A stretch of DNA of 64,000 bases, from the NCBI GenBank assembly GCA_963805625.1, contig CAWDVE010000016.1, positions 96,001-160,000 of the forward strand, given 5' to 3'. Shown here piece by piece: positions 1 through 64,000 of this stretch. The notes beneath the pieces are model-generated. The model made no database searches, had not been told where the DNA came from, and worked only from the letters and a program-made list of their open reading frames with translations. This stretch comes from an uncultured Candidatus Rokubacteria bacterium. GTDB taxonomy: Bacteria; Methylomirabilota; Methylomirabilia; Rokubacteriales; DASRDR01. Within the stretch, counting starts at the first letter, position 1, and every line of letters starts with the position of its first letter. A program made the position numbers and the translations under genes.

Positions 1-2
1 TA

Positions 3-125
3 GCCATGGCGGAGGCGCTTGGCGACGACTTCTGCCTGCTCGACGACGGGCGCACCGTCCACGCCGGCCCGATGGCCGCGCTGGCCGCCGACACCGCGCT
101 CAAACAGCGCTACCTCGGGGTCTGA
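3..125 (+). CDS. C-terminal end of branched-chain amino acid ABC transporter ATP-binding protein (partial, 5' truncated by window)
   Basis: Frame 3 reads AMAEALGDDFCLLDDGRTVHAGPMAALAADTALKQRYLGV*, a typical LivF-like C-terminus (YLG). It lies directly before a LivH-like permease. Confidence 0.8.
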   Translation, partial: AMAEALGDDFCLLDDGRTVHAGPMAALAADTALKQRYLGV

Positions 126-128
126 CCC

Positions 129-1103
129 GTGCGCCGCGCCGTGCCCACGCTCGCTGCCCTCGCGCTCCTGCTCCTGCCGCTCCTCTGGATCGAGCCGCGC
201 ACCTACGTGACGCTCACGGTGGCGGGGCTGGCGATGGGCATGCTCCTCTTCCTGGTGGCCTCCGGCCTCTCGCTCATCTTCGGGCTAATGGACGTGCTCA
301 ACTTCGCCCACGGCGCTCTTTTCTCCTGGGGGGCCTTCGCCGGCTTCAGCGCGGTCGTCCTGCTCGATCGACGGCTCGGTTGGGCGAGCGCGCCCTCGCC
401 CATCGCGAGCCTGGGCCTCCTGGTCGCCGCGGTCCTGGCGGCCGCCCTGGTGGCGGCGGTGCTCGGCGTGCTGCTGGAGCGCGTGGTCGTCCGCCCGGTC
501 TACGGCCAGCACCTCTTCCAGATCCTGATCACCCTCGGCGCCACCATCGTGCTGGAGGAGCTCATCCGCATCGCCTGGGGGCCGAATGACCAGGTGGTGC
601 CGCTGCCCGTGGCGTTCCAGGGCTCGTGGGACCTGGCCGACGTCATCGTGTTGCGCTTTCCGGTGGCGGCGATCGGGCTCGGCCTCCTCGTCTACGCGGG
701 CCTCCAGCTCGTCCTCACCCGGACCCGCGTCGGTCTCATCGTGCGCGCCGGCGTCGAGAACGGCGAGATGGTCCAGGCGATGGGTCACGACCTGCGGCGC
801 TACTTCACCGCCGTGTTCGCCGCCGGCTCCGCGCTCGCGGGGGTGGGCGGCGTCATGTGGGCCTTCTTCGGCCAATCGGTGCGCCCCGCGATGGGGGGCG
901 AGCAGCTGATCTTCGCGTTCATCGTCGTCATCATCGGCGGGCTCGGCAGCGTCACCGGCTCCTTGGTCGGCGCCCTCCTGGTGGGCCTGTCGTACAACTA
1001 CGTGGCGTTCCTGGTCCCGAAGGCTGCCCTCGGCGTGAACATGGCGCTCATGGTGCTGGTCCTGCTCCTGCGGCCGACCGGCCTCTTCGGTGCCTCCCGA
1101 TGA
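129..1103 (+). CDS. livH: Branched-chain amino acid ABC transporter permease (LivH-like)
   Basis: GLSLIFGLMDVLNFAHG and VVIIGGLGS motifs; multiple TM helices. Confidence 0.9.
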   Translation: MRRAVPTLAALALLLLPLLWIEPRTYVTLTVAGLAMGMLLFLVASGLSLIFGLMDVLNFAHGALFSWGAFAGFSAVVLLDRRLGWASAPSPIASLGLLVAAVLAAALVAAVLGVLLERVVVRPVYGQHLFQILITLGATIVLEELIRIAWGPNDQVVPLPVAFQGSWDLADVIVLRFPVAAIGLGLLVYAGLQLVLTRTRVGLIVRAGVENGEMVQAMGHDLRRYFTAVFAAGSALAGVGGVMWAFFGQSVRPAMGGEQLIFAFIVVIIGGLGSVTGSLVGALLVGLSYNYVAFLVPKAALGVNMALMVLVLLLRPTGLFGASR

Positions 1104-2173
1104 GCCGGGGTCCGATGAGACCGGGCCCGTGGCTTGGGCTTGGGCTGATGGCCCTGTTCACCTTGGTGCCGCTCACCGCCGGCTCGTTCCGCACCATCGA
1201 CCTCGCCCTCAAGATCGCGCTGTTCGGCACCCTGGCCGCGAGCTACGACATCCTCCTCGGCTACACCGGCATCGTGTCGTTCGGGCACGCCATGTTCTTC
1301 GGGCTCGGCGCCTACGCGGTGGCACTCGCGCTGGGCAAGCTCGGCGCGGTGACGTACGGGCACCTCGCCCTCGGCCTCGTCGCAGGCCCCGTGACCGCTG
1401 CGGGCATCTCCCTCCTCGTCGGGCTCTTCTCCCTCCGGGTCCAGGCCATCTTCTTCGCGATGGTCACCCTCGCCTTCGCCGAGTTCGCCGTCATCCTGGC
1501 CGTCCAGCTGTCCCCGCTCACCGGGGGCGAGGACGGCCTGAACCTCCGCCTGCCGGGCGTCTTCGCCTCGGGCTGGACGGGCGCCCCCACGCTGGGAGTC
1601 CCGCTGACCAGCCGCGGGATCACGTACTACGGCGTGCTGCTCGTGTGTCTGGCCCTCCTGCTCCTGATGCGCCGCTTCGTCGGCTCACCGCTCGGACACA
1701 CGCTCCAGGCGATCCGCGACAACGCCCTGCGCGCGGAAGCGCTCGGGTACCGGACGTTCGTCTTCCAGCTCGCGGCCACCGCGTTCGCGAGCGGGATCGC
1801 GGGGCTCCTTGGCGGCCTCTACGCGATGTGGGTGCGGTACGTCAATCCGGAGTCGGCCCTCGGCATCTCGATCATGCTCGACGTACTGCTGATGGTCGTG
1901 ATCGGCGGCATCGGGACGCTCTACGGCGGCCTGGTCGGGGCGGCGGTGCTGCTGTCGGCGCGGACGCTCCTGCCCGACCTGCGGGGCCTCGGCGCCACGC
2001 TGGCGCCGGGCTCCGAGATCCTCCAGCGGCTTGCCGACCGGTGGCTGCTCGTCCTCGGGCTCCTGTTCGTGCTGGTCGTTCTCTTCTTCCCGCGCGGGAT
2101 CCTCGGAACGGTGCGGGAGCGCGCGGAGCGGCGCGAGGCCCGGCAGCGTGCGGGTAGCTTGGCCCGCGACTGA
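1100..2173 (+). CDS. livM: Branched-chain amino acid ABC transporter permease (LivM-like)
   Basis: LLGYTGIVSFGHAMFFG, TGGEDG and VVIGGIGTLYG motifs; ATGA overlap with the upstream stop. Confidence 0.9.
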   Translation: MSRGPMRPGPWLGLGLMALFTLVPLTAGSFRTIDLALKIALFGTLAASYDILLGYTGIVSFGHAMFFGLGAYAVALALGKLGAVTYGHLALGLVAGPVTAAGISLLVGLFSLRVQAIFFAMVTLAFAEFAVILAVQLSPLTGGEDGLNLRLPGVFASGWTGAPTLGVPLTSRGITYYGVLLVCLALLLLMRRFVGSPLGHTLQAIRDNALRAEALGYRTFVFQLAATAFASGIAGLLGGLYAMWVRYVNPESALGISIMLDVLLMVVIGGIGTLYGGLVGAAVLLSARTLLPDLRGLGATLAPGSEILQRLADRWLLVLGLLFVLVVLFFPRGILGTVRERAERREARQRAGSLARD

Positions 2174-2304
2174 TGCGCCATGATGATGAGGGGAAGAACC
2201 TGGGCGAGACCTGGCCACGGAGTTGGTGCCGGTAGCTAGCCCGCCGGCGTTCACGGGCAGGCGCGCTACAGATGCCCCTTCACTCTCGACTCGAGGAGAC
2301 GCTC

Positions 2305-3084
2305 ATGCGCGGCAAGCGGATCAAGGCCAAGCTCCGGGTTGGCCAGCCCGTGTTCACGACGGTGCTCAAGTTTCACGCCCCCCGTCTGGTCGAGATGCTG
2401 GCGCGGAGCGGCGCCGATCAGATCTTCCTCGATGCCGAGCACGGCCCGCTAAGCGAGGCGGAGTGCGAGGAGATGGTGCGAGCCGCCGACCTCTACGATG
2501 CGCCCGTGGCCATCCGGGTCCCGGTGAACGCGCCCCACGTGATCCTCCGCTACCTCGACATCGGGACCTCGGCCATCATGGTGCCCCACGTCGTCACCGT
2601 CGCAGATGCCGAGCGCGCGGTGCAGGCCGTGAAGTACCCGCCCGAGGGGACGCGGAGCTTCGCGCCGGGCCGGGGCGCCGAGCTCCTCGGCCTGACGCCC
2701 GCCGAATACGTGCGGCGCTCGAACGAGGAAACCGTCGTCTACGCGCTCTTCGAGGATGTGGCGGGCGTGGACGAGGTCGAGGCCATCTGCCGGGTTCCGG
2801 GCCTCGACGGCGTGGCCGTCGGCGCCTACGACCTTGCGGCCTCCATGGGCCATCCGGGCGAGCCGTGGCGGGAGGACGTCCAGGCGGTCGTCGAGCGTGT
2901 CCTCCAGACGTGCCGCCGGCATCGCATGCCGTTCGGGACGGTTCCCCGGGACCGGGCCGACCTCGCGCGCCAGATCGAGCGGGGGTGCCAGCTGATCACT
3001 GTCTCGACCCTCGACTGGGGGATCCAGGCGACCCGCGACGCCGTCGCCGAGCTGTCGCGGCTAGCCCCGAGGGCGAAGGCCTAG
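2305..3084 (+). CDS. HpcH/HpaI aldolase/citrate lyase family protein
   Basis: IFLDAEHG, IMVPHV, KYPPEGTRS and GAYDLAASMG motifs; GAGGAG RBS before ATG 2305. Confidence 0.88.
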   Translation: MRGKRIKAKLRVGQPVFTTVLKFHAPRLVEMLARSGADQIFLDAEHGPLSEAECEEMVRAADLYDAPVAIRVPVNAPHVILRYLDIGTSAIMVPHVVTVADAERAVQAVKYPPEGTRSFAPGRGAELLGLTPAEYVRRSNEETVVYALFEDVAGVDEVEAICRVPGLDGVAVGAYDLAASMGHPGEPWREDVQAVVERVLQTCRRHRMPFGTVPRDRADLARQIERGCQLITVSTLDWGIQATRDAVAELSRLAPRAKA

Positions 3085-3350
3085 TCCGACTCTCGAGGAA
3101 GGGGGCGGCCTTCCAGACCAGCCAACCCATCAGGTAGGCGTTCTGGACCCGCCAGTCGTCGCACTGGTCGGAGACGATGTCGGCCCGCTCGTCGGTGCCC
3201 TTGGGCAACCGCTCCTTGATCGTCGTGTCCCCGGCGGCGGCGAGCAGTGTCGGGAACCAATCGAGGCCGGAGAAGATCCCATTGGAGACCACTCCAGCCT
3301 TGATCTTGCCCGGCCAGCGGATCATCGCCGGGACGACGGGACGCCCTCTC
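3085..3350 (-). pseudogene. Arylsulfatase remnant with internal deletion
   Basis: VPAMIRWPGKIKAGVVSNGIFSGLDWFPTLLAAAG is joined directly to ERADIVSDQCDDWRVQNAYL, two normally separated C-terminal sulfatase segments. No N-terminal catalytic region. Confidence 0.7.
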
Positions 3351-3406
3351 CGGGCGAGCGCCCGGTGCCCGTGCCATCATTACGCGGACCGTTGCTTCCA
3401 CGCGTC

Positions 3407-4405
3407 CTACTTCTGGAACGGGTAGATGACCTTCCACTCCTGCTTCATGTCGACGACCGTCCAGCCCTTCTGGGTCGCCTCGTCGAGCGCCTTGTCGAGG
3501 CGGCCGATCGGGGACTGCCGGTCGTAGGCCCACTCCCGCTCGCCGTCGGTGTGGCGGACGATACCCATGAACCGAAGCCCGTCGCCGGCGGCGGTCCACT
3601 GGAGCATCTGGTGGTCGCCGTCGGAGTTCCCGAAGGCGAGAAGTGGCCGGCGGCCGATGAAGCGGTTGATGCCGACGGGCTTGCCCGCCTTGTCGTCGAC
3701 GAGGTTGATCTTCGGCAGCTTGACCAGCACCGGCTTGCCGTTCCGCATCTCGAGCTTCGTCTCGCCGACGCTGCCGACGACCTGCTCGGGTGGGATACCG
3801 TAGACCTGTTCGGTGAAGACACGCATGAATTCGACGCCGCCCCCCGAGACGATGAAGGTCTTGAAGCCGTTGGCGCGGAGGTAGGCGAGGAGCTCAAGCA
3901 TCGGCTGGAAGACCAGGTCGGTGTACGGCCGCTGGAAACGCGGGTGCTTCGCTTGCGCCACCCAGTCCTTCACGGTCTGCGCGAACTCGTCGGTCGTCAT
4001 GCCCGTATGGGTCGCGGCGACGACCTCAAAGAGCCCCTTCTCCCCGGCGGCGGCGACGGCCTTCATGTCGTTCTCGAGGATGCCCTGGAAGGGCTGCGTG
4101 GTCTTCCACTCCGAGTGCTTCGGAGCGAGGGCCTTCACCCGGTCGAAGGCGAATAACCCCTGGAAGTACATAGGCTGCTCACTCCAGAGCGTGCCGTCGT
4201 TGTCGAACGTCGCGATGCGCGCCTCTGGCGGGACGTACTGGGCGTTGGCGCGATCGGTCACTGCCTGGACGAACTGCACGATGCTCTGTTTGCTCGGGCC
4301 GTCGTTCCAGGACGGCAGGGGATCCGTCTGGGCGCTGGCAGCCCGCGCGCCCGTCACCACGAGAATCAGTCCCAGGAGCCACAGGCCCAGCGTGCGTCGC
4401 ATCAT
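3407..4405 (-). CDS. Exported HAD-family hydrolase/acid phosphatase (type often found with sulfatase clusters)
   Basis: Signal peptide; DPLPSWNDG, FDNDGTLW, VSGGG and FGNSDGD motifs; AGGAGG RBS. Confidence 0.9.
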   Translation of the reverse strand: MMRRTLGLWLLGLILVVTGARAASAQTDPLPSWNDGPSKQSIVQFVQAVTDRANAQYVPPEARIATFDNDGTLWSEQPMYFQGLFAFDRVKALAPKHSEWKTTQPFQGILENDMKAVAAAGEKGLFEVVAATHTGMTTDEFAQTVKDWVAQAKHPRFQRPYTDLVFQPMLELLAYLRANGFKTFIVSGGGVEFMRVFTEQVYGIPPEQVVGSVGETKLEMRNGKPVLVKLPKINLVDDKAGKPVGINRFIGRRPLLAFGNSDGDHQMLQWTAAGDGLRFMGIVRHTDGEREWAYDRQSPIGRLDKALDEATQKGWTVVDMKQEWKVIYPFQK

Positions 4406-4599
4406 CGTTCCGAGTCCTCCTAGAATTGGTATGCTGCGGTCCGGGCGAAGTGCTGGCCCGAGAAGCGGTCCTCGGCGCAGTGCTGGTCGAGGTGCTCGGC
4501 CGTCACGAGAGTTGCCCACCAGCCGCGGTCTCAGCGGCAGGAGCGGGCTCACGCCGTGGTTCAGGGAGCAGCGCGGCCCAGGCTGACGTCCACGCCCGG

Positions 4600-5061
4600 C
4601 TAGCTGCGCTTGACCGTGGACTCGACGATCACCCAGCGGCCGCCCCGCTTCTCGAGCTTGTACACGAAGGCGCCCCGGCTGTCGCCAAGCTGGCCCTGCC
4701 CGCGGGCCGTCGCGTGCGTGGGGTCGGCGAACTCGACGGTCCACCGGGCGTGCTCGAAGAGTGTCCGGTCCCCCCGCGCCATCAGGGCCGCCATGTCTTC
4801 CCGGTACTGGATCTTCGACACCTGCCCGTCGCCGCTGCCGCGCCCGGTCCCGAAGGCCGGTAGCGAGACGACCTTGGCGTCATCCGCGATCGATAGCAGC
4901 AGCGCGTCGACATCGCGCGCGTTGAATGCAACCCGGTGCGATTCGACCACCTGATTCACCGCGTCCACGTCTGCCTGGGGCATCGGAATCCCCCCCGTCG
5001 TCGCACACCCCGCCGCCAGCATTCCGAGTCCCAGCGCCACCATCCCGATGATGCGTCTCAT
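4600..5061 (-). CDS. Lipoprotein with NTF2-like (SnoaL/DUF4440) domain
   Basis: Lipobox LAAGC; AFNARDVDALL...LEKRGGRWVIV pattern. Confidence 0.7.
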   Translation of the reverse strand: MRRIIGMVALGLGMLAAGCATTGGIPMPQADVDAVNQVVESHRVAFNARDVDALLLSIADDAKVVSLPAFGTGRGSGDGQVSKIQYREDMAALMARGDRTLFEHARWTVEFADPTHATARGQGQLGDSRGAFVYKLEKRGGRWVIVESTVKRS

Positions 5062-5400
5062 GTCCTGATCCTCTCGTTCCTGGAGTTCTGGAATGTTCGT
5101 TGGGCTCCGTGGCCTGCCGCCGTGATCGGCCATGGCTCCCGCGGTCGACCGGGTGAGCCCGCATCGACCTGTGGCCTGACGTCACCGGCGACGGAAGCCC
5201 GGCGCCGCGAAAACCGGCCGAAGGGGGCGCCCGAGGCGCGGAAATCGTTGACACGCGGCCTGGCCCTCCGACCGGATCTGCGACTTCTTCGTCTCGGTCG
5301 ATTCTCGCTAGCGTTTTCGCAGCGACGTGATTCTAGCCGCAGGTTCTCGTCCGGGGTATGGGACCTTGGTCCAATGACGCGCCGGCGGCTCCGCCCGTGG

Positions 5401-5422
5401 TCCGAGGGCGGGCGCCCTCGGA
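5401..5422. terminator. GC hairpin downstream of the STAS gene
   Basis: tccgagggcg-gg-cgccctcgga inverted repeat; no U-tract. Confidence 0.4.
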
Positions 5423-5455
5423 GGCAGTCCCTGACGGCTCCAGCGTGAAGGGACG

Positions 5456-5830
5456 TCAGCCGCGACGGACGCGACGCTGCATCATGTCGAGGTAGGCGTC
5501 GAGCTCGGTTGAGCTTCCGAAGACCTGGCTGGACGGCAGCGCCTTGACGATGTCGAACACCTTCTGCACCGGGGGCTGCAGGTTCAGGAGCACCAGGCCC
5601 GCCCCGCGGCCTTCCAAGACTTTCCGGGCCTTGACGACCGAGCGGATGCCGGCGCTGCTGATGTACTCGAGCGCCGCCAAGTCGAAGACCACCGCCGTGG
5701 CGGCGGGATCGGCCAGGACGGTAGCGAGCCGAGCGTCGAGCTCCGGCGCGGTCACCGTGTCGAGCCGTCCGGTGAGCCGCACCCGGCGCCGGCCGCTACC
5801 CTCGTCCGCAAGCTGGATGTCGAGCGCCAC
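5456..5830 (-). CDS. STAS domain anti-sigma factor antagonist
   Basis: LTGRLDTVTA and LEYISSAGIR (phosphorylatable Ser motif); AAAGGAG RBS. Confidence 0.9.
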   Translation of the reverse strand: MALDIQLADEGSGRRRVRLTGRLDTVTAPELDARLATVLADPAATAVVFDLAALEYISSAGIRSVVKARKVLEGRGAGLVLLNLQPPVQKVFDIVKALPSSQVFGSSTELDAYLDMMQRRVRRG

Positions 5831-5875
5831 GTCACGTTCTCCTTTCAGCCGATTCCGTGCCCGAACCCGTTGCCG

Positions 5876-6838
5876 TCACGCCAGCCCCAGGTTCCGGCGG
5901 ATCCGGGGGAGTGGCTCCTCGGTGTCGGCGACGAACGCGCGCCCGGTCACGGTCTCGTAGGCCTCGATGTAGCGTCGCGCCGCCTCGACCCGCACGTCGT
6001 CGGGGATCGGCGGTGGGGGCCCCTCGCCGGTGTAGCCGATCGCGGCGAAGTAGCGTCGCACGTATTCCTTGTCGAGGGAGCGCGGCTCTTCGCCGCGCGC
6101 GATCCTCCGCTCGTAGTCCTCCGCATACCAGTAGCGCGACGAGTCTGGCGTGTGGATCTCGTCGATGAACAGAATCCGGCCGTCGGGGGCACGCCCGAGC
6201 TCGTACTTCGTGTCGACGAGGATCAGGCCTCGTGCGCGCGCCCGGTCCTGGCCGAACGCGAACATGCGGAGGCACATCGTCTCGAGCTCGTTGAAGGTCC
6301 TCGGGTCGACCAGGCCTCGCTCGACGAGCTGCTCACGCGAGACGGTCTCGTCGTGCGCCCCCTTCTCGGCCTTGGTCGACGGCGTGACCAGCGGCCGCGG
6401 CAGCGGCTCGTTCTTGCGCATCCCGTCGGGCAGGGCGTGGCCCGCAAAGCGCCGCGAGCCCGCCTCGTAGTGCTTCCAGATCGAGGTGGTGGTGACCCCG
6501 GTGAGGTAGGCACGTACGACCATCTCGACCGGCAGCGGCCGGCATTCGATGGCGCGCGTCACGTTCGGATCGGGCACGTCGATCACGTGGTTGGGCGCCA
6601 CGTGCGTCGTCTCCTCGAACCAGTAGGCCGCGAGCTGGTTCAGCACCTGACCCTTGAACGGGATCGTGCCCAGGACCACGTCGAACGCGCTCAGCCGATC
6701 CGACACTACGAGGATCCGCTGGCCGCCTCGGGTGTAGCTCTCCCGCACCTTGCCGTGATGGTGCTCGCCGAGCCCCCGGAGATCGATGCGGTCGAGTGTC
6801 TTCCGGAGCTGCGCCCGCAGGACGCCGTCAGGAACCAA
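5876..6838 (-). CDS. purC: Phosphoribosylaminoimidazolesuccinocarboxamide (SAICAR) synthase
   Basis: [34 protein letters not shown] and LDKEYVR motifs. Confidence 0.95.
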
Positions 6839-7030
6839 GGCTGTCTCCCTCAGCGGCCGCTACGCCCGCGGGCTCCCTGCGTCACTCGACCATCTCGTCA
6901 GCACGCAGGAGCACCGTCGCGGAGCGGCGCCGTGCGGGGGGACCAGTTCTCCCCGCCGTAGGCCGCCGCCCTGGTGAGGTCGGGCATGGGCGTCACGCTA
7001 GCAGAGGGTCGCGCCTGGCGCCAGCCGAGG

Positions 7031-7735
7031 TCAGGCGTCGAGCTGGCGGGCGAGGTCGAGGAAGTCGGTTGCGACGACGTCCCAGTCGGCTTCGGGCGCG
7101 AGGTCCGACGTCTGCTCCGGGCCGTGCTCGGCCGGGCGCGGGACGAACGCCGTGCGGAGCCCGCACGCGCGTGCTGCGCCGAGATCGTAGTTGTGGGCCG
7201 CGACCATCATGACCTCGTCCGGGCGGAGGCCGAGGAGCGCGGCCGCCGTGCGGTAGACCTCAGGTCGCGGCTTGTAGCAGCGGGCGTTCTCAGCGGTGAT
7301 GATGCAGTCCCACGGGAGCCCCGCGAACCGTGCCAGGTGCACCATCCCGGCGAAGCTCCCGTTCGAGAGCGGGGAGAGGATGAACCGCGTGCGGAGGCGG
7401 CCGAGCCCCGGGACGGCGTCGGGCCAGGGATGGAGTCGCCACCACGCGCGGGTGAGGCGGGTGAGGTCAGTCTCGCTGACGCCCTCGATGCCGTGGCGCG
7501 GGAGGAGCTCCTCGAGCCGCCGCCGGTAGATCGTCTCGACCGTGGTCCACGGCCACTCGCCCGAGTTGACACGGTCCATGCCCGGCCGATACCCGGCCTT
7601 CCACTCCGTGAGGAACCGCATCCAGTTGACGTCGAGGCCGCGCGCGGAGCCGAACTCGACGAGCTGGGCGAGGACGCTATCCCGCCAGTCGACGACGGTG
7701 CCGTAGGTGTCGAAGGTCAGCGCCTGGACGGCCAT
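7031..7735 (-). CDS. Haloacid dehalogenase type II
   Basis: FDTYGTVVDW, PWPD, LSNG, YKPRPEVY and MVAAHNYDL motifs. Confidence 0.9.
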   Translation of the reverse strand: MAVQALTFDTYGTVVDWRDSVLAQLVEFGSARGLDVNWMRFLTEWKAGYRPGMDRVNSGEWPWTTVETIYRRRLEELLPRHGIEGVSETDLTRLTRAWWRLHPWPDAVPGLGRLRTRFILSPLSNGSFAGMVHLARFAGLPWDCIITAENARCYKPRPEVYRTAAALLGLRPDEVMMVAAHNYDLGAARACGLRTAFVPRPAEHGPEQTSDLAPEADWDVVATDFLDLARQLDA

Positions 7736-7782
7736 CACGCGTGTGGCCGGGCCGGCCCCCCGCGGGCCCCCCGGACCGTCGC

Positions 7783-9018
7783 CTACCGCTGGAGCCGCGT
7801 GCGGATCCGCTCGACCGCCTCCTCCGTCTGGTCGCGGCGGCCGAAGGCGGTGAACCGGAAGTACCCCTCGCCGCTCGGCCCGAAGCCGACGCCCGGGGTC
7901 CCGACGACGTGGGCCTCCGTGAGCAGCCTGTCGAAGAGGTCCCAGGAGCCGAGGCCGGGCGGTGTCTTGACCCAGATGTAGGGAGCGTTCTCCCCCCCGT
8001 AGACCTGGAACCCCGCCGCGCGCAGCCCGTCGCGGATGATCCGCGCGTTTTCCATGTAGAAGTCGACGGCGGCCCGCACCTCTTTCCGCCCCTCGTCGGT
8101 GTAGCTGGCGGCGGCACCGCGCTGGACGACGTACGGGACGCCGTTGAACTTGGTGGACTGCCGCCGGAACCAGAGCGCGTGAAGACTCGATGGCTGTCCG
8201 CTGGCGGTGCGCCCCTGGAGCTCCTTGGGGACGACGGTGAACGCACAGCGCGTGCCCGTGAACCCGGCGGTCTTCGAGAAGCTCCGGAACTCGATGGCGC
8301 ATTCCCGGGCGCCCTCGATCTCGTAGATCGAGTGCGGCACGTCCGGGTCGCGGATGTACGCCTCGTAGGCGGCGTCGTAGAGGATGACGGCGCCGTGCCG
8401 CCGCGCGTAGTCCACCCAGGTGCGCAGCACGTCGCGCGGCATCACCGCCCCGGTGGGGTTGTTCGGGTAGCAGAGGTAGAGGAGGTCCACCGGGCGATCG
8501 GGGAGGGAGGGCCGGAAGCCGTTCTCGGCAGTGGCAGGCAGGTAGAGGAGCCGGGAGTACCGCCCATCGGGACCCGCCGTGCCGGCCCGCCCGGCCATCG
8601 CGTTCGTGTCCACGTACGCGGGGTACACGGGGTCCACGAGCGCCACCTGCACATCGACGGCGAAGATCTCCTGGATGTTGCCGGTGTCGCTCTTGGCCCC
8701 GTCGCTCACGAAGATCTCGTCGGTCGCGACGCGGACGCCGCGCGCCCCGTAGTCGTGGGCCGCGATGAGCTCGGTCAGGAACTCGTACCCCGTCTCTGGC
8801 CCGTAGCCGCGAAACGTGTCGGCCCGCGCCATCTCGTCGACGGCCTCGTGCATGGCGCGGACGACCGCCGGCGCCAGCGGCAGCGTGACGTCGCCGATTC
8901 CCAGCCGGATGAGCCGGGCGTCCGGATGGGCCGCCGCGAACGCCTTCACCCGCCGCGCGATCTCGGAGAAGAGGTATGTCGGCTTCAGCGTGAGGTAGTG
9001 CTCGTTGATCCTGACCAC
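7783..9018 (-). CDS. dapL: LL-diaminopimelate aminotransferase
   Basis: [36 protein letters not shown] and [13 protein letters not shown] motifs; GTG start with GGGGAG RBS. Confidence 0.95.
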
Positions 9019-9144
9019 GATCGTCTCCCCGGGGTGTGAGGTGGTTGACGGGGATTCTAGCACTGGTTGACGCGCCGGCGGGTCTCGCCCACGATGCGGG
9101 CAAGAGGCCCTCCCCGCCGGAGGAGCCATCCCAGAGGAGGCGGC

Positions 9145-10431
9145 ATGGAAGCGCGGACGCGGAGCGCCCACGAGATGGAGCTGGTGGCAAAGGCCGGCCG
9201 GTACCTGGCCGGGGGCACCCTCGGCAACCTCGTCGAGGAAGTCGTCCTCGCGCGGGGGCGGGGCAGCCGAGTGTGGGACGTGAGCGGCCACGATTACATC
9301 GACTATCTCCTGGGCTCGGGGCCGATGCTGGTCGGGCACGCTCACCCGGAGGTGGTGGCCGCCGTGCGCGAGCAGCTCGAGCTCGGCTCGACGTTCTTCG
9401 CGAACAACGAGCCCGCCATCCTCCTCGCCGAGGAGATCTCGAAAGCGATGCCATGCGCGGAGAAGGTGCGCTTCTGCAGCTCGGGGACGGAGGCGACGCT
9501 CTACGCCATGCGACTCGCCCGCGCCGTCCGGCGCCGCGATCGCATCCTGAAGTTCGAGGGCGGCTACCACGGTATGCACGACTACGCCGTGATGAGCATG
9601 AGCCCGTCGGTGCCGGGCCAGTTCCCGACGCCGGTCGCGGACTCGGCGGGCATTCCCCAGGCCGTCGCGTCGACCATGCTCGTGGCGCCGTTCAACGACC
9701 TCGAGACGACCGCCGCCATCGTCGATCGGCACCACGACGAGCTGGCCGGCGTCATCGTCGAGCCCTTCCAGCGCGTGCTCGCCCCCCGGCCCGGGTTCCT
9801 GTCTGGGCTCCGCGAGCTTACCGCCCGCCACGGCATCCCGCTGATCTTCGACGAGGTCGTCACGTCGTTTCGGTTCGCCTACGGCGGAGCCCAGGAGTTC
9901 TACGGGATCACGCCCGATCTCTGCGCCCTCGGAAAGGCGGTCGGCGGCGGCTTCCCGCTGACCGCCGTCGCCGGCCGCGAGGAGCTGATGGCGCACTTCG
10001 ACCAGACCCGCGTTAGCCGGGACCAGTTCATCCCGCAGGTGGGCACGCTCAGCGGCAATCCGATTGCCACCGCCGCGGGGCTGGCCACCGTCCGGATCCT
10101 GAAGCGCCCCGGCACCTACGAGCGGATGCACGCCCTGGGCCGCCAGCTGAAGGGGGCTCTCCAGCGCATCTGCGACTCGGCGGGCATCCCGGCCCGCGTC
10201 GTCGGCGAGGGGGTGCTGTTCGAGGTCTACTTCACGGACGCGGAGATCAGCGACTACCGCTCGACCCTCAAGGCGGACCGGACTCGGCTGGCGCGCTTCG
10301 TGCAGCTCCTCCGGGAGCGCGGGGTCTTCCGCGGCGCCTCGAAGTTCTACCTGTCCATCGTGCACGACGAGGCCGATATCGCGGAGACGATCAGGGCATT
10401 CGAGTCGGCGGTCGCCGTCCTGGCCGACTGA
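9145..10431 (+). CDS. Class III aminotransferase, glutamate-1-semialdehyde aminomutase-like (probably a paralogue, not proven hemL)
   Basis: [35 protein letters not shown] and GTLSGNP motifs. Confidence 0.85.
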
Positions 10432-10502
10432 TCAGCCGGCCTGGCGGGGTGGGGCGCCGCTCGGCCGACGCCCGGGCGGGTCCGTTGCGGGGCGCAATCC
10501 TG

Positions 10503-12914
10503 CTAGCGGGCTCCCCCGGCCGGCGCCGCGTCGAGGACTTCCCGGACCTTATGCGCCAGGGCCGAGGCCGTGAAGGGCTTCGGAAGGAAGGCCATGCCCG
10601 TCTCCGAGACACCCTGGTGGAGGATGGCGTCGTCCGTATAGCCGGACACGTAGAGCACCTTGGTCTCGTGTCGCCCCGCTCTCAGGTGGTCGGCGAGCTC
10701 ACGGCCCCCCATCTGCGGCATCACGACGTCGGTGACCAGAAGGTGAATCGGGCCGCCGTGCCCCCGACCGATCCGGAGGGCCTCGTCACCGTCGGCCGCC
10801 TCGAGCACCGTGTAGCCCTGCTGCTGGAGGATGTCACGGGCTAGCCCCCGGACCTCGGGCTCGTCCTCCACGAGGAGCACCGTCTCGGAGCCGTGGGGGG
10901 CGGCCTCCGGGATCCCGGGGTCCCTCGGGAGGTCCGCCGGCGCATCGACGCGCGGGAAGTCGATCGTGAAGACGGCGCCCTGCCCGGGCTCGCTGTCGAC
11001 GCGGATCGCGCCCCCGCTCTGCGTCACGATCCCATAGACGGTCGCCAGGCCGAGCCCCGTTCCCTTGCCCGGACCCTTGGTCGTGAAGAAGGGCTCGAAC
11101 AGATGCGCCTTGATGAGCCCGTCCATCCCGACGCCGGTGTCACGGACGACCAGCCGCACGTGGGGACCCGCCCGAAGGCCCACGTGCTGCCGAGCGAACC
11201 CCTCGTCGAGCCGGACGAAGCCGGTCTCGAGCGTCAGTCGCCCGCCGAGGGGCATCGCGTCGCGGGCGTTGACTGCCAGGTTGACGATCATCTGCTCGAG
11301 CTGGGCAGGATCGGCCCGGACGCAACCCGCTGTCGGGTCGAGGCGGGTGGCCAGGGTGATGTCCTCGCCGATGAGGCGGCTCAGCATCGTCTCCATGCCG
11401 CGGACGACCTCGTTCAGGTCGACGACGCGCGCCTGCACCATCTGCTTCCGGCTGAAGGCGAGGAGCTGCCGGGTGAGGGCGGAGGCCCGGTGCGCCGTCT
11501 CCTCCACCAGCTCGACGTCGCGGCGGAGCGGGCTCTCGGGCGGGAGCTTGAGCAGGAGGAGCTGGCTTCGCCCCGTGATCACGGTCAGGAGGTTGTTGAA
11601 GTCGTGGGCGACGCCCCCGGCGAGCCGCCCGACCGCCTCCATCTTCTGGGCGTGGCGGAGCTGTGCCTCGAGCGCCCTCACGGCGGTGAGATCGCGCACG
11701 ACGACGATGACCCCGAGGTCCTGCTCCTCGCCGCCCTTGAGCGTGGCCGTCGTGATCTCGACGGGCGTGCCCCCTCCCGTCCGGCTAGGCAGGGTCACCG
11801 TGGCCGTACGGCCCGTGCGCCACTGGAGGGCCGCTTGCAGGATGGCCACGAGCTCGGGGGTGTGGTCCAGGACCTCCGTCACGTGACGGCCCCGGGCGAC
11901 GGTCACGGCTGGGCATCCCAGCAGGGATTCGGCGGCGCCGTTGAGGGTGACCACGCGGCCATCGAGGTCGAGGGTGACGATTCCGTTGACCAGGGAGTCG
12001 AGAATGTGGTCGGTGTAGCTCTTCAGGTCGGACAGCTCGGCGAACCGGCGCCGGAGCTCGCCGTGGGCGGCCTCCAGGGCGGTCCGCTGCTCGAGGAGCG
12101 CGGAGCGCTGCTCGTGGAGCTGCCGCGCCATGTCGTTGAAGGCGGTTGCGAGCTGCCCGATCTCGTCGGAGGTCGTCGGCTCGACACGCTGGACCAGCTC
12201 ACCCCGCGAGATCGCGACCGCGCCCGCCGCGAGCTGCCGGACGGGCCGCGCGATCCGGCGGGCGACCAGGGCGGAGGCCAGTCCCGCCCCGGCCAGGACG
12301 AGGACGGCCAGCAGGATCAGCTGGCGCCGTGTGGCGGCGATCTCCGCGTCCATCCGGCGGCGCGAAAGCCCCACCCGGGCCGTACCCCACCGCTGGGCGT
12401 CGACCCGCATCGGCACCGCGAAGTCGTACAGCGCCTCCCCGTCCGGCCCGTCGAGCTCCTGGGCCAGGGTGGCGTCCGTGGAGAGGATGCGGTCGAGGGT
12501 GCCGCCCGAGAGGAGCGTCCCCACGATCTCGGGCTGGTCGTTGTGGGCTGCGACTCGCCCGTCGCGGTCTAGGATCATCGCGTAGGCGACGTCGGTCTCG
12601 GTGGCCAGACGCGCCACGTTCTGCTCGAGCTGCGTGTAGTTGTAGAGGACCAGCGGTCCGGTGGACCCGGCGGCCAGGTCGCGCGCCAGGGCGTCTCCCC
12701 GTCTTTGCACCTCGCGGATGATGGCCTCCCGCTGCCGGTGCTCGACGATGATGACCAGGGCGCTCATGACCGAGGCAACGACGAGGAGGGTACCGACCAG
12801 GAACTTCGTCTGGAGCGAGACGAAGCGGCCGCCTCGCCGGGTTGGCTCTGACAACAATCGGCTTGCGGGCGAGGGAGGGGTGGATCGAGAAGGGTCGGGT
12901 CGCTCGGTCGTCAC
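10503..12914 (-). CDS. Hybrid sensor histidine kinase (TM-periplasmic sensor-TM-HAMP-PAS-HisKA-HATPase-REC; CckA-like)
   Basis: AGGVAHDFNNLL, NARDAMP, FEPFFTTK, GTGLGL and C-terminal receiver (LLVEDE, TDVVMP, KPF). Start estimated at GTG 12914. Confidence 0.9.
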   Translation of the reverse strand: MTTERPDPSRSTPPSPASRLLSEPTRRGGRFVSLQTKFLVGTLLVVASVMSALVIIVEHRQREAIIREVQRRGDALARDLAAGSTGPLVLYNYTQLEQNVARLATETDVAYAMILDRDGRVAAHNDQPEIVGTLLSGGTLDRILSTDATLAQELDGPDGEALYDFAVPMRVDAQRWGTARVGLSRRRMDAEIAATRRQLILLAVLVLAGAGLASALVARRIARPVRQLAAGAVAISRGELVQRVEPTTSDEIGQLATAFNDMARQLHEQRSALLEQRTALEAAHGELRRRFAELSDLKSYTDHILDSLVNGIVTLDLDGRVVTLNGAAESLLGCPAVTVARGRHVTEVLDHTPELVAILQAALQWRTGRTATVTLPSRTGGGTPVEITTATLKGGEEQDLGVIVVVRDLTAVRALEAQLRHAQKMEAVGRLAGGVAHDFNNLLTVITGRSQLLLLKLPPESPLRRDVELVEETAHRASALTRQLLAFSRKQMVQARVVDLNEVVRGMETMLSRLIGEDITLATRLDPTAGCVRADPAQLEQMIVNLAVNARDAMPLGGRLTLETGFVRLDEGFARQHVGLRAGPHVRLVVRDTGVGMDGLIKAHLFEPFFTTKGPGKGTGLGLATVYGIVTQSGGAIRVDSEPGQGAVFTIDFPRVDAPADLPRDPGIPEAAPHGSETVLLVEDEPEVRGLARDILQQQGYTVLEAADGDEALRIGRGHGGPIHLLVTDVVMPQMGGRELADHLRAGRHETKVLYVSGYTDDAILHQGVSETGMAFLPKPFTASALAHKVREVLDAAPAGGAR

Positions 12915-13086
12915 GCTCTCCCTCTGCCGCAGCCCCTGGGACCGCGAGGCCCAAATAGGCTTGAAATCTAGGCCAACGGGTGGTCCCCGGTCAAGGAATA
13001 CCTCCTCGTGAACATCGGGACTCGGTCCGGGGTCAAACCGGTGCGCCGGAGGAGGGTGACGGGCCCCCGGGTGGGGGGCGCCTTCG

Positions 13087-13115
13087 TGGACAGCCCCCGA
13101 CCCGGGCAGTAGACT
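13087..13115 (+). promoter_or_regulatory. Putative sigma70-type promoter for the lipoprotein-degP unit
   Basis: TGGACA-17 nt-TAGACT. Confidence 0.5.
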
Positions 13116-13155
13116 GACGGGAGCGCCGCCCTCGGCGCTTCCAGGGAGGTGCGGC

Positions 13156-13812
13156 GTGCGGATCCGAGTCGCGCACCGAGTGGTGTCCGCTGGGCTACTG
13201 GCTCTGCTCTTGGCGGGGTGCGCAGCCGGCAACGAAGGCGCCGCGAAGGGGGCCATCATCGGGGCCGCCGGCGGCGGCCTGATCGGCGCGGCGACCTCCG
13301 GGTCCCACGTGGGACGCAACATGGGCCTCGGCGCCCTCATCGGCGGCCTGATCGGCGCGCTGGCGGGCGAGGTCATCCAGCAGCGCACGGCGGCGGCCTC
13401 ACCGCCGCCGATGCCACCGCCACCCCCCCCGGCCGGCGGGCCACCGCCGCCCCCGCCGCCCGGACAGTGGTCCGTAGTGACGGCGCCCCAGCCGCCGCCA
13501 CCCGTGGGGCCGCCGCCTCCGGCCGAAGGCCCCGGTCGCCCCCCCGATCCGACGATGGGCGTGATTACCAACGGGACCCAGTGGGAGATCCAGGTCTTCA
13601 TCGACAATCCGCCGGGATCTCCGAGTCCTCTCGTCTTGAGCCCGGGGATGCAGGTGCCCGTCGTGCTGGACATCGGTCAGCACCGGGTCGTGGCTCAGGC
13701 ATTCGTGGACACGCAGCTCGGCCGCCGCCTCGTCGGGACGTTCGACCGCACGTTGACGGTCGATCCGCGGGCGCCGGGCTGGACGATCCACTTTTTCCCC
13801 GCCAACTTCTGA
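13156..13812 (+). CDS. Lipoprotein with glycine zipper, polyproline linker and small beta-rich C-terminal domain
   Basis: Lipobox LAGC; GAIIGAAGGGLIG...GALIGGLIGALAG; long Pro runs. Confidence 0.75.
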   Translation: MRIRVAHRVVSAGLLALLLAGCAAGNEGAAKGAIIGAAGGGLIGAATSGSHVGRNMGLGALIGGLIGALAGEVIQQRTAAASPPPMPPPPPPAGGPPPPPPPGQWSVVTAPQPPPPVGPPPPAEGPGRPPDPTMGVITNGTQWEIQVFIDNPPGSPSPLVLSPGMQVPVVLDIGQHRVVAQAFVDTQLGRRLVGTFDRTLTVDPRAPGWTIHFFPANF

Positions 13813-13848
13813 GGCCAAATGCGACCAAGCGCAGGAGGAAGTCGAACC

Positions 13849-15330
13849 ATGAGTGGCAACAAGCTGTGGCCCTTGGCTGTCAGCCTCGGGCTCCTGGTGT
13901 CTCTGATCGCCTTCACACTACCCGCCGGTGCGGCCGGCGGTGGCATTCCCCCGACCACGGTGGCGCAGTCAGCGCCGCGTGCGACCGACCCCGCGTTCGC
14001 CGGCGCGCTGCCGGAGTCCTATCCGTGGGTACGGCTTGCCGAAACGCTCACACCGGCGGTCGTCAACGTCCGCACCACGAGCGAGGCGCGCCGGACGCGG
14101 GTGCCGCAGGTGCCCGAGCCGTTCCGGCGGTTCTTCCCGCAGCCGCCGGAGGGCGGAGGGGAGCGTGAGGTCCGCCCGCGGGGCATCGGCTCCGGGTTCA
14201 TCATCGACGCCGACGGCTACATCGTCACGAACCATCACGTCGTGGACGGATCGAGATCGATCGAGGTCCAGCTCTCCGATGGGCGGACCTTCCAGCCGAA
14301 GGTCATCGGCAGCGACGCCGAGACCGATCTGGCCCTCCTGAAGATCGAGGCCACCGGCCTTCCGATGATCCCGCTGGGGAGCTCGAGCACGCTCAAGGTG
14401 GCCGAGCCGGTCATGGCCATCGGGAACCCGTTCGGGTTCGACCACACGGTGACCGTCGGCATCGTGAGCGGCACGGGCCGGTTCATCGGCCAGGGGCGCT
14501 TCGACGACTTCATCCAGACCGACGCCGCCATCAATCCCGGCAACTCTGGGGGGCCCCTCATCAACACCCGGGGCGAGGCCGTCGGCATCAACTCGGCGAT
14601 CCGGAGCAGTTCGGGCGGCTTCCAGGGCATCGGGTTCGCCATCCCGGTCGACTTGGCGAAGCCGATCCTCGGACAGCTCCGGGCCACCGGCAAGGTCACC
14701 CGGGGGTGGCTGGGCGTGGCGATCCAGCCCCTGACCGACGAGCTCGCCAAGTCCTTCGGGATCACGGGCACGCAGGGCGCGCTCGTCGCTTCGGTCAGCG
14801 AGGACTCACCCGCCGCCCGGGCCGGCTTCAAGCCGGGCGACGTCATCGTCACCTTCGATGGGAAGACCGTGGAGGGACCGCGCGTGCTGCCCACGATCGT
14901 GGCCAACACGCCGGTCGGGCGCGCGGTGCCGGTCGTGGTCCTGCGTGACGGCAAGCGGCAGACCGTCACGGTCACGGTCGGGAGTCTCGCCGAGTCGCGG
15001 GAGGCGCGCGCCGCGACGGGCGAGAAGCTGCCGGAGAGCCGGGCGACCGAGAAGCTCGGGCTCTCGCTCCAGGAGCTGACGCCCGAGCTCGCGAAGCAGC
15101 TCGGCGTGCAGAGCGACAAGGGTGTCGTCGTGACCGAGGTGAAGCCCGACTCACCCGCCGCCCAGGCGGGTCTCGCACCGGGCGACGTGATCCGCGAGGT
15201 GAACCGGATGCCGGTGCAGGGTCTCCAGGATGTCGAGCGCGGCCTGACTCGCGGGCAAGATCCCGCCCACGTCCTGCTCCGTGTCGAGCGCGAGGGCTCG
15301 CAGCGCTACGTGGTCGTCGGCGCCGGGTAG
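13849..15330 (+). CDS. degP: Do/DegP family periplasmic serine protease with two PDZ domains
   Basis: GSGFII, TNHHV, DLALLK, QTDAAINPGNSGGPL and RGWLGV motifs; AGGAGG RBS. Confidence 0.93.
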   Translation: MSGNKLWPLAVSLGLLVSLIAFTLPAGAAGGGIPPTTVAQSAPRATDPAFAGALPESYPWVRLAETLTPAVVNVRTTSEARRTRVPQVPEPFRRFFPQPPEGGGEREVRPRGIGSGFIIDADGYIVTNHHVVDGSRSIEVQLSDGRTFQPKVIGSDAETDLALLKIEATGLPMIPLGSSSTLKVAEPVMAIGNPFGFDHTVTVGIVSGTGRFIGQGRFDDFIQTDAAINPGNSGGPLINTRGEAVGINSAIRSSSGGFQGIGFAIPVDLAKPILGQLRATGKVTRGWLGVAIQPLTDELAKSFGITGTQGALVASVSEDSPAARAGFKPGDVIVTFDGKTVEGPRVLPTIVANTPVGRAVPVVVLRDGKRQTVTVTVGSLAESREARAATGEKLPESRATEKLGLSLQELTPELAKQLGVQSDKGVVVTEVKPDSPAAQAGLAPGDVIREVNRMPVQGLQDVERGLTRGQDPAHVLLRVEREGSQRYVVVGAG

Positions 15331-15354
15331 GCCGGATCCACCCACCGCTTTCCG

Positions 15355-15387
15355 CCGCGGCGCTGGACTTCCCGTCCGGTGCCGCGG
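15355..15387 (+). terminator. Hairpin after degP
   Basis: ccgcggcgctggac-ttccc-gtccggtgccgcgg; 14-bp stem with two G-U pairs. Confidence 0.5.
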
Positions 15388-15478
15388 CGCCTTGTTCGAC
15401 GTCTGCGTCGCGTGCTAGAGTCCCGCCCGTCTTGATGGTCCAGCCTCGCGTGTCCGCGAATACAGCCTGGGAGAAGCC

Positions 15479-17209
15479 ATGGCACCACTGACCGACGTCG
15501 CCCGCCCGCTCCATCACGTACGCACGCTTCTCGGCATCGGGGTACCGATGCGGGATGGGGTGAAGCTCTCGACCGACGTGTACCTACCCGACGGGGCCGG
15601 CCCGTTCCCCGTCATCCTGATCCGCACTCCGTATAGCAACAACGTCGAGGCTGGGGTGCAGGATGGTGTCTACTTCGCTCAGCGCGGCTACGCCGTCGCA
15701 ATCCAGGACGTGCGCGGGCGCTTCGACTCCGAGGGGGAATGGGCGCCGTTCGTCCACGAGGCGGAGGATGGCTACGATGCGCAGGAATGGTGCGGGACGC
15801 AGCCGTGGTCGACCGGGAAGGTCGGCACCAGCGGCGCCTCGTACCTCGCGCTCACGCAGTGGCTGGCTGCGCCCCTCCGCAACCGTCACCTGGCGGCCAT
15901 GGCGCCCCGGGTCGGGTTCTCGAACCTCTACCACAACTGGGTCTACACTGGGGGCGCCTTCCAGCTGGGCTTCAACCTCCGCTGGGGCGCCGTCCAGATG
16001 CACACCCGCACCAACCAGACCCAGTACCTCTGGATGCCGCCCGAGCAGCATTACTCGACGCTCTTCGGGCACCTGCCGCTCCTCACGGGTGACGAGCGCG
16101 CCGGTCGCGTTTGCGAGTTCTACCGGGAGTGGATTCGACATCCGGACTACGGCCCGTACTGGGAGCGCCTCGGCAACGTCGAGAAGGACTACGCGCGGAT
16201 CGACGTGCCGGCCTACGGGTTCGGCGGGTGGTACGACGTGTTCCTCCAGGGCACCCTGAACAACTTCATGGGCATTCGGGCCAAGGGCGTGTCCGAGCGC
16301 GCGCGGCGCCAGAAGGTCCTGATCGGACCCTGGATCCACTCGTTGGGGGAGCGCGGGACCCAGAGCCGGACGGGCGACATCGACTTCGGGCCCGCGAGCC
16401 TCGTCGATCTCCGGCGGGAGGAGCTGCGCTGGTTCGACCACTGGCTCCGGGGTGTCGACGACGGGATCATGGGCGAGCCGCCCGTGAAGGTCTTCGTCAT
16501 GGGTCGGAACGACTGGCGCATGGCGACGGACTGGCCCATTCCCGGCACGCGCTTCATTCCCCACTACTTCCACTCGGGGGGCCACGCCAGCACGCTCTGG
16601 GGCGACGGCACGCTCGACCGGCGGGTACCGGGCGTGGAGCCGGCGGACCGATACGTCTACGACCCGGCCGACCCGGTGCCGACCCTCGGCGGGAGCACGT
16701 GCTGCGGCGAGGACATCACGCCGATCTCGATGGGGCCTCGCGACCAGCGACCCGCGGAGTGGCGGCCCGACGTCCTCGTCTACTCGACGCCCGCGCTCGA
16801 GGCGGACGTCGAGGTCACTGGTCCCATCAAGGTCGTCCTCTGGGCGGCGTCGTCGGCGCCGGACACGGACTTCACCGCGAAGCTCGTCGATGTCTTCCCG
16901 TCGGGGTACACGATGAACGTCGCGCAGGGGATCCTCCGCGCCCGCTACCGCGACTCCTTCGAGCAGCCGAGCCCGCTCGAGCCCGGCCGGCCCTACCGCC
17001 TCGAGATCGACTGCTGGTCGTCGTCGAACCTATTCCGACGGGGCCACCGGATCCGGATCGAGATCGCCTCGTCGAACTTTCCCCAGTTCGACCGGCACCC
17101 CAACACGGGCCGGCCGTTCGGGACGGACGCGGATCTCGTCCGCGCGACCCAGACCGTGTACCACGACGCGCAGCACCCGAGCCATATCGTGCTGCCCATC
17201 GTGGACTGA
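15479..17209 (+). CDS. CocE/NonD family hydrolase (S15-like)
   Basis: RDGVKLSTDVY, RTPY, QDVRGRFDSEG, GASY nucleophile, GGWYD, IGPWIH and C-terminal jelly-roll motifs. Confidence 0.92.
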   Translation: MAPLTDVARPLHHVRTLLGIGVPMRDGVKLSTDVYLPDGAGPFPVILIRTPYSNNVEAGVQDGVYFAQRGYAVAIQDVRGRFDSEGEWAPFVHEAEDGYDAQEWCGTQPWSTGKVGTSGASYLALTQWLAAPLRNRHLAAMAPRVGFSNLYHNWVYTGGAFQLGFNLRWGAVQMHTRTNQTQYLWMPPEQHYSTLFGHLPLLTGDERAGRVCEFYREWIRHPDYGPYWERLGNVEKDYARIDVPAYGFGGWYDVFLQGTLNNFMGIRAKGVSERARRQKVLIGPWIHSLGERGTQSRTGDIDFGPASLVDLRREELRWFDHWLRGVDDGIMGEPPVKVFVMGRNDWRMATDWPIPGTRFIPHYFHSGGHASTLWGDGTLDRRVPGVEPADRYVYDPADPVPTLGGSTCCGEDITPISMGPRDQRPAEWRPDVLVYSTPALEADVEVTGPIKVVLWAASSAPDTDFTAKLVDVFPSGYTMNVAQGILRARYRDSFEQPSPLEPGRPYRLEIDCWSSSNLFRRGHRIRIEIASSNFPQFDRHPNTGRPFGTDADLVRATQTVYHDAQHPSHIVLPIVD

Positions 17210-17550
17210 CCACAGCCAGGCGTTCACGCCCGCATCCTGACCCTGACGTCCGGGCGGCGGTCCAGGCTGCGCCCACGGTCGAGCTGCACCTCCACCTTGG
17301 CCCCTTCGCCGAGGTTTACACGGAGGCGGCCCGGCGCGGATTCTATCGCACGGCCCATGCCGGCGAGGTGGCCGGGCCCGACTCCGTCCGCGAGGCGCTC
17401 GACCGCCCCGACGCCGAGCGGGTGGATCATGGGATCCGCGCGGTCGAGAATCCGGCCCTGGTCGCGCGCCTGACCGAGCACGCGGCCCACGCGGCGTTCC
17501 TCGACGGGGCCGTGCGGGAACAGCTTCGGGCGCGCGTCCGGTCCGGCTAG
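17206..17550 (+). pseudogene. Collapsed adenosine deaminase remnant
   Basis: VELHLHL, TAHAGEVAGPDSVREAL, ERVDHGIRAVE and AAFLD appear in order in only about 114 codons; the full enzyme is about 330 aa. Confidence 0.75.
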
Positions 17551-17591
17551 GCCGCCCTCGCCGGATGGGGGGGACCGTCGTGGGGATGCCG

Positions 17592-18995
17592 CTACGCGAG
17601 CGGCGGGCGCCGCTGCCACCAGCCCGCTGCTTGCTCGTACGCATGTCCGGCGCGGAGCAGTGTCGCCTCGTCGAAGGGACGGCCGATCAGCTGAAGGCCC
17701 ACGGGCCGTCCGTCGGTCGCGAAGCCGCAGGGAAGGCTGAGCGCCGGCAGTCCGAGCGCGTTCCAGGGCCGCGTCAGGCGCGAGAAGCGGCCCATGCGGC
17801 TGACGATGTCGTCGGGAGACCCCGCCTTCACGGCCGCCAGGGCGGGCGCTGGCTCGGGGATGGTGGGCGCGACCAGCACGTCGACCCGCGCAAACACGTC
17901 GTCCACGAAGGTTCGCGTGGCGCGGGCGCGGAGCCGCGTCGCCTGGAGATAGTCGTGAGCGCTCACGTGGAACCCCACCTCGAGACGCGCGCGGACGGCC
18001 GGCTGGAGCGCGTGGGGGGATTCGCGGACGATGCGGGCATGGATCGCGGCGCTCTCGCAGCGGGCGATCACGTTGGCGAGATCGTTGAGGGGCGTCGGAT
18101 CCGGCAGGGGACACTCGATCACCCGGGCCCCGAGCCCGCGGAGCGTCTCGGTCGCCGCCTGGACCGCCAGCCGCACAACGTCGTCGATGCCTTCCCCGTA
18201 GTAGCGATCGGGCACGCCGATCCGGAGCCCGGCGATCGGCCGGTCGAGGCCCATCACGTAGTCCGGGACGGGGCGGCGACTCGCGGTCGCATCCCGGGCG
18301 TCGGCACCCGCGATCACGGCCAGGAGGACGGCCGCGTCGCGCACCGTCCGGGCGAGCGGTCCGATGTGGTCGAGGGACCACGAGAGCGGCATCGCGCCCG
18401 CCCGGCTCACGCGCCCGTAGGTGGGCTTGAGCCCCACGATGCCGCAGCAGGCGGCGGGCAGCCGAATCGAGCCCCCGGTGTCCGTGCCGAGGGCACCGTA
18501 GGCGAGGCCGGCCGCCACGGCCGCCCCGGACCCGCTCGACGATCCGCCGGCACAGTGGCCGGGACGCCAGGGGGTCTCCACGTCGCCGTGGTGGGCGTTG
18601 TCGCCGAAGGGCCCGAGCGCCAGCTCGGAGAGGTTCAGGCGGCCGAGCGAGATGGCGCCGGCCGCCTCCAGGCGGGCGATGGCGGTCGCGTCCTGATCGG
18701 CGCGGAAGTACTCGGGGACGGCCGTGCCGCAGGACGCCGCCCGGCCGCCCCAGACGAAGAGGTCCTTGTGAGCGAGGGGCACTCCGTGAAGGGGGCCGCG
18801 GGCGCGGCCTGCCTTCACCTCGGCCTCACGGATGCGCGCCGTCCGGAGTGCGGCCTCGGCGTCGACGTGGACGAAGGCGTGAAGTCGAGGCCCGAGCGTC
18901 TCGATGCGGGCGACGCATGCTTCGGTGACCTCGACTGGGGAGATCTCGCGGGCGCGGATCCTCGCGGCGAGCGCGGCGAGCGTCTCGTCAGCCAC
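17592..18995 (-). CDS. Amidase signature family protein (GatA/AtzE-like)
   Basis: GPLHGVPLAHKD, GGSSSGS, GTDTGGSIRLPA and GLKPTYGRVS motifs. Confidence 0.92.
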   Translation of the reverse strand: MADETLAALAARIRAREISPVEVTEACVARIETLGPRLHAFVHVDAEAALRTARIREAEVKAGRARGPLHGVPLAHKDLFVWGGRAASCGTAVPEYFRADQDATAIARLEAAGAISLGRLNLSELALGPFGDNAHHGDVETPWRPGHCAGGSSSGSGAAVAAGLAYGALGTDTGGSIRLPAACCGIVGLKPTYGRVSRAGAMPLSWSLDHIGPLARTVRDAAVLLAVIAGADARDATASRRPVPDYVMGLDRPIAGLRIGVPDRYYGEGIDDVVRLAVQAATETLRGLGARVIECPLPDPTPLNDLANVIARCESAAIHARIVRESPHALQPAVRARLEVGFHVSAHDYLQATRLRARATRTFVDDVFARVDVLVAPTIPEPAPALAAVKAGSPDDIVSRMGRFSRLTRPWNALGLPALSLPCGFATDGRPVGLQLIGRPFDEATLLRAGHAYEQAAGWWQRRPPLA

Positions 18996-19206
18996 GCGGT
19001 GGCTCGGCCGGCGCAGGCGCCGGCTCGGCCGGCGGCGCCCCCGCTTCGAGGGCCGCTCCGAAGCCCGAGGGTTCCTCGGTGAGTCCGAGGTCGACGGCCG
19101 CCCGCTCGATCGCGGCGGCCAGATCGGCGAGCGCCCCCTGGCGGGCGCGCTCAGCTTCCGTCGTCAACGTGGGGCCGGGGGCGGCAGCTGCGGGGGCCGG
19201 GGTCAT
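18988..19206 (-). CDS. Small protein coupled to the amidase (possible GatC/AtzG-like partner)
   Basis: 72 aa, helical, with EEPSGF; its stop overlaps the amidase start. Confidence 0.55.
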   Translation of the reverse strand: MTPAPAAAAPGPTLTTEAERARQGALADLAAAIERAAVDLGLTEEPSGFGAALEAGAPPAEPAPAPAEPPRG

Positions 19207-19307
19207 GGTCGACGGGGGCGATGCTATCATGGCGATGCCGCCCGATGCCCACCGCGTTCCCGAGTCGGCATGCCGCCAGGCCGCCCGGGGGGAGGCCAAT
19301 CCCGGCC

Positions 19308-20330
19308 GTGCACGCGTTTCTCGCCGCTTGCCGCCGCCGCCCAACGGCGTACACGCCCGTGTGGCTCATGCGCCAGGCCGGGCGTTTCCTGCCGGAGTAC
19401 CGCGCGATCCGGGAGCGGATCGGGTTCCTCGAGCTCTGCCGGACGCCGGACGTGGCGGCCGAGGTGACGGTGCTGCCGGTGGAGAAGCTCGGCGTGGACG
19501 CGGCCATCCTCTTCGCCGATATCCTGCTCCTGGTCGAGCCGTTGGGGGTGGGTCTCGAGTTCTCCCGCGGGGAGGGGCCGGTCATCCGCCGCCCGGTGCG
19601 CGCGGCGGCCGACGTCGAGCGACTGGTCGAGCGCGATCCGGCGGAGACGGTGCCCTTCGTCTTCGAGACCGTGCGGCGGGCGCGCGCGGCCCTGGGGGAG
19701 CGCGTGCCGCTCATCGGCTTCGCCGGGGCGCCGTTCACTGTCGCGTCCTACCTCGTGGAGGGTGGGGCCTCGCGCGACTACCTCGAGACGAAGCGGCTCA
19801 TGTACGGCGATCCGAGGGCCTGGCACGCGCTGCTCACCCTCCTCGCGCGAACCACCGCGCGCTATCTGAACGGGCAGATTGCCGCGGGGGCCCAGGCCGT
19901 CCAGCTCTTCGACTCCTGGGTGGGCACGCTCGGGCCGGACGACTATCGCGCCTTCGCCCTCCCGTACACCCGCGCCATCCTGCAGTCGCTCACGCCGGGC
20001 GTGCCCGTGATCCACTTCGGGACCGGGACGGCGGGACTGCTCGAAGCCCTCCGCGAGGCGGGTGGCGACGTCATCGGGCTCGACTGGCGCCTCGAGCTGG
20101 GCGAGGGCTGGCGGCGGGTTGGCCACGACGTCGCGATCCAGGGGAACCTCGACCCTGCCGCGCTGTTCGCCCCGCCGGCCGAGATCCGGCGGCGGGCGGC
20201 GGCGATCCTCGCGCAGGCCGACGGCCGGTCGGGCCACATTTTCAACCTCGGCCACGGCGTGCTTCCCGGAACCCCGGTGGACCATGTCCGGGCGCTCGTC
20301 GACGCGGTCCATGAGCTCTCGCAGCGGTAG
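19308..20330 (+). CDS. hemE: Uroporphyrinogen decarboxylase
   Basis: PVWLMRQAGR, AAILFADIL, GFAGAPFT, QLFDSW, QGNLDP and FNLGHG motifs. Start uncertain (GTG 19308 with GGAGG, or ATG 19245). Confidence 0.95.
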   Translation: MHAFLAACRRRPTAYTPVWLMRQAGRFLPEYRAIRERIGFLELCRTPDVAAEVTVLPVEKLGVDAAILFADILLLVEPLGVGLEFSRGEGPVIRRPVRAAADVERLVERDPAETVPFVFETVRRARAALGERVPLIGFAGAPFTVASYLVEGGASRDYLETKRLMYGDPRAWHALLTLLARTTARYLNGQIAAGAQAVQLFDSWVGTLGPDDYRAFALPYTRAILQSLTPGVPVIHFGTGTAGLLEALREAGGDVIGLDWRLELGEGWRRVGHDVAIQGNLDPAALFAPPAEIRRRAAAILAQADGRSGHIFNLGHGVLPGTPVDHVRALVDAVHELSQR

Positions 20331-20363
20331 GCTGTTGGGTCCGCCCGCGCAGGCGAGTGGCGG

Positions 20364-21782
20364 GTGACGCCGCTCCGGATCGTCGTCGTCGGAGGCGGGA
20401 TCGCCGGGCTCGCGGCGGCGCACCGCCTGATCGAGCTGGCCCGGGACGAGGGGCGGGCGCTCGACCTCGTCCTCCTCGAGGCGGCCGATCGGCTGGGCGG
20501 GACGATCCGCACCGAGCGGGTCGACGGCTTCCTGCTCGAGGCCGGCCCGGACTCGTTCATCTCGGAGAAGCCGTGGGCGCTTGCCCTCGCGGAGCGGATC
20601 GGGCTCGGGACCCGGCTCCGGCGGACGGACGATCGCTTCCGGCGCACCTACGTCGTGCGCGGGGGACGGCTCCGCCCGCTGCCGGAGGGCTTCCTCCTCC
20701 TGGCGCCAACCCGGGCGTGGCCGGTGCTGGCGTCGGGCGTCTTTTCCTGGCGCGGGAAGCTCCGGCTGAGCCTCGATCTGGTCCTGCCGCGCCGGCCGTC
20801 CGCCGGGGACGAGAGTCTGGGGAGCTTCGTTCGGCGCCGGCTGGGACGCGAGGCGCTCGAGCGGGTCGCCCAGCCGCTCGTCGGGGGCATCTACTCGGCG
20901 GATCCCGACCGCCTGTCGCTCGCAGCGACCATGCCGCGCTTCCTCGCGCTCGAACGGGAGCACCGGAGCTTGATCCTCGGCCTCCGCCGGACGGCCCGGG
21001 GCGGTGAGACCGCCGGGGCGAGCGGGGCGCGGTGGAGTCTCTTCGTCACGCTGGCCGGGGGCATGGAGGAGCTGGTCGACGCCCTCGCCGCGCGCCTTCC
21101 GGCCGGTGCGACTCGGCTCTCCACGCCGGTGGCGGCCCTCGCGCCCGCGCCGAACGGCTGGCGGGTCGAGCTGCGCGACGGATCGCCGCTCCACGCGGAC
21201 GGCGTCGTCCTCGCCGGGCCGGCCCCCGCGATGGCGGCCCTCGTGAGCCGAGCGGACCGCCCGCTGGCCGGACTGCTCGGCGGGATCGCGTGCGCGTCGT
21301 CGGCGACGGTTGCCTTGGCCTACCCGCGGGCGGCGATCCGGCATCCCCTCGATGGCTTCGGCTTCGTGGTTCCACGGGTGGAGGGGCGCGCGATCCTCGC
21401 CTGCACGTTCTCGAGCGTGAAGTACCCGGGCCGGGCGCCGGACGGATTCGCCCTCCTCCGCGTGTTCGTTGGGGGGGCGATGCAGGCGGGGCTCCTCGCG
21501 CGCGAGGACCGCGCCCTCCTCCAGCTCGCGCACGACGACGTGGCGTCGCTCCTGGGGATCACGGGAGACCCGGTCGTCTCCCGCGTGTGGCGGCACCCCG
21601 GCACCATGCCCCAGTACGATGTCGGCCATCTCGACCGGGTCGCGGCCATCGAGTCCCGTCTGGAGACCCTCCCTGGCCTGGCCCTGGCAGGCGGCGCCTA
21701 CCGGGGCGTGGGGATCGCGGACTGCGTGCGCTCCGGTGAGGCCGCCGCCGAGCGGTTCAACTCAAGCCTCAAAGGACGGTAG
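20364..21782 (+). CDS. hemG: HemY-type protoporphyrinogen/coproporphyrinogen oxidase
   Basis: VVGGGIAGL, EAGPDSF, GFGFVVP, MPQYDVGH and GVGIADC motifs. Confidence 0.92.
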   Translation: MTPLRIVVVGGGIAGLAAAHRLIELARDEGRALDLVLLEAADRLGGTIRTERVDGFLLEAGPDSFISEKPWALALAERIGLGTRLRRTDDRFRRTYVVRGGRLRPLPEGFLLLAPTRAWPVLASGVFSWRGKLRLSLDLVLPRRPSAGDESLGSFVRRRLGREALERVAQPLVGGIYSADPDRLSLAATMPRFLALEREHRSLILGLRRTARGGETAGASGARWSLFVTLAGGMEELVDALAARLPAGATRLSTPVAALAPAPNGWRVELRDGSPLHADGVVLAGPAPAMAALVSRADRPLAGLLGGIACASSATVALAYPRAAIRHPLDGFGFVVPRVEGRAILACTFSSVKYPGRAPDGFALLRVFVGGAMQAGLLAREDRALLQLAHDDVASLLGITGDPVVSRVWRHPGTMPQYDVGHLDRVAAIESRLETLPGLALAGGAYRGVGIADCVRSGEAAAERFNSSLKGR

Positions 21783-21784
21783 CA

Positions 21785-22219
21785 ATGGGCAAAATCGGTC
21801 GAATCGGGATCCTCGTGCTGGCATTGGAGCTCGGGCTTTCCGGGGGGCCAGGCCCGTCCTGGGCGGCGGACGTCCCCAGCCGGACCTTCGACGCCCCGGT
21901 TGACCGGGTCTGGGTGGTAACCGAGTCGGTCCTCAAGAGCCTCGGTTGGGAGATCGACACGTTCGATCGGGCCGTGGGCTGGATCCTGACCGACTCCCGA
22001 GGGGTGGAATTCAAGGATTACGCCGTCTACGGCAAGGGATTGCGCCACAAGCTCCGGCTCGTTCTCAAGGCCGCCGGGGAGGGCCGGACGATCGTCTCGG
22101 TGGAGCGGGAACTCTACACCGAGGAGCGCATCCTCTGGATGACCGAGCGGAAGCCCGTGGCCGCGACGGAGCAGACCGTGGAAACGGGGGTCCTGGACGC
22201 GATCCAGAAGGGCCTATGA
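21785..22219 (+). CDS. Exported hypothetical protein
   Basis: Signal peptide; RTFDAPVDRVW...GWILTD alpha/beta domain; starts 2 nt after hemG. Confidence 0.7.
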   Translation: MGKIGRIGILVLALELGLSGGPGPSWAADVPSRTFDAPVDRVWVVTESVLKSLGWEIDTFDRAVGWILTDSRGVEFKDYAVYGKGLRHKLRLVLKAAGEGRTIVSVERELYTEERILWMTERKPVAATEQTVETGVLDAIQKGL

Positions 22220-22253
22220 GGGGGAGGCCGTCGGTCCCCCCGGGCCGACCCGC

Positions 22254-22282
22254 TTGCTTTTGAGCCGCGTCATGCCGACAAT
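22254..22282 (+). promoter_or_regulatory. Putative promoter of the second liv operon
   Basis: TTGCTT-17 nt-GACAAT. Confidence 0.45.
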
Positions 22283-22437
22283 AGCGGGCACCATACGCCC
22301 GGACCGGCTGACGCGCGTCAGGGCCGCGTAGACACGAACGACCGAGGGAGGTGGTGGGCGACCCTCGAACGCGAGGGTCCGGCGCTCATATCCGCGGATC
22401 TATCCGAACCCCGATGCTCTCACCTGGAGGTCAGAAG

Positions 22438-23646
22438 ATGATGCGACGTGGCTTCATTGGAGCGCTGGCCGTGCTGCTGGCGGTGGGCCTGGTCGTGGTC
22501 CTGCCCGGCGGCGGCATGGCGCAGCAGAAGGTCGTCAAGATCGGCATGTCGCTCCCCGTTACGGGCGCTGATGCCGACGGTGCCGACGCCATCAAGAAGG
22601 GCGCCGAGCTCGCGATCCAGGAGATCAACGCCAAGGGCGGCGTGGCCGGCTACAAGCTCGAGGCCGTCAACTACGACAGCGCCACACCGGCGGCGGGCCA
22701 GTACGACCCTGCCCAGGCCGCGACCAACTACAAGAAGTTCATCGCGGACCCCCTGGTCCTGGCGGCAGTGGGTCCGGAGATGAGCGGTGAGGGGAAGGCG
22801 ATCTCCCCGATCCTCTCCGAGGCCGACATGGCCACGATCACCCCCGCCTCAACCAACCCGGACATCACCGACCCGAAGTTCAAGAGCCAGTACCGGCCCA
22901 AGGGCAAGGCGGTCTATTTCCGTAACGTGACGACCGACGCCTACCAGGGTCCGAACATGGCCAACTACCTCTTCCACCAGGTGAAGATGAAGAGCGTCTA
23001 CGTCCTGGACGACAGCGGCGCATTCGGGGTCGGCATCGCCGATAGCTTCGAGCGGCGGGCCAAGGAGCTCGGGGTCAAGGTGCTCGGCCGCGACCGGCTT
23101 GACCCGAAGGAGGCCGACTACAAGACGATCCTGACCAAGATCAAGGGCATGAACCCGGACACCCTCTACTACGGCGGGGTCCTACAGGCGGCCACAAAGC
23201 TGGCGCCCCAGGCCCTCGAGATCATACCGCAGGTCGTCAAGGCCGGTTCCGACGGCGTCTACGACCTCTCCTGGCCCAAGCAGTCCGGCAAGGAGGCGGT
23301 CGAGGGCTGGTACCTCTCGCAGGCGTCGCCCGAGCTGGTGACCGACCCGAAGGTCGAGGCCTGGGTGACGAAGTTCAAGACCACACAGAAGCGCGATCCA
23401 ACCAACTATTCGATCACCGCGTACACCGCGGTGTACGTCATCGCCGATGCGGTGGAGCGGACGGTGAAGGCCAACAAGCCGCTCAACCGGTCCAACCTCC
23501 GCGCCGCGATCCAGGCGACGAAGCTCGACTCGATCCAGGGCTCCATCGCCTACGACGAGAACGGCGACATCACCAACCGGACTGTCTCCATCTACCAGTG
23601 GCGAGACGGCGAGATCAAGTACATCGGGGTAGCGCCGCAGAAGTAG
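22438..23646 (+). CDS. Branched-chain amino acid ABC transporter substrate-binding protein (LivK/LivJ-like)
   Basis: Signal peptide; KIGMSLPVTG, INAKGGV, STNPDIT and YDENGD motifs. Confidence 0.92.
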   Translation: MMRRGFIGALAVLLAVGLVVVLPGGGMAQQKVVKIGMSLPVTGADADGADAIKKGAELAIQEINAKGGVAGYKLEAVNYDSATPAAGQYDPAQAATNYKKFIADPLVLAAVGPEMSGEGKAISPILSEADMATITPASTNPDITDPKFKSQYRPKGKAVYFRNVTTDAYQGPNMANYLFHQVKMKSVYVLDDSGAFGVGIADSFERRAKELGVKVLGRDRLDPKEADYKTILTKIKGMNPDTLYYGGVLQAATKLAPQALEIIPQVVKAGSDGVYDLSWPKQSGKEAVEGWYLSQASPELVTDPKVEAWVTKFKTTQKRDPTNYSITAYTAVYVIADAVERTVKANKPLNRSNLRAAIQATKLDSIQGSIAYDENGDITNRTVSIYQWRDGEIKYIGVAPQK

Positions 23647-23656
23647 GCGGATCCGA

Positions 23657-23691
23657 GGCTCCGGGCAGGCGCCAGGCGCCTGCCCGGAGCC
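23657..23691 (+). terminator. Long hairpin between the substrate-binding and permease genes (mRNA stabiliser or partial terminator)
   Basis: ggctccgggcaggcgcc-a-ggcgcctgcccggagcc; perfect 17-nt arms. Confidence 0.65.
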
Positions 23692-23699
23692 CACTCCCG

Positions 23700-24629
23700 A
23701 TGAGCCTCTTCGACGTCCTCCTCCAGCAGATCGTCAACGGGCTCGCGCTGGGCATGATGTACGCCCTGCTCGCGCTCGGCTTCACGATGGTCTACGGCAT
23801 CATCGAGCTGATCAACTTCTCCCATTTCAGCGTCTTCATGACCGGGACGTTCATCGGCATCCTCGTGCTGGACCTGGTGGGAATCACCGCCGTGTCGAAG
23901 TCCGTGACGGGGCTCCCGCTGGTCGGCACGCTGGTCTTCCTGTTCGCGGCGACCATGGTAGTGACTGGTCTCCTCGGCGTGCTCATCGAACGACTCTGTC
24001 TTCGCCCGGTCCGTCACGTCTCGGGAACGGCCCCGATGATCACCACCATCGGAGTCGCGTTCATCCTGATCAACATCATGCTGCTCTGGTGGGGACCGCA
24101 GGCCCAGCGGTTCCCGCAACTCCTGCCGAACTGGCGGTGGCAGGTCGGCCAGGCCGAGATCACGTTCAAGCTCGTCGTGCTCTGCGTCACCGGACTGATC
24201 CTGATGCTGGCGCTGAACTATCTCGTGAAGAGGACGGCGCTCGGGAAGGCCATGCGCGCGACCGCCCAGGATGCCGACGCCGCGAGGATGATGGGGGTCG
24301 ACGTCGATCGCGTCGTCGTCCTGACGTTCTTTCTCGGCTCGGCCCTGGCGGGCGCGGGCAGCCTGTTCTTCGGCCTCTACTACGGCTTCACCGGGTACTA
24401 CATTGGCTACACCACCGGCCTGCGCGCCTTCACCTCGGCCGTGCTGGGTGGGATCGGCAACATTCCGGGCGCGGTGATGGGCGGCCTGATCATCGGGCTG
24501 GTGCAGTCGCTCGGCGGCCAGCTCTTGGGGGTCAGGTGGACCGACGTCATTATCTTCTCCATCCTCATCGTCGTGATGGTGCTCCGTCCGGCCGGCCTGT
24601 TCGGCACGCAGACCCCCCAGAAGGTGTGA
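23700..24629 (+). CDS. livH: Branched-chain amino acid ABC transporter permease
   Basis: ALGFTMVYGIIELINFSH, GKAMRATAQD and AVLGGIGNIPGA motifs. Confidence 0.93.
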   Translation: MSLFDVLLQQIVNGLALGMMYALLALGFTMVYGIIELINFSHFSVFMTGTFIGILVLDLVGITAVSKSVTGLPLVGTLVFLFAATMVVTGLLGVLIERLCLRPVRHVSGTAPMITTIGVAFILINIMLLWWGPQAQRFPQLLPNWRWQVGQAEITFKLVVLCVTGLILMLALNYLVKRTALGKAMRATAQDADAARMMGVDVDRVVVLTFFLGSALAGAGSLFFGLYYGFTGYYIGYTTGLRAFTSAVLGGIGNIPGAVMGGLIIGLVQSLGGQLLGVRWTDVIIFSILIVVMVLRPAGLFGTQTPQKV

Positions 24630-24642
24630 GCCGACGCGGCTG

Positions 24643-26661
24643 ATGCGAGCCCTCGCCGCGCGGCTGGCCGGGTCTTCCTGGGTCGTGCGTTGGCGCGAGC
24701 TCTCGCTGGCGCGTCGCCGCCAGGCCATGACGGTCGTGTGCCTCGCGGTCGGGCTGGCGTTCCCGCTCATGGTGTCGAACGCGGGGAACGTGGACGCAGC
24801 AGCCAACGCCTTCACCTACGTCCTCCTCGCGCTTGGCCTCAACATCGTCGTGGGGTTCGCGGGCCTCCTCGACCTCGGCTACGCGGCGTTCTTCGCGGTC
24901 GGGGCGTACGGCTACGGGGTCATGGCGTCCGGGCAGCTCAAGCCGGCGTGGTCGGAACTCTGGGCACCGCTCGCCTGGCTCGGCCAGGTGAGCCGCGTCG
25001 CGGTCCCCGATCAGCCGGACATCGTCCAGCTCCACTTTTCCTTCTGGCCGATGCTGGCGATCGCGGCGATCATCTGCGCGGTTTTCGGGCTGGTCTTCGG
25101 CGCGCCGACGCTTCGGCTCCGTGGCGATTATCTCGCGATCGTGACCCTCGGCTTCGGCGAGATCGTGCCGGTGGTCGCGCGCAACTGGGATGGGCTGACG
25201 AACGGCGCCCAGGGGCTCGGAGGCATCCAGACGCCGAAGCTGTTCGGCTACGACTTCGGATTCTCGCCCTACCCCTATTACTTCCTCGGCCTCGGATTGG
25301 TTGCGGCGGCGGTCTTCGTCTCGATCCGCCTCCAGGAGTCGCGGGTGGGGCGCGCGTGGATGGCAATCCGCGAGGACGAGCTCGCGGCGGGGGCGATGGG
25401 GGTCAGCCATGTGCACTATAAGCTCCTAGCCTTCGCCATGGGCGCCGCCGTGGGCGGGCTGGCCGGCGTGTTCTACGTCGCCAAGCTCACCATCGCCACC
25501 CCGGAGATGTTCATGTTCCCGGTGTCGGTCATGGTGCTGGTCATGGTCGTGCTCGGCGGCATGGGCTCGATCCGTGGCGTCGTCATCGCTGCGCTCCTTC
25601 TCGCGTTCCTCCAGTCCGTCATCCTCCAGGAGCTGACCGAGTACGTCCATGCCGTCGGCCGGGCGCTCGGGAGTGGATTCCTCCAGAGGCTGGAGCTGAT
25701 CACCGCGTTGGAGCTGATCTTCGGGCTGATCCTGGTCCTGATGATGCTCTTCCGGCGCGAGGGGCTCTGGCCGGCGGTGCGGCGCGTGGCCGCGCTCACC
25801 CAGGAGCAGCAGGCGGCCGTGCCGTCCCGCGGGGCGGCGGTCGAGCTCTCCTGGGCCACCCCGAAGTTGGGCACCGTACCGGCGCGGGCACTGCTGGAGA
25901 TCGAGGGGCTCACGAAGCGATTCGGTGGCGTGGCTGCTGCCGACAACATCGCGCTCAGTGTCCACGCGGGCGAGCTCGTGAGCGTCATCGGGCCGAACGG
26001 CTCCGGGAAGACCACCCTCTTCAACCTCATCACAGGGCTCGTTTCGCGGGACAGCGGGGTGATCCGTCTCGAGGGCGCGGAGATCAGCGGCCTACCGCCC
26101 CATGAGATCGTCCAGCGCGGGGTGGCCCGCACGTTCCAGAACGTCCGGCTGTTCAACAACCTGAGCGTGTTGGAGAACCTCCTGGTGGGCGAGCACGCGC
26201 GGCTTCGGGCGGGCGCCCTGGGGGCGATCTTCCGGCCGCCGCGGGTCCGCGAGGAGGAGCGGCAGGCCCTCGAGAGCGCGCTCGAGGTGCTGGGCCTCTT
26301 CGGCAACCGCCTGATCCCCCGGCTCGATCATCCTGCCTACGGGCTCTCCTACGCGAACCGCCGTCGCACCGAAATCGCCCGGGCGATCATGACGCGCCCG
26401 AAGCTCCTGCTCCTCGACGAGCCGGCGGCAGGCATGAACCCCGCGGAGACGCTCGAGCTGATGGACCTGGTGAAGGCGCTCCGGGGGCTCGGGATCACGA
26501 TCATCCTGATCGAGCACAAGCTGGACGTCGTCATGGACGTCTCGGACCGGGTGATCGTGCTCGACCACGGCGTCAAGATCGCCGAGGGCAAGCCCGTTCA
26601 GGTCCGGAACGACGAAAAGGTGATCGAGGCCTACCTCGGGCGCAGGCGGCGCGTGGCGTGA
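24643..26661 (+). CDS. Fused LivM permease-LivG ATP-binding protein
   Basis: LRGDYLAIVTLGFGEI, followed by GPNGSGKT, ARTFQN and LLLDEPAAG. Confidence 0.92.
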   Translation: MRALAARLAGSSWVVRWRELSLARRRQAMTVVCLAVGLAFPLMVSNAGNVDAAANAFTYVLLALGLNIVVGFAGLLDLGYAAFFAVGAYGYGVMASGQLKPAWSELWAPLAWLGQVSRVAVPDQPDIVQLHFSFWPMLAIAAIICAVFGLVFGAPTLRLRGDYLAIVTLGFGEIVPVVARNWDGLTNGAQGLGGIQTPKLFGYDFGFSPYPYYFLGLGLVAAAVFVSIRLQESRVGRAWMAIREDELAAGAMGVSHVHYKLLAFAMGAAVGGLAGVFYVAKLTIATPEMFMFPVSVMVLVMVVLGGMGSIRGVVIAALLLAFLQSVILQELTEYVHAVGRALGSGFLQRLELITALELIFGLILVLMMLFRREGLWPAVRRVAALTQEQQAAVPSRGAAVELSWATPKLGTVPARALLEIEGLTKRFGGVAAADNIALSVHAGELVSVIGPNGSGKTTLFNLITGLVSRDSGVIRLEGAEISGLPPHEIVQRGVARTFQNVRLFNNLSVLENLLVGEHARLRAGALGAIFRPPRVREEERQALESALEVLGLFGNRLIPRLDHPAYGLSYANRRRTEIARAIMTRPKLLLLDEPAAGMNPAETLELMDLVKALRGLGITIILIEHKLDVVMDVSDRVIVLDHGVKIAEGKPVQVRNDEKVIEAYLGRRRRVA

Positions 26662-26665
26662 GCCT

Positions 26666-26787
26666 GCCCGGGGCGATCCGCGTCGCATCCCGTCGTCCTC
26701 GGGCCTCGGCCAGCCTCAACGTATGCGGCATACGCCTCGGCCGGCCTCGGCCCTGCGTCCTAGGACTGCTCGCGTCTTACCCCGGGC
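26666..26787. repeat. REP/MITE-like imperfect palindrome inside the liv operon
   Basis: Terminal gcccgggg/ccccgggc arms, central cgtatgc-g-gcatacg, and periodic cctcgg units on both arms. Confidence 0.65.
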
Positions 26788-26815
26788 GCCGAACAAGCGG
26801 AGCAGGGGTAGCCCA

Positions 26816-26840
26816 GTGAGCCCACAGGCCGAAGGCCGTC
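26816..26840 (+). repeat. 25-nt repeat copy 1 (GTGAGCCCACAGGCCGAAGGCCGTC)
   Basis: Identical to 30557..30533 on the minus strand. Confidence 0.85.
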
Positions 26841-27568
26841 CGACCGCTGCCGCTGAGCCCATCCTCCGGTTCACGGACGTCCATACCTACTACGGGCCGC
26901 TCCACGTTCTCAAGGGCGTGAGCTACGAGATCCACGAGGGCGAGATCGTCTCGCTCCTGGGCGGGAACGCGTCCGGGAAGTCGACCACGATGAAGACCGT
27001 GCTCGGCCTCGTGCGTCCGGCCGAGGGCACCGTGACTTTCCGGGGCGAGGCGATCCACACGCTGCGCACGAGCGAGATCGTCCGCCGCGGCATCGCCCCG
27101 GTGCCCGAGGCCCGCCGCGTCTTCCCCCGCATGACGGTTCTCGAGAACCTGGAGATGGGCCGCTACACGCGCCGCCGCGAGCCGGGCTGGGAGGCGGAGC
27201 TGGACCGGGTCTTCGGGCTGTTTCCGATCCTCAAGGAACGGCGGAGCCAGCTCGGCGGCACGATGTCGGGCGGTGAGCAGCAGATGCTCGCGATCGGCCG
27301 GGCGCTCATGACGAATCCGAAGCTGCTCTGCATGGACGAGCCGTCGATGGGGCTGTCGCCGGGGTACGTCGAGCAGGTGTTCGACATCATCAAGACGATC
27401 AACCAGCAGGGGACGACCGTCTTCGTGGTCGAGCAGAACGTCAACATGGCCCTGTCCATCGCGAATCGCGGCTATGTGCTCCAGATGGGCGAGGTTGTGC
27501 TCGCCGGCACCGCGAAGGAGCTGCTGGAGAGCCCGCTCATCCAGAAGGCGTATCTGGGGACGGCCTGA
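26816..27568 (+). CDS. livF: Branched-chain amino acid ABC transporter ATP-binding protein
   Basis: GGNASGKST, MSGGEQQMLAIGRAL, MDEPSMGL and VEQN motifs. Confidence 0.93.
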   Translation: MSPQAEGRPTAAAEPILRFTDVHTYYGPLHVLKGVSYEIHEGEIVSLLGGNASGKSTTMKTVLGLVRPAEGTVTFRGEAIHTLRTSEIVRRGIAPVPEARRVFPRMTVLENLEMGRYTRRREPGWEAELDRVFGLFPILKERRSQLGGTMSGGEQQMLAIGRALMTNPKLLCMDEPSMGLSPGYVEQVFDIIKTINQQGTTVFVVEQNVNMALSIANRGYVLQMGEVVLAGTAKELLESPLIQKAYLGTA

Positions 27569-27605
27569 CGGCCCGCGGGACAGGCCTGCTGTCGAAGGTC
27601 GGGCT

Positions 27606-28010
27606 GTGACTCCAGGGCATTCGCCGCCAGGGCCGTCCGCCCGACGTCTCGGTCGCCTGCTGCTCCCCGCCGTTCCATGGGTTGCGGGACTCTTGATCGC
27701 GGAAGCGCCAGCCTCAGCGGTGGCGTGGCCAGCGATCCAGGACGGCGTCGGGACCGTGTACCTCTGCGACAGCCGGCCGAGCCAGCTGCCCGACGGCCGA
27801 TGGAGCTGTCGCGGCGGGGCCGGCACTTACGTGGGTGCTCTGGTGGAGGTTGCCCGACCCGGCACGCCGCCCGGCGTGCGCCCGTGGGACACGCCCCGGG
27901 GCGTGCCGTACCGGTACGTCCCGTACCCCTGGGGTCCACCGCCCCGCGAGCCGAGCGGCTACGACGCGCTCGATCCCTGGCTGGGGCGGCCGGGCGCGTC
28001 GGAGCGCTGA
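27606..28010 (+). CDS. Hypothetical, probably exported, Pro/Tyr-rich protein
   Basis: Hydrophobic N-region ending APASA; two Cys; fills the gap between livF and the next gene. Confidence 0.5.
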   Translation: MTPGHSPPGPSARRLGRLLLPAVPWVAGLLIAEAPASAVAWPAIQDGVGTVYLCDSRPSQLPDGRWSCRGGAGTYVGALVEVARPGTPPGVRPWDTPRGVPYRYVPYPWGPPPREPSGYDALDPWLGRPGASER

Positions 28011-28264
28011 CGACGGACCGAGAGCGGCCCGCGCGCGCGCCCGCGTCGCCGGCGGGCGGCCCCACCGGCGACGACCGGGCGCGGGCGGGGCTCTGCGCGG
28101 ACTGCCGCTGGGCGCGGCGCGTGCCGAGCGCGCGCGGCTCCGTGTTCTTCCTGTGCCGGCGCGCCGAGACGGATCCGGAGTATCCGCGCTACCCACGCCT
28201 GCCCCGCCTCGCCTGCCCGGGCTACGAACCGTCCACGCGGGCCGACCCGCCGGCGTCCGGGTAG
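28007..28264 (+). CDS. Small Cys-rich conserved hypothetical protein
   Basis: GLCADCRWARRVPSARGSVFFLCRRAETDPEYPRYPRLPRLACPGY; the only nearby start is a CTG overlapping the upstream stop. Confidence 0.65.
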   Translation: MTTDRERPARAPASPAGGPTGDDRARAGLCADCRWARRVPSARGSVFFLCRRAETDPEYPRYPRLPRLACPGYEPSTRADPPASG

Positions 28265-28339
28265 GCGCCAGAGATGGCGCAGGCGACGGCCGTCCTGGCC
28301 CGTCGCCCGCGTGCTGCGTTCCTCTTCAGGCTGCCGGAA

Positions 28340-29677
28340 TCAGCGGCCGGGGAACACCACCTTCAGGCAGTCGGCCAGCACACCGAGCACCGTCTCGACC
28401 TCGCCCTCGTCGATGATGAGCGGAGGCTTGATCTTGATCACGTTCGGCAGCGCCGACGCCGTCGCCAGGATCACGCCGCGCTGCCACGCCTCTGCGACCA
28501 GGCGCTTGGCCTCCGCGGCCGCCGGCGCCCGGCTCTCCGGATCCGTGACCAGCTCGACGCCGATGAAGAGCCCCGGCCCGCGGATGTCGCCGATCTGCGG
28601 ATATTCGGCCTGGAGGGCCTTGAGACCGCGGGTGAAGAGCGCGCCCATCCTGGCAGCGTGCTCCGGGATACGGTCGCGCTCGAGAATCTCGATGACCTTG
28701 AGCGCCGCGGCCTGGGCGATGGGATTCGACCCGAACGTGTAGACGTCCTCGCCCGTCGCCTCGAACTGCTTCAGCCGGTCGTCCGCGACGACGGCGGCCA
28801 TCGGGAAGCCGCCCCCGATCGCCTTGGACAGCACCATGATGTCCGGCGTCACGCCGAGCCCCTCGGCGGCGAACATCCGGCCCGTCCGCCCGAACGCCGT
28901 CTGGATCTCGTCGAAGATCAGGAGCGCGCCGAACTCGTCGGCGATGCGGCGCACCTCGCGGGTGAACGCGGCCGGGAAGGGGATGCCACCACCGTTGCCC
29001 TGGATCGGCTCCATCATGATCGCGGCCACCGGGCCGTCCACACCGCGCTGGAGCGTGTCCCGGATCGGCGCCGCGCAACCGGCGTCGCACTGGCCGTCGG
29101 GCCCGTGCTGGGCGCGCCGCCAGCAGCGGTACGCATACGGGTTCGGCACCCGGACGAAGTTCTGCATGAACGGCATGAACTTCACCCCGGGCCCGTAGTG
29201 ACCTGCCGTGCGGGTGGGGCTCCACGACGCCGCCATCGTCGCCAGCGTGTTGCCGTGGTAGGCATGGTAGAACGTCACGAACCGGTGCGCGGCGGGCCGG
29301 TTGATCATCGCGAGCTTCATCGCGGACTCGATTCCGAGGGAGCCGGTCGGCGCGTACGTCACGATGTTGAGATGGCCGGGGCAGAGGTCGGCCAGGCGCT
29401 TGGCGAGGTGGAGCCGCGGGAGCGTCGGGAAGCCCGCGCGCACGTGGGGCATGGTTCGCATCTGGGCGAGCGCGGCCTCCGTCACCTCGGGATGGTTGTA
29501 CCCGAGGGCGAGCGTCCAGGCCTGGGCGGTGCAATCGATGTACGACCTCCCGTCGATGTCCGTGACGCGGGAGCCCTGTCCGCCGACGAGGACGGGACCG
29601 AGCCACGTGGCGCCGTAGCCCACGTGGCGCTGGAGCTCCGCGATCTGCTGGGGCGTGAGCGATCCTTGTTGCGGCAC
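28340..29677 (-). CDS. Class III aminotransferase (4-aminobutyrate/acetylornithine type)
   Basis: AYHGNT, EPIQGNGG, IFDEIQTAFGRTG, SKAIGGGFP and YTFGSNP motifs. Confidence 0.92.
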   Translation of the reverse strand: MPQQGSLTPQQIAELQRHVGYGATWLGPVLVGGQGSRVTDIDGRSYIDCTAQAWTLALGYNHPEVTEAALAQMRTMPHVRAGFPTLPRLHLAKRLADLCPGHLNIVTYAPTGSLGIESAMKLAMINRPAAHRFVTFYHAYHGNTLATMAASWSPTRTAGHYGPGVKFMPFMQNFVRVPNPYAYRCWRRAQHGPDGQCDAGCAAPIRDTLQRGVDGPVAAIMMEPIQGNGGGIPFPAAFTREVRRIADEFGALLIFDEIQTAFGRTGRMFAAEGLGVTPDIMVLSKAIGGGFPMAAVVADDRLKQFEATGEDVYTFGSNPIAQAAALKVIEILERDRIPEHAARMGALFTRGLKALQAEYPQIGDIRGPGLFIGVELVTDPESRAPAAAEAKRLVAEAWQRGVILATASALPNVIKIKPPLIIDEGEVETVLGVLADCLKVVFPGR

Positions 29678-29706
29678 GAGCGACTCCTCCTGTGTGGGGG
29701 GCCGGC

Positions 29707-30501
29707 TCAGACGTACTCCATCCGGCCGCCGTTGATGTCGAGGACGGCGCCGTTCACGAACGCGGCGCCGTCGGAGGCGAGGAAGACCACGGCCGCGGCG
29801 ATCTCCGCGGGCTTTCCGATGCGGCCGACCGGGATCTGCTTCGCGAGCGTGTCGAGACGCTCCCGGGGGAGCGAGCTTCCCAGGCGCTCGGTGTCCACGT
29901 AGCCCGGGGAGACGGCGTTGACCGTGACACCGTGCGGCCCGAGCTCCCGTGCGGCGGTGCGGGTGAGCGCGATGACGCCCGCCTTCGCGGCGCCGTAGTG
30001 CCCGAGCGTGGGCCGCCCGCCGATGCGGCCGTGGATGGACGAGGTGTTGACGACCCGGCCCCAGCGCTGCCGCACCATGTGGGGCGCCGCGTGCTTCAGG
30101 CAGAGGAACGTCCCGGTGAGGTGGGAGTCCATCATGAGGTGCCAGGTGGCCTCGTCGAGATCGAGGAGGGACACGTTGAGCTGGGCGCCGAGGGCGCCCG
30201 CGTTGTTGACGAGGACGTCGAGCCGCCCGAGGGTCCGGACCACCGCGTCGACGGCCAGACGGACCTCATCCGACCGGCGGACGTCCGCCTGGACGACCAG
30301 CGTGCGCCGGCCGGCGGCCTGGCACCGTCGCGCCGTCTCCGCGGCGCCGGCAAGGTCCGTGTGGGCGAGGATCGCCACGTCGGCCCCGGCCTCGGCGAGG
30401 GCGACCGCCTCCGCGCGCCCGATCCCCGCCGCCCCGCCCGTGACCAGCGCCACGCGCGGCTCGCTCCACGTCCCGTGGGCCCCGTGCCGCTCGTCGCTCA
30501 C
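29707..30501 (-). CDS. SDR family oxidoreductase (FabG-like)
   Basis: TGGAAGIG, NNAG, YGAAK and VNAVSPG motifs. Confidence 0.92.
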   Translation of the reverse strand: MSDERHGAHGTWSEPRVALVTGGAAGIGRAEAVALAEAGADVAILAHTDLAGAAETARRCQAAGRRTLVVQADVRRSDEVRLAVDAVVRTLGRLDVLVNNAGALGAQLNVSLLDLDEATWHLMMDSHLTGTFLCLKHAAPHMVRQRWGRVVNTSSIHGRIGGRPTLGHYGAAKAGVIALTRTAARELGPHGVTVNAVSPGYVDTERLGSSLPRERLDTLAKQIPVGRIGKPAEIAAAVVFLASDGAAFVNGAVLDINGGRMEYV

Positions 30502-30532
30502 TTGGCTCCTCGTGTCCCCGGGCAGTTGATCT

Positions 30533-30557
30533 GACGGCCTTCGGCCTGTGGGCTCAC
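30533..30557 (-). repeat. 25-nt repeat copy 2, starting a 19-aa mini-ORF (30557..30498)
   Basis: Exact match to 26816..26840; preceded by GGGAGG. Confidence 0.85.
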
Positions 30558-30650
30558 CCGGTCCTCCCGCGTCCCCGGCGGGAGCCGCTGGCCGGCAGGC
30601 CCGGACGGACGCCGTCGTCGATCATATCCTGTCCTGCCGCCATCCGCCCG

Positions 30651-31487
30651 TCAGCCCTTGAGACCGGTCATCGCGATGCCGCGAATCATGAACTTCTGGG
30701 AGACGGCGTAGGCGAGCAGCATTGGCCCGGTCGAGATCACGGCCGCGGCCATCAGCGGCCCGTAGTTGATGTTCCCGTACGGGTCCTTGAAGAGCGCCAT
30801 CCCCACCGGGAGCGTGCGGAGGTCCGCCGAGTTGATGACGATGACTGGCCACAGGAAGTCGTTCCAGGACCCGAGGAAGAGGATCATGGCGACGGTCGCG
30901 AGCATGGTGCGGACGAGCGGGGAGATGAGGGTGAGGACGATCCGGATCTCGCCGGCGCCGTCGATCCGCGCCGCCTCGATGAGCTCGGTCGGAACCTGTC
31001 GAATGGCCTGGCGCAGGAGGAAGACGCCGAAGGCACTCGCGAAGTTGGGCGCCAGGATTCCGGCGTACGTGTCGACCCAGCCGATCCGCGAGAGAAGGAC
31101 GTAGAGCGCGACGGAGGTCACCTGGACGGGCACCATCAGCGTGCTCAGGATCAGGAGGAAGAGCACGTTCTGGAGCGGGAACCGGTAGACGGCGAAGGCG
31201 TAGCCGGCGAAGAGCCCGAAGACGAGCGAGCCGCCCACCGAGACGACGGCGACCACGAGGCTGTTCCAATAGTAGAGGAGCCAGGGCGCCTTCTGGAGCG
31301 CGTACTGAAAGTGCTCGAACGTCACTCGACTCGGCCACCACATTGGGGGAAACGCCATGACGTCGGGGGCCGGGCTCAGCGCGGTGACGAGCATCCAGTA
31401 GAAGGGTAGGATCATGAGGACGGCCACGCCGGCGACGAGGACCAGCAGCACGAGCGTCCCGAGCGCGCGGAGCGGCGACCCCCACAT
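30651..31487 (-). CDS. Carbohydrate ABC transporter permease (MalG-like)
   Basis: ELIEAARIDGAG EAA loop; WNDFLWP. Confidence 0.93.
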   Translation of the reverse strand: MWGSPLRALGTLVLLVLVAGVAVLMILPFYWMLVTALSPAPDVMAFPPMWWPSRVTFEHFQYALQKAPWLLYYWNSLVVAVVSVGGSLVFGLFAGYAFAVYRFPLQNVLFLLILSTLMVPVQVTSVALYVLLSRIGWVDTYAGILAPNFASAFGVFLLRQAIRQVPTELIEAARIDGAGEIRIVLTLISPLVRTMLATVAMILFLGSWNDFLWPVIVINSADLRTLPVGMALFKDPYGNINYGPLMAAAVISTGPMLLAYAVSQKFMIRGIAMTGLKG

Positions 31488-31489
31488 GA

Positions 31490-32395
31490 TCAGTAGCTGA
31501 CCTCGAAGCGCTTGCTGTAGACGTACTGGACCACGGTCACCCCGAGGATCAGCACGAAGAGCACGGTCGCCTCGGCTGCCGCGTAGCCAAAGTTGTAGCG
31601 CTCGAAGGCCTGGCGGTAGAGGTCGAGGACGACGACGTTGGTCGAGCCGGCCGGTCCTCCGCTCGTGAGCACGAAGACCTGGTCGAACACCTGGAAGGCC
31701 TGGATCGAGTTGTAGATGAGGAGGAACGCGGTCGTCGGCGCGAGCAGCGGAAACGTGATACGTCGGAATCGCTGAAAGGCCCCGGCCCCGTCGATCCGCG
31801 CTGCCTCGAGGAAGCTCTCGGGGATCGCCTGGAGCCCGGCCAGGTAGATGACCATGTTGTAGCCGAGCCCTTTCCAGATGCTGAACAGGATGATGGACAG
31901 CAGCGCGGTCCGGCTCGACATGAGCCACGGCTGGATCGGCAGGCCGACCAGGCGGAGGAGCACGTTGAAGAGGCCGAACTGCGGGTTGTACAGCCACCAC
32001 CAGACCACCGCGGCGGCGACCGTGCTGGTGACCATCGGCGCGAAGTAGAGGGCCTTGAAGAGCTCGCGCAGCGGAAACCGCGTGTCGAAGACGACCGCGA
32101 AGAGGAGACCGAGGGCCGCCGAGACCGGCACGATGACGAGCACGTAGACGAGGGTGTTCCAGGCCGCCCGGTGGAAGGTGGGATCGGCCAGGAGCTCCTG
32201 GAAGTTCTCGAGCCCGATGAAGGTGAAGCGCCCCCGCAGGAGCTCCACCCGGTAGACGCTGTACAGGAGCGTCTGGAGCGAGGGGACGACCCGAAAGGCT
32301 CCGAAGAGGAGGACGATCGGAGCGACGAACAGGTAGGCGTGCCACACGTGCCGGGCGTGGAGCCGGGCGATCAGCCGGCGAGTCGAGTGCACCAT
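31490..32395 (-). CDS. Carbohydrate ABC transporter permease (MalF-like)
   Basis: GLENF, LAGLQAIP..EAARIDGAG and TSGGP motifs. Confidence 0.93.
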   Translation of the reverse strand: MVHSTRRLIARLHARHVWHAYLFVAPIVLLFGAFRVVPSLQTLLYSVYRVELLRGRFTFIGLENFQELLADPTFHRAAWNTLVYVLVIVPVSAALGLLFAVVFDTRFPLRELFKALYFAPMVTSTVAAAVVWWWLYNPQFGLFNVLLRLVGLPIQPWLMSSRTALLSIILFSIWKGLGYNMVIYLAGLQAIPESFLEAARIDGAGAFQRFRRITFPLLAPTTAFLLIYNSIQAFQVFDQVFVLTSGGPAGSTNVVVLDLYRQAFERYNFGYAAAEATVLFVLILGVTVVQYVYSKRFEVSY

Positions 32396-32444
32396 GAGCT
32401 GGGATCGAGAGAATCGGACCGGATCGTTCGCGAATCACCCGCGA

Positions 32445-32476
32445 GGACCTGGAGCCGGCACGCCGGCTCCAGGTCC
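32445..32476 (-). terminator. Hairpin between the sugar-binding protein and permease genes
   Basis: ggacctggagccgg-cacg-ccggctccaggtcc; 14-bp perfect stem. Confidence 0.65.
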
Positions 32477-32488
32477 CGGGTGGAGGAT

Positions 32489-33778
32489 CTACTTGGCGGC
32501 GTCGGCGATCGCCTTGTTGGCCGCCCGCTCGGCCTCGGCGAGGGCATCCTCCAGCTTGGCCTCGTGGTGCCAGGTCTTCTGGATGGCTCCGCCCATGGCG
32601 TCCATCACGCCGTTGAGTCCGAGGTTCACCGGGAGCGGCTTGCCGTAGGGATAGATCTGCTTGAGCGCCTGATCGTAGGCGTTCGACTTGAACGGCTCCT
32701 TGTCCCAGTTGGCCTTGTAGCGAGGGGTCGCCGCGTACTTTTTGCACATCTCGAAGTCCTGCTCGGGCGTGTTGATCCACTCGAGGAGCTGCCAGGCCGC
32801 CTCGCGATTCTTCGCCATCTTCGGCACCGTGTAGAGCCAGCTGCCGAGCAACGTGATCGACTTGTCACCCGCCTTGCGGACCGGGGGTGTCGCCAGGCCC
32901 CACTTGAGGTCGGGCGCTTCCTTCGGGGCCCGCTCGTGGATCGACACGGTCTCGCTGATCTGCATGGACGCGAGACCCTTGAGCAGCGCCGCGCGTGGAT
33001 CCGGGAAGTTCAGGCTGGTGGACTTGTCGACGTCCAGCATGTCGAGCACCAGCTTGAGGGCGGCCCGACCGCCGTCGTTGTTGAAGTTCACCTTGCCACC
33101 CCGCAGCGCGAGCGGATCGTCGACGAGAGACGCCCCGGCGCCGTAGATCGCCCAGAAGTGCTTGTGCACGACGCCGTGCGGGTGTCCGACGTGGCGGATC
33201 GCGTAGCCGACGCGCGTGATGTTGCCCTGCGCGTCGCGCTTGGTGAGCTTCTTCGCGTAGTCGCGGAACTCGTCCCAGGTTCGCGGCGGCTTCTCGGGAT
33301 CGAGACCGGCCTCCTTGAAGTGGTCCTTGTTCCAGGTCAGGCCGTAGATGTCGATCCCGTACTGCGGGTAGCCCCACATCTTGCCCTTGCCGTAGTCGGA
33401 CAGGGTACGGATCTCCGGCGAGACGGCGTCGAGCCACGCCTTGGCGCGGGCGTCGGGAACGGAGTCCAGCATCTCTTCCTTGAGGAAGCCCGGGACCCAG
33501 GAGCCGTCCACGAACAGGATGTCCCCGACGTTCTTGGCGGCGGCGGCCGCGAAGATCTTCTGCTGCATGGTGTCGTAGTCGAGGCCGACCGCCTCCACTT
33601 TCACGCCGGTCTTCGCCTCGAACGGAGCGAAGAAGCTCTTGTCGGTGAAGTGCGCGGCACCGGCCGTGATGTCTCCGGCCGGATACCAGAGCGTGACCGT
33701 CTTCGTTTGGCTCCACGCTCGCCGCGAAGCCAGGAGCGGGGCCGAGAGCGCCAGCTTGAGAATACTGCGCCTGTTCAC
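32489..33778 (-). CDS. Sugar ABC transporter substrate-binding protein with Tat signal
   Basis: NRRSILK twin-arginine signal; AGLDPEKPPRTWDE; AGGAGG RBS. Confidence 0.92.
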   Translation of the reverse strand: MNRRSILKLALSAPLLASRRAWSQTKTVTLWYPAGDITAGAAHFTDKSFFAPFEAKTGVKVEAVGLDYDTMQQKIFAAAAAKNVGDILFVDGSWVPGFLKEEMLDSVPDARAKAWLDAVSPEIRTLSDYGKGKMWGYPQYGIDIYGLTWNKDHFKEAGLDPEKPPRTWDEFRDYAKKLTKRDAQGNITRVGYAIRHVGHPHGVVHKHFWAIYGAGASLVDDPLALRGGKVNFNNDGGRAALKLVLDMLDVDKSTSLNFPDPRAALLKGLASMQISETVSIHERAPKEAPDLKWGLATPPVRKAGDKSITLLGSWLYTVPKMAKNREAAWQLLEWINTPEQDFEMCKKYAATPRYKANWDKEPFKSNAYDQALKQIYPYGKPLPVNLGLNGVMDAMGGAIQKTWHHEAKLEDALAEAERAANKAIADAAK

Positions 33779-34028
33779 GGGATACCTCCTCTTGGGCAAG
33801 TGGGAGAAGCCGGACAGATGCGGCCCGCGTATCCACCGCGAATCTTCCCGGGATGGTCCAGGAATGTCAAGTGGGACACCCGTCGAGTCCATCGGTGACA
33901 CCTCCGTTGCCCGAGGACCCCTCGCGGGCGCGGAGGCATGCGAGACTGGAGCCTCGCCGTGCTCCCCTCACGTTCGGGAAGAACGCGGTGAGGGCCCGGC
34001 GAATCGACGAACCTGAAGGAGAGCGAAG

Positions 34029-35117
34029 TTGACGAGCGTGAGAGTCGGCGTCGTTGGTGTCGGGGCCATGGGCCGCCAGTATGCCGACGCGATACGGTCC
34101 ATCGACGGACTGGAGCTTGCGGCCCTCTGCAACCGGACCCTCGCCAAGATCCAGGACCTGCCGGGGGAGAAGTTCTCGGACCACCGGGCCATGATCGCCT
34201 CGGGGCACGTGGATGCGGTTGTCATCGCCACGCCCCACTGGAGCCACCCCGCGGTGGCGATCGACGCCCTCAATCGCGGGCTGCACGTGCTGACCGACAA
34301 GCCCCTGGCCGTGCACGTGGCCGACGGCCACCGCATGCTCACCGCCCACAGGGACAAGACTCTCCGTTTCGGTGTCATCTTCAACGAGCGAACACGCCCC
34401 GTGAACGCCAGGATCCGATCCATGATCGAGGCGGGGGAGCTCGGGGAGATACGCCGGGTGATCTGGCTCGCCACCGGCCTCTTCCGCCCGCACGCCTACT
34501 ACGCGAGCGGCGGGTGGCGGGCGACCTGGGCCGGCGAGGGCGGGGGAGTTCTGATCAATCAGGCCTCCCACGACCTGGATCTTCTGCAATGGTTCGCCGG
34601 GCTCCCCGTTCGAGTCACCGCGAAACTAGCCTTCGGCAAGTACCATCCCATCGAGGTGGAGGACGACGTCAGCGCGCTGCTCGAGTATCCGGGTGGCGCC
34701 AGCGGGCTCTTCGCCGTGACGACCGGCGAGGCCCCGGGCACGAGCCGGGTGGAGATCGCCGGCGACAAGGGGAAGTTGGAGCTGGACACCGAGAGCGGCA
34801 AGCTCAGGTTCTTCCGAAACGAGGTACCGGCCTCGGAGTTCAGCCGGACCACGGAGGAGCGCTTCGCCCGGCCGTCATGCCGGGAGATCGATGTGTCCGT
34901 GGCGGACGACGGCAAAGAGAGCCACATCGTCATTCTCGAGAATTTCCGGGACGCCATCCTCGAGGGTACGCCGATCTTGGCCCCCGCGGCGGAGGCGATC
35001 CGGTCGTTGGAGATCGGCAACGCGATGCTCCTGTCCGGTCTCCTGGGGAGGACCGTCGAGCTGCCGATCGATGCCGAATTGATGGAGAGGGAGATCAAGC
35101 GGCTTGCGTCCAGGTAG
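34029..35117 (+). CDS. Gfo/Idh/MocA family oxidoreductase
   Basis: GVVGVGAMG, IATPHWSH, DKPL and GGGVLINQASHDLD motifs. Confidence 0.92.
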   Translation: MTSVRVGVVGVGAMGRQYADAIRSIDGLELAALCNRTLAKIQDLPGEKFSDHRAMIASGHVDAVVIATPHWSHPAVAIDALNRGLHVLTDKPLAVHVADGHRMLTAHRDKTLRFGVIFNERTRPVNARIRSMIEAGELGEIRRVIWLATGLFRPHAYYASGGWRATWAGEGGGVLINQASHDLDLLQWFAGLPVRVTAKLAFGKYHPIEVEDDVSALLEYPGGASGLFAVTTGEAPGTSRVEIAGDKGKLELDTESGKLRFFRNEVPASEFSRTTEERFARPSCREIDVSVADDGKESHIVILENFRDAILEGTPILAPAAEAIRSLEIGNAMLLSGLLGRTVELPIDAELMEREIKRLASR

Positions 35118-35177
35118 CGAGCCCGAGCGCATCACCGGCCGCCTGATCCAGTTCCGCACCCGGATCGCTGGCCCGGG

Positions 35178-35965
35178 CTATCGCCTTGCCAGGCCCGCGA
35201 TTTCCGACTCTCCCAGCGCCCGATTGTAGAGGCGCAGATCGCTCATGAGCCCATCGAAGTAGTCGTTGACGCCGAGGCCGATCGTGAGCGGGCGGTCGTT
35301 GTTCAGGTTGTATTCGCGCGCGTGGAAGGAGGTCGACACGGCGACGGGCGCGCCGTCCACGTAGAGCCTGAGCACACCCCCGTCGCGCACGGCGACGACA
35401 TGGCGCCATCCGGCGGGGAAGACACGATCCCACGTCGCCATCTTTCCGGCTTCCATGGCATAGACGCGCCCGGAGGGGAGCGTGCCGGCGAAGAGCTTGC
35501 CCTGGAAGACGGCCATCGACCAGACTCGCCGCAGCGGCGCGGACGCGGTATCCAGAGTGCCCATGAAGGTGAACTGCTCGTCGTCCATCCGCCACACGTT
35601 GGCCATCGGCAAGGAGCCGACGTAAGCCTTGCCGTTGTAGAGGGCCATGCCCATGATCTCGCGCTCGTAGCCGACCCGTCCCAGCAAGGTCCACGTCTCG
35701 CCGCCGTCGTAGCGGTGGACCTCTCCCTCGGGCCACGTGCCGACGTAGAGCCGACCCTGGCTGGTCACCGCTCCGTAGGTCTGCGTCGACCCCGCGGGGC
35801 AGCCGGCGTAGACCCATTCCGATCCGCTCCCATCCCTGGCCTTGGACCGGATTCGCCCAGCTGAACACCATGGTTGCGAACTCTCAGACGGGCTCCCACG
35901 GGCTCGTGTGAGTCGGCGGTGAAGGGCCAGTGGGCGATGAGGCCGCTATCGGATCGTTCGCTCAA
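35178..35965 (-). pseudogene. LamG-like jelly-roll/beta-propeller protein, internally deleted and frameshifted
   Basis: N-fragment GLIAHWPF... and C-fragment ...LYVGTWPEG...WRHVVAVRDGGVLRLYVDG...FDGLMSDLRLYNRAL meet out of frame near 35825. Confidence 0.7.
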
Positions 35966-36146
35966 GGTCGCGTCTCCTACGGGAAGTTGGTCCGGGCCCG
36001 CAGCCCGGCAGCAGCCGGATGGCGATGTGTGGGCCGTCCGCGATGAAGGTGGTCTGGGTGATGTGCGGGCCAGGAGGAACGGCTCTACGGATCTTGTCGC
36101 TGGACGTGGGTTGGCGTCGAGGGCAGGCGAGGCACCGCTCGGCCCG

Positions 36147-37295
36147 TCAGGGGCATGTACTCGTCCCGGAGTACTCGTAGGCCGCCCGGCCGGTCAGGGA
36201 GACCAGCACCTCCAGCGGGGACCGGCCTTGACGCGCCGCGACCTCGGCGAGGGACGGCCCCGCCGCGGGCTCGCTTGCAAGAAGACAGACCGGTGCTCCC
36301 GCCCGCGCGCTCTCGACCTCGCTCACGTCCACGACGGCGTGCTCCAGGGAGACCGAGAGCACCGGAGCGTCCCGGCCCTCCACGCGAACTCTCTGGCCCG
36401 CCTTCGGGACGAGGATGGAGTTCGAGTAGCCGATGGGCAGTGTGCCGAGCCGCGTCGGGCGGGTGGTCTCGTGGCCGCCGCTCGACCCGAAGCGCGCGCC
36501 GGGCGCGACGTCGCGCAGCGGGCCGAGCGTCGTCCGGACCTCCGTGAGCACGGGGTGCGTGCCGACGGGGGTCGGGAGCCACGCCGGCTCGATTCCGAAG
36601 AGGAGTTGCCCCGGGCAGACGGCGTTCGTCTCGGGCGCCTCCAGGCCGCACGCGATGCCCGCGCTCGCGAGCGCCTGCACCAGAAGCGGCCCCGCCGTGG
36701 CGGCGCGGATCTCGGCCACGACGCGCCCGAACTCCGCGAGCCGCTCTTCCACCCAGGCCGCCCCCTCGCGTCCGCCGAAGGGAAGGTGCGTGAAGACGCC
36801 CGCCAGCCTGATGCCCGGGAGCGCCGAACGGATGCGAGCCGCCAGGTGGGCGGCGTCCGCGAGTGGAACGCCGACACGCCCGAGCCCGCTGTCGACCTTC
36901 AGGAAGATCGACGGCGGGCGCGCGCCGGCCGCCCTGGCCAGCACCGTCGCCTCGGCGAAGGACTGGACGCCGACGGTGATGCCGGCCTCGAGCAGGGGGG
37001 CGGGATCGCCGCCCTCCCCGGTCGGGAAGAGCAGGATGTCGCAGGTGACGCCCCAGCAGCGGAGCGCGAGCGCCTCCGCGGGGCTCCCGAGCGACAGCCA
37101 GCGGACCCCCTCCCCCTCGAGACAGCCGGCCACCGCCCGGAGGCCGTGGCCGTACGCGTTCGCCTTGACGCACGCGATCAGCTCGGTGCCCGCCGGGAGC
37201 CTGCGCCGGACCAGGGCCAGGTTCTGTCGAAGCGTCGCGAGCGAGACGACGGCGCGCAGATGGGCGGCGGGGGCCAGCGTCTCGAGCGCGATCAC
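36147..37295 (-). CDS. Alanine racemase-fold (PLP fold type III) protein with atypical active site
   Basis: CVKANAYGHG, LKVDSGLGRVG and FTH are present; the catalytic-Tyr GYG motif is absent. Confidence 0.85.
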   Translation of the reverse strand: MIALETLAPAAHLRAVVSLATLRQNLALVRRRLPAGTELIACVKANAYGHGLRAVAGCLEGEGVRWLSLGSPAEALALRCWGVTCDILLFPTGEGGDPAPLLEAGITVGVQSFAEATVLARAAGARPPSIFLKVDSGLGRVGVPLADAAHLAARIRSALPGIRLAGVFTHLPFGGREGAAWVEERLAEFGRVVAEIRAATAGPLLVQALASAGIACGLEAPETNAVCPGQLLFGIEPAWLPTPVGTHPVLTEVRTTLGPLRDVAPGARFGSSGGHETTRPTRLGTLPIGYSNSILVPKAGQRVRVEGRDAPVLSVSLEHAVVDVSEVESARAGAPVCLLASEPAAGPSLAEVAARQGRSPLEVLVSLTGRAAYEYSGTSTCP

Positions 37296-37356
37296 TGTCT
37301 TCGGTCTCGTCGCCGATCGCTCGGCTGGTCCCGGCTCGGTTCCGCCGCCCCGACCG

Positions 37357-38154
37357 TCAGGTCGTGACGCCCGCGCGAGGGGACAGGAGGCAGTCGTCGG
37401 GAAGCGGCACGACGGGCGTGAAGTCCCGGTGGTGCTTGTAATCGGGGCGCGCGAAACGCGTCTGGGCGTTGGCGATCGGGTTGAGGATGAGCGAGAAGAT
37501 CGACCGATCCCAGGGCGACATGTTGGGTGGCGAGCCATGCACGAGGCAGTCACCGAAGATGAGCGCCGTTCCCGCCAGCCCCGTGGCCGTGACGAGCCCA
37601 CCCGCTCCCGCCAGCCGGGTCACGGTCTCGTTGTCCACGGTCCACAGCGCGTAGCTCGTGGTCTCGGTGTCGAGCGCGGTGCGGACGGGACCCTGCCGGT
37701 GCGAGCCGCGAATGAAGACCAGGGGCCCGTTGTGCTCGGACACGTCGTCCAGGAAGACGTGGAGATTCAGCGCGAGCGGCTCGGGCACGCCGTCCTCCGC
37801 GTGGTGCGTGGCGAAGTCGTAGTGCCACTGCCAGGCCTCCCCGGAGAATGCCACCTTGGCGTTGATCTTCGCCTGCTGGATGTAGAGCCGGTCGGTGTCG
37901 AGAATCTGCCGCGCCGGGTCGACGAACCGCGGATGCCGGCAGAGCCGGGCGAAGACTTCGTTCCGGAGGTGGAGGCCCATGACGGTCCGGACCTCGCCAC
38001 TCGCCTTCTCGCGAATGTTGGCCGGGGAATCCTCCGCGAACAGACGTGGGAGCTCCGCGCGCAGGACGTCGACCTCGGCCCTCGAGAAGAGCCCCGGCAG
38101 GACCAGGAAGCCCTGCGCGTGGAAGTGCGCCAGTTGAGCCGTCGTGAGCCGCAC
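37357..38154 (-). CDS. Phytanoyl-CoA dioxygenase family Fe(II)/2-oxoglutarate enzyme, EctD-related
   Basis: KINAK, WQWHYDF, NGPLVFIRGSH and VHGSPPNMSPWDR motifs. Confidence 0.9.
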   Translation of the reverse strand: MRLTTAQLAHFHAQGFLVLPGLFSRAEVDVLRAELPRLFAEDSPANIREKASGEVRTVMGLHLRNEVFARLCRHPRFVDPARQILDTDRLYIQQAKINAKVAFSGEAWQWHYDFATHHAEDGVPEPLALNLHVFLDDVSEHNGPLVFIRGSHRQGPVRTALDTETTSYALWTVDNETVTRLAGAGGLVTATGLAGTALIFGDCLVHGSPPNMSPWDRSIFSLILNPIANAQTRFARPDYKHHRDFTPVVPLPDDCLLSPRAGVTT

Positions 38155-38160
38155 GAGTCG

Positions 38161-38191
38161 AGGATAGTCGAGGCAGCGCCCGGGCTGTCAA
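38161..38191 (-). promoter_or_regulatory. Putative promoter giving a leaderless transcript of the dioxygenase gene
   Basis: TTGACA-19 nt-TATCCT, then 6 nt to the GTG start; no SD. Confidence 0.55.
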
Positions 38192-38225
38192 GGTGACCGT
38201 CCTTGTCGGGTCCCGGGCTCGGGGA

Positions 38226-39035
38226 CTAACCCCCCGCGCTACGGAGCTGACGGGAGGGCTCGGAGTGGCCGGTCTGCGACGTGTGGCGGCCTGTGGGCTC
38301 GCGGACCAGGTCCGCGTGGCCGGCGGTCGTGTCGCCCGGCGGGATTCCTCGGGCCACCCGGAAGCCGTAGTCCGAGTAGCGAAGGTGGGGCGGCAGGCTC
38401 GAGCGGTGGGCCACCGGGCTCCACGGCTCCTGATGGCGCCAGGCGCCGCCGCGCGACACGCGGCGAGAGCCCTCCGGCGGACCCATCGGGGCGCGGACCG
38501 GCTCCGGGCCGTAGGCATCGGCGGCGTACCAATCCCGGCACCATTCGTGGACGACACCGGCGAGATCCGTCAGCCCGAAGCCGTTGGCCGGCCCCTGTCC
38601 GACGTGCGGCGGCGCGGGCAGGGGTCCCGGCCGATTCCCGAACCAGCGGGCGGGCGGCTCGTCGCCCCACGGGTAGCGGGCGCTCTCCCGGCCGCCCCGC
38701 GCGGCGCGCTCCCACTCCGCCTCGGTTGGCAGGCGGTGGGAGTGGCCACTCTCGCGTGTCAGCCACTCGCAGAAGAGAACGGCCTCGGCCCAGGTCACGC
38801 CCACGACCGGCTGCTCGGGATCCGAGAGCCGCGGATCGGCCCAGAAGGGCGGGGGCGGTGCACCGCTGGCCTGGAGGAATGTGCCGAACTCGGCATTGGT
38901 GACCGGCGTGCGACCCAGCCTGAAGCCGTCGACCCAGACGGGATGCGCGGGCCGGGCGTCGGGTAGGCCGGCGTCCCAGCCCATCTGGAACCACCCTGAC
39001 GGGATTTCCAGGAACTCCACGGGTTCGCCGGCCAT
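38226..39035 (-). CDS. SUMF1/EgtB/PvdO (FGE-sulfatase fold) family protein
   Basis: FQMG, PVTNAEF, RLPTEAEWERAARGG, NGFGL, RGGAW and GFRV motifs. Confidence 0.9.
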   Translation of the reverse strand: MAGEPVEFLEIPSGWFQMGWDAGLPDARPAHPVWVDGFRLGRTPVTNAEFGTFLQASGAPPPPFWADPRLSDPEQPVVGVTWAEAVLFCEWLTRESGHSHRLPTEAEWERAARGGRESARYPWGDEPPARWFGNRPGPLPAPPHVGQGPANGFGLTDLAGVVHEWCRDWYAADAYGPEPVRAPMGPPEGSRRVSRGGAWRHQEPWSPVAHRSSLPPHLRYSDYGFRVARGIPPGDTTAGHADLVREPTGRHTSQTGHSEPSRQLRSAGG

Positions 39036-39069
39036 TCTACGTGGGCAAGCTGCCTGCTAACATGAGCGC

Positions 39070-40584
39070 GTGCGCGTCGAGCCGCCGCCGGCCGATCCGA
39101 TTCTGGTTGCGCTGGACGTGGGCTCGTCCTCCGTGCGGGCGCTCGCCTTCGACCGGCTCGGGCGGGGACTCGACCTCGGGGGCCAGCAGCCGTACGAGCC
39201 GACGACGACGCCCGACGGCGGCGTCGAGATCGACGCCGACCGGCTGTTCGCGCTGACCGCCGAGGCGCTCGACACTCTCATGGCCATCCTCGGCCTGCGT
39301 ACCGGCGGCGTGGCGGCGGTCGCTCTGAGCACCTTCTGGCACACAGTGCTCGGTCTCGGACCGGACGATCGCCCATCGACCCCAGTCTATTCCTGGGCGG
39401 ACACGCGGAGCGTCGGCGCGGTGGGGGCGCTCCGCGCGCGGGTCGACGAGAAGGCGTATCACGCGCGGGTCGGATGCCGGCTTCACACGTCCTATCTCCC
39501 GGCGCGGCTCTGGTGGCTCCGCGAGCGCGACCCTGCCGCGTTTCGCGGGGTGCGACGCTGGGTCTCGTTCGGGGAGTACGTGGGGCTTCGTCTCTTCGGC
39601 GAGCTCCGCACGAGCGTCTCGATGGCGTCAGGGACCGGCCTCTTCGACCAGTGGGCGCAGCGCTGGGACCCTGGGATCCTCGAGCTCCTCGGGCTCGGCG
39701 TCGAGCACCTCGGCCCCATCGTCGACCTCGGCCAGCCCTTCCGCGGGCTCCGGCCCGAGTTCGCGGGGCGCTGGCCCGCGCTGGCGCGCGTTCCATGGCT
39801 GCCGGCGCTGGGCGACGGGGCGTGCTCCAACGTCGGCGCCGGCTGCACGACGGCAGAGCGGGCGGCGCTCATGGTCGGGACGTCCGGCGCGATGCGGGTC
39901 TGCTTTTCCGCCGACGCGGTAGCCATCCCGGACGGTCTCTGGTGCTACCGCGTGGACGGCCGCCGCCTCCTCCTGGGCGGCTCCCTGTCGAATGGCGGGA
40001 GCCTCTACGCGTGGCTCACCGAGACCCTCGACCTGCCCCCGCTCGAGCGCGTGGAGGAGACGCTCCAGGCGATGGAGCCCGATGCCCACGGCCTAACGAT
40101 GCTCCCGTTCCTGGCCGGGGAGCGGAGCCTCGGCTGGGTCGCCGGCGCGCGGGCCGCCGTCGTGGGTCTCTCGCTGGCGACGCGGCCCGTCGACATCGTG
40201 CGCGCAGCGCTCGAGACCGTGGCGTACCGCTTCGCGATGATCCACGAGCGGCTGCGCGACGCCTGTCCCGGGCTCCGGACGGTGGTCGGCACCGGCGCCG
40301 CGCTCCTGGCCTCGCCCGCGTGGATCCGGATCATGGCCGACGCCCTCGGGGTGGCGGTCACGCCGTCGGCGGAGCCCGAGGGATCGAGCCGTGGCGCGGT
40401 CCTTCTCGCGAGTGAGGCGCTCGGGCTGATTCCCTCCCTCGAATCGGCCCCGGCCGGCACGCGGCCGGTGATCCCGACCGATCCCGCGCGGCGGGCCCGG
40501 TACCGGGTCGGCCTGGCCCGGCACCGGCAGCTCTACGACCTTCTGGTGCCGCACACGACCGCGGAGAGGAGAGCGGTTTCATGA
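39070..40584 (+). CDS. gntK: Gluconokinase (FGGY family)
   Basis: [33 protein letters not shown] and PFLAGERS motifs; coupled to tkt. Confidence 0.85.
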
Positions 40585-42587
40585 CGGATCGGGATCTCGA
40601 CCAGCTCTGCATCAACACGATCCGGTTCCTGGCGGCCGACGCCGTCCAGCAGGCGAAGTCCGGCCATCCCGGCCTGCCGATGGGCGCGGCGGCGATGGCG
40701 TACGTTCTGTGGACGCGCTTCCTGCGCCATCACCCGGCCGATCCGGCGTGGCCCGATCGCGACCGCTTCGTCCTGTCCGCCGGCCACGGCTCGATGCTGC
40801 TCTACGCGCTGCTCCATCTCACGGGCTATGCCCTCCCGCTCGAGGAGATCAAGCGGTTCCGCCAGTGGGGATCGAAGACGCCGGGGCACCCGGAGTTCGG
40901 GGTCACCCCAGGGGTCGAGGCCACGACGGGCCCGCTCGGCCAGGGGCTCGCGAACGCCGTCGGCATGGTCATCGCCGAGCGCCACCTCGCCGCCCGGTTC
41001 AACCGGCCGGGTCACACCGTCGTCGACCACCACACGTATGTCCTCTGCTCGGACGGCGACCTCATGGAGGGCGTCGCTGCGGAGGCGGCGTCCCTCGCGG
41101 GGCACCTCGGGCTCGGCAAGCTGATCGCCCTCTACGACGACAACCAGGTGTCGCTCGCGGGGAAAGCGGCGCTGTCGTTCTCGGAGGACGTGCCTCGGCG
41201 GTTCGAGGGGCTCGGATGGGACACGCAGACCGTCCACGACGGCAACGATCTCGACGCGATCGACAAGGCCATCCGGGCCGCGCGGGCGGAGACGGCACGC
41301 CCGTCTCTCGTCGCCGTGCGGACGGTGATCGGCTTCGGGGCGCCGAAGAAGGCCGGAACCCACGAGGCCCACGGCGAGCCGCTGGGCGACGCGGAGCTCC
41401 GGGGCGCGAAGCAGGCCCTCGGCTGGCCGCTCGAGCCGTCATTCCTCCTTCCAGAGCCCGCGGTCCAACGCTTCCGCGAGGCCCTCGCCAGCGGGGCGCG
41501 CGCGGAGGCCGACTGGCGCGCGCGCCTTGATGCCTGGCGCAAGGCCTTTCCGGATCTCGCGGCCCAGTGGGCCCACGCCCAGGCGCGGGCGCTCACGCCG
41601 GGATGGGACCAGGATCTCCCGCGATTCCCGGCGGACGCGCCGGTGGCGACCCGCGACGCGAGCGGCGCCGTGCTCGCCGCCGTGTCGCCCCGCCTGCCCC
41701 ATCTGGTGGGCGGTGACGCCGACCTCGCCCCGTCGACCAAGACGCTCGTCAAGACGGCGGGGTCGTTCCTCCGCGGCACGCCCGAGGGGCGGCACCTCCA
41801 CTTCGGCGTCCGCGAGCACGCGATGGGGTCCATCGCCAACGGCATCACCTACCACGGCGGGCTGCTCGTGTTCTGCAGCACGTTCTTCGTCTTCTCCGAC
41901 TACATGCGCCCGGCGGTGCGGCTGGCCGCGCTCTCCGAGCTTCCCGTCGTGTATGTCTGGACGCACGACTCGATCGGGGTCGGGGAGGACGGGCCGACCC
42001 ACGAGCCCGTCGAGCACCTAGCGGCGCTCCGCGCGATGCCGAACCTGGTCGTCGTCCGTCCCGGCGACGCCGCCGAGACCGTGGTGGCCTGGCAGGTCGC
42101 GCTCGCGCGCCGCCACGGCCCGACCGCGCTCGTCCTCACGCGCCAGAAGGTGCCCGTGCTCGATCGGACGGTCTACGCGTCGGCCGAGGGTCTCCGGCGC
42201 GGCGCCTACGTTCTCGCGGAGGCGCCCGGCGGCACGCCCGACCTCGTCCTGATCGGGACGGGCTCGGAAGTCCAGCTCGTAGTCGCCGCGCAGGTCGCCC
42301 TCGCGAAGGACGGCATTCGCGCGCGAGTCGTCAGCATGCCCTCGTGGGAGCTGTTCGCTGCCGAGTCACTGGACTACCGCGAATCGGTGCTGCCCCGGGC
42401 CGTGCCGCGGCGGCTCGCGGTGGAAGCGGGCGCGACCTTCGGGTGGGACCGCTGGGTCGGGACCGCCGGAGCCGTCGTGGGGGTCGACCGCTTCGGCGCA
42501 TCGGCGCCGGGAGAGGTCGTCATGAAGGAGCTCGGGTTCACCGTGGAGCACGTCGTGACCCGGGCTCGCGCGCTCGTGGGCCGCTGA
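40581..42587 (+). CDS. tkt: Transketolase
   Basis: [39 protein letters not shown] and [13 protein letters not shown] motifs. Confidence 0.97.
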
Positions 42588-42609
42588 TCCGGTTCGCGCC
42601 GCGATCAGC

Positions 42610-43788
42610 GTGCGGCGTCCGTTTGTCGTCCTCTGGCTCGCGACGCTCCTCTTCTATCTCGGGTTCCAGCTGCTGCTGCCGGTCATCCCGCTCTACGCCA
42701 CCGAGCTCGGGGCTCGGGAGGCGCACGTCGGTTTCATCATCGGGGTCTTTGCCCTCGCGGCAATGGTGCCGCGCCCGATCGCCGGCGACCTCGCCGACCG
42801 GATCGGCCGCCGGCCCCTTGTCCTTCTAGGTACCGCCATCTTCGCGCTGGCGCCGCTCGGCTACGCGGTTGTCGGGACGATTCCCGGACTGCTCGTCCTG
42901 CGGCTGTTCCACGGCACGGGCATGGGGTTCGGCCCGACGGCCGCTACCGTGATAGCCACGGATCTGACGTCCCCTGAGCGGCGTGGCGCCGCGATGGGCG
43001 TCTACGGTCTCGCTTCGGCGGTCGCACTCGCCGTCGGGCCGTACCTGGGAGGCGAACTGGTTCAACGCCTGGGCTTCACCTGGACGTTTCTCGTGGCCGC
43101 GGCGATCGAAGCAGGAGCCCTCGCCCTGGCGTGGACCCTGCCGGAGACGCGGCCCGCCGGCGGACTTGCCCGGGCTCCGGCCGAGCCGCCGGACGGGTTG
43201 GTGTCCGCCCGGGGGATGCTCGCGCGTTTCTGGCACCGCTGGTTCAGCACGGCCGCGGTCTACCCGTCGGGGCTCGTCCTGGCGCTCTACATCTCGTACG
43301 GCGGTCTCGCTGCGCTCCTGCCCCTCTTCGCCGAGCGCCGCCAGCTGGGGAACCCGGGGCTCTTCTTCACGGTCTTCGCCCTGGTCAGCCTCGCGGTCCG
43401 ATCCCCTGCGGGCCGGCTCTCGGATCGCGTGGGCCGGCGGGCTGTGATCGCACCGGCCCTGGCCATCTCCGGTGGGGGTCTTGTCCTGCTCGGGCTCGCG
43501 GCGTCGCAGGGGACATTCCTCGGCGCGGCGGGACTCTACGGCGTCGGCTTCGGAGCGGGACAGCCTGCGTTCCTCGCGATGACGGCCGACCGCGTCCCGC
43601 CGGGGGAGCGCGGGCGTGCGATGGGCACCCTCTACACCGCGTGGGAGCTCGGCATCTCGGGGGGCTCGATCGTGCTGGGGCTCTGCGCGACCCGGCTCGG
43701 ATACGCGGCGACATGGTGGATCGCCGCTGCGATCGTGGGGGTGGGGGCGATCGCGGCGCTCTACCCGGGTGGCCGGCCACGCGGGTGA
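42610..43788 (+). CDS. MFS transporter
   Basis: GDLADRIGRR motif A; about 12 TM helices. Confidence 0.9.
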   Translation: MRRPFVVLWLATLLFYLGFQLLLPVIPLYATELGAREAHVGFIIGVFALAAMVPRPIAGDLADRIGRRPLVLLGTAIFALAPLGYAVVGTIPGLLVLRLFHGTGMGFGPTAATVIATDLTSPERRGAAMGVYGLASAVALAVGPYLGGELVQRLGFTWTFLVAAAIEAGALALAWTLPETRPAGGLARAPAEPPDGLVSARGMLARFWHRWFSTAAVYPSGLVLALYISYGGLAALLPLFAERRQLGNPGLFFTVFALVSLAVRSPAGRLSDRVGRRAVIAPALAISGGGLVLLGLAASQGTFLGAAGLYGVGFGAGQPAFLAMTADRVPPGERGRAMGTLYTAWELGISGGSIVLGLCATRLGYAATWWIAAAIVGVGAIAALYPGGRPRG

Positions 43789-43828
43789 GGAGGTTCCGAG
43801 CGCTCCGGTTCTGGCCGGGTCGGCAGCG

Positions 43829-44773
43829 TCAGCGCGCGGCGCCGCGCTCGCCGCTTGCGGGCCGCAGCACCCGCGGCGCCCGGGCGACGTCGGCAGTGCC
43901 ACCCGGCACGAGCTGAAACCCGAGCCGCGTCCACGTCTCGGGGGGCGAGCCCCGTCGCTCGGTGTGGCGGCGCTCGTGGCCGGTCGGGCGCCGCGCTCCC
44001 CGTCGCCGCTCGCTGCGACGACGGTCCCAGATCACAGCGAGACCGGGTCCCGCTGCCCCAACCTCGACGGCGCGGTAGAGGTCGCCCCGTCCCCGCTGGA
44101 CGACGACGAGCGCGTCGGCTGCCGCGCCGGACTCCTTGTTGCCCGCGGTCTCTATCTTGGCCGGCGAGGAACCTGGGACGAGCCGCTGCCGGAGCTGCTG
44201 GACGTAGCCTACGCGGAGGGCCGTAGCGGCTTCGTCCAGCGCCCGGGCGATCTGGTGCACCCCGTCCTGAGTGTCGGTGACGAGACCCCGGAGCATCCCG
44301 ACCTCGTGATCGAGTGCGACCATCCGGCGCCGGAGGCTGCGCAGCTCGCGCCAGAGCAAGACGCCTACCGCTGCCATCGCGGCGAGGGCCAGGAGGGCGA
44401 GGGCGGCGGCGGCGCTCACCAGCAGGCGGTCGAGCCACCCGGCGCCCGCCGCGCTCGCGGGGGTGAGGCTCAGGACGGTGAGGAGGCCGTGCGACTCGTC
44501 CGTGGCGCCGAGCGTGAAGCGGACCCGGTCCCCGGGGCGCACGCTCTGGACCACACCCTGGACCGGGAACTCCGACTGCGCCGCGGGGAGGAGCCCCGGG
44601 ATGCCGCTGTGCTCGATCGTCACGGTACTCCGTCCTGGATCGACCGCGATGATGCGGCCCTGTCCGTCGAAACTCGGAGCCGCCCCGGCCGGCCCCGCGG
44701 CCCAGAGGCCAAGGGCAAGACCGAGCGCGATTCTCAGGGCTGGACCGACGGGCCACCAGCGCCGACTATCCAT
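43829..44773 (-). CDS. Membrane protein: CusF-like periplasmic domain, TM helix, coiled coil and C-terminal DRR/ERR domain
   Basis: Signal peptide; VTIEHSGIPG...VRPGDRVRFTL; hydrophobic helix; VIWDRRRSERR...ERR..ERR. Confidence 0.75.
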   Translation of the reverse strand: MDSRRWWPVGPALRIALGLALGLWAAGPAGAAPSFDGQGRIIAVDPGRSTVTIEHSGIPGLLPAAQSEFPVQGVVQSVRPGDRVRFTLGATDESHGLLTVLSLTPASAAGAGWLDRLLVSAAAALALLALAAMAAVGVLLWRELRSLRRRMVALDHEVGMLRGLVTDTQDGVHQIARALDEAATALRVGYVQQLRQRLVPGSSPAKIETAGNKESGAAADALVVVQRGRGDLYRAVEVGAAGPGLAVIWDRRRSERRRGARRPTGHERRHTERRGSPPETWTRLGFQLVPGGTADVARAPRVLRPASGERGAAR

Positions 44774-44817
44774 CCGTCACCATCCGTGACCCCCTCCGAT
44801 CGAAGCCGGGTAGGCAG

Positions 44818-44846
44818 ACGGTAGGCGGCCAGCGGGGTGGCGTCAA
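44818..44846 (-). promoter_or_regulatory. Putative promoter of the CusF-like gene
   Basis: TTGACG-17 nt-TACCGT. Confidence 0.5.
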
Positions 44847-44880
44847 GGGCCTTCGGCCGTTGCGGGCCTTCGGCCGTTGC
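44847..44880. repeat. Two perfect tandem 17-bp repeats (gggccttcggccgttgc)
   Basis: 44847-44863 is identical to 44864-44880. Confidence 0.9.
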
Positions 44881-45014
44881 CACCCCTGGCACGGGGCCCC
44901 CAGCGGGGACCCACGCTCTTCACGTGTTTGGGGGTCGACAGACTTGCGATCCGGCGAGGCGCTGGGCTATCGTGAGTCTCCCCGTTCCTGTGACCTGGGG
45001 CAGGAGGACGTGCG

Positions 45015-45476
45015 ATGGGTGAGGTGAAGTTCGGAGAGTTGCGGTCGGTCGTGGAGGCGGTCCGGCAGATCGTCCTGGACTGGGACGGGTTCGTCTCCAA
45101 CGTCGAGGCCCTCGCCCGGGAGCACGACGAGTATCGCCAGAGCGCCGATCGTCTGGCCTGGGAGCTCGGCGAGCTACGCGCCGCGCACGAGCGCCTCGGT
45201 CACGAGCATGACGAGGCTCGTACGGCGCTGGCATCGCTCCGCGCGAGCCAGGACGCGTTGACGCGCGAGCACGGACGGCTTGGTCAGGAGCGCGAGGAAG
45301 CGCAGCGAGCCCTGACGGCGCTCCGCGCGAGCCACGACACGCTGGCCCAGGAACGTGAGCGTCTCCAGCGCGAGCTCGCCGACATGCAGGAGCGTCACGA
45401 GGCTGTGATGCGCGAGCGGCACCGCGCGGGCGAAGAGCTCGAGGCGATCCTCCGCCGGTTCCGCGCCTCCGCCTGA
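45015..45476 (+). CDS. Coiled-coil protein with 28-aa internal repeat
   Basis: AGGAGG RBS; upstream TTGCGA-18-TATCGT; 84-nt periodicity. Confidence 0.75.
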   Translation: MGEVKFGELRSVVEAVRQIVLDWDGFVSNVEALAREHDEYRQSADRLAWELGELRAAHERLGHEHDEARTALASLRASQDALTREHGRLGQEREEAQRALTALRASHDTLAQERERLQRELADMQERHEAVMRERHRAGEELEAILRRFRASA

Positions 45477-45501
45477 CTCGCGGCCTCGCTCGTCGGCCGG
45501 C

Positions 45502-48027
45502 TCACCTCGCGTGGCCACCGGCCACTTCGCCGAAGACGAGGTCCTCCAGCCACTCGATGCGGATCCGGTCGGGCCCCAGGAGGCTTCCGCCGTAGCTCTC
45601 GCTGACCGATCGACGCGTCGTCCAGAGGATGACTTGCTTTCCCTGGGCCTGGAGCGTCTTGACGACCTCGTGAAAGTCTCCGTCCCCTGTCCCGATGACG
45701 TACACCGGGATCTCGGGATACTCCCGCAGGACGAAGTGGATCTTCTCCCGCAGCAAGTGATCGGAGGCGTTGGCCTTCTCGCGCCCGGCGATGTCCGTGG
45801 AGAAGCGCGCGTTCCGGACGGCCTTCTGATCGCCTTCGAAGAAGTCCCGGTCCCAGTCGGCGACGGCCCACCGCTGCCGGGGGAGACCGTGCCGCCAGGC
45901 CGCGTCGAGGAGCCGGGAGGCAAGCTCCACGCCCATGAGCCTCGCGCGCCCGACCTGCGCCCGGGGCTCCGGGAGATCGTCCAGGTGGCGAGCGAGGCTC
46001 ACCTTCACGTTCTCCCAGTCGAGCATCAAGGCGAGGGCCGCGCGGCGCGCGGCCGGATCTCCGGCCGACGGTCGGCTGCCTTCAGGCGTGTCACGCTCCG
46101 GCGTCACGGTCCCCGCCGGCTCGGCCCCGCTGCCCGGCGCCCCGCCGTCCTCGCCCGCCCCGCTTCCCCCGACGTCGGCGAGCGGCGCGCCGAGCCGCTC
46201 GGCCCACAGGCGCGCGTCGGCCTCCGAGAAGCTCGTCTCCGGCCAGCTCTGCCGGAGAACTCGGAGCGCGTCCTCGCGGAACCCGTGCCGCTGACCCCAG
46301 CCGAGGAGGGCGCGCAAGAGCTGGGCCTTCTTTCGGGGATCGACGTTGCGCCGGTGCTGGGTGACCCGCCAGCTGTGGAGCCGGCAGCGCCAGCTGGCGG
46401 CGAGGTCCCCGGCCTCCTCGTTGAGCGTGGCCGCGCAGTCCCAGTTCTTGAAGACTCCCGCCTCGGGGCCGGCCGCGACGCGCTGCCGGAACCACTCGAC
46501 ACCCGTGGCGACCAGCGAGGTCTCGATGAACTCACGCGTCAGCTGGTCCAGCTCCTCGAAGAGCAGGCGCTCCCGCGGGTCAGGGAAGATGCGATCCGGA
46601 TCCCGGAGGATGCGGTTGATCCGACGAAAGTGGTCGCGGAACCGCGCAGCCGCGCCTCCGCTGCCGGGCGCTTCTGCGTCCTGGAGCGCCGCGAGGAGGT
46701 GCGCCTCGTAATGGCGCGCGCGGAGGCAGAGCGCCGCGAGCACATCCAGGCGGCTCTGCTCGATGGCCCAGAGGAGGCACAGCTCGAAGGCCTCCGTCGG
46801 GTGGGCGTCCAGGTCGAGGACGGGTAGCAGGACGTCGAGCGCCTCGTCCGCGCGGGACGGCAGGCGGCGCAGCGCGCAGGCGAGGTTCCAACGCGCGGTC
46901 CATCCACGGTGCTCGTGGAAGCGGTCGGAGGCAATGGCGGCCTCGAGCAGCTCGATGACGTCGTGAATGTCCGTGCCCTGACCAAACAAGGTTAGCGCGT
47001 AGGCGTACCACTCCTTGGCGATGGTATTCGTGCTGCGGCGGTAGTGAAGGTCGGCGAACTCGTCGAGCGCCCGGGGATCCCGCCGGAGGAGGAGCTCGCG
47101 AGCCTGGTGAAAGGCGGGGTCGGGGGCGCCCACGACCCGCAGCTCCGAGACCGGCTCGCGGTGCTCGGGCTTCGCGTCGAGCCGGAGGCGTAGGTTTCCT
47201 TCCAGCTCGTCCCGCACGTCGGCCAGGGCTTGCGCGAGCGCCTCGGTATCGCCCCGCTCGACCGCGTGGCGGATCTCCCCCCAGATGATCGGTGTCACCA
47301 GGGTTGACAGCGGCTCGGGGCGCCGCGCGGCGCGCTGCGCACGCCGGACGGCGGCGGGGGCGATCCGCTCGCCGATGTCCGCCCAGTCCCGACGGATGCG
47401 CTCGAGCCGTGTCGGCACCTCGAGCTCGAGGACGGCCTCGATATTCTCCCGGATCAGGCGGTCGCGCGCCTCCGGGTCGCTTTCGGCCGCGAGCCGCGCG
47501 CGCTCGAGCTCGAGCAGGATCATCTCGTCGATGGCCAGCGCCACCTGGGTGGGCAGCGTGCCCCACGCCGAGCTGACGAACGCCGCCATGGCGGCCCGCA
47601 CGGCGCGCACGTCGGCGTCCCCCCGCCGGCACCGAGCGACCTGGTCGGTCACGAGGGCGCGCACCGCGTTCCCGAGGGCCTGGCGCATCGGACGGGTCGC
47701 GTGCATCAGCGGGCTGGCCCGCCGGAACAGCTCGTGCGCCGCCTGAAAGAGGCGGAGCGCCTCGCCGAGGTCGCCGTCCCGGGCTGCGCGGCGCCCGAGC
47801 ACGTCGAGCGCGAAGCCGAGCGTGGTGAGGTCCCGGCTCCGGGAGCCGTTCCGGACCTCCGCGGCGCCGGGGACGTCGCCCTTCAGGATTTCTACGGCGG
47901 TGCGATTCTTCTCGAGGTGCTCGGGGGGAAGATCCTGGAGGTGGATCTCAACCACAGCCACGAGCCCGGGAAGAGCATCGACGATCTGCTCGGCGGACCA
48001 AAGCGGCCACTCGACAACCTTGTCCAT
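45502..48027 (-). CDS. Helical-repeat (TPR-like) protein with C-terminal NYN/LabA (PIN-like) domain
   Basis: C-terminal LMLDWENV...NASD...GTGDGDF; Ala/Leu-rich paired helices upstream. Confidence 0.8.
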   Translation of the reverse strand: MDKVVEWPLWSAEQIVDALPGLVAVVEIHLQDLPPEHLEKNRTAVEILKGDVPGAAEVRNGSRSRDLTTLGFALDVLGRRAARDGDLGEALRLFQAAHELFRRASPLMHATRPMRQALGNAVRALVTDQVARCRRGDADVRAVRAAMAAFVSSAWGTLPTQVALAIDEMILLELERARLAAESDPEARDRLIRENIEAVLELEVPTRLERIRRDWADIGERIAPAAVRRAQRAARRPEPLSTLVTPIIWGEIRHAVERGDTEALAQALADVRDELEGNLRLRLDAKPEHREPVSELRVVGAPDPAFHQARELLLRRDPRALDEFADLHYRRSTNTIAKEWYAYALTLFGQGTDIHDVIELLEAAIASDRFHEHRGWTARWNLACALRRLPSRADEALDVLLPVLDLDAHPTEAFELCLLWAIEQSRLDVLAALCLRARHYEAHLLAALQDAEAPGSGGAAARFRDHFRRINRILRDPDRIFPDPRERLLFEELDQLTREFIETSLVATGVEWFRQRVAAGPEAGVFKNWDCAATLNEEAGDLAASWRCRLHSWRVTQHRRNVDPRKKAQLLRALLGWGQRHGFREDALRVLRQSWPETSFSEADARLWAERLGAPLADVGGSGAGEDGGAPGSGAEPAGTVTPERDTPEGSRPSAGDPAARRAALALMLDWENVKVSLARHLDDLPEPRAQVGRARLMGVELASRLLDAAWRHGLPRQRWAVADWDRDFFEGDQKAVRNARFSTDIAGREKANASDHLLREKIHFVLREYPEIPVYVIGTGDGDFHEVVKTLQAQGKQVILWTTRRSVSESYGGSLLGPDRIRIEWLEDLVFGEVAGGHAR

Positions 48028-48124
48028 GCGGGATCACTCCAACTGAGCCTCAAGGATTGAAAGATTCGCCTCCGACCTGGAGCCGGAGGGAGAAGGAGGG
48101 CGTCGCGACCCAGGGGGGCGGCTC

Positions 48125-48553
48125 CTAGCGCCGCCGCCGTCCCGCGCTCTTCCGACCGACCTCGACCGGGTGGGACCGCCGCGGTGGAACCGAGCGCGGC
48201 ACGTGGCGGACCGGCACCGACTTGCGTGCCGCCGCCAGCTGGAGCCCTCGGTCCGGAGGAAGCACGGGACCGACTGGCCGATTGTCCTTTCCCGGCATTG
48301 GCTTGCGGGCCTTCGGGTCGTGGGAGACCGGGGTGAGGATGGTGCCCACAGGGTCCAGGAAATGACGGAGCGCGAAGCCGCAGACTTTGCACCGCTTGTA
48401 GGAAAAGCGCCGGCTTTGCTCATCGAGCCGAGGCCGGCCCAAGACCTCCATGCGGCCAGGACAACACTTGTTTGGCGATGGAGGAGAAATGATACGTCGC
48501 GGATAAAGATTCTGCGGCTTTAACTCACGGCTATAGACGATGATATTCTTCAC
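48125..48553 (-). CDS. Possible small Cys-containing (Zn-ribbon-like) protein with basic tail
   Basis: CCPGRME...YKRCKVCGF. Start uncertain (GTG 48553 or ATG 48451). Confidence 0.4.
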   Translation of the reverse strand: MKNIIVYSRELKPQNLYPRRIISPPSPNKCCPGRMEVLGRPRLDEQSRRFSYKRCKVCGFALRHFLDPVGTILTPVSHDPKARKPMPGKDNRPVGPVLPPDRGLQLAAARKSVPVRHVPRSVPPRRSHPVEVGRKSAGRRRR

Positions 48554-48629
48554 GCTACCCAGCGCCTCACGGAGCATTTTCGCCACGAATGCAGGACTTT
48601 GCAAGCGGAAATCGCCGAGCGGCAATCTG

Positions 48630-49499
48630 TCAGCCGGCGGACTCCTTCCCGGCGAACTCCCGGGCACTGGGGAACCACCGCGCCAGGTCGTCGAGCGGGG
48701 TGGTCGCCAGGAATGGCTCGACCAGGCGGCGGGTGTACGCGCGACTCCCGGCAAAGCGAACCTCGGCGGTGGCCAGTAGCCCTCCGTCCGGACCGAGAAG
48801 GACGCCGCTCACCCGAGAGTAGCGGCCCCGAGGGTCGTCGTCGCTCGCGCCGGCGGCCCGGTCGCCCACCGCCAGGAGCGGCGCGAACGGCAACGACTCG
48901 AAGAGCGTGATCCGGACGTCCGTCGTCACCCCGCACTCCTTCTGGGCAAGCGCACCGAGCCACCAGCCAAGCTCGTCCAAGAGGATGAGCGCCAGCGCTG
49001 GATGCGCGCCCTCCCGCGTCTGGTAGGTCGGCGACGGCATGTGCTCGCCCCACAGGAAGCGATCGTTCGCGCGGAAGCGGATGCCGAGGCCGAGCGGGTT
49101 CGCCGAGCCGCACGCGAGGCAGGTCGCCGTGCCCGGCACCTCCTCGCGCGTGTCGTGGTCGGCGGCCCACCGGGTCCGCAGGGGGGCGACGTCCGGCTGA
49201 ACGAGCCCCTCGCGGTGAAGCGTTGCCTCTGCCAGGGGGCGCTCGCCCTGGGTCAACGCCAGTCGCGCAGTCGTGCCTGCGCTGCCCGTCCGGAGGCCGA
49301 GTGGCGTCCCGGTGGGAACGCCGCGAAGCAGCTCGACGCGGAGCGCGACGGGGGGGCGCGGCAGCGCGAGACGGTGGAAGACTGCGGCGATCGCCCCGCC
49401 GTGCGCAGTGCCGGGAAAACCGTGGAGATCGGCCGGAAATGTGACGACGCCGCGCGCCGCGTCGGCGACCGCCTCCCGGAGCGCCTCGCCGATCGTCAT
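48630..49499 (-). CDS. Double hotdog-fold thioesterase-like (PaaI-related) protein
   Basis: GFPGTAHGG; CLACGSANPLGL; HPALALILLDE. Confidence 0.75.
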   Translation of the reverse strand: MTIGEALREAVADAARGVVTFPADLHGFPGTAHGGAIAAVFHRLALPRPPVALRVELLRGVPTGTPLGLRTGSAGTTARLALTQGERPLAEATLHREGLVQPDVAPLRTRWAADHDTREEVPGTATCLACGSANPLGLGIRFRANDRFLWGEHMPSPTYQTREGAHPALALILLDELGWWLGALAQKECGVTTDVRITLFESLPFAPLLAVGDRAAGASDDDPRGRYSRVSGVLLGPDGGLLATAEVRFAGSRAYTRRLVEPFLATTPLDDLARWFPSAREFAGKESAG

Positions 49500-49515
49500 G
49501 GCGAGCGCGCAGCGT

Positions 49516-49632
49516 TCAGGGATCCGAGCAGTCGCGCGTGTATCCGCAGTGCGGGCAGACGATCTTGCACTTGATCTCGCGCATGATCGCGCCGCAGACC
49601 CAGCAACTGTGCACGATCGCGTCGTGGGCCAT
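49516..49632 (-). CDS. 38-aa zinc-finger microprotein (HVO_2523-like), absent from the ORF track
   Basis: MAHDAIVHSCWVCGAIMREIKCKIVCPHCGYTRDCSDP*; 6 Cys. Confidence 0.8.
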   Translation of the reverse strand: MAHDAIVHSCWVCGAIMREIKCKIVCPHCGYTRDCSDP

Positions 49633-49657
49633 GTCGAGTCGGGTTATAGTAAGCGCG

Positions 49658-50245
49658 ATGTGCCGCCCGCTTCAACCTTTTGGAGGACGCGTGCCCCTCC
49701 TGCTCCTCCTGGCGGGCCTTCTCGGAAGCGGATGTGCTCGGGTCACGCTGGATGCCGTGCGTGCTGACGTTGCCGCGGGCCAGGGCCACCTCATCACCAC
49801 CGTGCCCTTCATCGCCCAGGACGCCTATCAGTGCGGCCCCGCGGCGCTCGCCATGGTCCTCCGCTACTGGGGGGTGGCCGCCGACGCAGAGGAGATCGGG
49901 CGTACTCTCTACCTGCCCTCCGCTCAGGGCGTCCTAAACCTCGAGCTCGAGTTCGAGGCCCGCCGGCGCGGGTTCCGCACCCAGGCCTTCGAGGGCTCCC
50001 TCGAGCGCGCCAAGACGGAGCTCCGCCGCGGCCGTCCAGTCATCGTGTTCCAGGACCTGGGGCGGGGGCCGGTATCCATCCCGCACTTCGCCGTGCTGCT
50101 GGGCTACGACGACCGGGCCGAAGTGGTCGTGCTTCACTCGGGAGCGACTCCTTACCAGGTCCTCTCGTACGCCGAGTTCCTCCGGACCTGGGCCGCCCGC
50201 CGGGGCTGGTCACTCCTGATCACGCCGCCCGGCGCCGCCACGTGA
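49658..50245 (+). CDS. C39-like cysteine peptidase lipoprotein (PA2778-like)
   Basis: Lipobox LGSGC; VPFIAQ..QCGPAALAMVL; HFAVLLGYD. Confidence 0.85.
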   Translation: MCRPLQPFGGRVPLLLLLAGLLGSGCARVTLDAVRADVAAGQGHLITTVPFIAQDAYQCGPAALAMVLRYWGVAADAEEIGRTLYLPSAQGVLNLELEFEARRRGFRTQAFEGSLERAKTELRRGRPVIVFQDLGRGPVSIPHFAVLLGYDDRAEVVVLHSGATPYQVLSYAEFLRTWAARRGWSLLITPPGAAT

Positions 50246-50916
50246 GGGGGGCCGAGATCCGGGGCCGCCTCCTCGGAGTCGCGCTTGGCGCGGCCCCTGC
50301 CGCCCTGCTCGCCGTCGGCGGCGACGTGGTCAACGTCTACACGGGCGAGGTCGTTCGCTGGGACGTGGCCGTGGCCGATGGGCGCATCGCGGCGGTCGGC
50401 CCGGACCTCGCGTCCCTGGCGGGCCCGGCGACCGAGCGGCTCGACGTCCGCGGCAAGGTGCTCGTTCCGCTGGCGGCGGTCTGTGACCGGCGGAGCGGGC
50501 TCCGCCGCGGCCTCGGGGTCGTCCAGGGGTTCGGGCTCCGCGAGGGGGCCGTCGTCTCGACGCTGTCGTTCGACACCGCCGACCTGGTCCTCGTCGGCGC
50601 CTCGCGCGAGGCGCTGGCGGCCGCCGGGCAGCGGGCGGTGGCCCTCGGCGGCGGGTTCGTCGTCGTGGACGGCCGGGGCGCCGTGCGCGCGGAGCTGCCG
50701 CTCCCGCTGGGCGGCATCGCCGCGGCTGGCTCCGTGTCGGAGCTGGCCCACGGCCTCGAGACGGTGACCGGGGCGTTGCGCGACCTGGGCTCGCAGCTCG
50801 GCCGCCCGCTCCTGACGCTGCAGACCCTCACGTTCTCGGCCATTCCCGCGTTGCGCCTGACCACTCGCGGGCTTCTCGTCGTCAAGAGCCGCGAGCACGT
50901 GCCGGCCCTCCTCTGA
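50242..50916 (+). CDS. Adenine deaminase-like protein lacking the catalytic barrel (N- and C-terminal domains only; may be a pseudogene)
   Basis: VVNVYTGE..VAVADGRIAAVG..GKVLVP is joined to GFGLREGA..GGGFVVV..ELPLPLGG..IPALRLT. Confidence 0.75.
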   Translation: MRGAEIRGRLLGVALGAAPAALLAVGGDVVNVYTGEVVRWDVAVADGRIAAVGPDLASLAGPATERLDVRGKVLVPLAAVCDRRSGLRRGLGVVQGFGLREGAVVSTLSFDTADLVLVGASREALAAAGQRAVALGGGFVVVDGRGAVRAELPLPLGGIAAAGSVSELAHGLETVTGALRDLGSQLGRPLLTLQTLTFSAIPALRLTTRGLLVVKSREHVPALL

Positions 50917-50941
50917 GCGACGCACGCTCGCCAGGTCCACG

Positions 50942-52114
50942 ATGCCGTCCTCCACGATCCTCACCGCAGCGTTCCTGACCGCGGCGGTCGCGAACTTCCT
51001 CTTCTTCACGGGGCTTGCCGGCTTTGTCCTACTGCCGCTCCACCTCCGGCGGCTCGGCGCGACGGACGGCCAGCTCGGGCTGATCATGGCGTGCTACAGC
51101 GCGACGGCGATCGTCGTCCAGCCGGTCGTCGGCGCGTGGGTCGACCGTGGCGGCCGCCGCGCGTTCCTCGTGACCGGCGCGGTGCTCACCTCCGGCGTGG
51201 CCCTCCTGTTCGCGGCCGTGCCCGACGCGCTGGGGCTCTTCCCGCTGCTGCGCGCGCTCCAGGGCGTGGCCTTCTCCGTCTTCTTCATCGCGAATTTCAC
51301 GGTCGTGGTCGATCTAGTTCCACCGGACCGGCGCGGCCAGGCGCTCGGGATCTTCGGGATCTCGGGGCTTGTCTCCGGAGCCGTGGGTCCGGCGCTTGGC
51401 GAGCTCCTGGTGCAGGCGGCCGGCTTTCGTGGACTGTTCCTGGCCGCGGCGGTCCTCCCCCTCCTGGCCGCCGGGATCTCCGCACGGCTCCACCTCCCGC
51501 CGGAGCCGCGCCGGGTCGGCGCGGGCGAAGGCCTGCCGGGCCTGCTCCGCGGGATCCTCTCGGCCCCCCGGCTTCCAATGACGCTTGGCGCAGCCTTCGG
51601 TCTTGGCCAGGGCGTGATGTTCACGTTCTTCCCGACCTACGCCCTCGACCTCGGGGTTCGATGGGTAGGGCTCTTCGCGGTCACCTACTCGGGCGCGGCC
51701 CTCGGCGTGCGGGCCACGGCCAGCGGCCTCGCGGACACCATCGGGCGGCGGGCCGTCATCATCCCCGCGTTGGCACTCCAGGCCGCCGCCACCGTGCTCC
51801 TCTCGAGCCTCGGCCTTCTCGCGCGGAGCCTGGGCTTCCCGGCCGGACCATTCCTTGCTCTCGCCGGCCTTCTCGCGGGCGCCGCGCATGGACTCCTCTA
51901 CCCGGCGCTGACGGCGCTCGTCGTGGACGTGACCCCGCCGGAGCGCCGCGGTCGCATGGTTGGCGTGTTCATGGCCTTCATCCTTCTCGGTCAGGCTGGG
52001 GGGGCCGCGGGGTTCGGCCACCTGGCCCACGCGGTGGGCTACGGCCCAATGTTTGGCATCCTGAGCATCCTCCTCGCCGGCGCGTGCGTCCTCGCGTTCC
52101 GCCTGGAGCGCTGA
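50942..52114 (+). CDS. MFS transporter
   Basis: GAWVDRGGRR and ADTIGRR motifs; about 12 TM helices. Confidence 0.9.
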   Translation: MPSSTILTAAFLTAAVANFLFFTGLAGFVLLPLHLRRLGATDGQLGLIMACYSATAIVVQPVVGAWVDRGGRRAFLVTGAVLTSGVALLFAAVPDALGLFPLLRALQGVAFSVFFIANFTVVVDLVPPDRRGQALGIFGISGLVSGAVGPALGELLVQAAGFRGLFLAAAVLPLLAAGISARLHLPPEPRRVGAGEGLPGLLRGILSAPRLPMTLGAAFGLGQGVMFTFFPTYALDLGVRWVGLFAVTYSGAALGVRATASGLADTIGRRAVIIPALALQAAATVLLSSLGLLARSLGFPAGPFLALAGLLAGAAHGLLYPALTALVVDVTPPERRGRMVGVFMAFILLGQAGGAAGFGHLAHAVGYGPMFGILSILLAGACVLAFRLER

Positions 52115-52208
52115 CTCGCGGGGTCCCCCGTGCCGCCGGGGGCCCGGGAGGGATGGGGTATACTTCGGCACGGCGCCGGCGGGGTGCCCTGTGAAGGAGG
52201 AGCGGACC

Positions 52209-52736
52209 ATGCGGGGAGCGCGGGCGTGGACGCTGGGCATGGTGATCCTGGTGGGGCTCATGAGCCTGGGCGCGACGGAGCCGCCGAAGGTGGGCGGCCC
52301 GGGGGCGAGCCCGCAGGAAGCCGAGGTGACGGGCGTCGTGGTGGACCCGAGCACGCGGCAGCCGATCGTTCTCCTCCAGGGCAAGCGGGACCGTCGGGCG
52401 CTCGCGATGACGATCGGCCGGTTCGAGGCCAACGGGATCGCCATCGCCCTCCAGGGGGTCACGCCCCCGCGCCCGCTCACGCACGACCTGTTCCTGAACG
52501 TCCTCGGCGACCTCCGCGCGTCCCTCAAGCGCATCGTGGTGACCGATCTCCGCGACGACGTCTTCTACGCGCAGTTGCACCTGGAGGCCGCGGGGTCGCG
52601 GCTCACCATCGATTCCCGGCCCTCGGACGCCATCGCACTGGCGCTCCGGGCGCGGGTGCCCATCCTGGTGGAGGACCGGGTCTTCGACAAGGCGGACCGG
52701 CTCCTGCCCAAGGGTGGGGGCCCGCCGACGCTCTGA
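52209..52736 (+). CDS. Bifunctional nuclease (BFN/DUF151) family protein with signal-like N-terminus
   Basis: IGRFEANGI, PRPLTHDL and DSRPSDAIALALR motifs; AAGGAGG RBS; upstream TATACT. Confidence 0.88.
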   Translation: MRGARAWTLGMVILVGLMSLGATEPPKVGGPGASPQEAEVTGVVVDPSTRQPIVLLQGKRDRRALAMTIGRFEANGIAIALQGVTPPRPLTHDLFLNVLGDLRASLKRIVVTDLRDDVFYAQLHLEAAGSRLTIDSRPSDAIALALRARVPILVEDRVFDKADRLLPKGGGPPTL

Positions 52737-52742
52737 CCGCTC

Positions 52743-53699
52743 GTGCGTGACGGACCCGGATCGAGCCGAGCTCTGCCCGCGGCCGAGTGGGCCGTCCAGC
52801 GCCGCCTGGATGACCTGATCGGCAAGCTGGAGCCGAAGTTCGGCGACCTTCGAGGCCGGGTCGAAGTTCTCCCGCGCCCGGGCGTGACCTTCGCGATGAT
52901 CGGCGGGGCGGACACGGCGAAGGCGGCGATCAGCGGCCTGTCTCACGCCCTCCGGATGCCCGATCTCTACCGGCGCTGGGGCATCACCCCGCCGCGCGGC
53001 GGGCTCCTCTACGGGCCACCCGGGAACGGCAAGACCTTGCTCGCGAAGGCCCTGGCCACCCTGTCGGAGGCGCTCTTCTACCACTTCCGCCTGGCGACCC
53101 TCACCTCCAAGGTGGGCCCGCTGGCGGCCGAGGTGATCAAGGAGGTGTTCCAGCTCGCGAGCTCGGAAGGCAAGGGCGTCCTCTTCTTCGAGGACGCCGA
53201 GGCGCTCTCCTTCGAGCACATCCTTCCGCCCGAGCGCGCCCGGGAGGCGGCGGCGCCGCTCCTCATCGGGATCTGCGAGCTGCTCGACGGGCTTCGCGCC
53301 TTTCCCTCGCTTCTCGTCGTTGCGTCCACCAGCCGTCCCGACGGGATCGGCTCGCTCCTCATCAGCCCCGGACGTCTGGACCACCTGATCGAGGTGCCGC
53401 TGCCCGACGGTCCCGCCCTGCAGGAGATCCTCGACATCCAGCGCAAGCGTGCGGAGGCCCTGGCCGAGCGGACGCTCTTCGAGCCGATCGACTCGGAAGT
53501 GCTCGTGTCCCGGCTGGCCGGGATGAGCGGTGGCGAGGTCGCGGAGGTGGTCCGCCGCGCGCTCGAGGAGAAGGTCCACCGGTCCGGGGACGGTCCGGAG
53601 GCCGGACTCGTCCGGACGGCCGATCTCCTCACCGCCGTGGACGAGTCGCGCCGCGTGCGGGACGTGGTCGTCAAGATCCGCTACGGCCAGTACCTCTGA
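52743..53699 (+). CDS. Single-module AAA+ protein (classic AAA clade) with C-terminal GQYL motif
   Basis: GITPPRGGLLYGPPGNGKT, FFEDAE and SPGRLD; ends IRYGQYL. Confidence 0.9.
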   Translation: MRDGPGSSRALPAAEWAVQRRLDDLIGKLEPKFGDLRGRVEVLPRPGVTFAMIGGADTAKAAISGLSHALRMPDLYRRWGITPPRGGLLYGPPGNGKTLLAKALATLSEALFYHFRLATLTSKVGPLAAEVIKEVFQLASSEGKGVLFFEDAEALSFEHILPPERAREAAAPLLIGICELLDGLRAFPSLLVVASTSRPDGIGSLLISPGRLDHLIEVPLPDGPALQEILDIQRKRAEALAERTLFEPIDSEVLVSRLAGMSGGEVAEVVRRALEEKVHRSGDGPEAGLVRTADLLTAVDESRRVRDVVVKIRYGQYL

Positions 53700-53798
53700 T
53701 GCCGAGCCCGGAATCGGAGACGCGCGCGGCGACAGGACCCGCGGCGGCGGACTCGCGCGGAACGTCGCGGGCGTAGCCCAACGAGCGCCAACGACACG

Positions 53799-54212
53799 AT
53801 GGTGTCCGAGACGACGATCCGGGTGCGGTACGCCGAGACCGACACCATGGGCGTCGTCTACTACGGCAACTACCTCACCTACTTCGAGGTCGGTCGCGTC
53901 GAATTTCTTCGCCAGCACGGCTTTCCCATGTCGGCGGTGAACCGGAAGGTCCACATGCCGGTCGTGGAGGCGTCGGTGCGGTACGTCAGGCCTGCGCGGC
54001 TCGACGACCTGCTCCGCGTCCGGTGCTGGATCAGCGAGCGGAAACGCGCGTCGTTCGTCTTCCGTTACGACATCCGCCACGCGGAGACGGGCGAGCCCGT
54101 CGCGACGGGAGAAACCCGGCACGCGTGCTGGAATCCGGAGACTCAGCGCATGATCGCCATCCCCGACTGGCTCGAGCCGCTCCTCACCCCGGAGACCGCG
54201 TCTGCGCTGTGA
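53799..54212 (+). CDS. Acyl-CoA thioesterase (YbgC/FadM family)
   Basis: RVRYAETDTMGVVYYGNYLTYFEVGR motif. Confidence 0.92.
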   Translation: MVSETTIRVRYAETDTMGVVYYGNYLTYFEVGRVEFLRQHGFPMSAVNRKVHMPVVEASVRYVRPARLDDLLRVRCWISERKRASFVFRYDIRHAETGEPVATGETRHACWNPETQRMIAIPDWLEPLLTPETASAL

Positions 54213-54314
54213 CTGCTGTCTGCCCCGGCCGCCGGGCCTGACCCGGACGGCTCTCCCACTGCGTTTCAGCGCCTCCGCGCCGAGCCCGGGGCGCGTGCCT
54301 CGGAGGAGGTTACC

Positions 54315-55973
54315 GTGTCCAGCGTGACCCCTGGCCGCCCACGCCCGATCACGGAGGTCTCCGCCCGTGCCGGCCTCGCCGACGAGGAGCTCGTTCCCTA
54401 CGGTCGCGAGATTGCGAAGGTCTCGGTCCGGGCGCTCGGCGCCCGGCGTAACGCTCCGTCGGGCAAGCTCGTAGTCGTCTCGTCCATCACCCCCACCCCG
54501 CCGGGCGACGGGAAGACAACGGTCACGATCGGGCTGGGGCAGGCCTTGTGGCGGATCGGCCGCCGGGCCGTCATCGCGCTTCGCGAGCCGTCGATCGGGC
54601 CGTGCCTCGGCATCAAGGGGGGCGGGACGGGGGGCGGGCGCTCGCAGGTCGTTCCGGCAGACTCGATCAACCTCCACTTCACCGGCGACATCCACGCGGT
54701 GGAGACTGCCCACAATCTCCTGGCCGCGTGCCTGGACAACCACCTCTATCACGACAACGCGCTCCGCATCGATCCACGGCAGGTCCTCTTCCGCCGCGCC
54801 ATGGACATGAACGACCGCGCCCTGCGGGAGATCGTGCTCGGCCTGGGCGGCCGGTTCCAGGGTTACCCCCGCGAGGAGGGGTTTCTCATCACGGCCGCGT
54901 CCGAGGTGATGGCGCTCCTCTGCCTGTCTGAGGACCTGATGGACCTCAAGGCCCGTCTGGGGCGGATCCTCCTCGGGTTCACCTTCGACGGCCGTCCGGT
55001 GGTCGCCCAGGACCTCAAGGTCACCGGGGCCATGGCGGCGCTCCTCCGCGACGCGATCCATCCCAACCTGGTTCAGACGCTCGAGGGCACGCCGGCCCTG
55101 GTCCACGGGGGCCCATTCGCCAACATCGCTCACGGCTGCAACTCCGTCATTGCGACGAAGCTCGCACTCAAGCTCGGCGAGATCTGCATCACCGAGGCGG
55201 GATTCGGGTTCGACCTCGGCGCCGAGAAGTTCTTCGACATCAAGTGCGGCTACGCCGGGCTCCGGCCCGACGGGGTCGTGCTGGTCGCGACCGCGCGCGC
55301 GCTCAAGTACCACGGGGGCGTGCCGATGAGCGCCGTGGACCAGGAGGACCTGCCCGCCATCAAGCGGGGCATGGCGAACCTCGAGAAGCACGTCGAGGAC
55401 ATCCACCTCTTCGGCGTCCCGGTCGTCGTCGCGCTTAACCGCTTCCCATCCGACACCGACGCGGAACTGGTCGCGATCGTGGAGCACTGCGCCGAGCTCG
55501 GCGTTCCCGCCGTGCCCGCCAACGTGTTCGGCGAGGGCGGCGCGGGCGGCGAGAAGCTGGCGGCGACCCTGATGGACGTGCTCGCCCGGCATCCCTCACA
55601 GTTCCGGCCGCTCTACGACTGGGGCGCGCCCGTCAAGGCGAAGATCCACACGATCGCGACGCGGATGTACGGAGCGGAGCGGGTGGCCTACACGAAGCGG
55701 GCGGAGGGGCAGATCGCCCAGGCGGAGACGCTCGGATACGGCGGGCTCCCGATCTGCATGGCCAAGACGCAGCGCTCGCTCTCGGACGACCCCACCCTCC
55801 TCGGCCGGCCGCGGGATTTCACGGTCACGGTGAGCGAGGTGCGGATCTCGGCGGGCGCGGGCTTCCTGGTGCCGATCACCGGAGACATCCTGACGATGCC
55901 GGGGTTGCCTCGGGTCCCGAGCGCAGAGCGGATCGACGTGGGCGCCGACGGGCGCATCACGGGGCTCGTCTGA
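54315..55973 (+). CDS. fhs: Formate--tetrahydrofolate ligase
   Basis: TPTPPGDGKTT, LREPS, INLHFTGD, HGGPFANIAHG, EAGFG and TMPGLP motifs. Confidence 0.97.
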   Translation: MSSVTPGRPRPITEVSARAGLADEELVPYGREIAKVSVRALGARRNAPSGKLVVVSSITPTPPGDGKTTVTIGLGQALWRIGRRAVIALREPSIGPCLGIKGGGTGGGRSQVVPADSINLHFTGDIHAVETAHNLLAACLDNHLYHDNALRIDPRQVLFRRAMDMNDRALREIVLGLGGRFQGYPREEGFLITAASEVMALLCLSEDLMDLKARLGRILLGFTFDGRPVVAQDLKVTGAMAALLRDAIHPNLVQTLEGTPALVHGGPFANIAHGCNSVIATKLALKLGEICITEAGFGFDLGAEKFFDIKCGYAGLRPDGVVLVATARALKYHGGVPMSAVDQEDLPAIKRGMANLEKHVEDIHLFGVPVVVALNRFPSDTDAELVAIVEHCAELGVPAVPANVFGEGGAGGEKLAATLMDVLARHPSQFRPLYDWGAPVKAKIHTIATRMYGAERVAYTKRAEGQIAQAETLGYGGLPICMAKTQRSLSDDPTLLGRPRDFTVTVSEVRISAGAGFLVPITGDILTMPGLPRVPSAERIDVGADGRITGLV

Positions 55974-55994
55974 GCCGGCTCGGCGCCTCCGGCT

Positions 55995-56027
55995 CCGCCA
56001 CGGCCGGCCGTGGCGGCGTGCTATACT
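55995..56027 (+). promoter_or_regulatory. Perfect 22-bp palindrome followed by an extended -10 element
   Basis: ccgccacggcc/ggccgtggcgg (55995-56016), then TGcTATACT. Confidence 0.55.
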
Positions 56028-56128
56028 TCGTGACTGATCGCAGCCCCGTCGTCCTGCAGGGCGCGACAGCGCGGAGATTCTTCAGCCGATGACCCAGCGT
56101 GCATCTCCACGGAGCGGAGCGATGAGCG

Positions 56129-57118
56129 ATGATCGAGGTTGATCGCCTCACGAAGCGGTACGGACCGGTCCCGGCCATCCAGGACGTCTCCTTCACCGTC
56201 GAGAAGGGCCAGATCGTCGGCTTCCTGGGCCCGAACGGTGCGGGCAAGACGACGACCATGCGGATCTTGTCCTGCTTCATGCCCGCCTCGAGCGGGACCG
56301 CCCGGGTCGCGGGCTACGACGTGTTCGAGCAGTCGCTCGAGGTCCGCCGCCGGATCGGCTACCTACCCGAGAATGTGCCGCTCTACGGCGACATGACGGT
56401 CGTCGCCTACCTGGACTTCGTCGCCAACATCAAGGGCCTCGGCCGCAGCGAGCGGCGGCGGCGCGTCGGCGAGGTGCTCGAGCGGTGCCAGATCCCCGAC
56501 GTGCGCGAGCGCTTGATCGGGCGGCTCTCGAAGGGGTACCGCCAGCGCGTCGGCCTCGCCCAGGCGCTCATCGCCGATCCGGACGTGCTAATCCTCGACG
56601 AGCCGACGATCGGGCTCGATCCCAAGCAGATCGTCGGCATCCGGCAGCTCATCAAGTCGCTGGCCGGTGCCCACACGGTCATCCTTTCGACACACATCCT
56701 GCCCGAGGTGTCGATGGTGTGCGAGGGTGTGATCATCATCAACCGTGGACGGGTCGTCGCCTCCGGCCCGCTCGACCGGCTCATGCAGGAGCTCTCACCC
56801 GTGGCGCGGGTCCAGGTCCAGATCGAGGGCCCGGCCGAGCTGGTCGCGCAGTCGCTCCGGGCCCTCCTCGGCGTCCAGCGCGTGGAGGCGCGGGGTGTCG
56901 TCGACGGAACCGGCACGTTCGTCCTCGAGGCCGACCGCACGCGGGACGTGCGGCGGGAGGTCGCCCAGCTGGCCGCACAGCAGCGCTGGGGTCTCCTCGA
57001 GCTCAAGGCCCTCGACCTGTCGCTGGAGGACGTGTTCATTCGCATCGTGGCCGGCGAGGAGCACGAGGAGGCGATGGTTGACGTCGTCCCCGGGGCGGCC
57101 GAGGAGGTGGCGTCGTGA
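56129..57118 (+). CDS. ABC-2 type transporter ATP-binding protein (GldA-like)
   Basis: GPNGAGKTT, LSKGYRQRVG and LDEPTIGLDP motifs. Confidence 0.93.
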   Translation: MIEVDRLTKRYGPVPAIQDVSFTVEKGQIVGFLGPNGAGKTTTMRILSCFMPASSGTARVAGYDVFEQSLEVRRRIGYLPENVPLYGDMTVVAYLDFVANIKGLGRSERRRRVGEVLERCQIPDVRERLIGRLSKGYRQRVGLAQALIADPDVLILDEPTIGLDPKQIVGIRQLIKSLAGAHTVILSTHILPEVSMVCEGVIIINRGRVVASGPLDRLMQELSPVARVQVQIEGPAELVAQSLRALLGVQRVEARGVVDGTGTFVLEADRTRDVRREVAQLAAQQRWGLLELKALDLSLEDVFIRIVAGEEHEEAMVDVVPGAAEEVAS

Positions 57119-57882
57119 GGACCTGGGCGGTCTTCAAGAAGGAGCTCCGGGTCTACTTCAGCTCGCCGATCGCCTACGCGGTCCTGACGATCTTCTCGCT
57201 GATCAGCGGCTGGTTCTTCTACAACGTGTTCGGCTACTACGTGCTGGCGAGCATGCAGGCGGCGATGAACCCCATGATGGCGCGTGACCTCTCGGTCATC
57301 GAGGGGGTGCTCCGGCCCCTGTTCCAGAACATGAGCGTCATCATGCTGCTGATGATGCCAATCCTCACCATGCGCCTGTTCTCCGAGGAGAAGAAGAGCG
57401 GCACGATCGAGCTGCTCCTGACCTACCCCGTGCGAGACGGAGAGGTCCTCCTCGGGAAGTACCTGGCCGCGTTCGCAGTCTTCGCGGCGATGCTGACGCT
57501 GACGCTCGCCTATCCGCTCATCATGGCCTGGGTCACCCCGCTCGAGCTGGGACCGCTCGCGACCGGCTACCTCGGGCTCCTCCTCCAGGGCGCCGCGTTC
57601 ATCGCGATCGGGATCCTGATCTCGTCGCTGACCGAGAACCAGATCGTGGCGGCGGTGGCGACGTTCGGCACCCTCCTGATCTTCTGGGTGATCGCCTGGG
57701 CGTCCGACTCGGCCGGCGGGACCCTGGGGCGCGTGCTGTCGCACGTGTCGCTCACCGAGCACTTCGACTCGTTCGCCAAGGGCGTGATCGACACGAAGGA
57801 CCTCATTTACTACCTGGACCTCACCATCCTGGCCTTGTTCCTCACCCTGCGCTCGCTGGACTCGAAGCGGTGGAGAGGCTGA
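57115..57882 (+). CDS. ABC-2 type permease (GldF-like)
   Basis: YFSSPIAY, EEKKSGTIELLLTYP and TENQIVA motifs. Confidence 0.92.
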   Translation: MRTWAVFKKELRVYFSSPIAYAVLTIFSLISGWFFYNVFGYYVLASMQAAMNPMMARDLSVIEGVLRPLFQNMSVIMLLMMPILTMRLFSEEKKSGTIELLLTYPVRDGEVLLGKYLAAFAVFAAMLTLTLAYPLIMAWVTPLELGPLATGYLGLLLQGAAFIAIGILISSLTENQIVAAVATFGTLLIFWVIAWASDSAGGTLGRVLSHVSLTEHFDSFAKGVIDTKDLIYYLDLTILALFLTLRSLDSKRWRG

Positions 57883-57887
57883 CCGCC

Positions 57888-59453
57888 ATGGACCGATTCG
57901 CAAGCCCGGCACTCTTCGTCGGCCTCGGTGGCGTCGTGGCCGGCTTCCTCCTGCAGACCTACCGGCCGTCATGGACCAAGGTCTGGCCGGCGCTCCTCAT
58001 CCTGGGCGGCCTGGTCCTCCTCTTCGGTCTGTACGCGAGCTTCGCGACCAACGTGCGCCGGGCGCTGGCGGGGCGCGCGACCCGGTACGGCCTCAACGCG
58101 GCGGTCCTGGTCGTCCTGATCCTCGGGGTCATCGTGCTCGTCGAGGCAGTGTCGTACCGGCACAGCTATCGTGTCGACCTGACCGAGAACAAGCGCTGGA
58201 GCCTGTCTCCCCAAACCGCGAAGGTGGTGAGCGAGCTTCCGGTGCCGATCAAGGCCGTGGCCTTCTTCCGGCCCGACCAGCCCGGTAAGCGGACCGCGGA
58301 GGATCTTCTCAAGCAGTACGCGGGGCGCTCGGACGGAAAGTTCACCTGGGAGGTCGTCGACGCGGACCGGACCCCCCTGCTGGCCCGGGAGTACGGCTTC
58401 GAGAGCTACGGGATGGTCGTCCTCGAGGCGGTCTTGAAGGACGGACAGAAGAAACAGGAGAAGCTCCTCGACCTGGACGAGGAGAAGCTCACCAACGCCC
58501 TGATCCGGGTCACGCGTCCGGGGAAGCGTGTCGTCTACTTCCTCAAGGGCCACGGGGAGAAGGACCCGGGCTCGAGCGATCGGACTGGCTACGGCCAGAT
58601 GAAGTCTGCGATCGAGAAGCTGAACTACGAGGTCAAGGATCTGGTCCTGGCGCGGGAGGTCAAGGTGCCGGACGACGCCACCATCGTGGTGGTGGCCGGG
58701 CCGCAGAGGGAGCTCCTGCCCAACGAGATTGACGCCATGGTGGGGTACGTGGCCCGGGCCGGGAAGGTCCTCTTCATGGTCGATCCGTTCCAGACCACCG
58801 GACTCGGACCGGTCCTCGAGCGCTGGGGGCTCGGCCTCGGCAACGACGTGATCATCGACATCAGCCCCACGGGCCGGCGCGCCGGCGCGGGGCCGGAGAT
58901 TCCCGTCGTCGCGGACTACCTCTCCCACCCGATCACCCGAGACTTCCGGTTCGCGACCTTCTTCCCGGTCGCACGCACCGTTTCGGTGAAGGAGAAGCCG
59001 CCCGAGGGCGTGAGCGCGCAAGGGCTCGCGCGGACGTCCGGCGAGAGCTGGGCGGAAACCAGCCAGGACCAGATCCGGACGGGCCAGGTCAAGCCGGACC
59101 CCGGCGAAGCCCGAGGCCCCCTCACGATCGCCGCGGTCGCGACCGTCGACGCCAAGGACGCGCCGGCCGACCGGAAGAGCGCGAAGGCGCGGATCGTCCT
59201 GGTCGGCGACTCGGATTTCGCGGCGAACGAGTTCGTCAATCTCTCCGGCAACCGCGACTTCTTCCTCAACACGCTCTCGTGGCTCGCCGAGGAGGAGAAC
59301 CTGATCGCGGTGCGGCCGAAGGAGTCGCGCACCGCCCCCGTTTTCCTGACCGGCGCCCAGGGACAGGTGATCTTCCTGGTGCCGGTGGTGTTGATCCCCC
59401 TGACCGTGATCGTGGCCGGCGCGGTGGCGGTCGCCCGCCGGCGCGGGCGGTAG
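57888..59453 (+). CDS. GldG-like ABC transporter auxiliary protein
   Basis: DLTENKRWSLSPQT, YFLKGHGE, VGDSDF and NRDFFLN motifs. Confidence 0.9.
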   Translation: MDRFASPALFVGLGGVVAGFLLQTYRPSWTKVWPALLILGGLVLLFGLYASFATNVRRALAGRATRYGLNAAVLVVLILGVIVLVEAVSYRHSYRVDLTENKRWSLSPQTAKVVSELPVPIKAVAFFRPDQPGKRTAEDLLKQYAGRSDGKFTWEVVDADRTPLLAREYGFESYGMVVLEAVLKDGQKKQEKLLDLDEEKLTNALIRVTRPGKRVVYFLKGHGEKDPGSSDRTGYGQMKSAIEKLNYEVKDLVLAREVKVPDDATIVVVAGPQRELLPNEIDAMVGYVARAGKVLFMVDPFQTTGLGPVLERWGLGLGNDVIIDISPTGRRAGAGPEIPVVADYLSHPITRDFRFATFFPVARTVSVKEKPPEGVSAQGLARTSGESWAETSQDQIRTGQVKPDPGEARGPLTIAAVATVDAKDAPADRKSAKARIVLVGDSDFAANEFVNLSGNRDFFLNTLSWLAEEENLIAVRPKESRTAPVFLTGAQGQVIFLVPVVLIPLTVIVAGAVAVARRRGR

Positions 59454-59468
59454 TCCGGGAGCCGTCCG

Positions 59469-61250
59469 ATGCGCTGGCTCACAACAGCGGTGCTGGCGGT
59501 CCTGCTGGCCGGGCTCGCCAGCTTCTACTACGTCTACGAGATCCGTCAGGCGCCCGAACGCGAGAAGGCCGCTTCGGTCAAGGACCACCTCTGGAAGGAC
59601 CTCGAGGCGAAGGACGTCGAGGAGATCGTCGTCCGGAAGGGTGACGCCGAGACGCTCCGCCTGAAAAGGACTGGCGGGACCTGGAGCCTGGCCGCCCCCG
59701 TGTCGGCCTCGGCCGACTCGCGCGCAGCCGACGACCTGGCGACGTCCCTGGCGACGCTCCGCGTCGAGCGGGAGATCGAAGCCAACCCCCAGAAGCCCGC
59801 CGACTTCGGGCTGGCGCCGCCGGCCGCGGAGGTGACCTTCAAGGCCAAGGGGCAGGAGCGCACCGTCAAGCTGGGGGCGAAGAGCCCGAGCGGCGTCTGG
59901 GCTTACGCGCAGGAGGGAGGGAAGCCCGCGGTCCTCCTGGTGCCCGAGGGGCTCCTGAGGGACGCCCAGAAGCCACCGAGCGAGTTTCGTGACCGGACGC
60001 TCCTCGCATTCGAGCGGAAGGACGTCAAGACGGTGGAGGTGCGAGGCCCAGCGGGGCAGGTGGTGGCGGCCGCGGGCGTCAAGGGCGCGGACGAGTGGCA
60101 GCTCACCGCTCCCCTCACGACGCCCGCCGATCGGGAGGCGATCACCGGGCTGCTCGAGAAGCTCCGGGCGGCGAAGATCAAGGAGTTCGTGACCGACGCC
60201 CCCAAGAGTCCGGCCGAGTACGGGCTGGACCGGCCGACGCGGATCACGCTCGGCGTGGGCGAGGAGGCGTCGCGGACCGCGCGGACGCTCCGCTTCGGCA
60301 AGGCGGTGCCGGACAAGAAGGGCGTCTACGTCCAGCGGGAGGGCGACAGCACGGTCCTCCTCGTCGAGGAGGAGCTCTGGAAGGCGATCCCCGCGTCGGC
60401 GATGGCGCTCCGGGACAAGACGGTGTTCGTTTACGACCGGGGGAAGCTCGAGCGCGTTGAGCTCGAGAGCCCCAAGGGGAAGGTGGCGCTTGCCCTCCAG
60501 GATGGCAAGTGGCGCATCACCGCGCCCGTGGCGCTCCGGGCCGACGAGGGCGCGATGAGCCAGGTCCTCTTCAAGGCGCGGGACCTCCGGGCCCGGGATT
60601 TCGTGGCCGAGGACGCCAAGCGACTCGGTGCCTACGGCCTCGACAAGCCCCAGATCCGCATCAGCGTCTGGGAGAAGGAGGCCAAGGAGCCGAGGATCCT
60701 GCTCCTGGCTCCGGCCCGCGAGAAGGACCGCGCCTACGCGACCACCCTCGGCCAGGGCGCCGTCGGGGTGGCGGCGGTCGACGCGACGGTGCTGCAGGAC
60801 CTCGCGCGCGGCGTGACGGACCTCCGCGACCGGTCGCTGTCGGAGGCCTTCGACACGAGGGACGTCACCCGGGTCACGATCCAGCGCCCGAACGTGACCC
60901 TGTCGCTCGACCGGACCGGGGCGGGTGAGGAGGACTGGCAGCTCGCCGCCCCGAAGAAGGGGAAGACCCGCGGGAGCCGCGTGAGCGAGCTGCTCTGGAC
61001 CCTCCGCAACCTCAAGTGGAAGGACCTCGTCGCGGAACAGGGCTGGGACCCGGCCCGCTACGGCCTCGACGCCGCCGCCACGACGGTCACGCTTGCGGGC
61101 AAGGACGGCCAGTCGATCGCCGCGCTGGTCATCGGCAAGCAGGAGGCCGGTCTCACGTACGTCCGGATCCCCGGCCAGCCGGCACTGTATGCCATCGACT
61201 CGAAGACGCTGGGCGACCTGCCCGGTACGCCCGAGGAGCTGCTCCTCTAG
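59469..61250 (+). CDS. DUF4340 domain protein with four internal repeats
   Basis: N-terminal anchor; repeated FGL/YGL-x-x-P and LRDR/K motifs. Confidence 0.85.
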   Translation: MRWLTTAVLAVLLAGLASFYYVYEIRQAPEREKAASVKDHLWKDLEAKDVEEIVVRKGDAETLRLKRTGGTWSLAAPVSASADSRAADDLATSLATLRVEREIEANPQKPADFGLAPPAAEVTFKAKGQERTVKLGAKSPSGVWAYAQEGGKPAVLLVPEGLLRDAQKPPSEFRDRTLLAFERKDVKTVEVRGPAGQVVAAAGVKGADEWQLTAPLTTPADREAITGLLEKLRAAKIKEFVTDAPKSPAEYGLDRPTRITLGVGEEASRTARTLRFGKAVPDKKGVYVQREGDSTVLLVEEELWKAIPASAMALRDKTVFVYDRGKLERVELESPKGKVALALQDGKWRITAPVALRADEGAMSQVLFKARDLRARDFVAEDAKRLGAYGLDKPQIRISVWEKEAKEPRILLLAPAREKDRAYATTLGQGAVGVAAVDATVLQDLARGVTDLRDRSLSEAFDTRDVTRVTIQRPNVTLSLDRTGAGEEDWQLAAPKKGKTRGSRVSELLWTLRNLKWKDLVAEQGWDPARYGLDAAATTVTLAGKDGQSIAALVIGKQEAGLTYVRIPGQPALYAIDSKTLGDLPGTPEELLL

Positions 61251-61319
61251 TGCGGCTCGCGCCGCGTCTCTCACCCGCGGCGAGGTGCCGAGCCGGCTCG
61301 GCAGATTTCTGAGCGAGCG

Positions 61320-62105
61320 ATGGCGGAGCAGATCCTCCTCGAGGTAGCGGACGGAGTCGCCATCCTCACGCTGAACCAGCCCGCGCGCCGCAACCCGATG
61401 AGCGAGCGCATGGGCCAGGAGCTGGCCGAGGCGCTCCGCGGCGTCGAGGCGCGCGAGGACGTGCGCGTCCTCATCCTGGCCGGGGCTGGGGAATCCTTCT
61501 GCGCCGGCGGTGACATGGCGCTCATCGAGGCGAACACGCGCCGGGACGTCGAGGCGCGCCGCCAGGTGATGCGCGCCTACTACGACCGCTATCTCACGCT
61601 GCTGCGCCTCCCGATTCCCACGATCGCCGCCGTCCACGGTCACGCGGTCGGCGGCGGGCTGGCCCTCGCGCTGGCCTGCGACCTCCGGTACGCGGCGGAG
61701 GACGCTCGACTCAGCGTCAACTTCGCGCGCCTGGGACTCCACCCGGGCATGGCGTCGACCCTGACGCTGCCGCGCGTGATCGGCGTGGCGCGGGCGCTCG
61801 AGCTCTTCTACACCGGCCGGGTCGTCACCGGGCGCGAGGCCGAGGCGATCGGTCTGGTGAACCGGGCGGTGCCGCGCGGCGAGCTGATGTCGGCGGTGCT
61901 CGAGACCGCCCGGTCGATCGCGGCCAGCGCGCCACTCGTCGTGCGGATGCTCAAGCGCGCCGTGTACCAGGGGCTCGAGAGCGCCGTCACGGCGGCGGTC
62001 GAGTACGAAGCCTTCTGCCAGGCCATCACCTTCGGGAGCGAGGACCTCCGGGAAGGGCTCGCCGCCGCGCGAGAGCGCCGAGCCCCGCGCTTCGTGGGCC
62101 GGTGA
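61320..62105 (+). CDS. Enoyl-CoA hydratase/isomerase family protein
   Basis: FCAGGD, AVHGHAVGGG and ACDLR motifs. Confidence 0.92.
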   Translation: MAEQILLEVADGVAILTLNQPARRNPMSERMGQELAEALRGVEAREDVRVLILAGAGESFCAGGDMALIEANTRRDVEARRQVMRAYYDRYLTLLRLPIPTIAAVHGHAVGGGLALALACDLRYAAEDARLSVNFARLGLHPGMASTLTLPRVIGVARALELFYTGRVVTGREAEAIGLVNRAVPRGELMSAVLETARSIAASAPLVVRMLKRAVYQGLESAVTAAVEYEAFCQAITFGSEDLREGLAAARERRAPRFVGR

Positions 62106-62818
62106 CGGGGTCGATGGGAGACGTCGGGTCGAGCGAGCTCTACCTCCGGCAGATGGAGCTCGGCCCCATGCAGAACTTCGCCTACCTCGTGGGAGACCGC
62201 GAGGCGGGCGAGTGCGTCGTGGTCGACCCGGCGTGGGAGATCGACACCATTGTCCGGACGGCCGAGGCCGACGGGCTCCGGATCACGGGCGCGCTCGTCA
62301 CGCACACGCACCAGGATCACGTGGGCGGGAGCCTGGCCGACTGGGGGATGCCCGGACGAATCCCTGGCGTCGAGGAGCTCCTCGGTCGGGTCCGGGCCAA
62401 GGTCTACGTCCACCGAGCCGAGCGCGAGTTCCTCCGCGGGTTCGGCTCCGACCTGGTCCAGGTGGAGAGCGCGATGGACCTCCCGGTCGGGCGGTTCACG
62501 ATCACGTTCGTCCACACCCCCGGCCACACTCCTGGCTCGCAGTGCTTTCTCGTCGCCGGGCGACTGGTCTCGGGCGACACGCTCTTCATCCAGGCGTGCG
62601 GCCGGACGGACCTGCCGGGCGGCGACCCGACCGAGATGCACCGAAGCCTCACCCAGCGGCTCGGGCGGCTCCCCGACGACACGATCCTCTTGCCCGGCCA
62701 CAACTATGGCGGCCCCCGGTCGACCCTCGGCGCCGAGAAGCGCGAGAACCCGTTCCTCCAGATGGGCCTCGGTGACTTCCTGCGCGCCATGGGCGGCGGC
62801 CGGATCGCCCTGCCCTAG
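62102..62818 (+). CDS. MBL-fold metallo-hydrolase (glyoxalase II-like)
   Basis: THTHQDH, TPGHTPG, SGDTLF and PGHNY motifs. Confidence 0.92.
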   Translation: MTGSMGDVGSSELYLRQMELGPMQNFAYLVGDREAGECVVVDPAWEIDTIVRTAEADGLRITGALVTHTHQDHVGGSLADWGMPGRIPGVEELLGRVRAKVYVHRAEREFLRGFGSDLVQVESAMDLPVGRFTITFVHTPGHTPGSQCFLVAGRLVSGDTLFIQACGRTDLPGGDPTEMHRSLTQRLGRLPDDTILLPGHNYGGPRSTLGAEKRENPFLQMGLGDFLRAMGGGRIALP

Positions 62819-62945
62819 CCGATCCATGCCCGGGCGCGGCAACCAATGCGCGGGGCGTCGAGGCGGTGCCCTGTCGCCAGGCCGTGCGGGGAACTTCGGG
62901 TGTGGGCTATCCTGACGCGACCGGCATGCGATTCCCGGGGGCAAT

Positions 62946-64000
62946 CTGGACACCGCGCTGATCGAGCTGATCAAGCGGCTCGGCGCCGGGGATATGAGCG
63001 CCCGGGCCGAGCTTCGCCAGCACCCGGGCGAGGTGGCGGGAGCTCTTGACCAGATCGTGGCCGAGCTTGAGCAGCGCACGACCCAGCTCGCAGAGGCGGA
63101 GTCCCAGTTCCACGCGCTGATCGAACAATCCCTGGTCGGCATCTACCTCACCACCTACGACCATTTCGTCTACCTCAACGAGGCCGCCCTGCAGATGCTC
63201 GGCTACCCGGCGGACGAGCTCTTGGGCCGGCGCGGTCCGCTCGACATCGTCCACCCCGGGGATCGCGCGGTCATGGAGCGGAATCTCCGGCGGCGCATCG
63301 CCGGCGACCTCGATGCCGTCCGGTATAGCGTCCGGGTGGTGCGAGCGGACGGAGCCATCGTCCACCTGGACGTGCACGGCCGACGGGTGCTCAGCGGCGG
63401 CCGGCCCGCTGTGCTCGGCGTGGCGGTCGACGTCACGGAGCGGCGTCGCAATCGCAAAGAGCTCCAGCACCAGCGGGAGACCTTGCTCCGCAGCGAGCGG
63501 CTCGCCACGATCGGCGAGCTCCTGGGAGGCGTGGCGCACGAGCTGAACAGCCCGCTCACCGTGATTCTCGGGCAGGCGAGTCTCCTGACTCAGATGGTCC
63601 CCGATGGGCCGATCGCCGAGCGCGCCCGGCGCATCCAGGACGCGGCCGAGCGGGCCGCGCGTATCGTGCAGACCTTCCTGGCCGTGGTGCGGGACACCCC
63701 GCTGGCGCGCGCGGAAGTGTCGCTGAACCGGGTCGCCCGAGAGGCACTCCAGCTGCTCGAGTACCAGCTGCGCGTGGCGACGATCGAGCCTGTGCTGGAT
63801 CTCTCGGACGCTCTTCCCGTCGTCTGGGGCGACCCGCATCAGCTCCACCAGGCCGTGGTCAACCTCCTCACGAACGCGTATCACGCGGTCCGCTCGAGCC
63901 CGCTCCCGCGGCGCATCCGGCTGAGCACCACGTTCGACATTGAGCGCGCTCGGGTCGCGCTCGAGGTGACGGACACTGGTCCGGGGATTCCTGAGGCGAT
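62946..64000 (+). CDS. PAS-domain sensor histidine kinase (partial, runs off the window)
   Basis: HAMP-like start, PAS (LIEQSLVGIY..YLNEAA..VHPGD), GGVAHELNSPL, NLLTNA and DTGPGI. Start uncertain (CTG 62946 or ATG 62994). Confidence 0.88.
   Translation, partial: MDTALIELIKRLGAGDMSARAELRQHPGEVAGALDQIVAELEQRTTQLAEAESQFHALIEQSLVGIYLTTYDHFVYLNEAALQMLGYPADELLGRRGPLDIVHPGDRAVMERNLRRRIAGDLDAVRYSVRVVRADGAIVHLDVHGRRVLSGGRPAVLGVAVDVTERRRNRKELQHQRETLLRSERLATIGELLGGVAHELNSPLTVILGQASLLTQMVPDGPIAERARRIQDAAERAARIVQTFLAVVRDTPLARAEVSLNRVAREALQLLEYQLRVATIEPVLDLSDALPVVWGDPHQLHQAVVNLLTNAYHAVRSSPLPRRIRLSTTFDIERARVALEVTDTGPGIPEA

Follow-up and report, generated by a model that had tools for sequence, protein, structure and literature searches.

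Gene and Predicted Protein

The window considered here, a 64-kb stretch of DNA from a soil bacterium, carries at 52743–53699 (+) a stop-free translation of 318 amino acids, which begins with GTG and ends in KIRYGQYL immediately before the stop codon (tail and stop at 53673–53699, +). Because the open frame measures only 320 codons from stop to stop, with an in-frame stop two codons upstream of the start, no longer N-terminus is possible; homologs are mostly 300–330 residues long, and N-terminal truncation or a miscalled start was rejected. A pseudogene was rejected as well, since the dN/dS of 0.10–0.16 obtained in all eight same-genus pairs indicates purifying selection. Portions of the gene are covered by contigs assembled from four RNA libraries (348 nt with one difference in X1 and 176 nt with three in X5 being examples), but contigs cannot demonstrate transcription and DNA carry-over is possible. 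Neither a sigma-70 promoter nor a terminator was found in 50800–54400.

The only Pfam match of the protein is AAA (PF00004, E 9e-18), and it falls below the cut-off of every NCBIfam model, including those for PAN, ARC, and CDC48 (123 versus 803 for the last). An AlphaFold model (pLDDT 90, pTM 0.87, from a 19-row alignment) consists of the AAA core and lid, a last helix at residues 292–313, and then about five free residues. Ahead of the module, the model contains one strand (residues 40–43) and one helix (residues 13–33; 52779–52841, +), which is specific to the family and stands in place of a folded N-domain. This helix, in which R20 (96%), D24 (94%), and L29 (94%) are conserved over 50 rows, is a possible contact for substrates or an adaptor or for oligomerization.

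Walker A (GPPGNGKT, residues 91–98; 53013–53036, +) is intact, while four other positions of the motor are altered. Walker B reads VLFFED (residues 146–151; 53178–53195, +), with Asp at the position of the catalytic Glu, the pore-1 loop SKVGP (residues 122–126; 53106–53120, +) has no aromatic residue, the sensor-1 Asn is replaced by Ser197 (53331–53333, +), and the second region of homology (SRH) reads SPGR (residues 208–211; 53364–53375, +), so that its first Arg is gone and its second is kept. Alignment with p97 D2 places E150/D151 on the Walker B DE, S197 on the sensor-1 Asn, and S208 on the first Arg of RPGR. The features of the classical AAA clade are nevertheless present, namely PF00004, the helical lid, and a PGR-type SRH motif with the invariant Arg211. 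The original prediction, which had described a single AAA module ending in KIRYGQYL, preceded by a short stretch without coiled coil or OB domain and bearing an intact Walker A and these four alterations, thus holds for this protein in each of these sequence features.

The Walker B Glu, the sensor-1 Asn, the SRH Arg, and the pore aromatic are required by AAA enzymes for hydrolysis and for gripping the substrate; the contact of the first SRH Arg is made between AAA subunits and is weakened by its loss. The role of the pore aromatic is stated for both Mpa (PMC8755798) and Cdc48 (PMC5511170).

Conservation of the Family and of Its C-Terminal Tail

Of the 251 genomes searched in the phylum, 205 contain a match to the protein at E ≤ 1e-40, and a profile of the family matches 110 of the 135 genomes of Methylomirabilota/Rokubacteria that are at least 90% complete. 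Among 280 homologs, which comprise 90%-identity clusters together with the members of four clusters and are not independent, GQYL forms the C-terminal end in 277 and the longer KIRYGQYL in 262, bearing out the expectation that the tail is conserved among orthologs. Of the three exceptions, two appear to be truncated and one to have a frameshifted end. Conservation along the protein, measured over a 50-row alignment, is highest in the last eight residues, which have a mean top-residue frequency of 0.99 as against 0.90 for Walker A and 0.66 for the whole sequence. The Walker A Lys is kept in 276 of the 280 homologs (three have gaps) and the second SRH Arg in all 280.

Homologs with names come from Rokubacteria, NC10, and Methylomirabilota. 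One divergent cluster, ending in RIRTGQYL, is labelled Deltaproteobacteria by its source, and the corresponding DNA pattern had a single match in metagenome contigs, on a contig without an AAA-sized ORF. The GQYL-tailed family was found neither in the phylum to which an Actinophytocola genome belongs (251 genomes sampled) nor in that of an Anaerolineales genome (251 genomes), in which five matches belong to the sister family described below. A viral scan and a plasmid search, each with one distant family member as query, gave no match, and a locus search of genome contigs yielded no family member among the matches listed, these being generic Walker A matches that served only as outgroups.

Within the genome itself, a GQYL-like end pattern is matched by three ORFs, namely the present gene, ARC, and a frame of 62 codons that ends in GHYL. 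The 318-residue protein and ARC are the only long ORFs ending in GQYL, and about 0.02 such ends would be expected by chance among 4129 coding-like ORFs.

Decay of the Catalytic Motifs in One Lineage

The 280 homologs were grouped by their identity to the query, at 65% or more (n = 120), 50–65% (n = 81), and below 50% (n = 79); in an alignment derived from genomes, the three groups coincide approximately with the query's family, with the other Rokubacteriales, and with the rest of the families in the class. In the closest group, Walker B is ED in 72, DD in 40, DE in 7, and otherwise in 1, the sensor-1 Asn is found in 2, and neither the first SRH Arg nor the pore aromatic is found at all; the combination of Lys, DE, Asn, and Arg is kept in just 1 of the 120. 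In the middle group, DE is present in all 81 and a pore Phe in 78, with the sensor-1 Asn in 18 and the first Arg in none. In the most distant group, DE occurs in 76, the sensor-1 Asn in 74, the first Arg in 66, and a pore Trp in 73, and all canonical motor features occur together in 63 of the 79 proteins. The ED order is absent from all 160 homologs below 65% identity, of which 157 have DE, 2 have HE, and 1 has EE.

Two elements of the original prediction are not supported by this comparison, namely that the ED swap and, more generally, catalytic degeneracy are traits of the family as a whole. Because ED is confined to close homologs and canonical motifs are kept in most of the distant ones, the degeneracy is lineage-specific, such that a minimal AAA family has decayed in one branch and is not itself degenerate. 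The motor is predicted to be intact in the distant relatives and largely switched off in this lineage.

Origin of the Family

A profile search over 1.84 billion representatives returned, beyond family members, single-module AAA proteins of about 380–560 residues. Among these is a sister AAA family (P0155, P0163, P0164, P0198, P0204, P0242, and P0258; L198–L202) of about 480–560 residues with an N-domain of about 200–280 residues, for which no Pfam match was found. The sister family has in common with the 318-residue family the KWG-x-PPKG, helical-lid, and LEEKV signatures, but it possesses the N-domain, keeps the canonical motifs, and never ends in GQYL. This end was seen in none of 16 members inspected, and the sister tails either contain [ILMV]GF, as in 9 of 11 cases, or, in a further set of members, read RAF/RPF/QRA.

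A maximum-likelihood tree of 51 rows (LG+G4) unites the 17 rows of the family in a clade (100/99) that is nested in the sister family (100/100; inner node 98/96), away from ARC, PAN, CDC48, and FtsH; by this tree, the sister proteins are its nearest relatives. The rows are those of an earlier 62-row set minus 14 (two long-branch pairs, bacterial CDC48-like rows, two FtsH rows, and the genome's own two-module AAA protein) plus three sister rows, with outgroup labels assigned by architecture and source organism. A forced grouping of the family with two ARC rows was rejected (AU p = 0.003, 50 rows), and with it the notion of a truncated ARC paralog. Given this nesting within relatives that lack GQYL and the rejected grouping with ARC, the family has likely acquired its tail independently of ARC, as far as the phylogeny indicates. 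In the simplest history, the ancestor of the family would have lost the N-domain and acquired GQYL, the tail arising either by point change or by copy from arc.

Two further origins were considered and set aside. One half of a split CDC48, or a fragment of a fused form, is disfavored by weak evidence, in that no longer fused form was seen and none of the 120 best longer matches, which are of CDC48/FtsH type and at most 38% identical, ends in GQYL. A split arrangement with the N-domain serving as a separate adaptor was rejected, the sister N-domain having no match in the genome at E ≤ 1.

Comparison with Known Proteasome Regulators

The protein resembles ARC/Mpa in having a single classical AAA module and a C-terminal GQYL and in occurring in the same genome as prcAB. 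However, it scores only 69.4 bits with the ARC/Mpa model TIGR03689 (cut-off 504.75), compared with 749 for the genome's true ARC, to which it is about 27–31% identical. The coiled-coil, OB, and beta-grasp regions of ARC/Mpa are missing, the tree places it in another lineage, its gene lies outside the operon, and its motor motifs are altered in this branch. With Bpa/PafE it has in common the GQYL tail and a gene away from the proteasome locus, and by analogy it may play a similarly passive role here. The folds are unrelated, as the protein has an AAA fold and no match to PF10759, and Bpa is a dodecamer with twelve tails.

Cpa is likewise a non-ARC AAA protein tied to the bacterial 20S proteasome and encoded outside the locus. 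However, Cpa is reported to be a Cdc48 homolog without HbYX whose last five residues are not needed (PMC6017811), and Cpa/CDC48 combines an N-domain with two AAA modules, whereas the present protein has one module and a fixed tail. As regards PAN/Rpt, the closest Foldseek match of the model is the PAN AAA domain (3h4m, TM 0.75), but the scores of 126 (TIGR01242) and 133 bits (NF003069) are far from the cut-off of 500, and the PAN-type tail is hydrophobic-Tyr-X rather than GQYL. Archaeal CDC48/AMA embody the same principle, in which several AAA groups gate a single core (PMC3493965). PAN, CDC48, and AMA each have an N-domain, whereas the 318-residue protein has none and forms its own clade. Overall, the protein is distinct from ARC, Bpa, and Cpa, as had been proposed, failing the TIGR03689 cut-off, the match to PF10759, and the two-module architecture, and by sequence criteria it is not a member of these families or of PAN.

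Host Proteasome and PrcA Pocket

The genome encodes a full Pup-proteasome system. The genes arc, dop, prcB, prcA, and pafA, all above their NCBIfam cut-offs, lie on the same contig about 390 kb away, and thus, as had been noted, prcAB and pafA do not adjoin the gene and are outside the 64-kb window. There is no pup-like frame in the gap between dop and prcB (L015); pup, ending in GGQ, is on another contig (L157, G000:C13:478521-478712). The expectation that this lineage has a 20S proteasome is therefore borne out, and the pocket residues of PrcA are kept: positions 26 and 52 of host PrcA are Arg and Lys, and residues with these numbers are reported to bind the Tyr and terminal carboxylate, respectively, of PafE (10.1101/249060). 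The equivalence is based on counting from the start and on an alignment with Rhodococcus PrcA that is free of gaps over the first 128 residues. Across 20 sequences of the phylum, K52 is invariant and position 26 is Arg in 16 and Lys in 4. Of the features of a GQYL/HbYX regulator, a conserved terminal motif with penultimate Tyr, co-occurrence with prcAB (apart from the carriers discussed below), and these pocket residues are present here.

Bpa was not found in the genome of the 318-residue protein, but 31 of the 135 near-complete genomes of the phylum, which is not an actinobacterial one, have it, 28 of them over the cut-off (L158–L162). Since the rokubacterial Bpa tails are GQYL or GHYL in all five loci read, GQYL/GHYL appears to be the local docking code. 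Replacement of Bpa by the 318-residue protein was considered but is not specifically supported: Bpa is present in 1 of 13 genomes of the query's family, yet it is also absent from families f7–f13, which have canonical members.

Co-occurrence and Genomic Context

Among the 110 near-complete carriers of the gene, PrcA is found in 98 and PrcA or ARC in 102. In two f6 genomes that are 100% complete, the gene is absent, and so are PrcA and ARC. Eight carriers have neither PrcA nor ARC (G202, G154, G219, G220, G224, G003, G141, and G203), and five of these were examined. G202 and G154 contain PafA/Dop fragments at contig ends. In G219, G220, and G224 (93–100% complete), no PrcA, ARC, or PafA/Dop was found and no proteasome locus is assembled; each has a single PF00227 match with a score and length like those of the stand-alone match in the host genome, which is probably HslV. 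These three genomes keep Bpa, ending in GQYL in G219 and G220, and this suggests an assembly gap rather than true loss of the proteasome locus. PrcA is likewise missing from all six f10 genomes, probably because of assembly fragmentation: G041 has ARC together with pieces of prcB, dop, and pafA at contig ends, G043 has ARC and a piece of pafA, and G045 has part of ARC. In G040, G042, and G044 (63–87% complete), there is no ARC-level match, and G040 and G044 have no PafA/Dop.

In the other direction, all nine near-complete f13 genomes have ARC and none has the gene, which is therefore dispensable; the single-contig genomes G017 and G053 also lack it, though PrcAB is present. Because most of the phylum has both, co-occurrence with the proteasome lends only modest support to docking.

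The gene is preceded by a gene for a bifunctional-nuclease-domain protein (PF02577; 52191–52736, +), whose stop lies 6 nt before the AAA start, and followed by one for a YbgC-type acyl-CoA thioesterase (53799–54212, +). The gene order in Rokubacteriales is MFS, nuclease-domain protein, 318-residue AAA protein, thioesterase, formate-THF ligase, and ABC. The nuclease-domain and thioesterase neighbors are conserved in Rokubacteriales only, and since other families have other neighbors, the context is uninformative on function. A functional link to the nuclease-domain protein, the thioesterase, or the formate-THF ligase was rejected on these grounds. By eye, the nuclease-domain protein has a hydrophobic, signal-peptide-like N-terminus. 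Elsewhere in the window, the gene at 50152–50916 matches only the adenine deaminase C-terminal domain (PF13382) and looks internally shortened, and 45502–48027 encodes a helical protein of 841 residues whose C-terminal part matches the NYN nuclease domain right at the Pfam cut-off.

In the loci read, the family gene is never in a proteasome operon, the sole proximity being convergence with arc in G020. That arc (L055:8175-10888) ends in GHYL and has no other proteasome genes within 20 kb.

In f8 and f10, the family gene stands tail to tail with an operon for an AAA ATPase, an unknown protein of 259 residues, a weak Prok-JAB, a ThiF/E1 protein, and a small protein of 89 residues ending in EKG, likely a bacterial ubiquitin-like conjugation cluster to judge from its gene content. 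The two face each other directly in G043 (L061:5184-8520) and with one gene between them in G035 (L057:4545-8815) and G034 (L060:9755-10398, partial). As f8 and f10 are sisters in the tree, this arrangement may be inherited synteny. The host genome (G000) has only a distant AAA of this cluster. It also has a CDC48-like two-module AAA gene (G000:C10:106539-108338; L007/L012/L013) that is interrupted by a stop or frameshift close to where its first module begins; this gene ends in KMDRK, without a docking motif.

Proposed Function and Alternatives

The sequence evidence suggests that the protein most likely works like a GQYL proteasome regulator, and docking on the 20S core as such is very probable. 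As to what happens after docking, we lean, with a confidence only a little above even, toward a second, GQYL-tailed and Pup-independent 20S cap that in this lineage would be a hydrolysis-poor gate-opener for unfolded proteins and not an unfoldase. The protein would form a ring, as its AAA fold implies, whose GQYL tails would enter between the alpha subunits in the manner of Mpa and PafE; the Tyr would dock on R26 of PrcA and the terminal carboxylate on K52, as published for PafE/Bpa. Because the coiled-coil and OB domains are absent, it would not bind Pup. It would bind ATP, given the kept Walker A, but would hydrolyze it poorly and grip substrate weakly, and the cap would let unfolded proteins or peptides into the 20S core. 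The best reading of the family is that it was ancestrally ATP-driven; with an intact Walker B, sensor 1, arginine finger, and aromatic pore loop, the canonical distant members would be ATP-driven translocases, acting on substrates that have loose ends or are brought by a partner of the N-terminal helix. The reach of the tail into the PrcA pocket is uncertain, as only about five residues follow the last predicted helix.

A negative regulator is an unlikely alternative, in which a weakened ring or subunit would dock by GQYL on the alpha-ring or join ARC rings and thereby limit Pup-dependent degradation. The tail has stayed fixed while the motor residues decayed stepwise, as would suit such a role, and excess Bpa is reported to block Mpa-dependent degradation via its tail in vitro (PMC4254994). 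In addition, six tails may not suffice for gate opening: in one report, 20S was not activated by a PafE ring bearing six GQYL tails (10.1101/249060), so that a passive hexamer might, by analogy, dock without opening the gate. However, catalytic motifs and an aromatic pore loop, kept in 63 of 79 distant members, would be needless for a pure plug, and mixed rings with ARC are unlikely given the low identity and the separate lineage.

Equally unlikely, in our view, is a working ATP-hydrolyzing 20S unfoldase that tolerates ED/DD, a Ser at sensor 1, and a single Arg and receives substrates via the N-terminal helix or an adaptor. The (near-)invariance of the Walker A Lys and second SRH Arg, the two acidic residues in Walker B, and purifying selection are in its favor, and p97 D1 also lacks the pore-1 aromatic, as seen in our alignment and in a report on Cdc48 (PMC5511170). 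Against it, the catalytic Glu, sensor-1 Asn, first Arg, and pore aromatic have changed together in the group, and no homolog of the sister N-domain is encoded in the genome as a split adaptor.

It is improbable that the tail serves another partner or the stability of the fold, its likeness to the docking motif being incidental. With its eight residues, the invariant stretch KIRYGQYL exceeds the docking motif in length, no proteasome locus is assembled in three carriers, and the conserved neighbors are unrelated to proteolysis. On the other hand, the motif is exactly that of ARC/Bpa, in the same phylum and at the extreme C-terminus, where the chance expectation for the genome is small, and the sister AAA family without the tail is found elsewhere. 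Slightly more improbable still is a 20S assembly or maturation factor, or a non-ring adaptor, whose tail binds alpha subunits or half-proteasomes: HbYX-dependent assembly factors are known for archaeal and eukaryotic proteasomes (PMC4254994) and loss of the first Arg, with its weakened inter-subunit contact, would suit a non-ring adaptor, but the gene is absent from lineages with the same PrcAB (f13, G017, and G053) and so is not needed for assembly, and it lies outside the prc operon.

To return to the favored docking cap, a fuller history is put forward tentatively, at well below even confidence: a third GQYL cap would have been built independently, from an AAA motor of an unrelated lineage that shed its N-domain, gained the tail, and decayed stepwise to a pseudo-ATPase gate-opener. 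The path would run within one phylum, from an ATP-driven translocase of the Methylomirabilales type to the pseudo-ATPase of the query's family. With no beta-grasp region, the tail would be unhidden and could directly activate closed-gate wild-type 20S. In archaea, several unrelated AAA groups gate 20S through such tails (PMC3493965).

Concluding Remarks

The GQYL-tailed minimal AAA family is real and conserved and apparently undescribed. A literature search, with thin coverage of subscription journals, returned no description of it. For bacterial proteasomes, a 2025 review names only the GQYL-bearing activators Mpa/ARC and PafE/Bpa and the tail-independent interactor Cpa, all actinobacterial (PMC12288473), and a 2019 review likewise names only Mpa/ARC, PafE/Bpa, and Cpa (PMC6466877). 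Bpa itself was discovered by its tail and by co-occurrence (PMC4254994), and archaeal PAN, CDC48, and AMA are described as ATPases with such tails that act as a network and all have an N-domain (PMC3493965).

Within the family, proteins that have the tail in common form a natural gradation between fully canonical and motif-decayed states. This series bears on the need for ATP hydrolysis in gate opening and on the sufficiency of six exposed tails, two questions left open by the poor activity of Mpa on wild-type cores. If the proposed role is true, the family would represent an independently evolved GQYL activator in an abundant uncultured phylum and would extend the archaeal network of AAA gatekeepers to bacteria.
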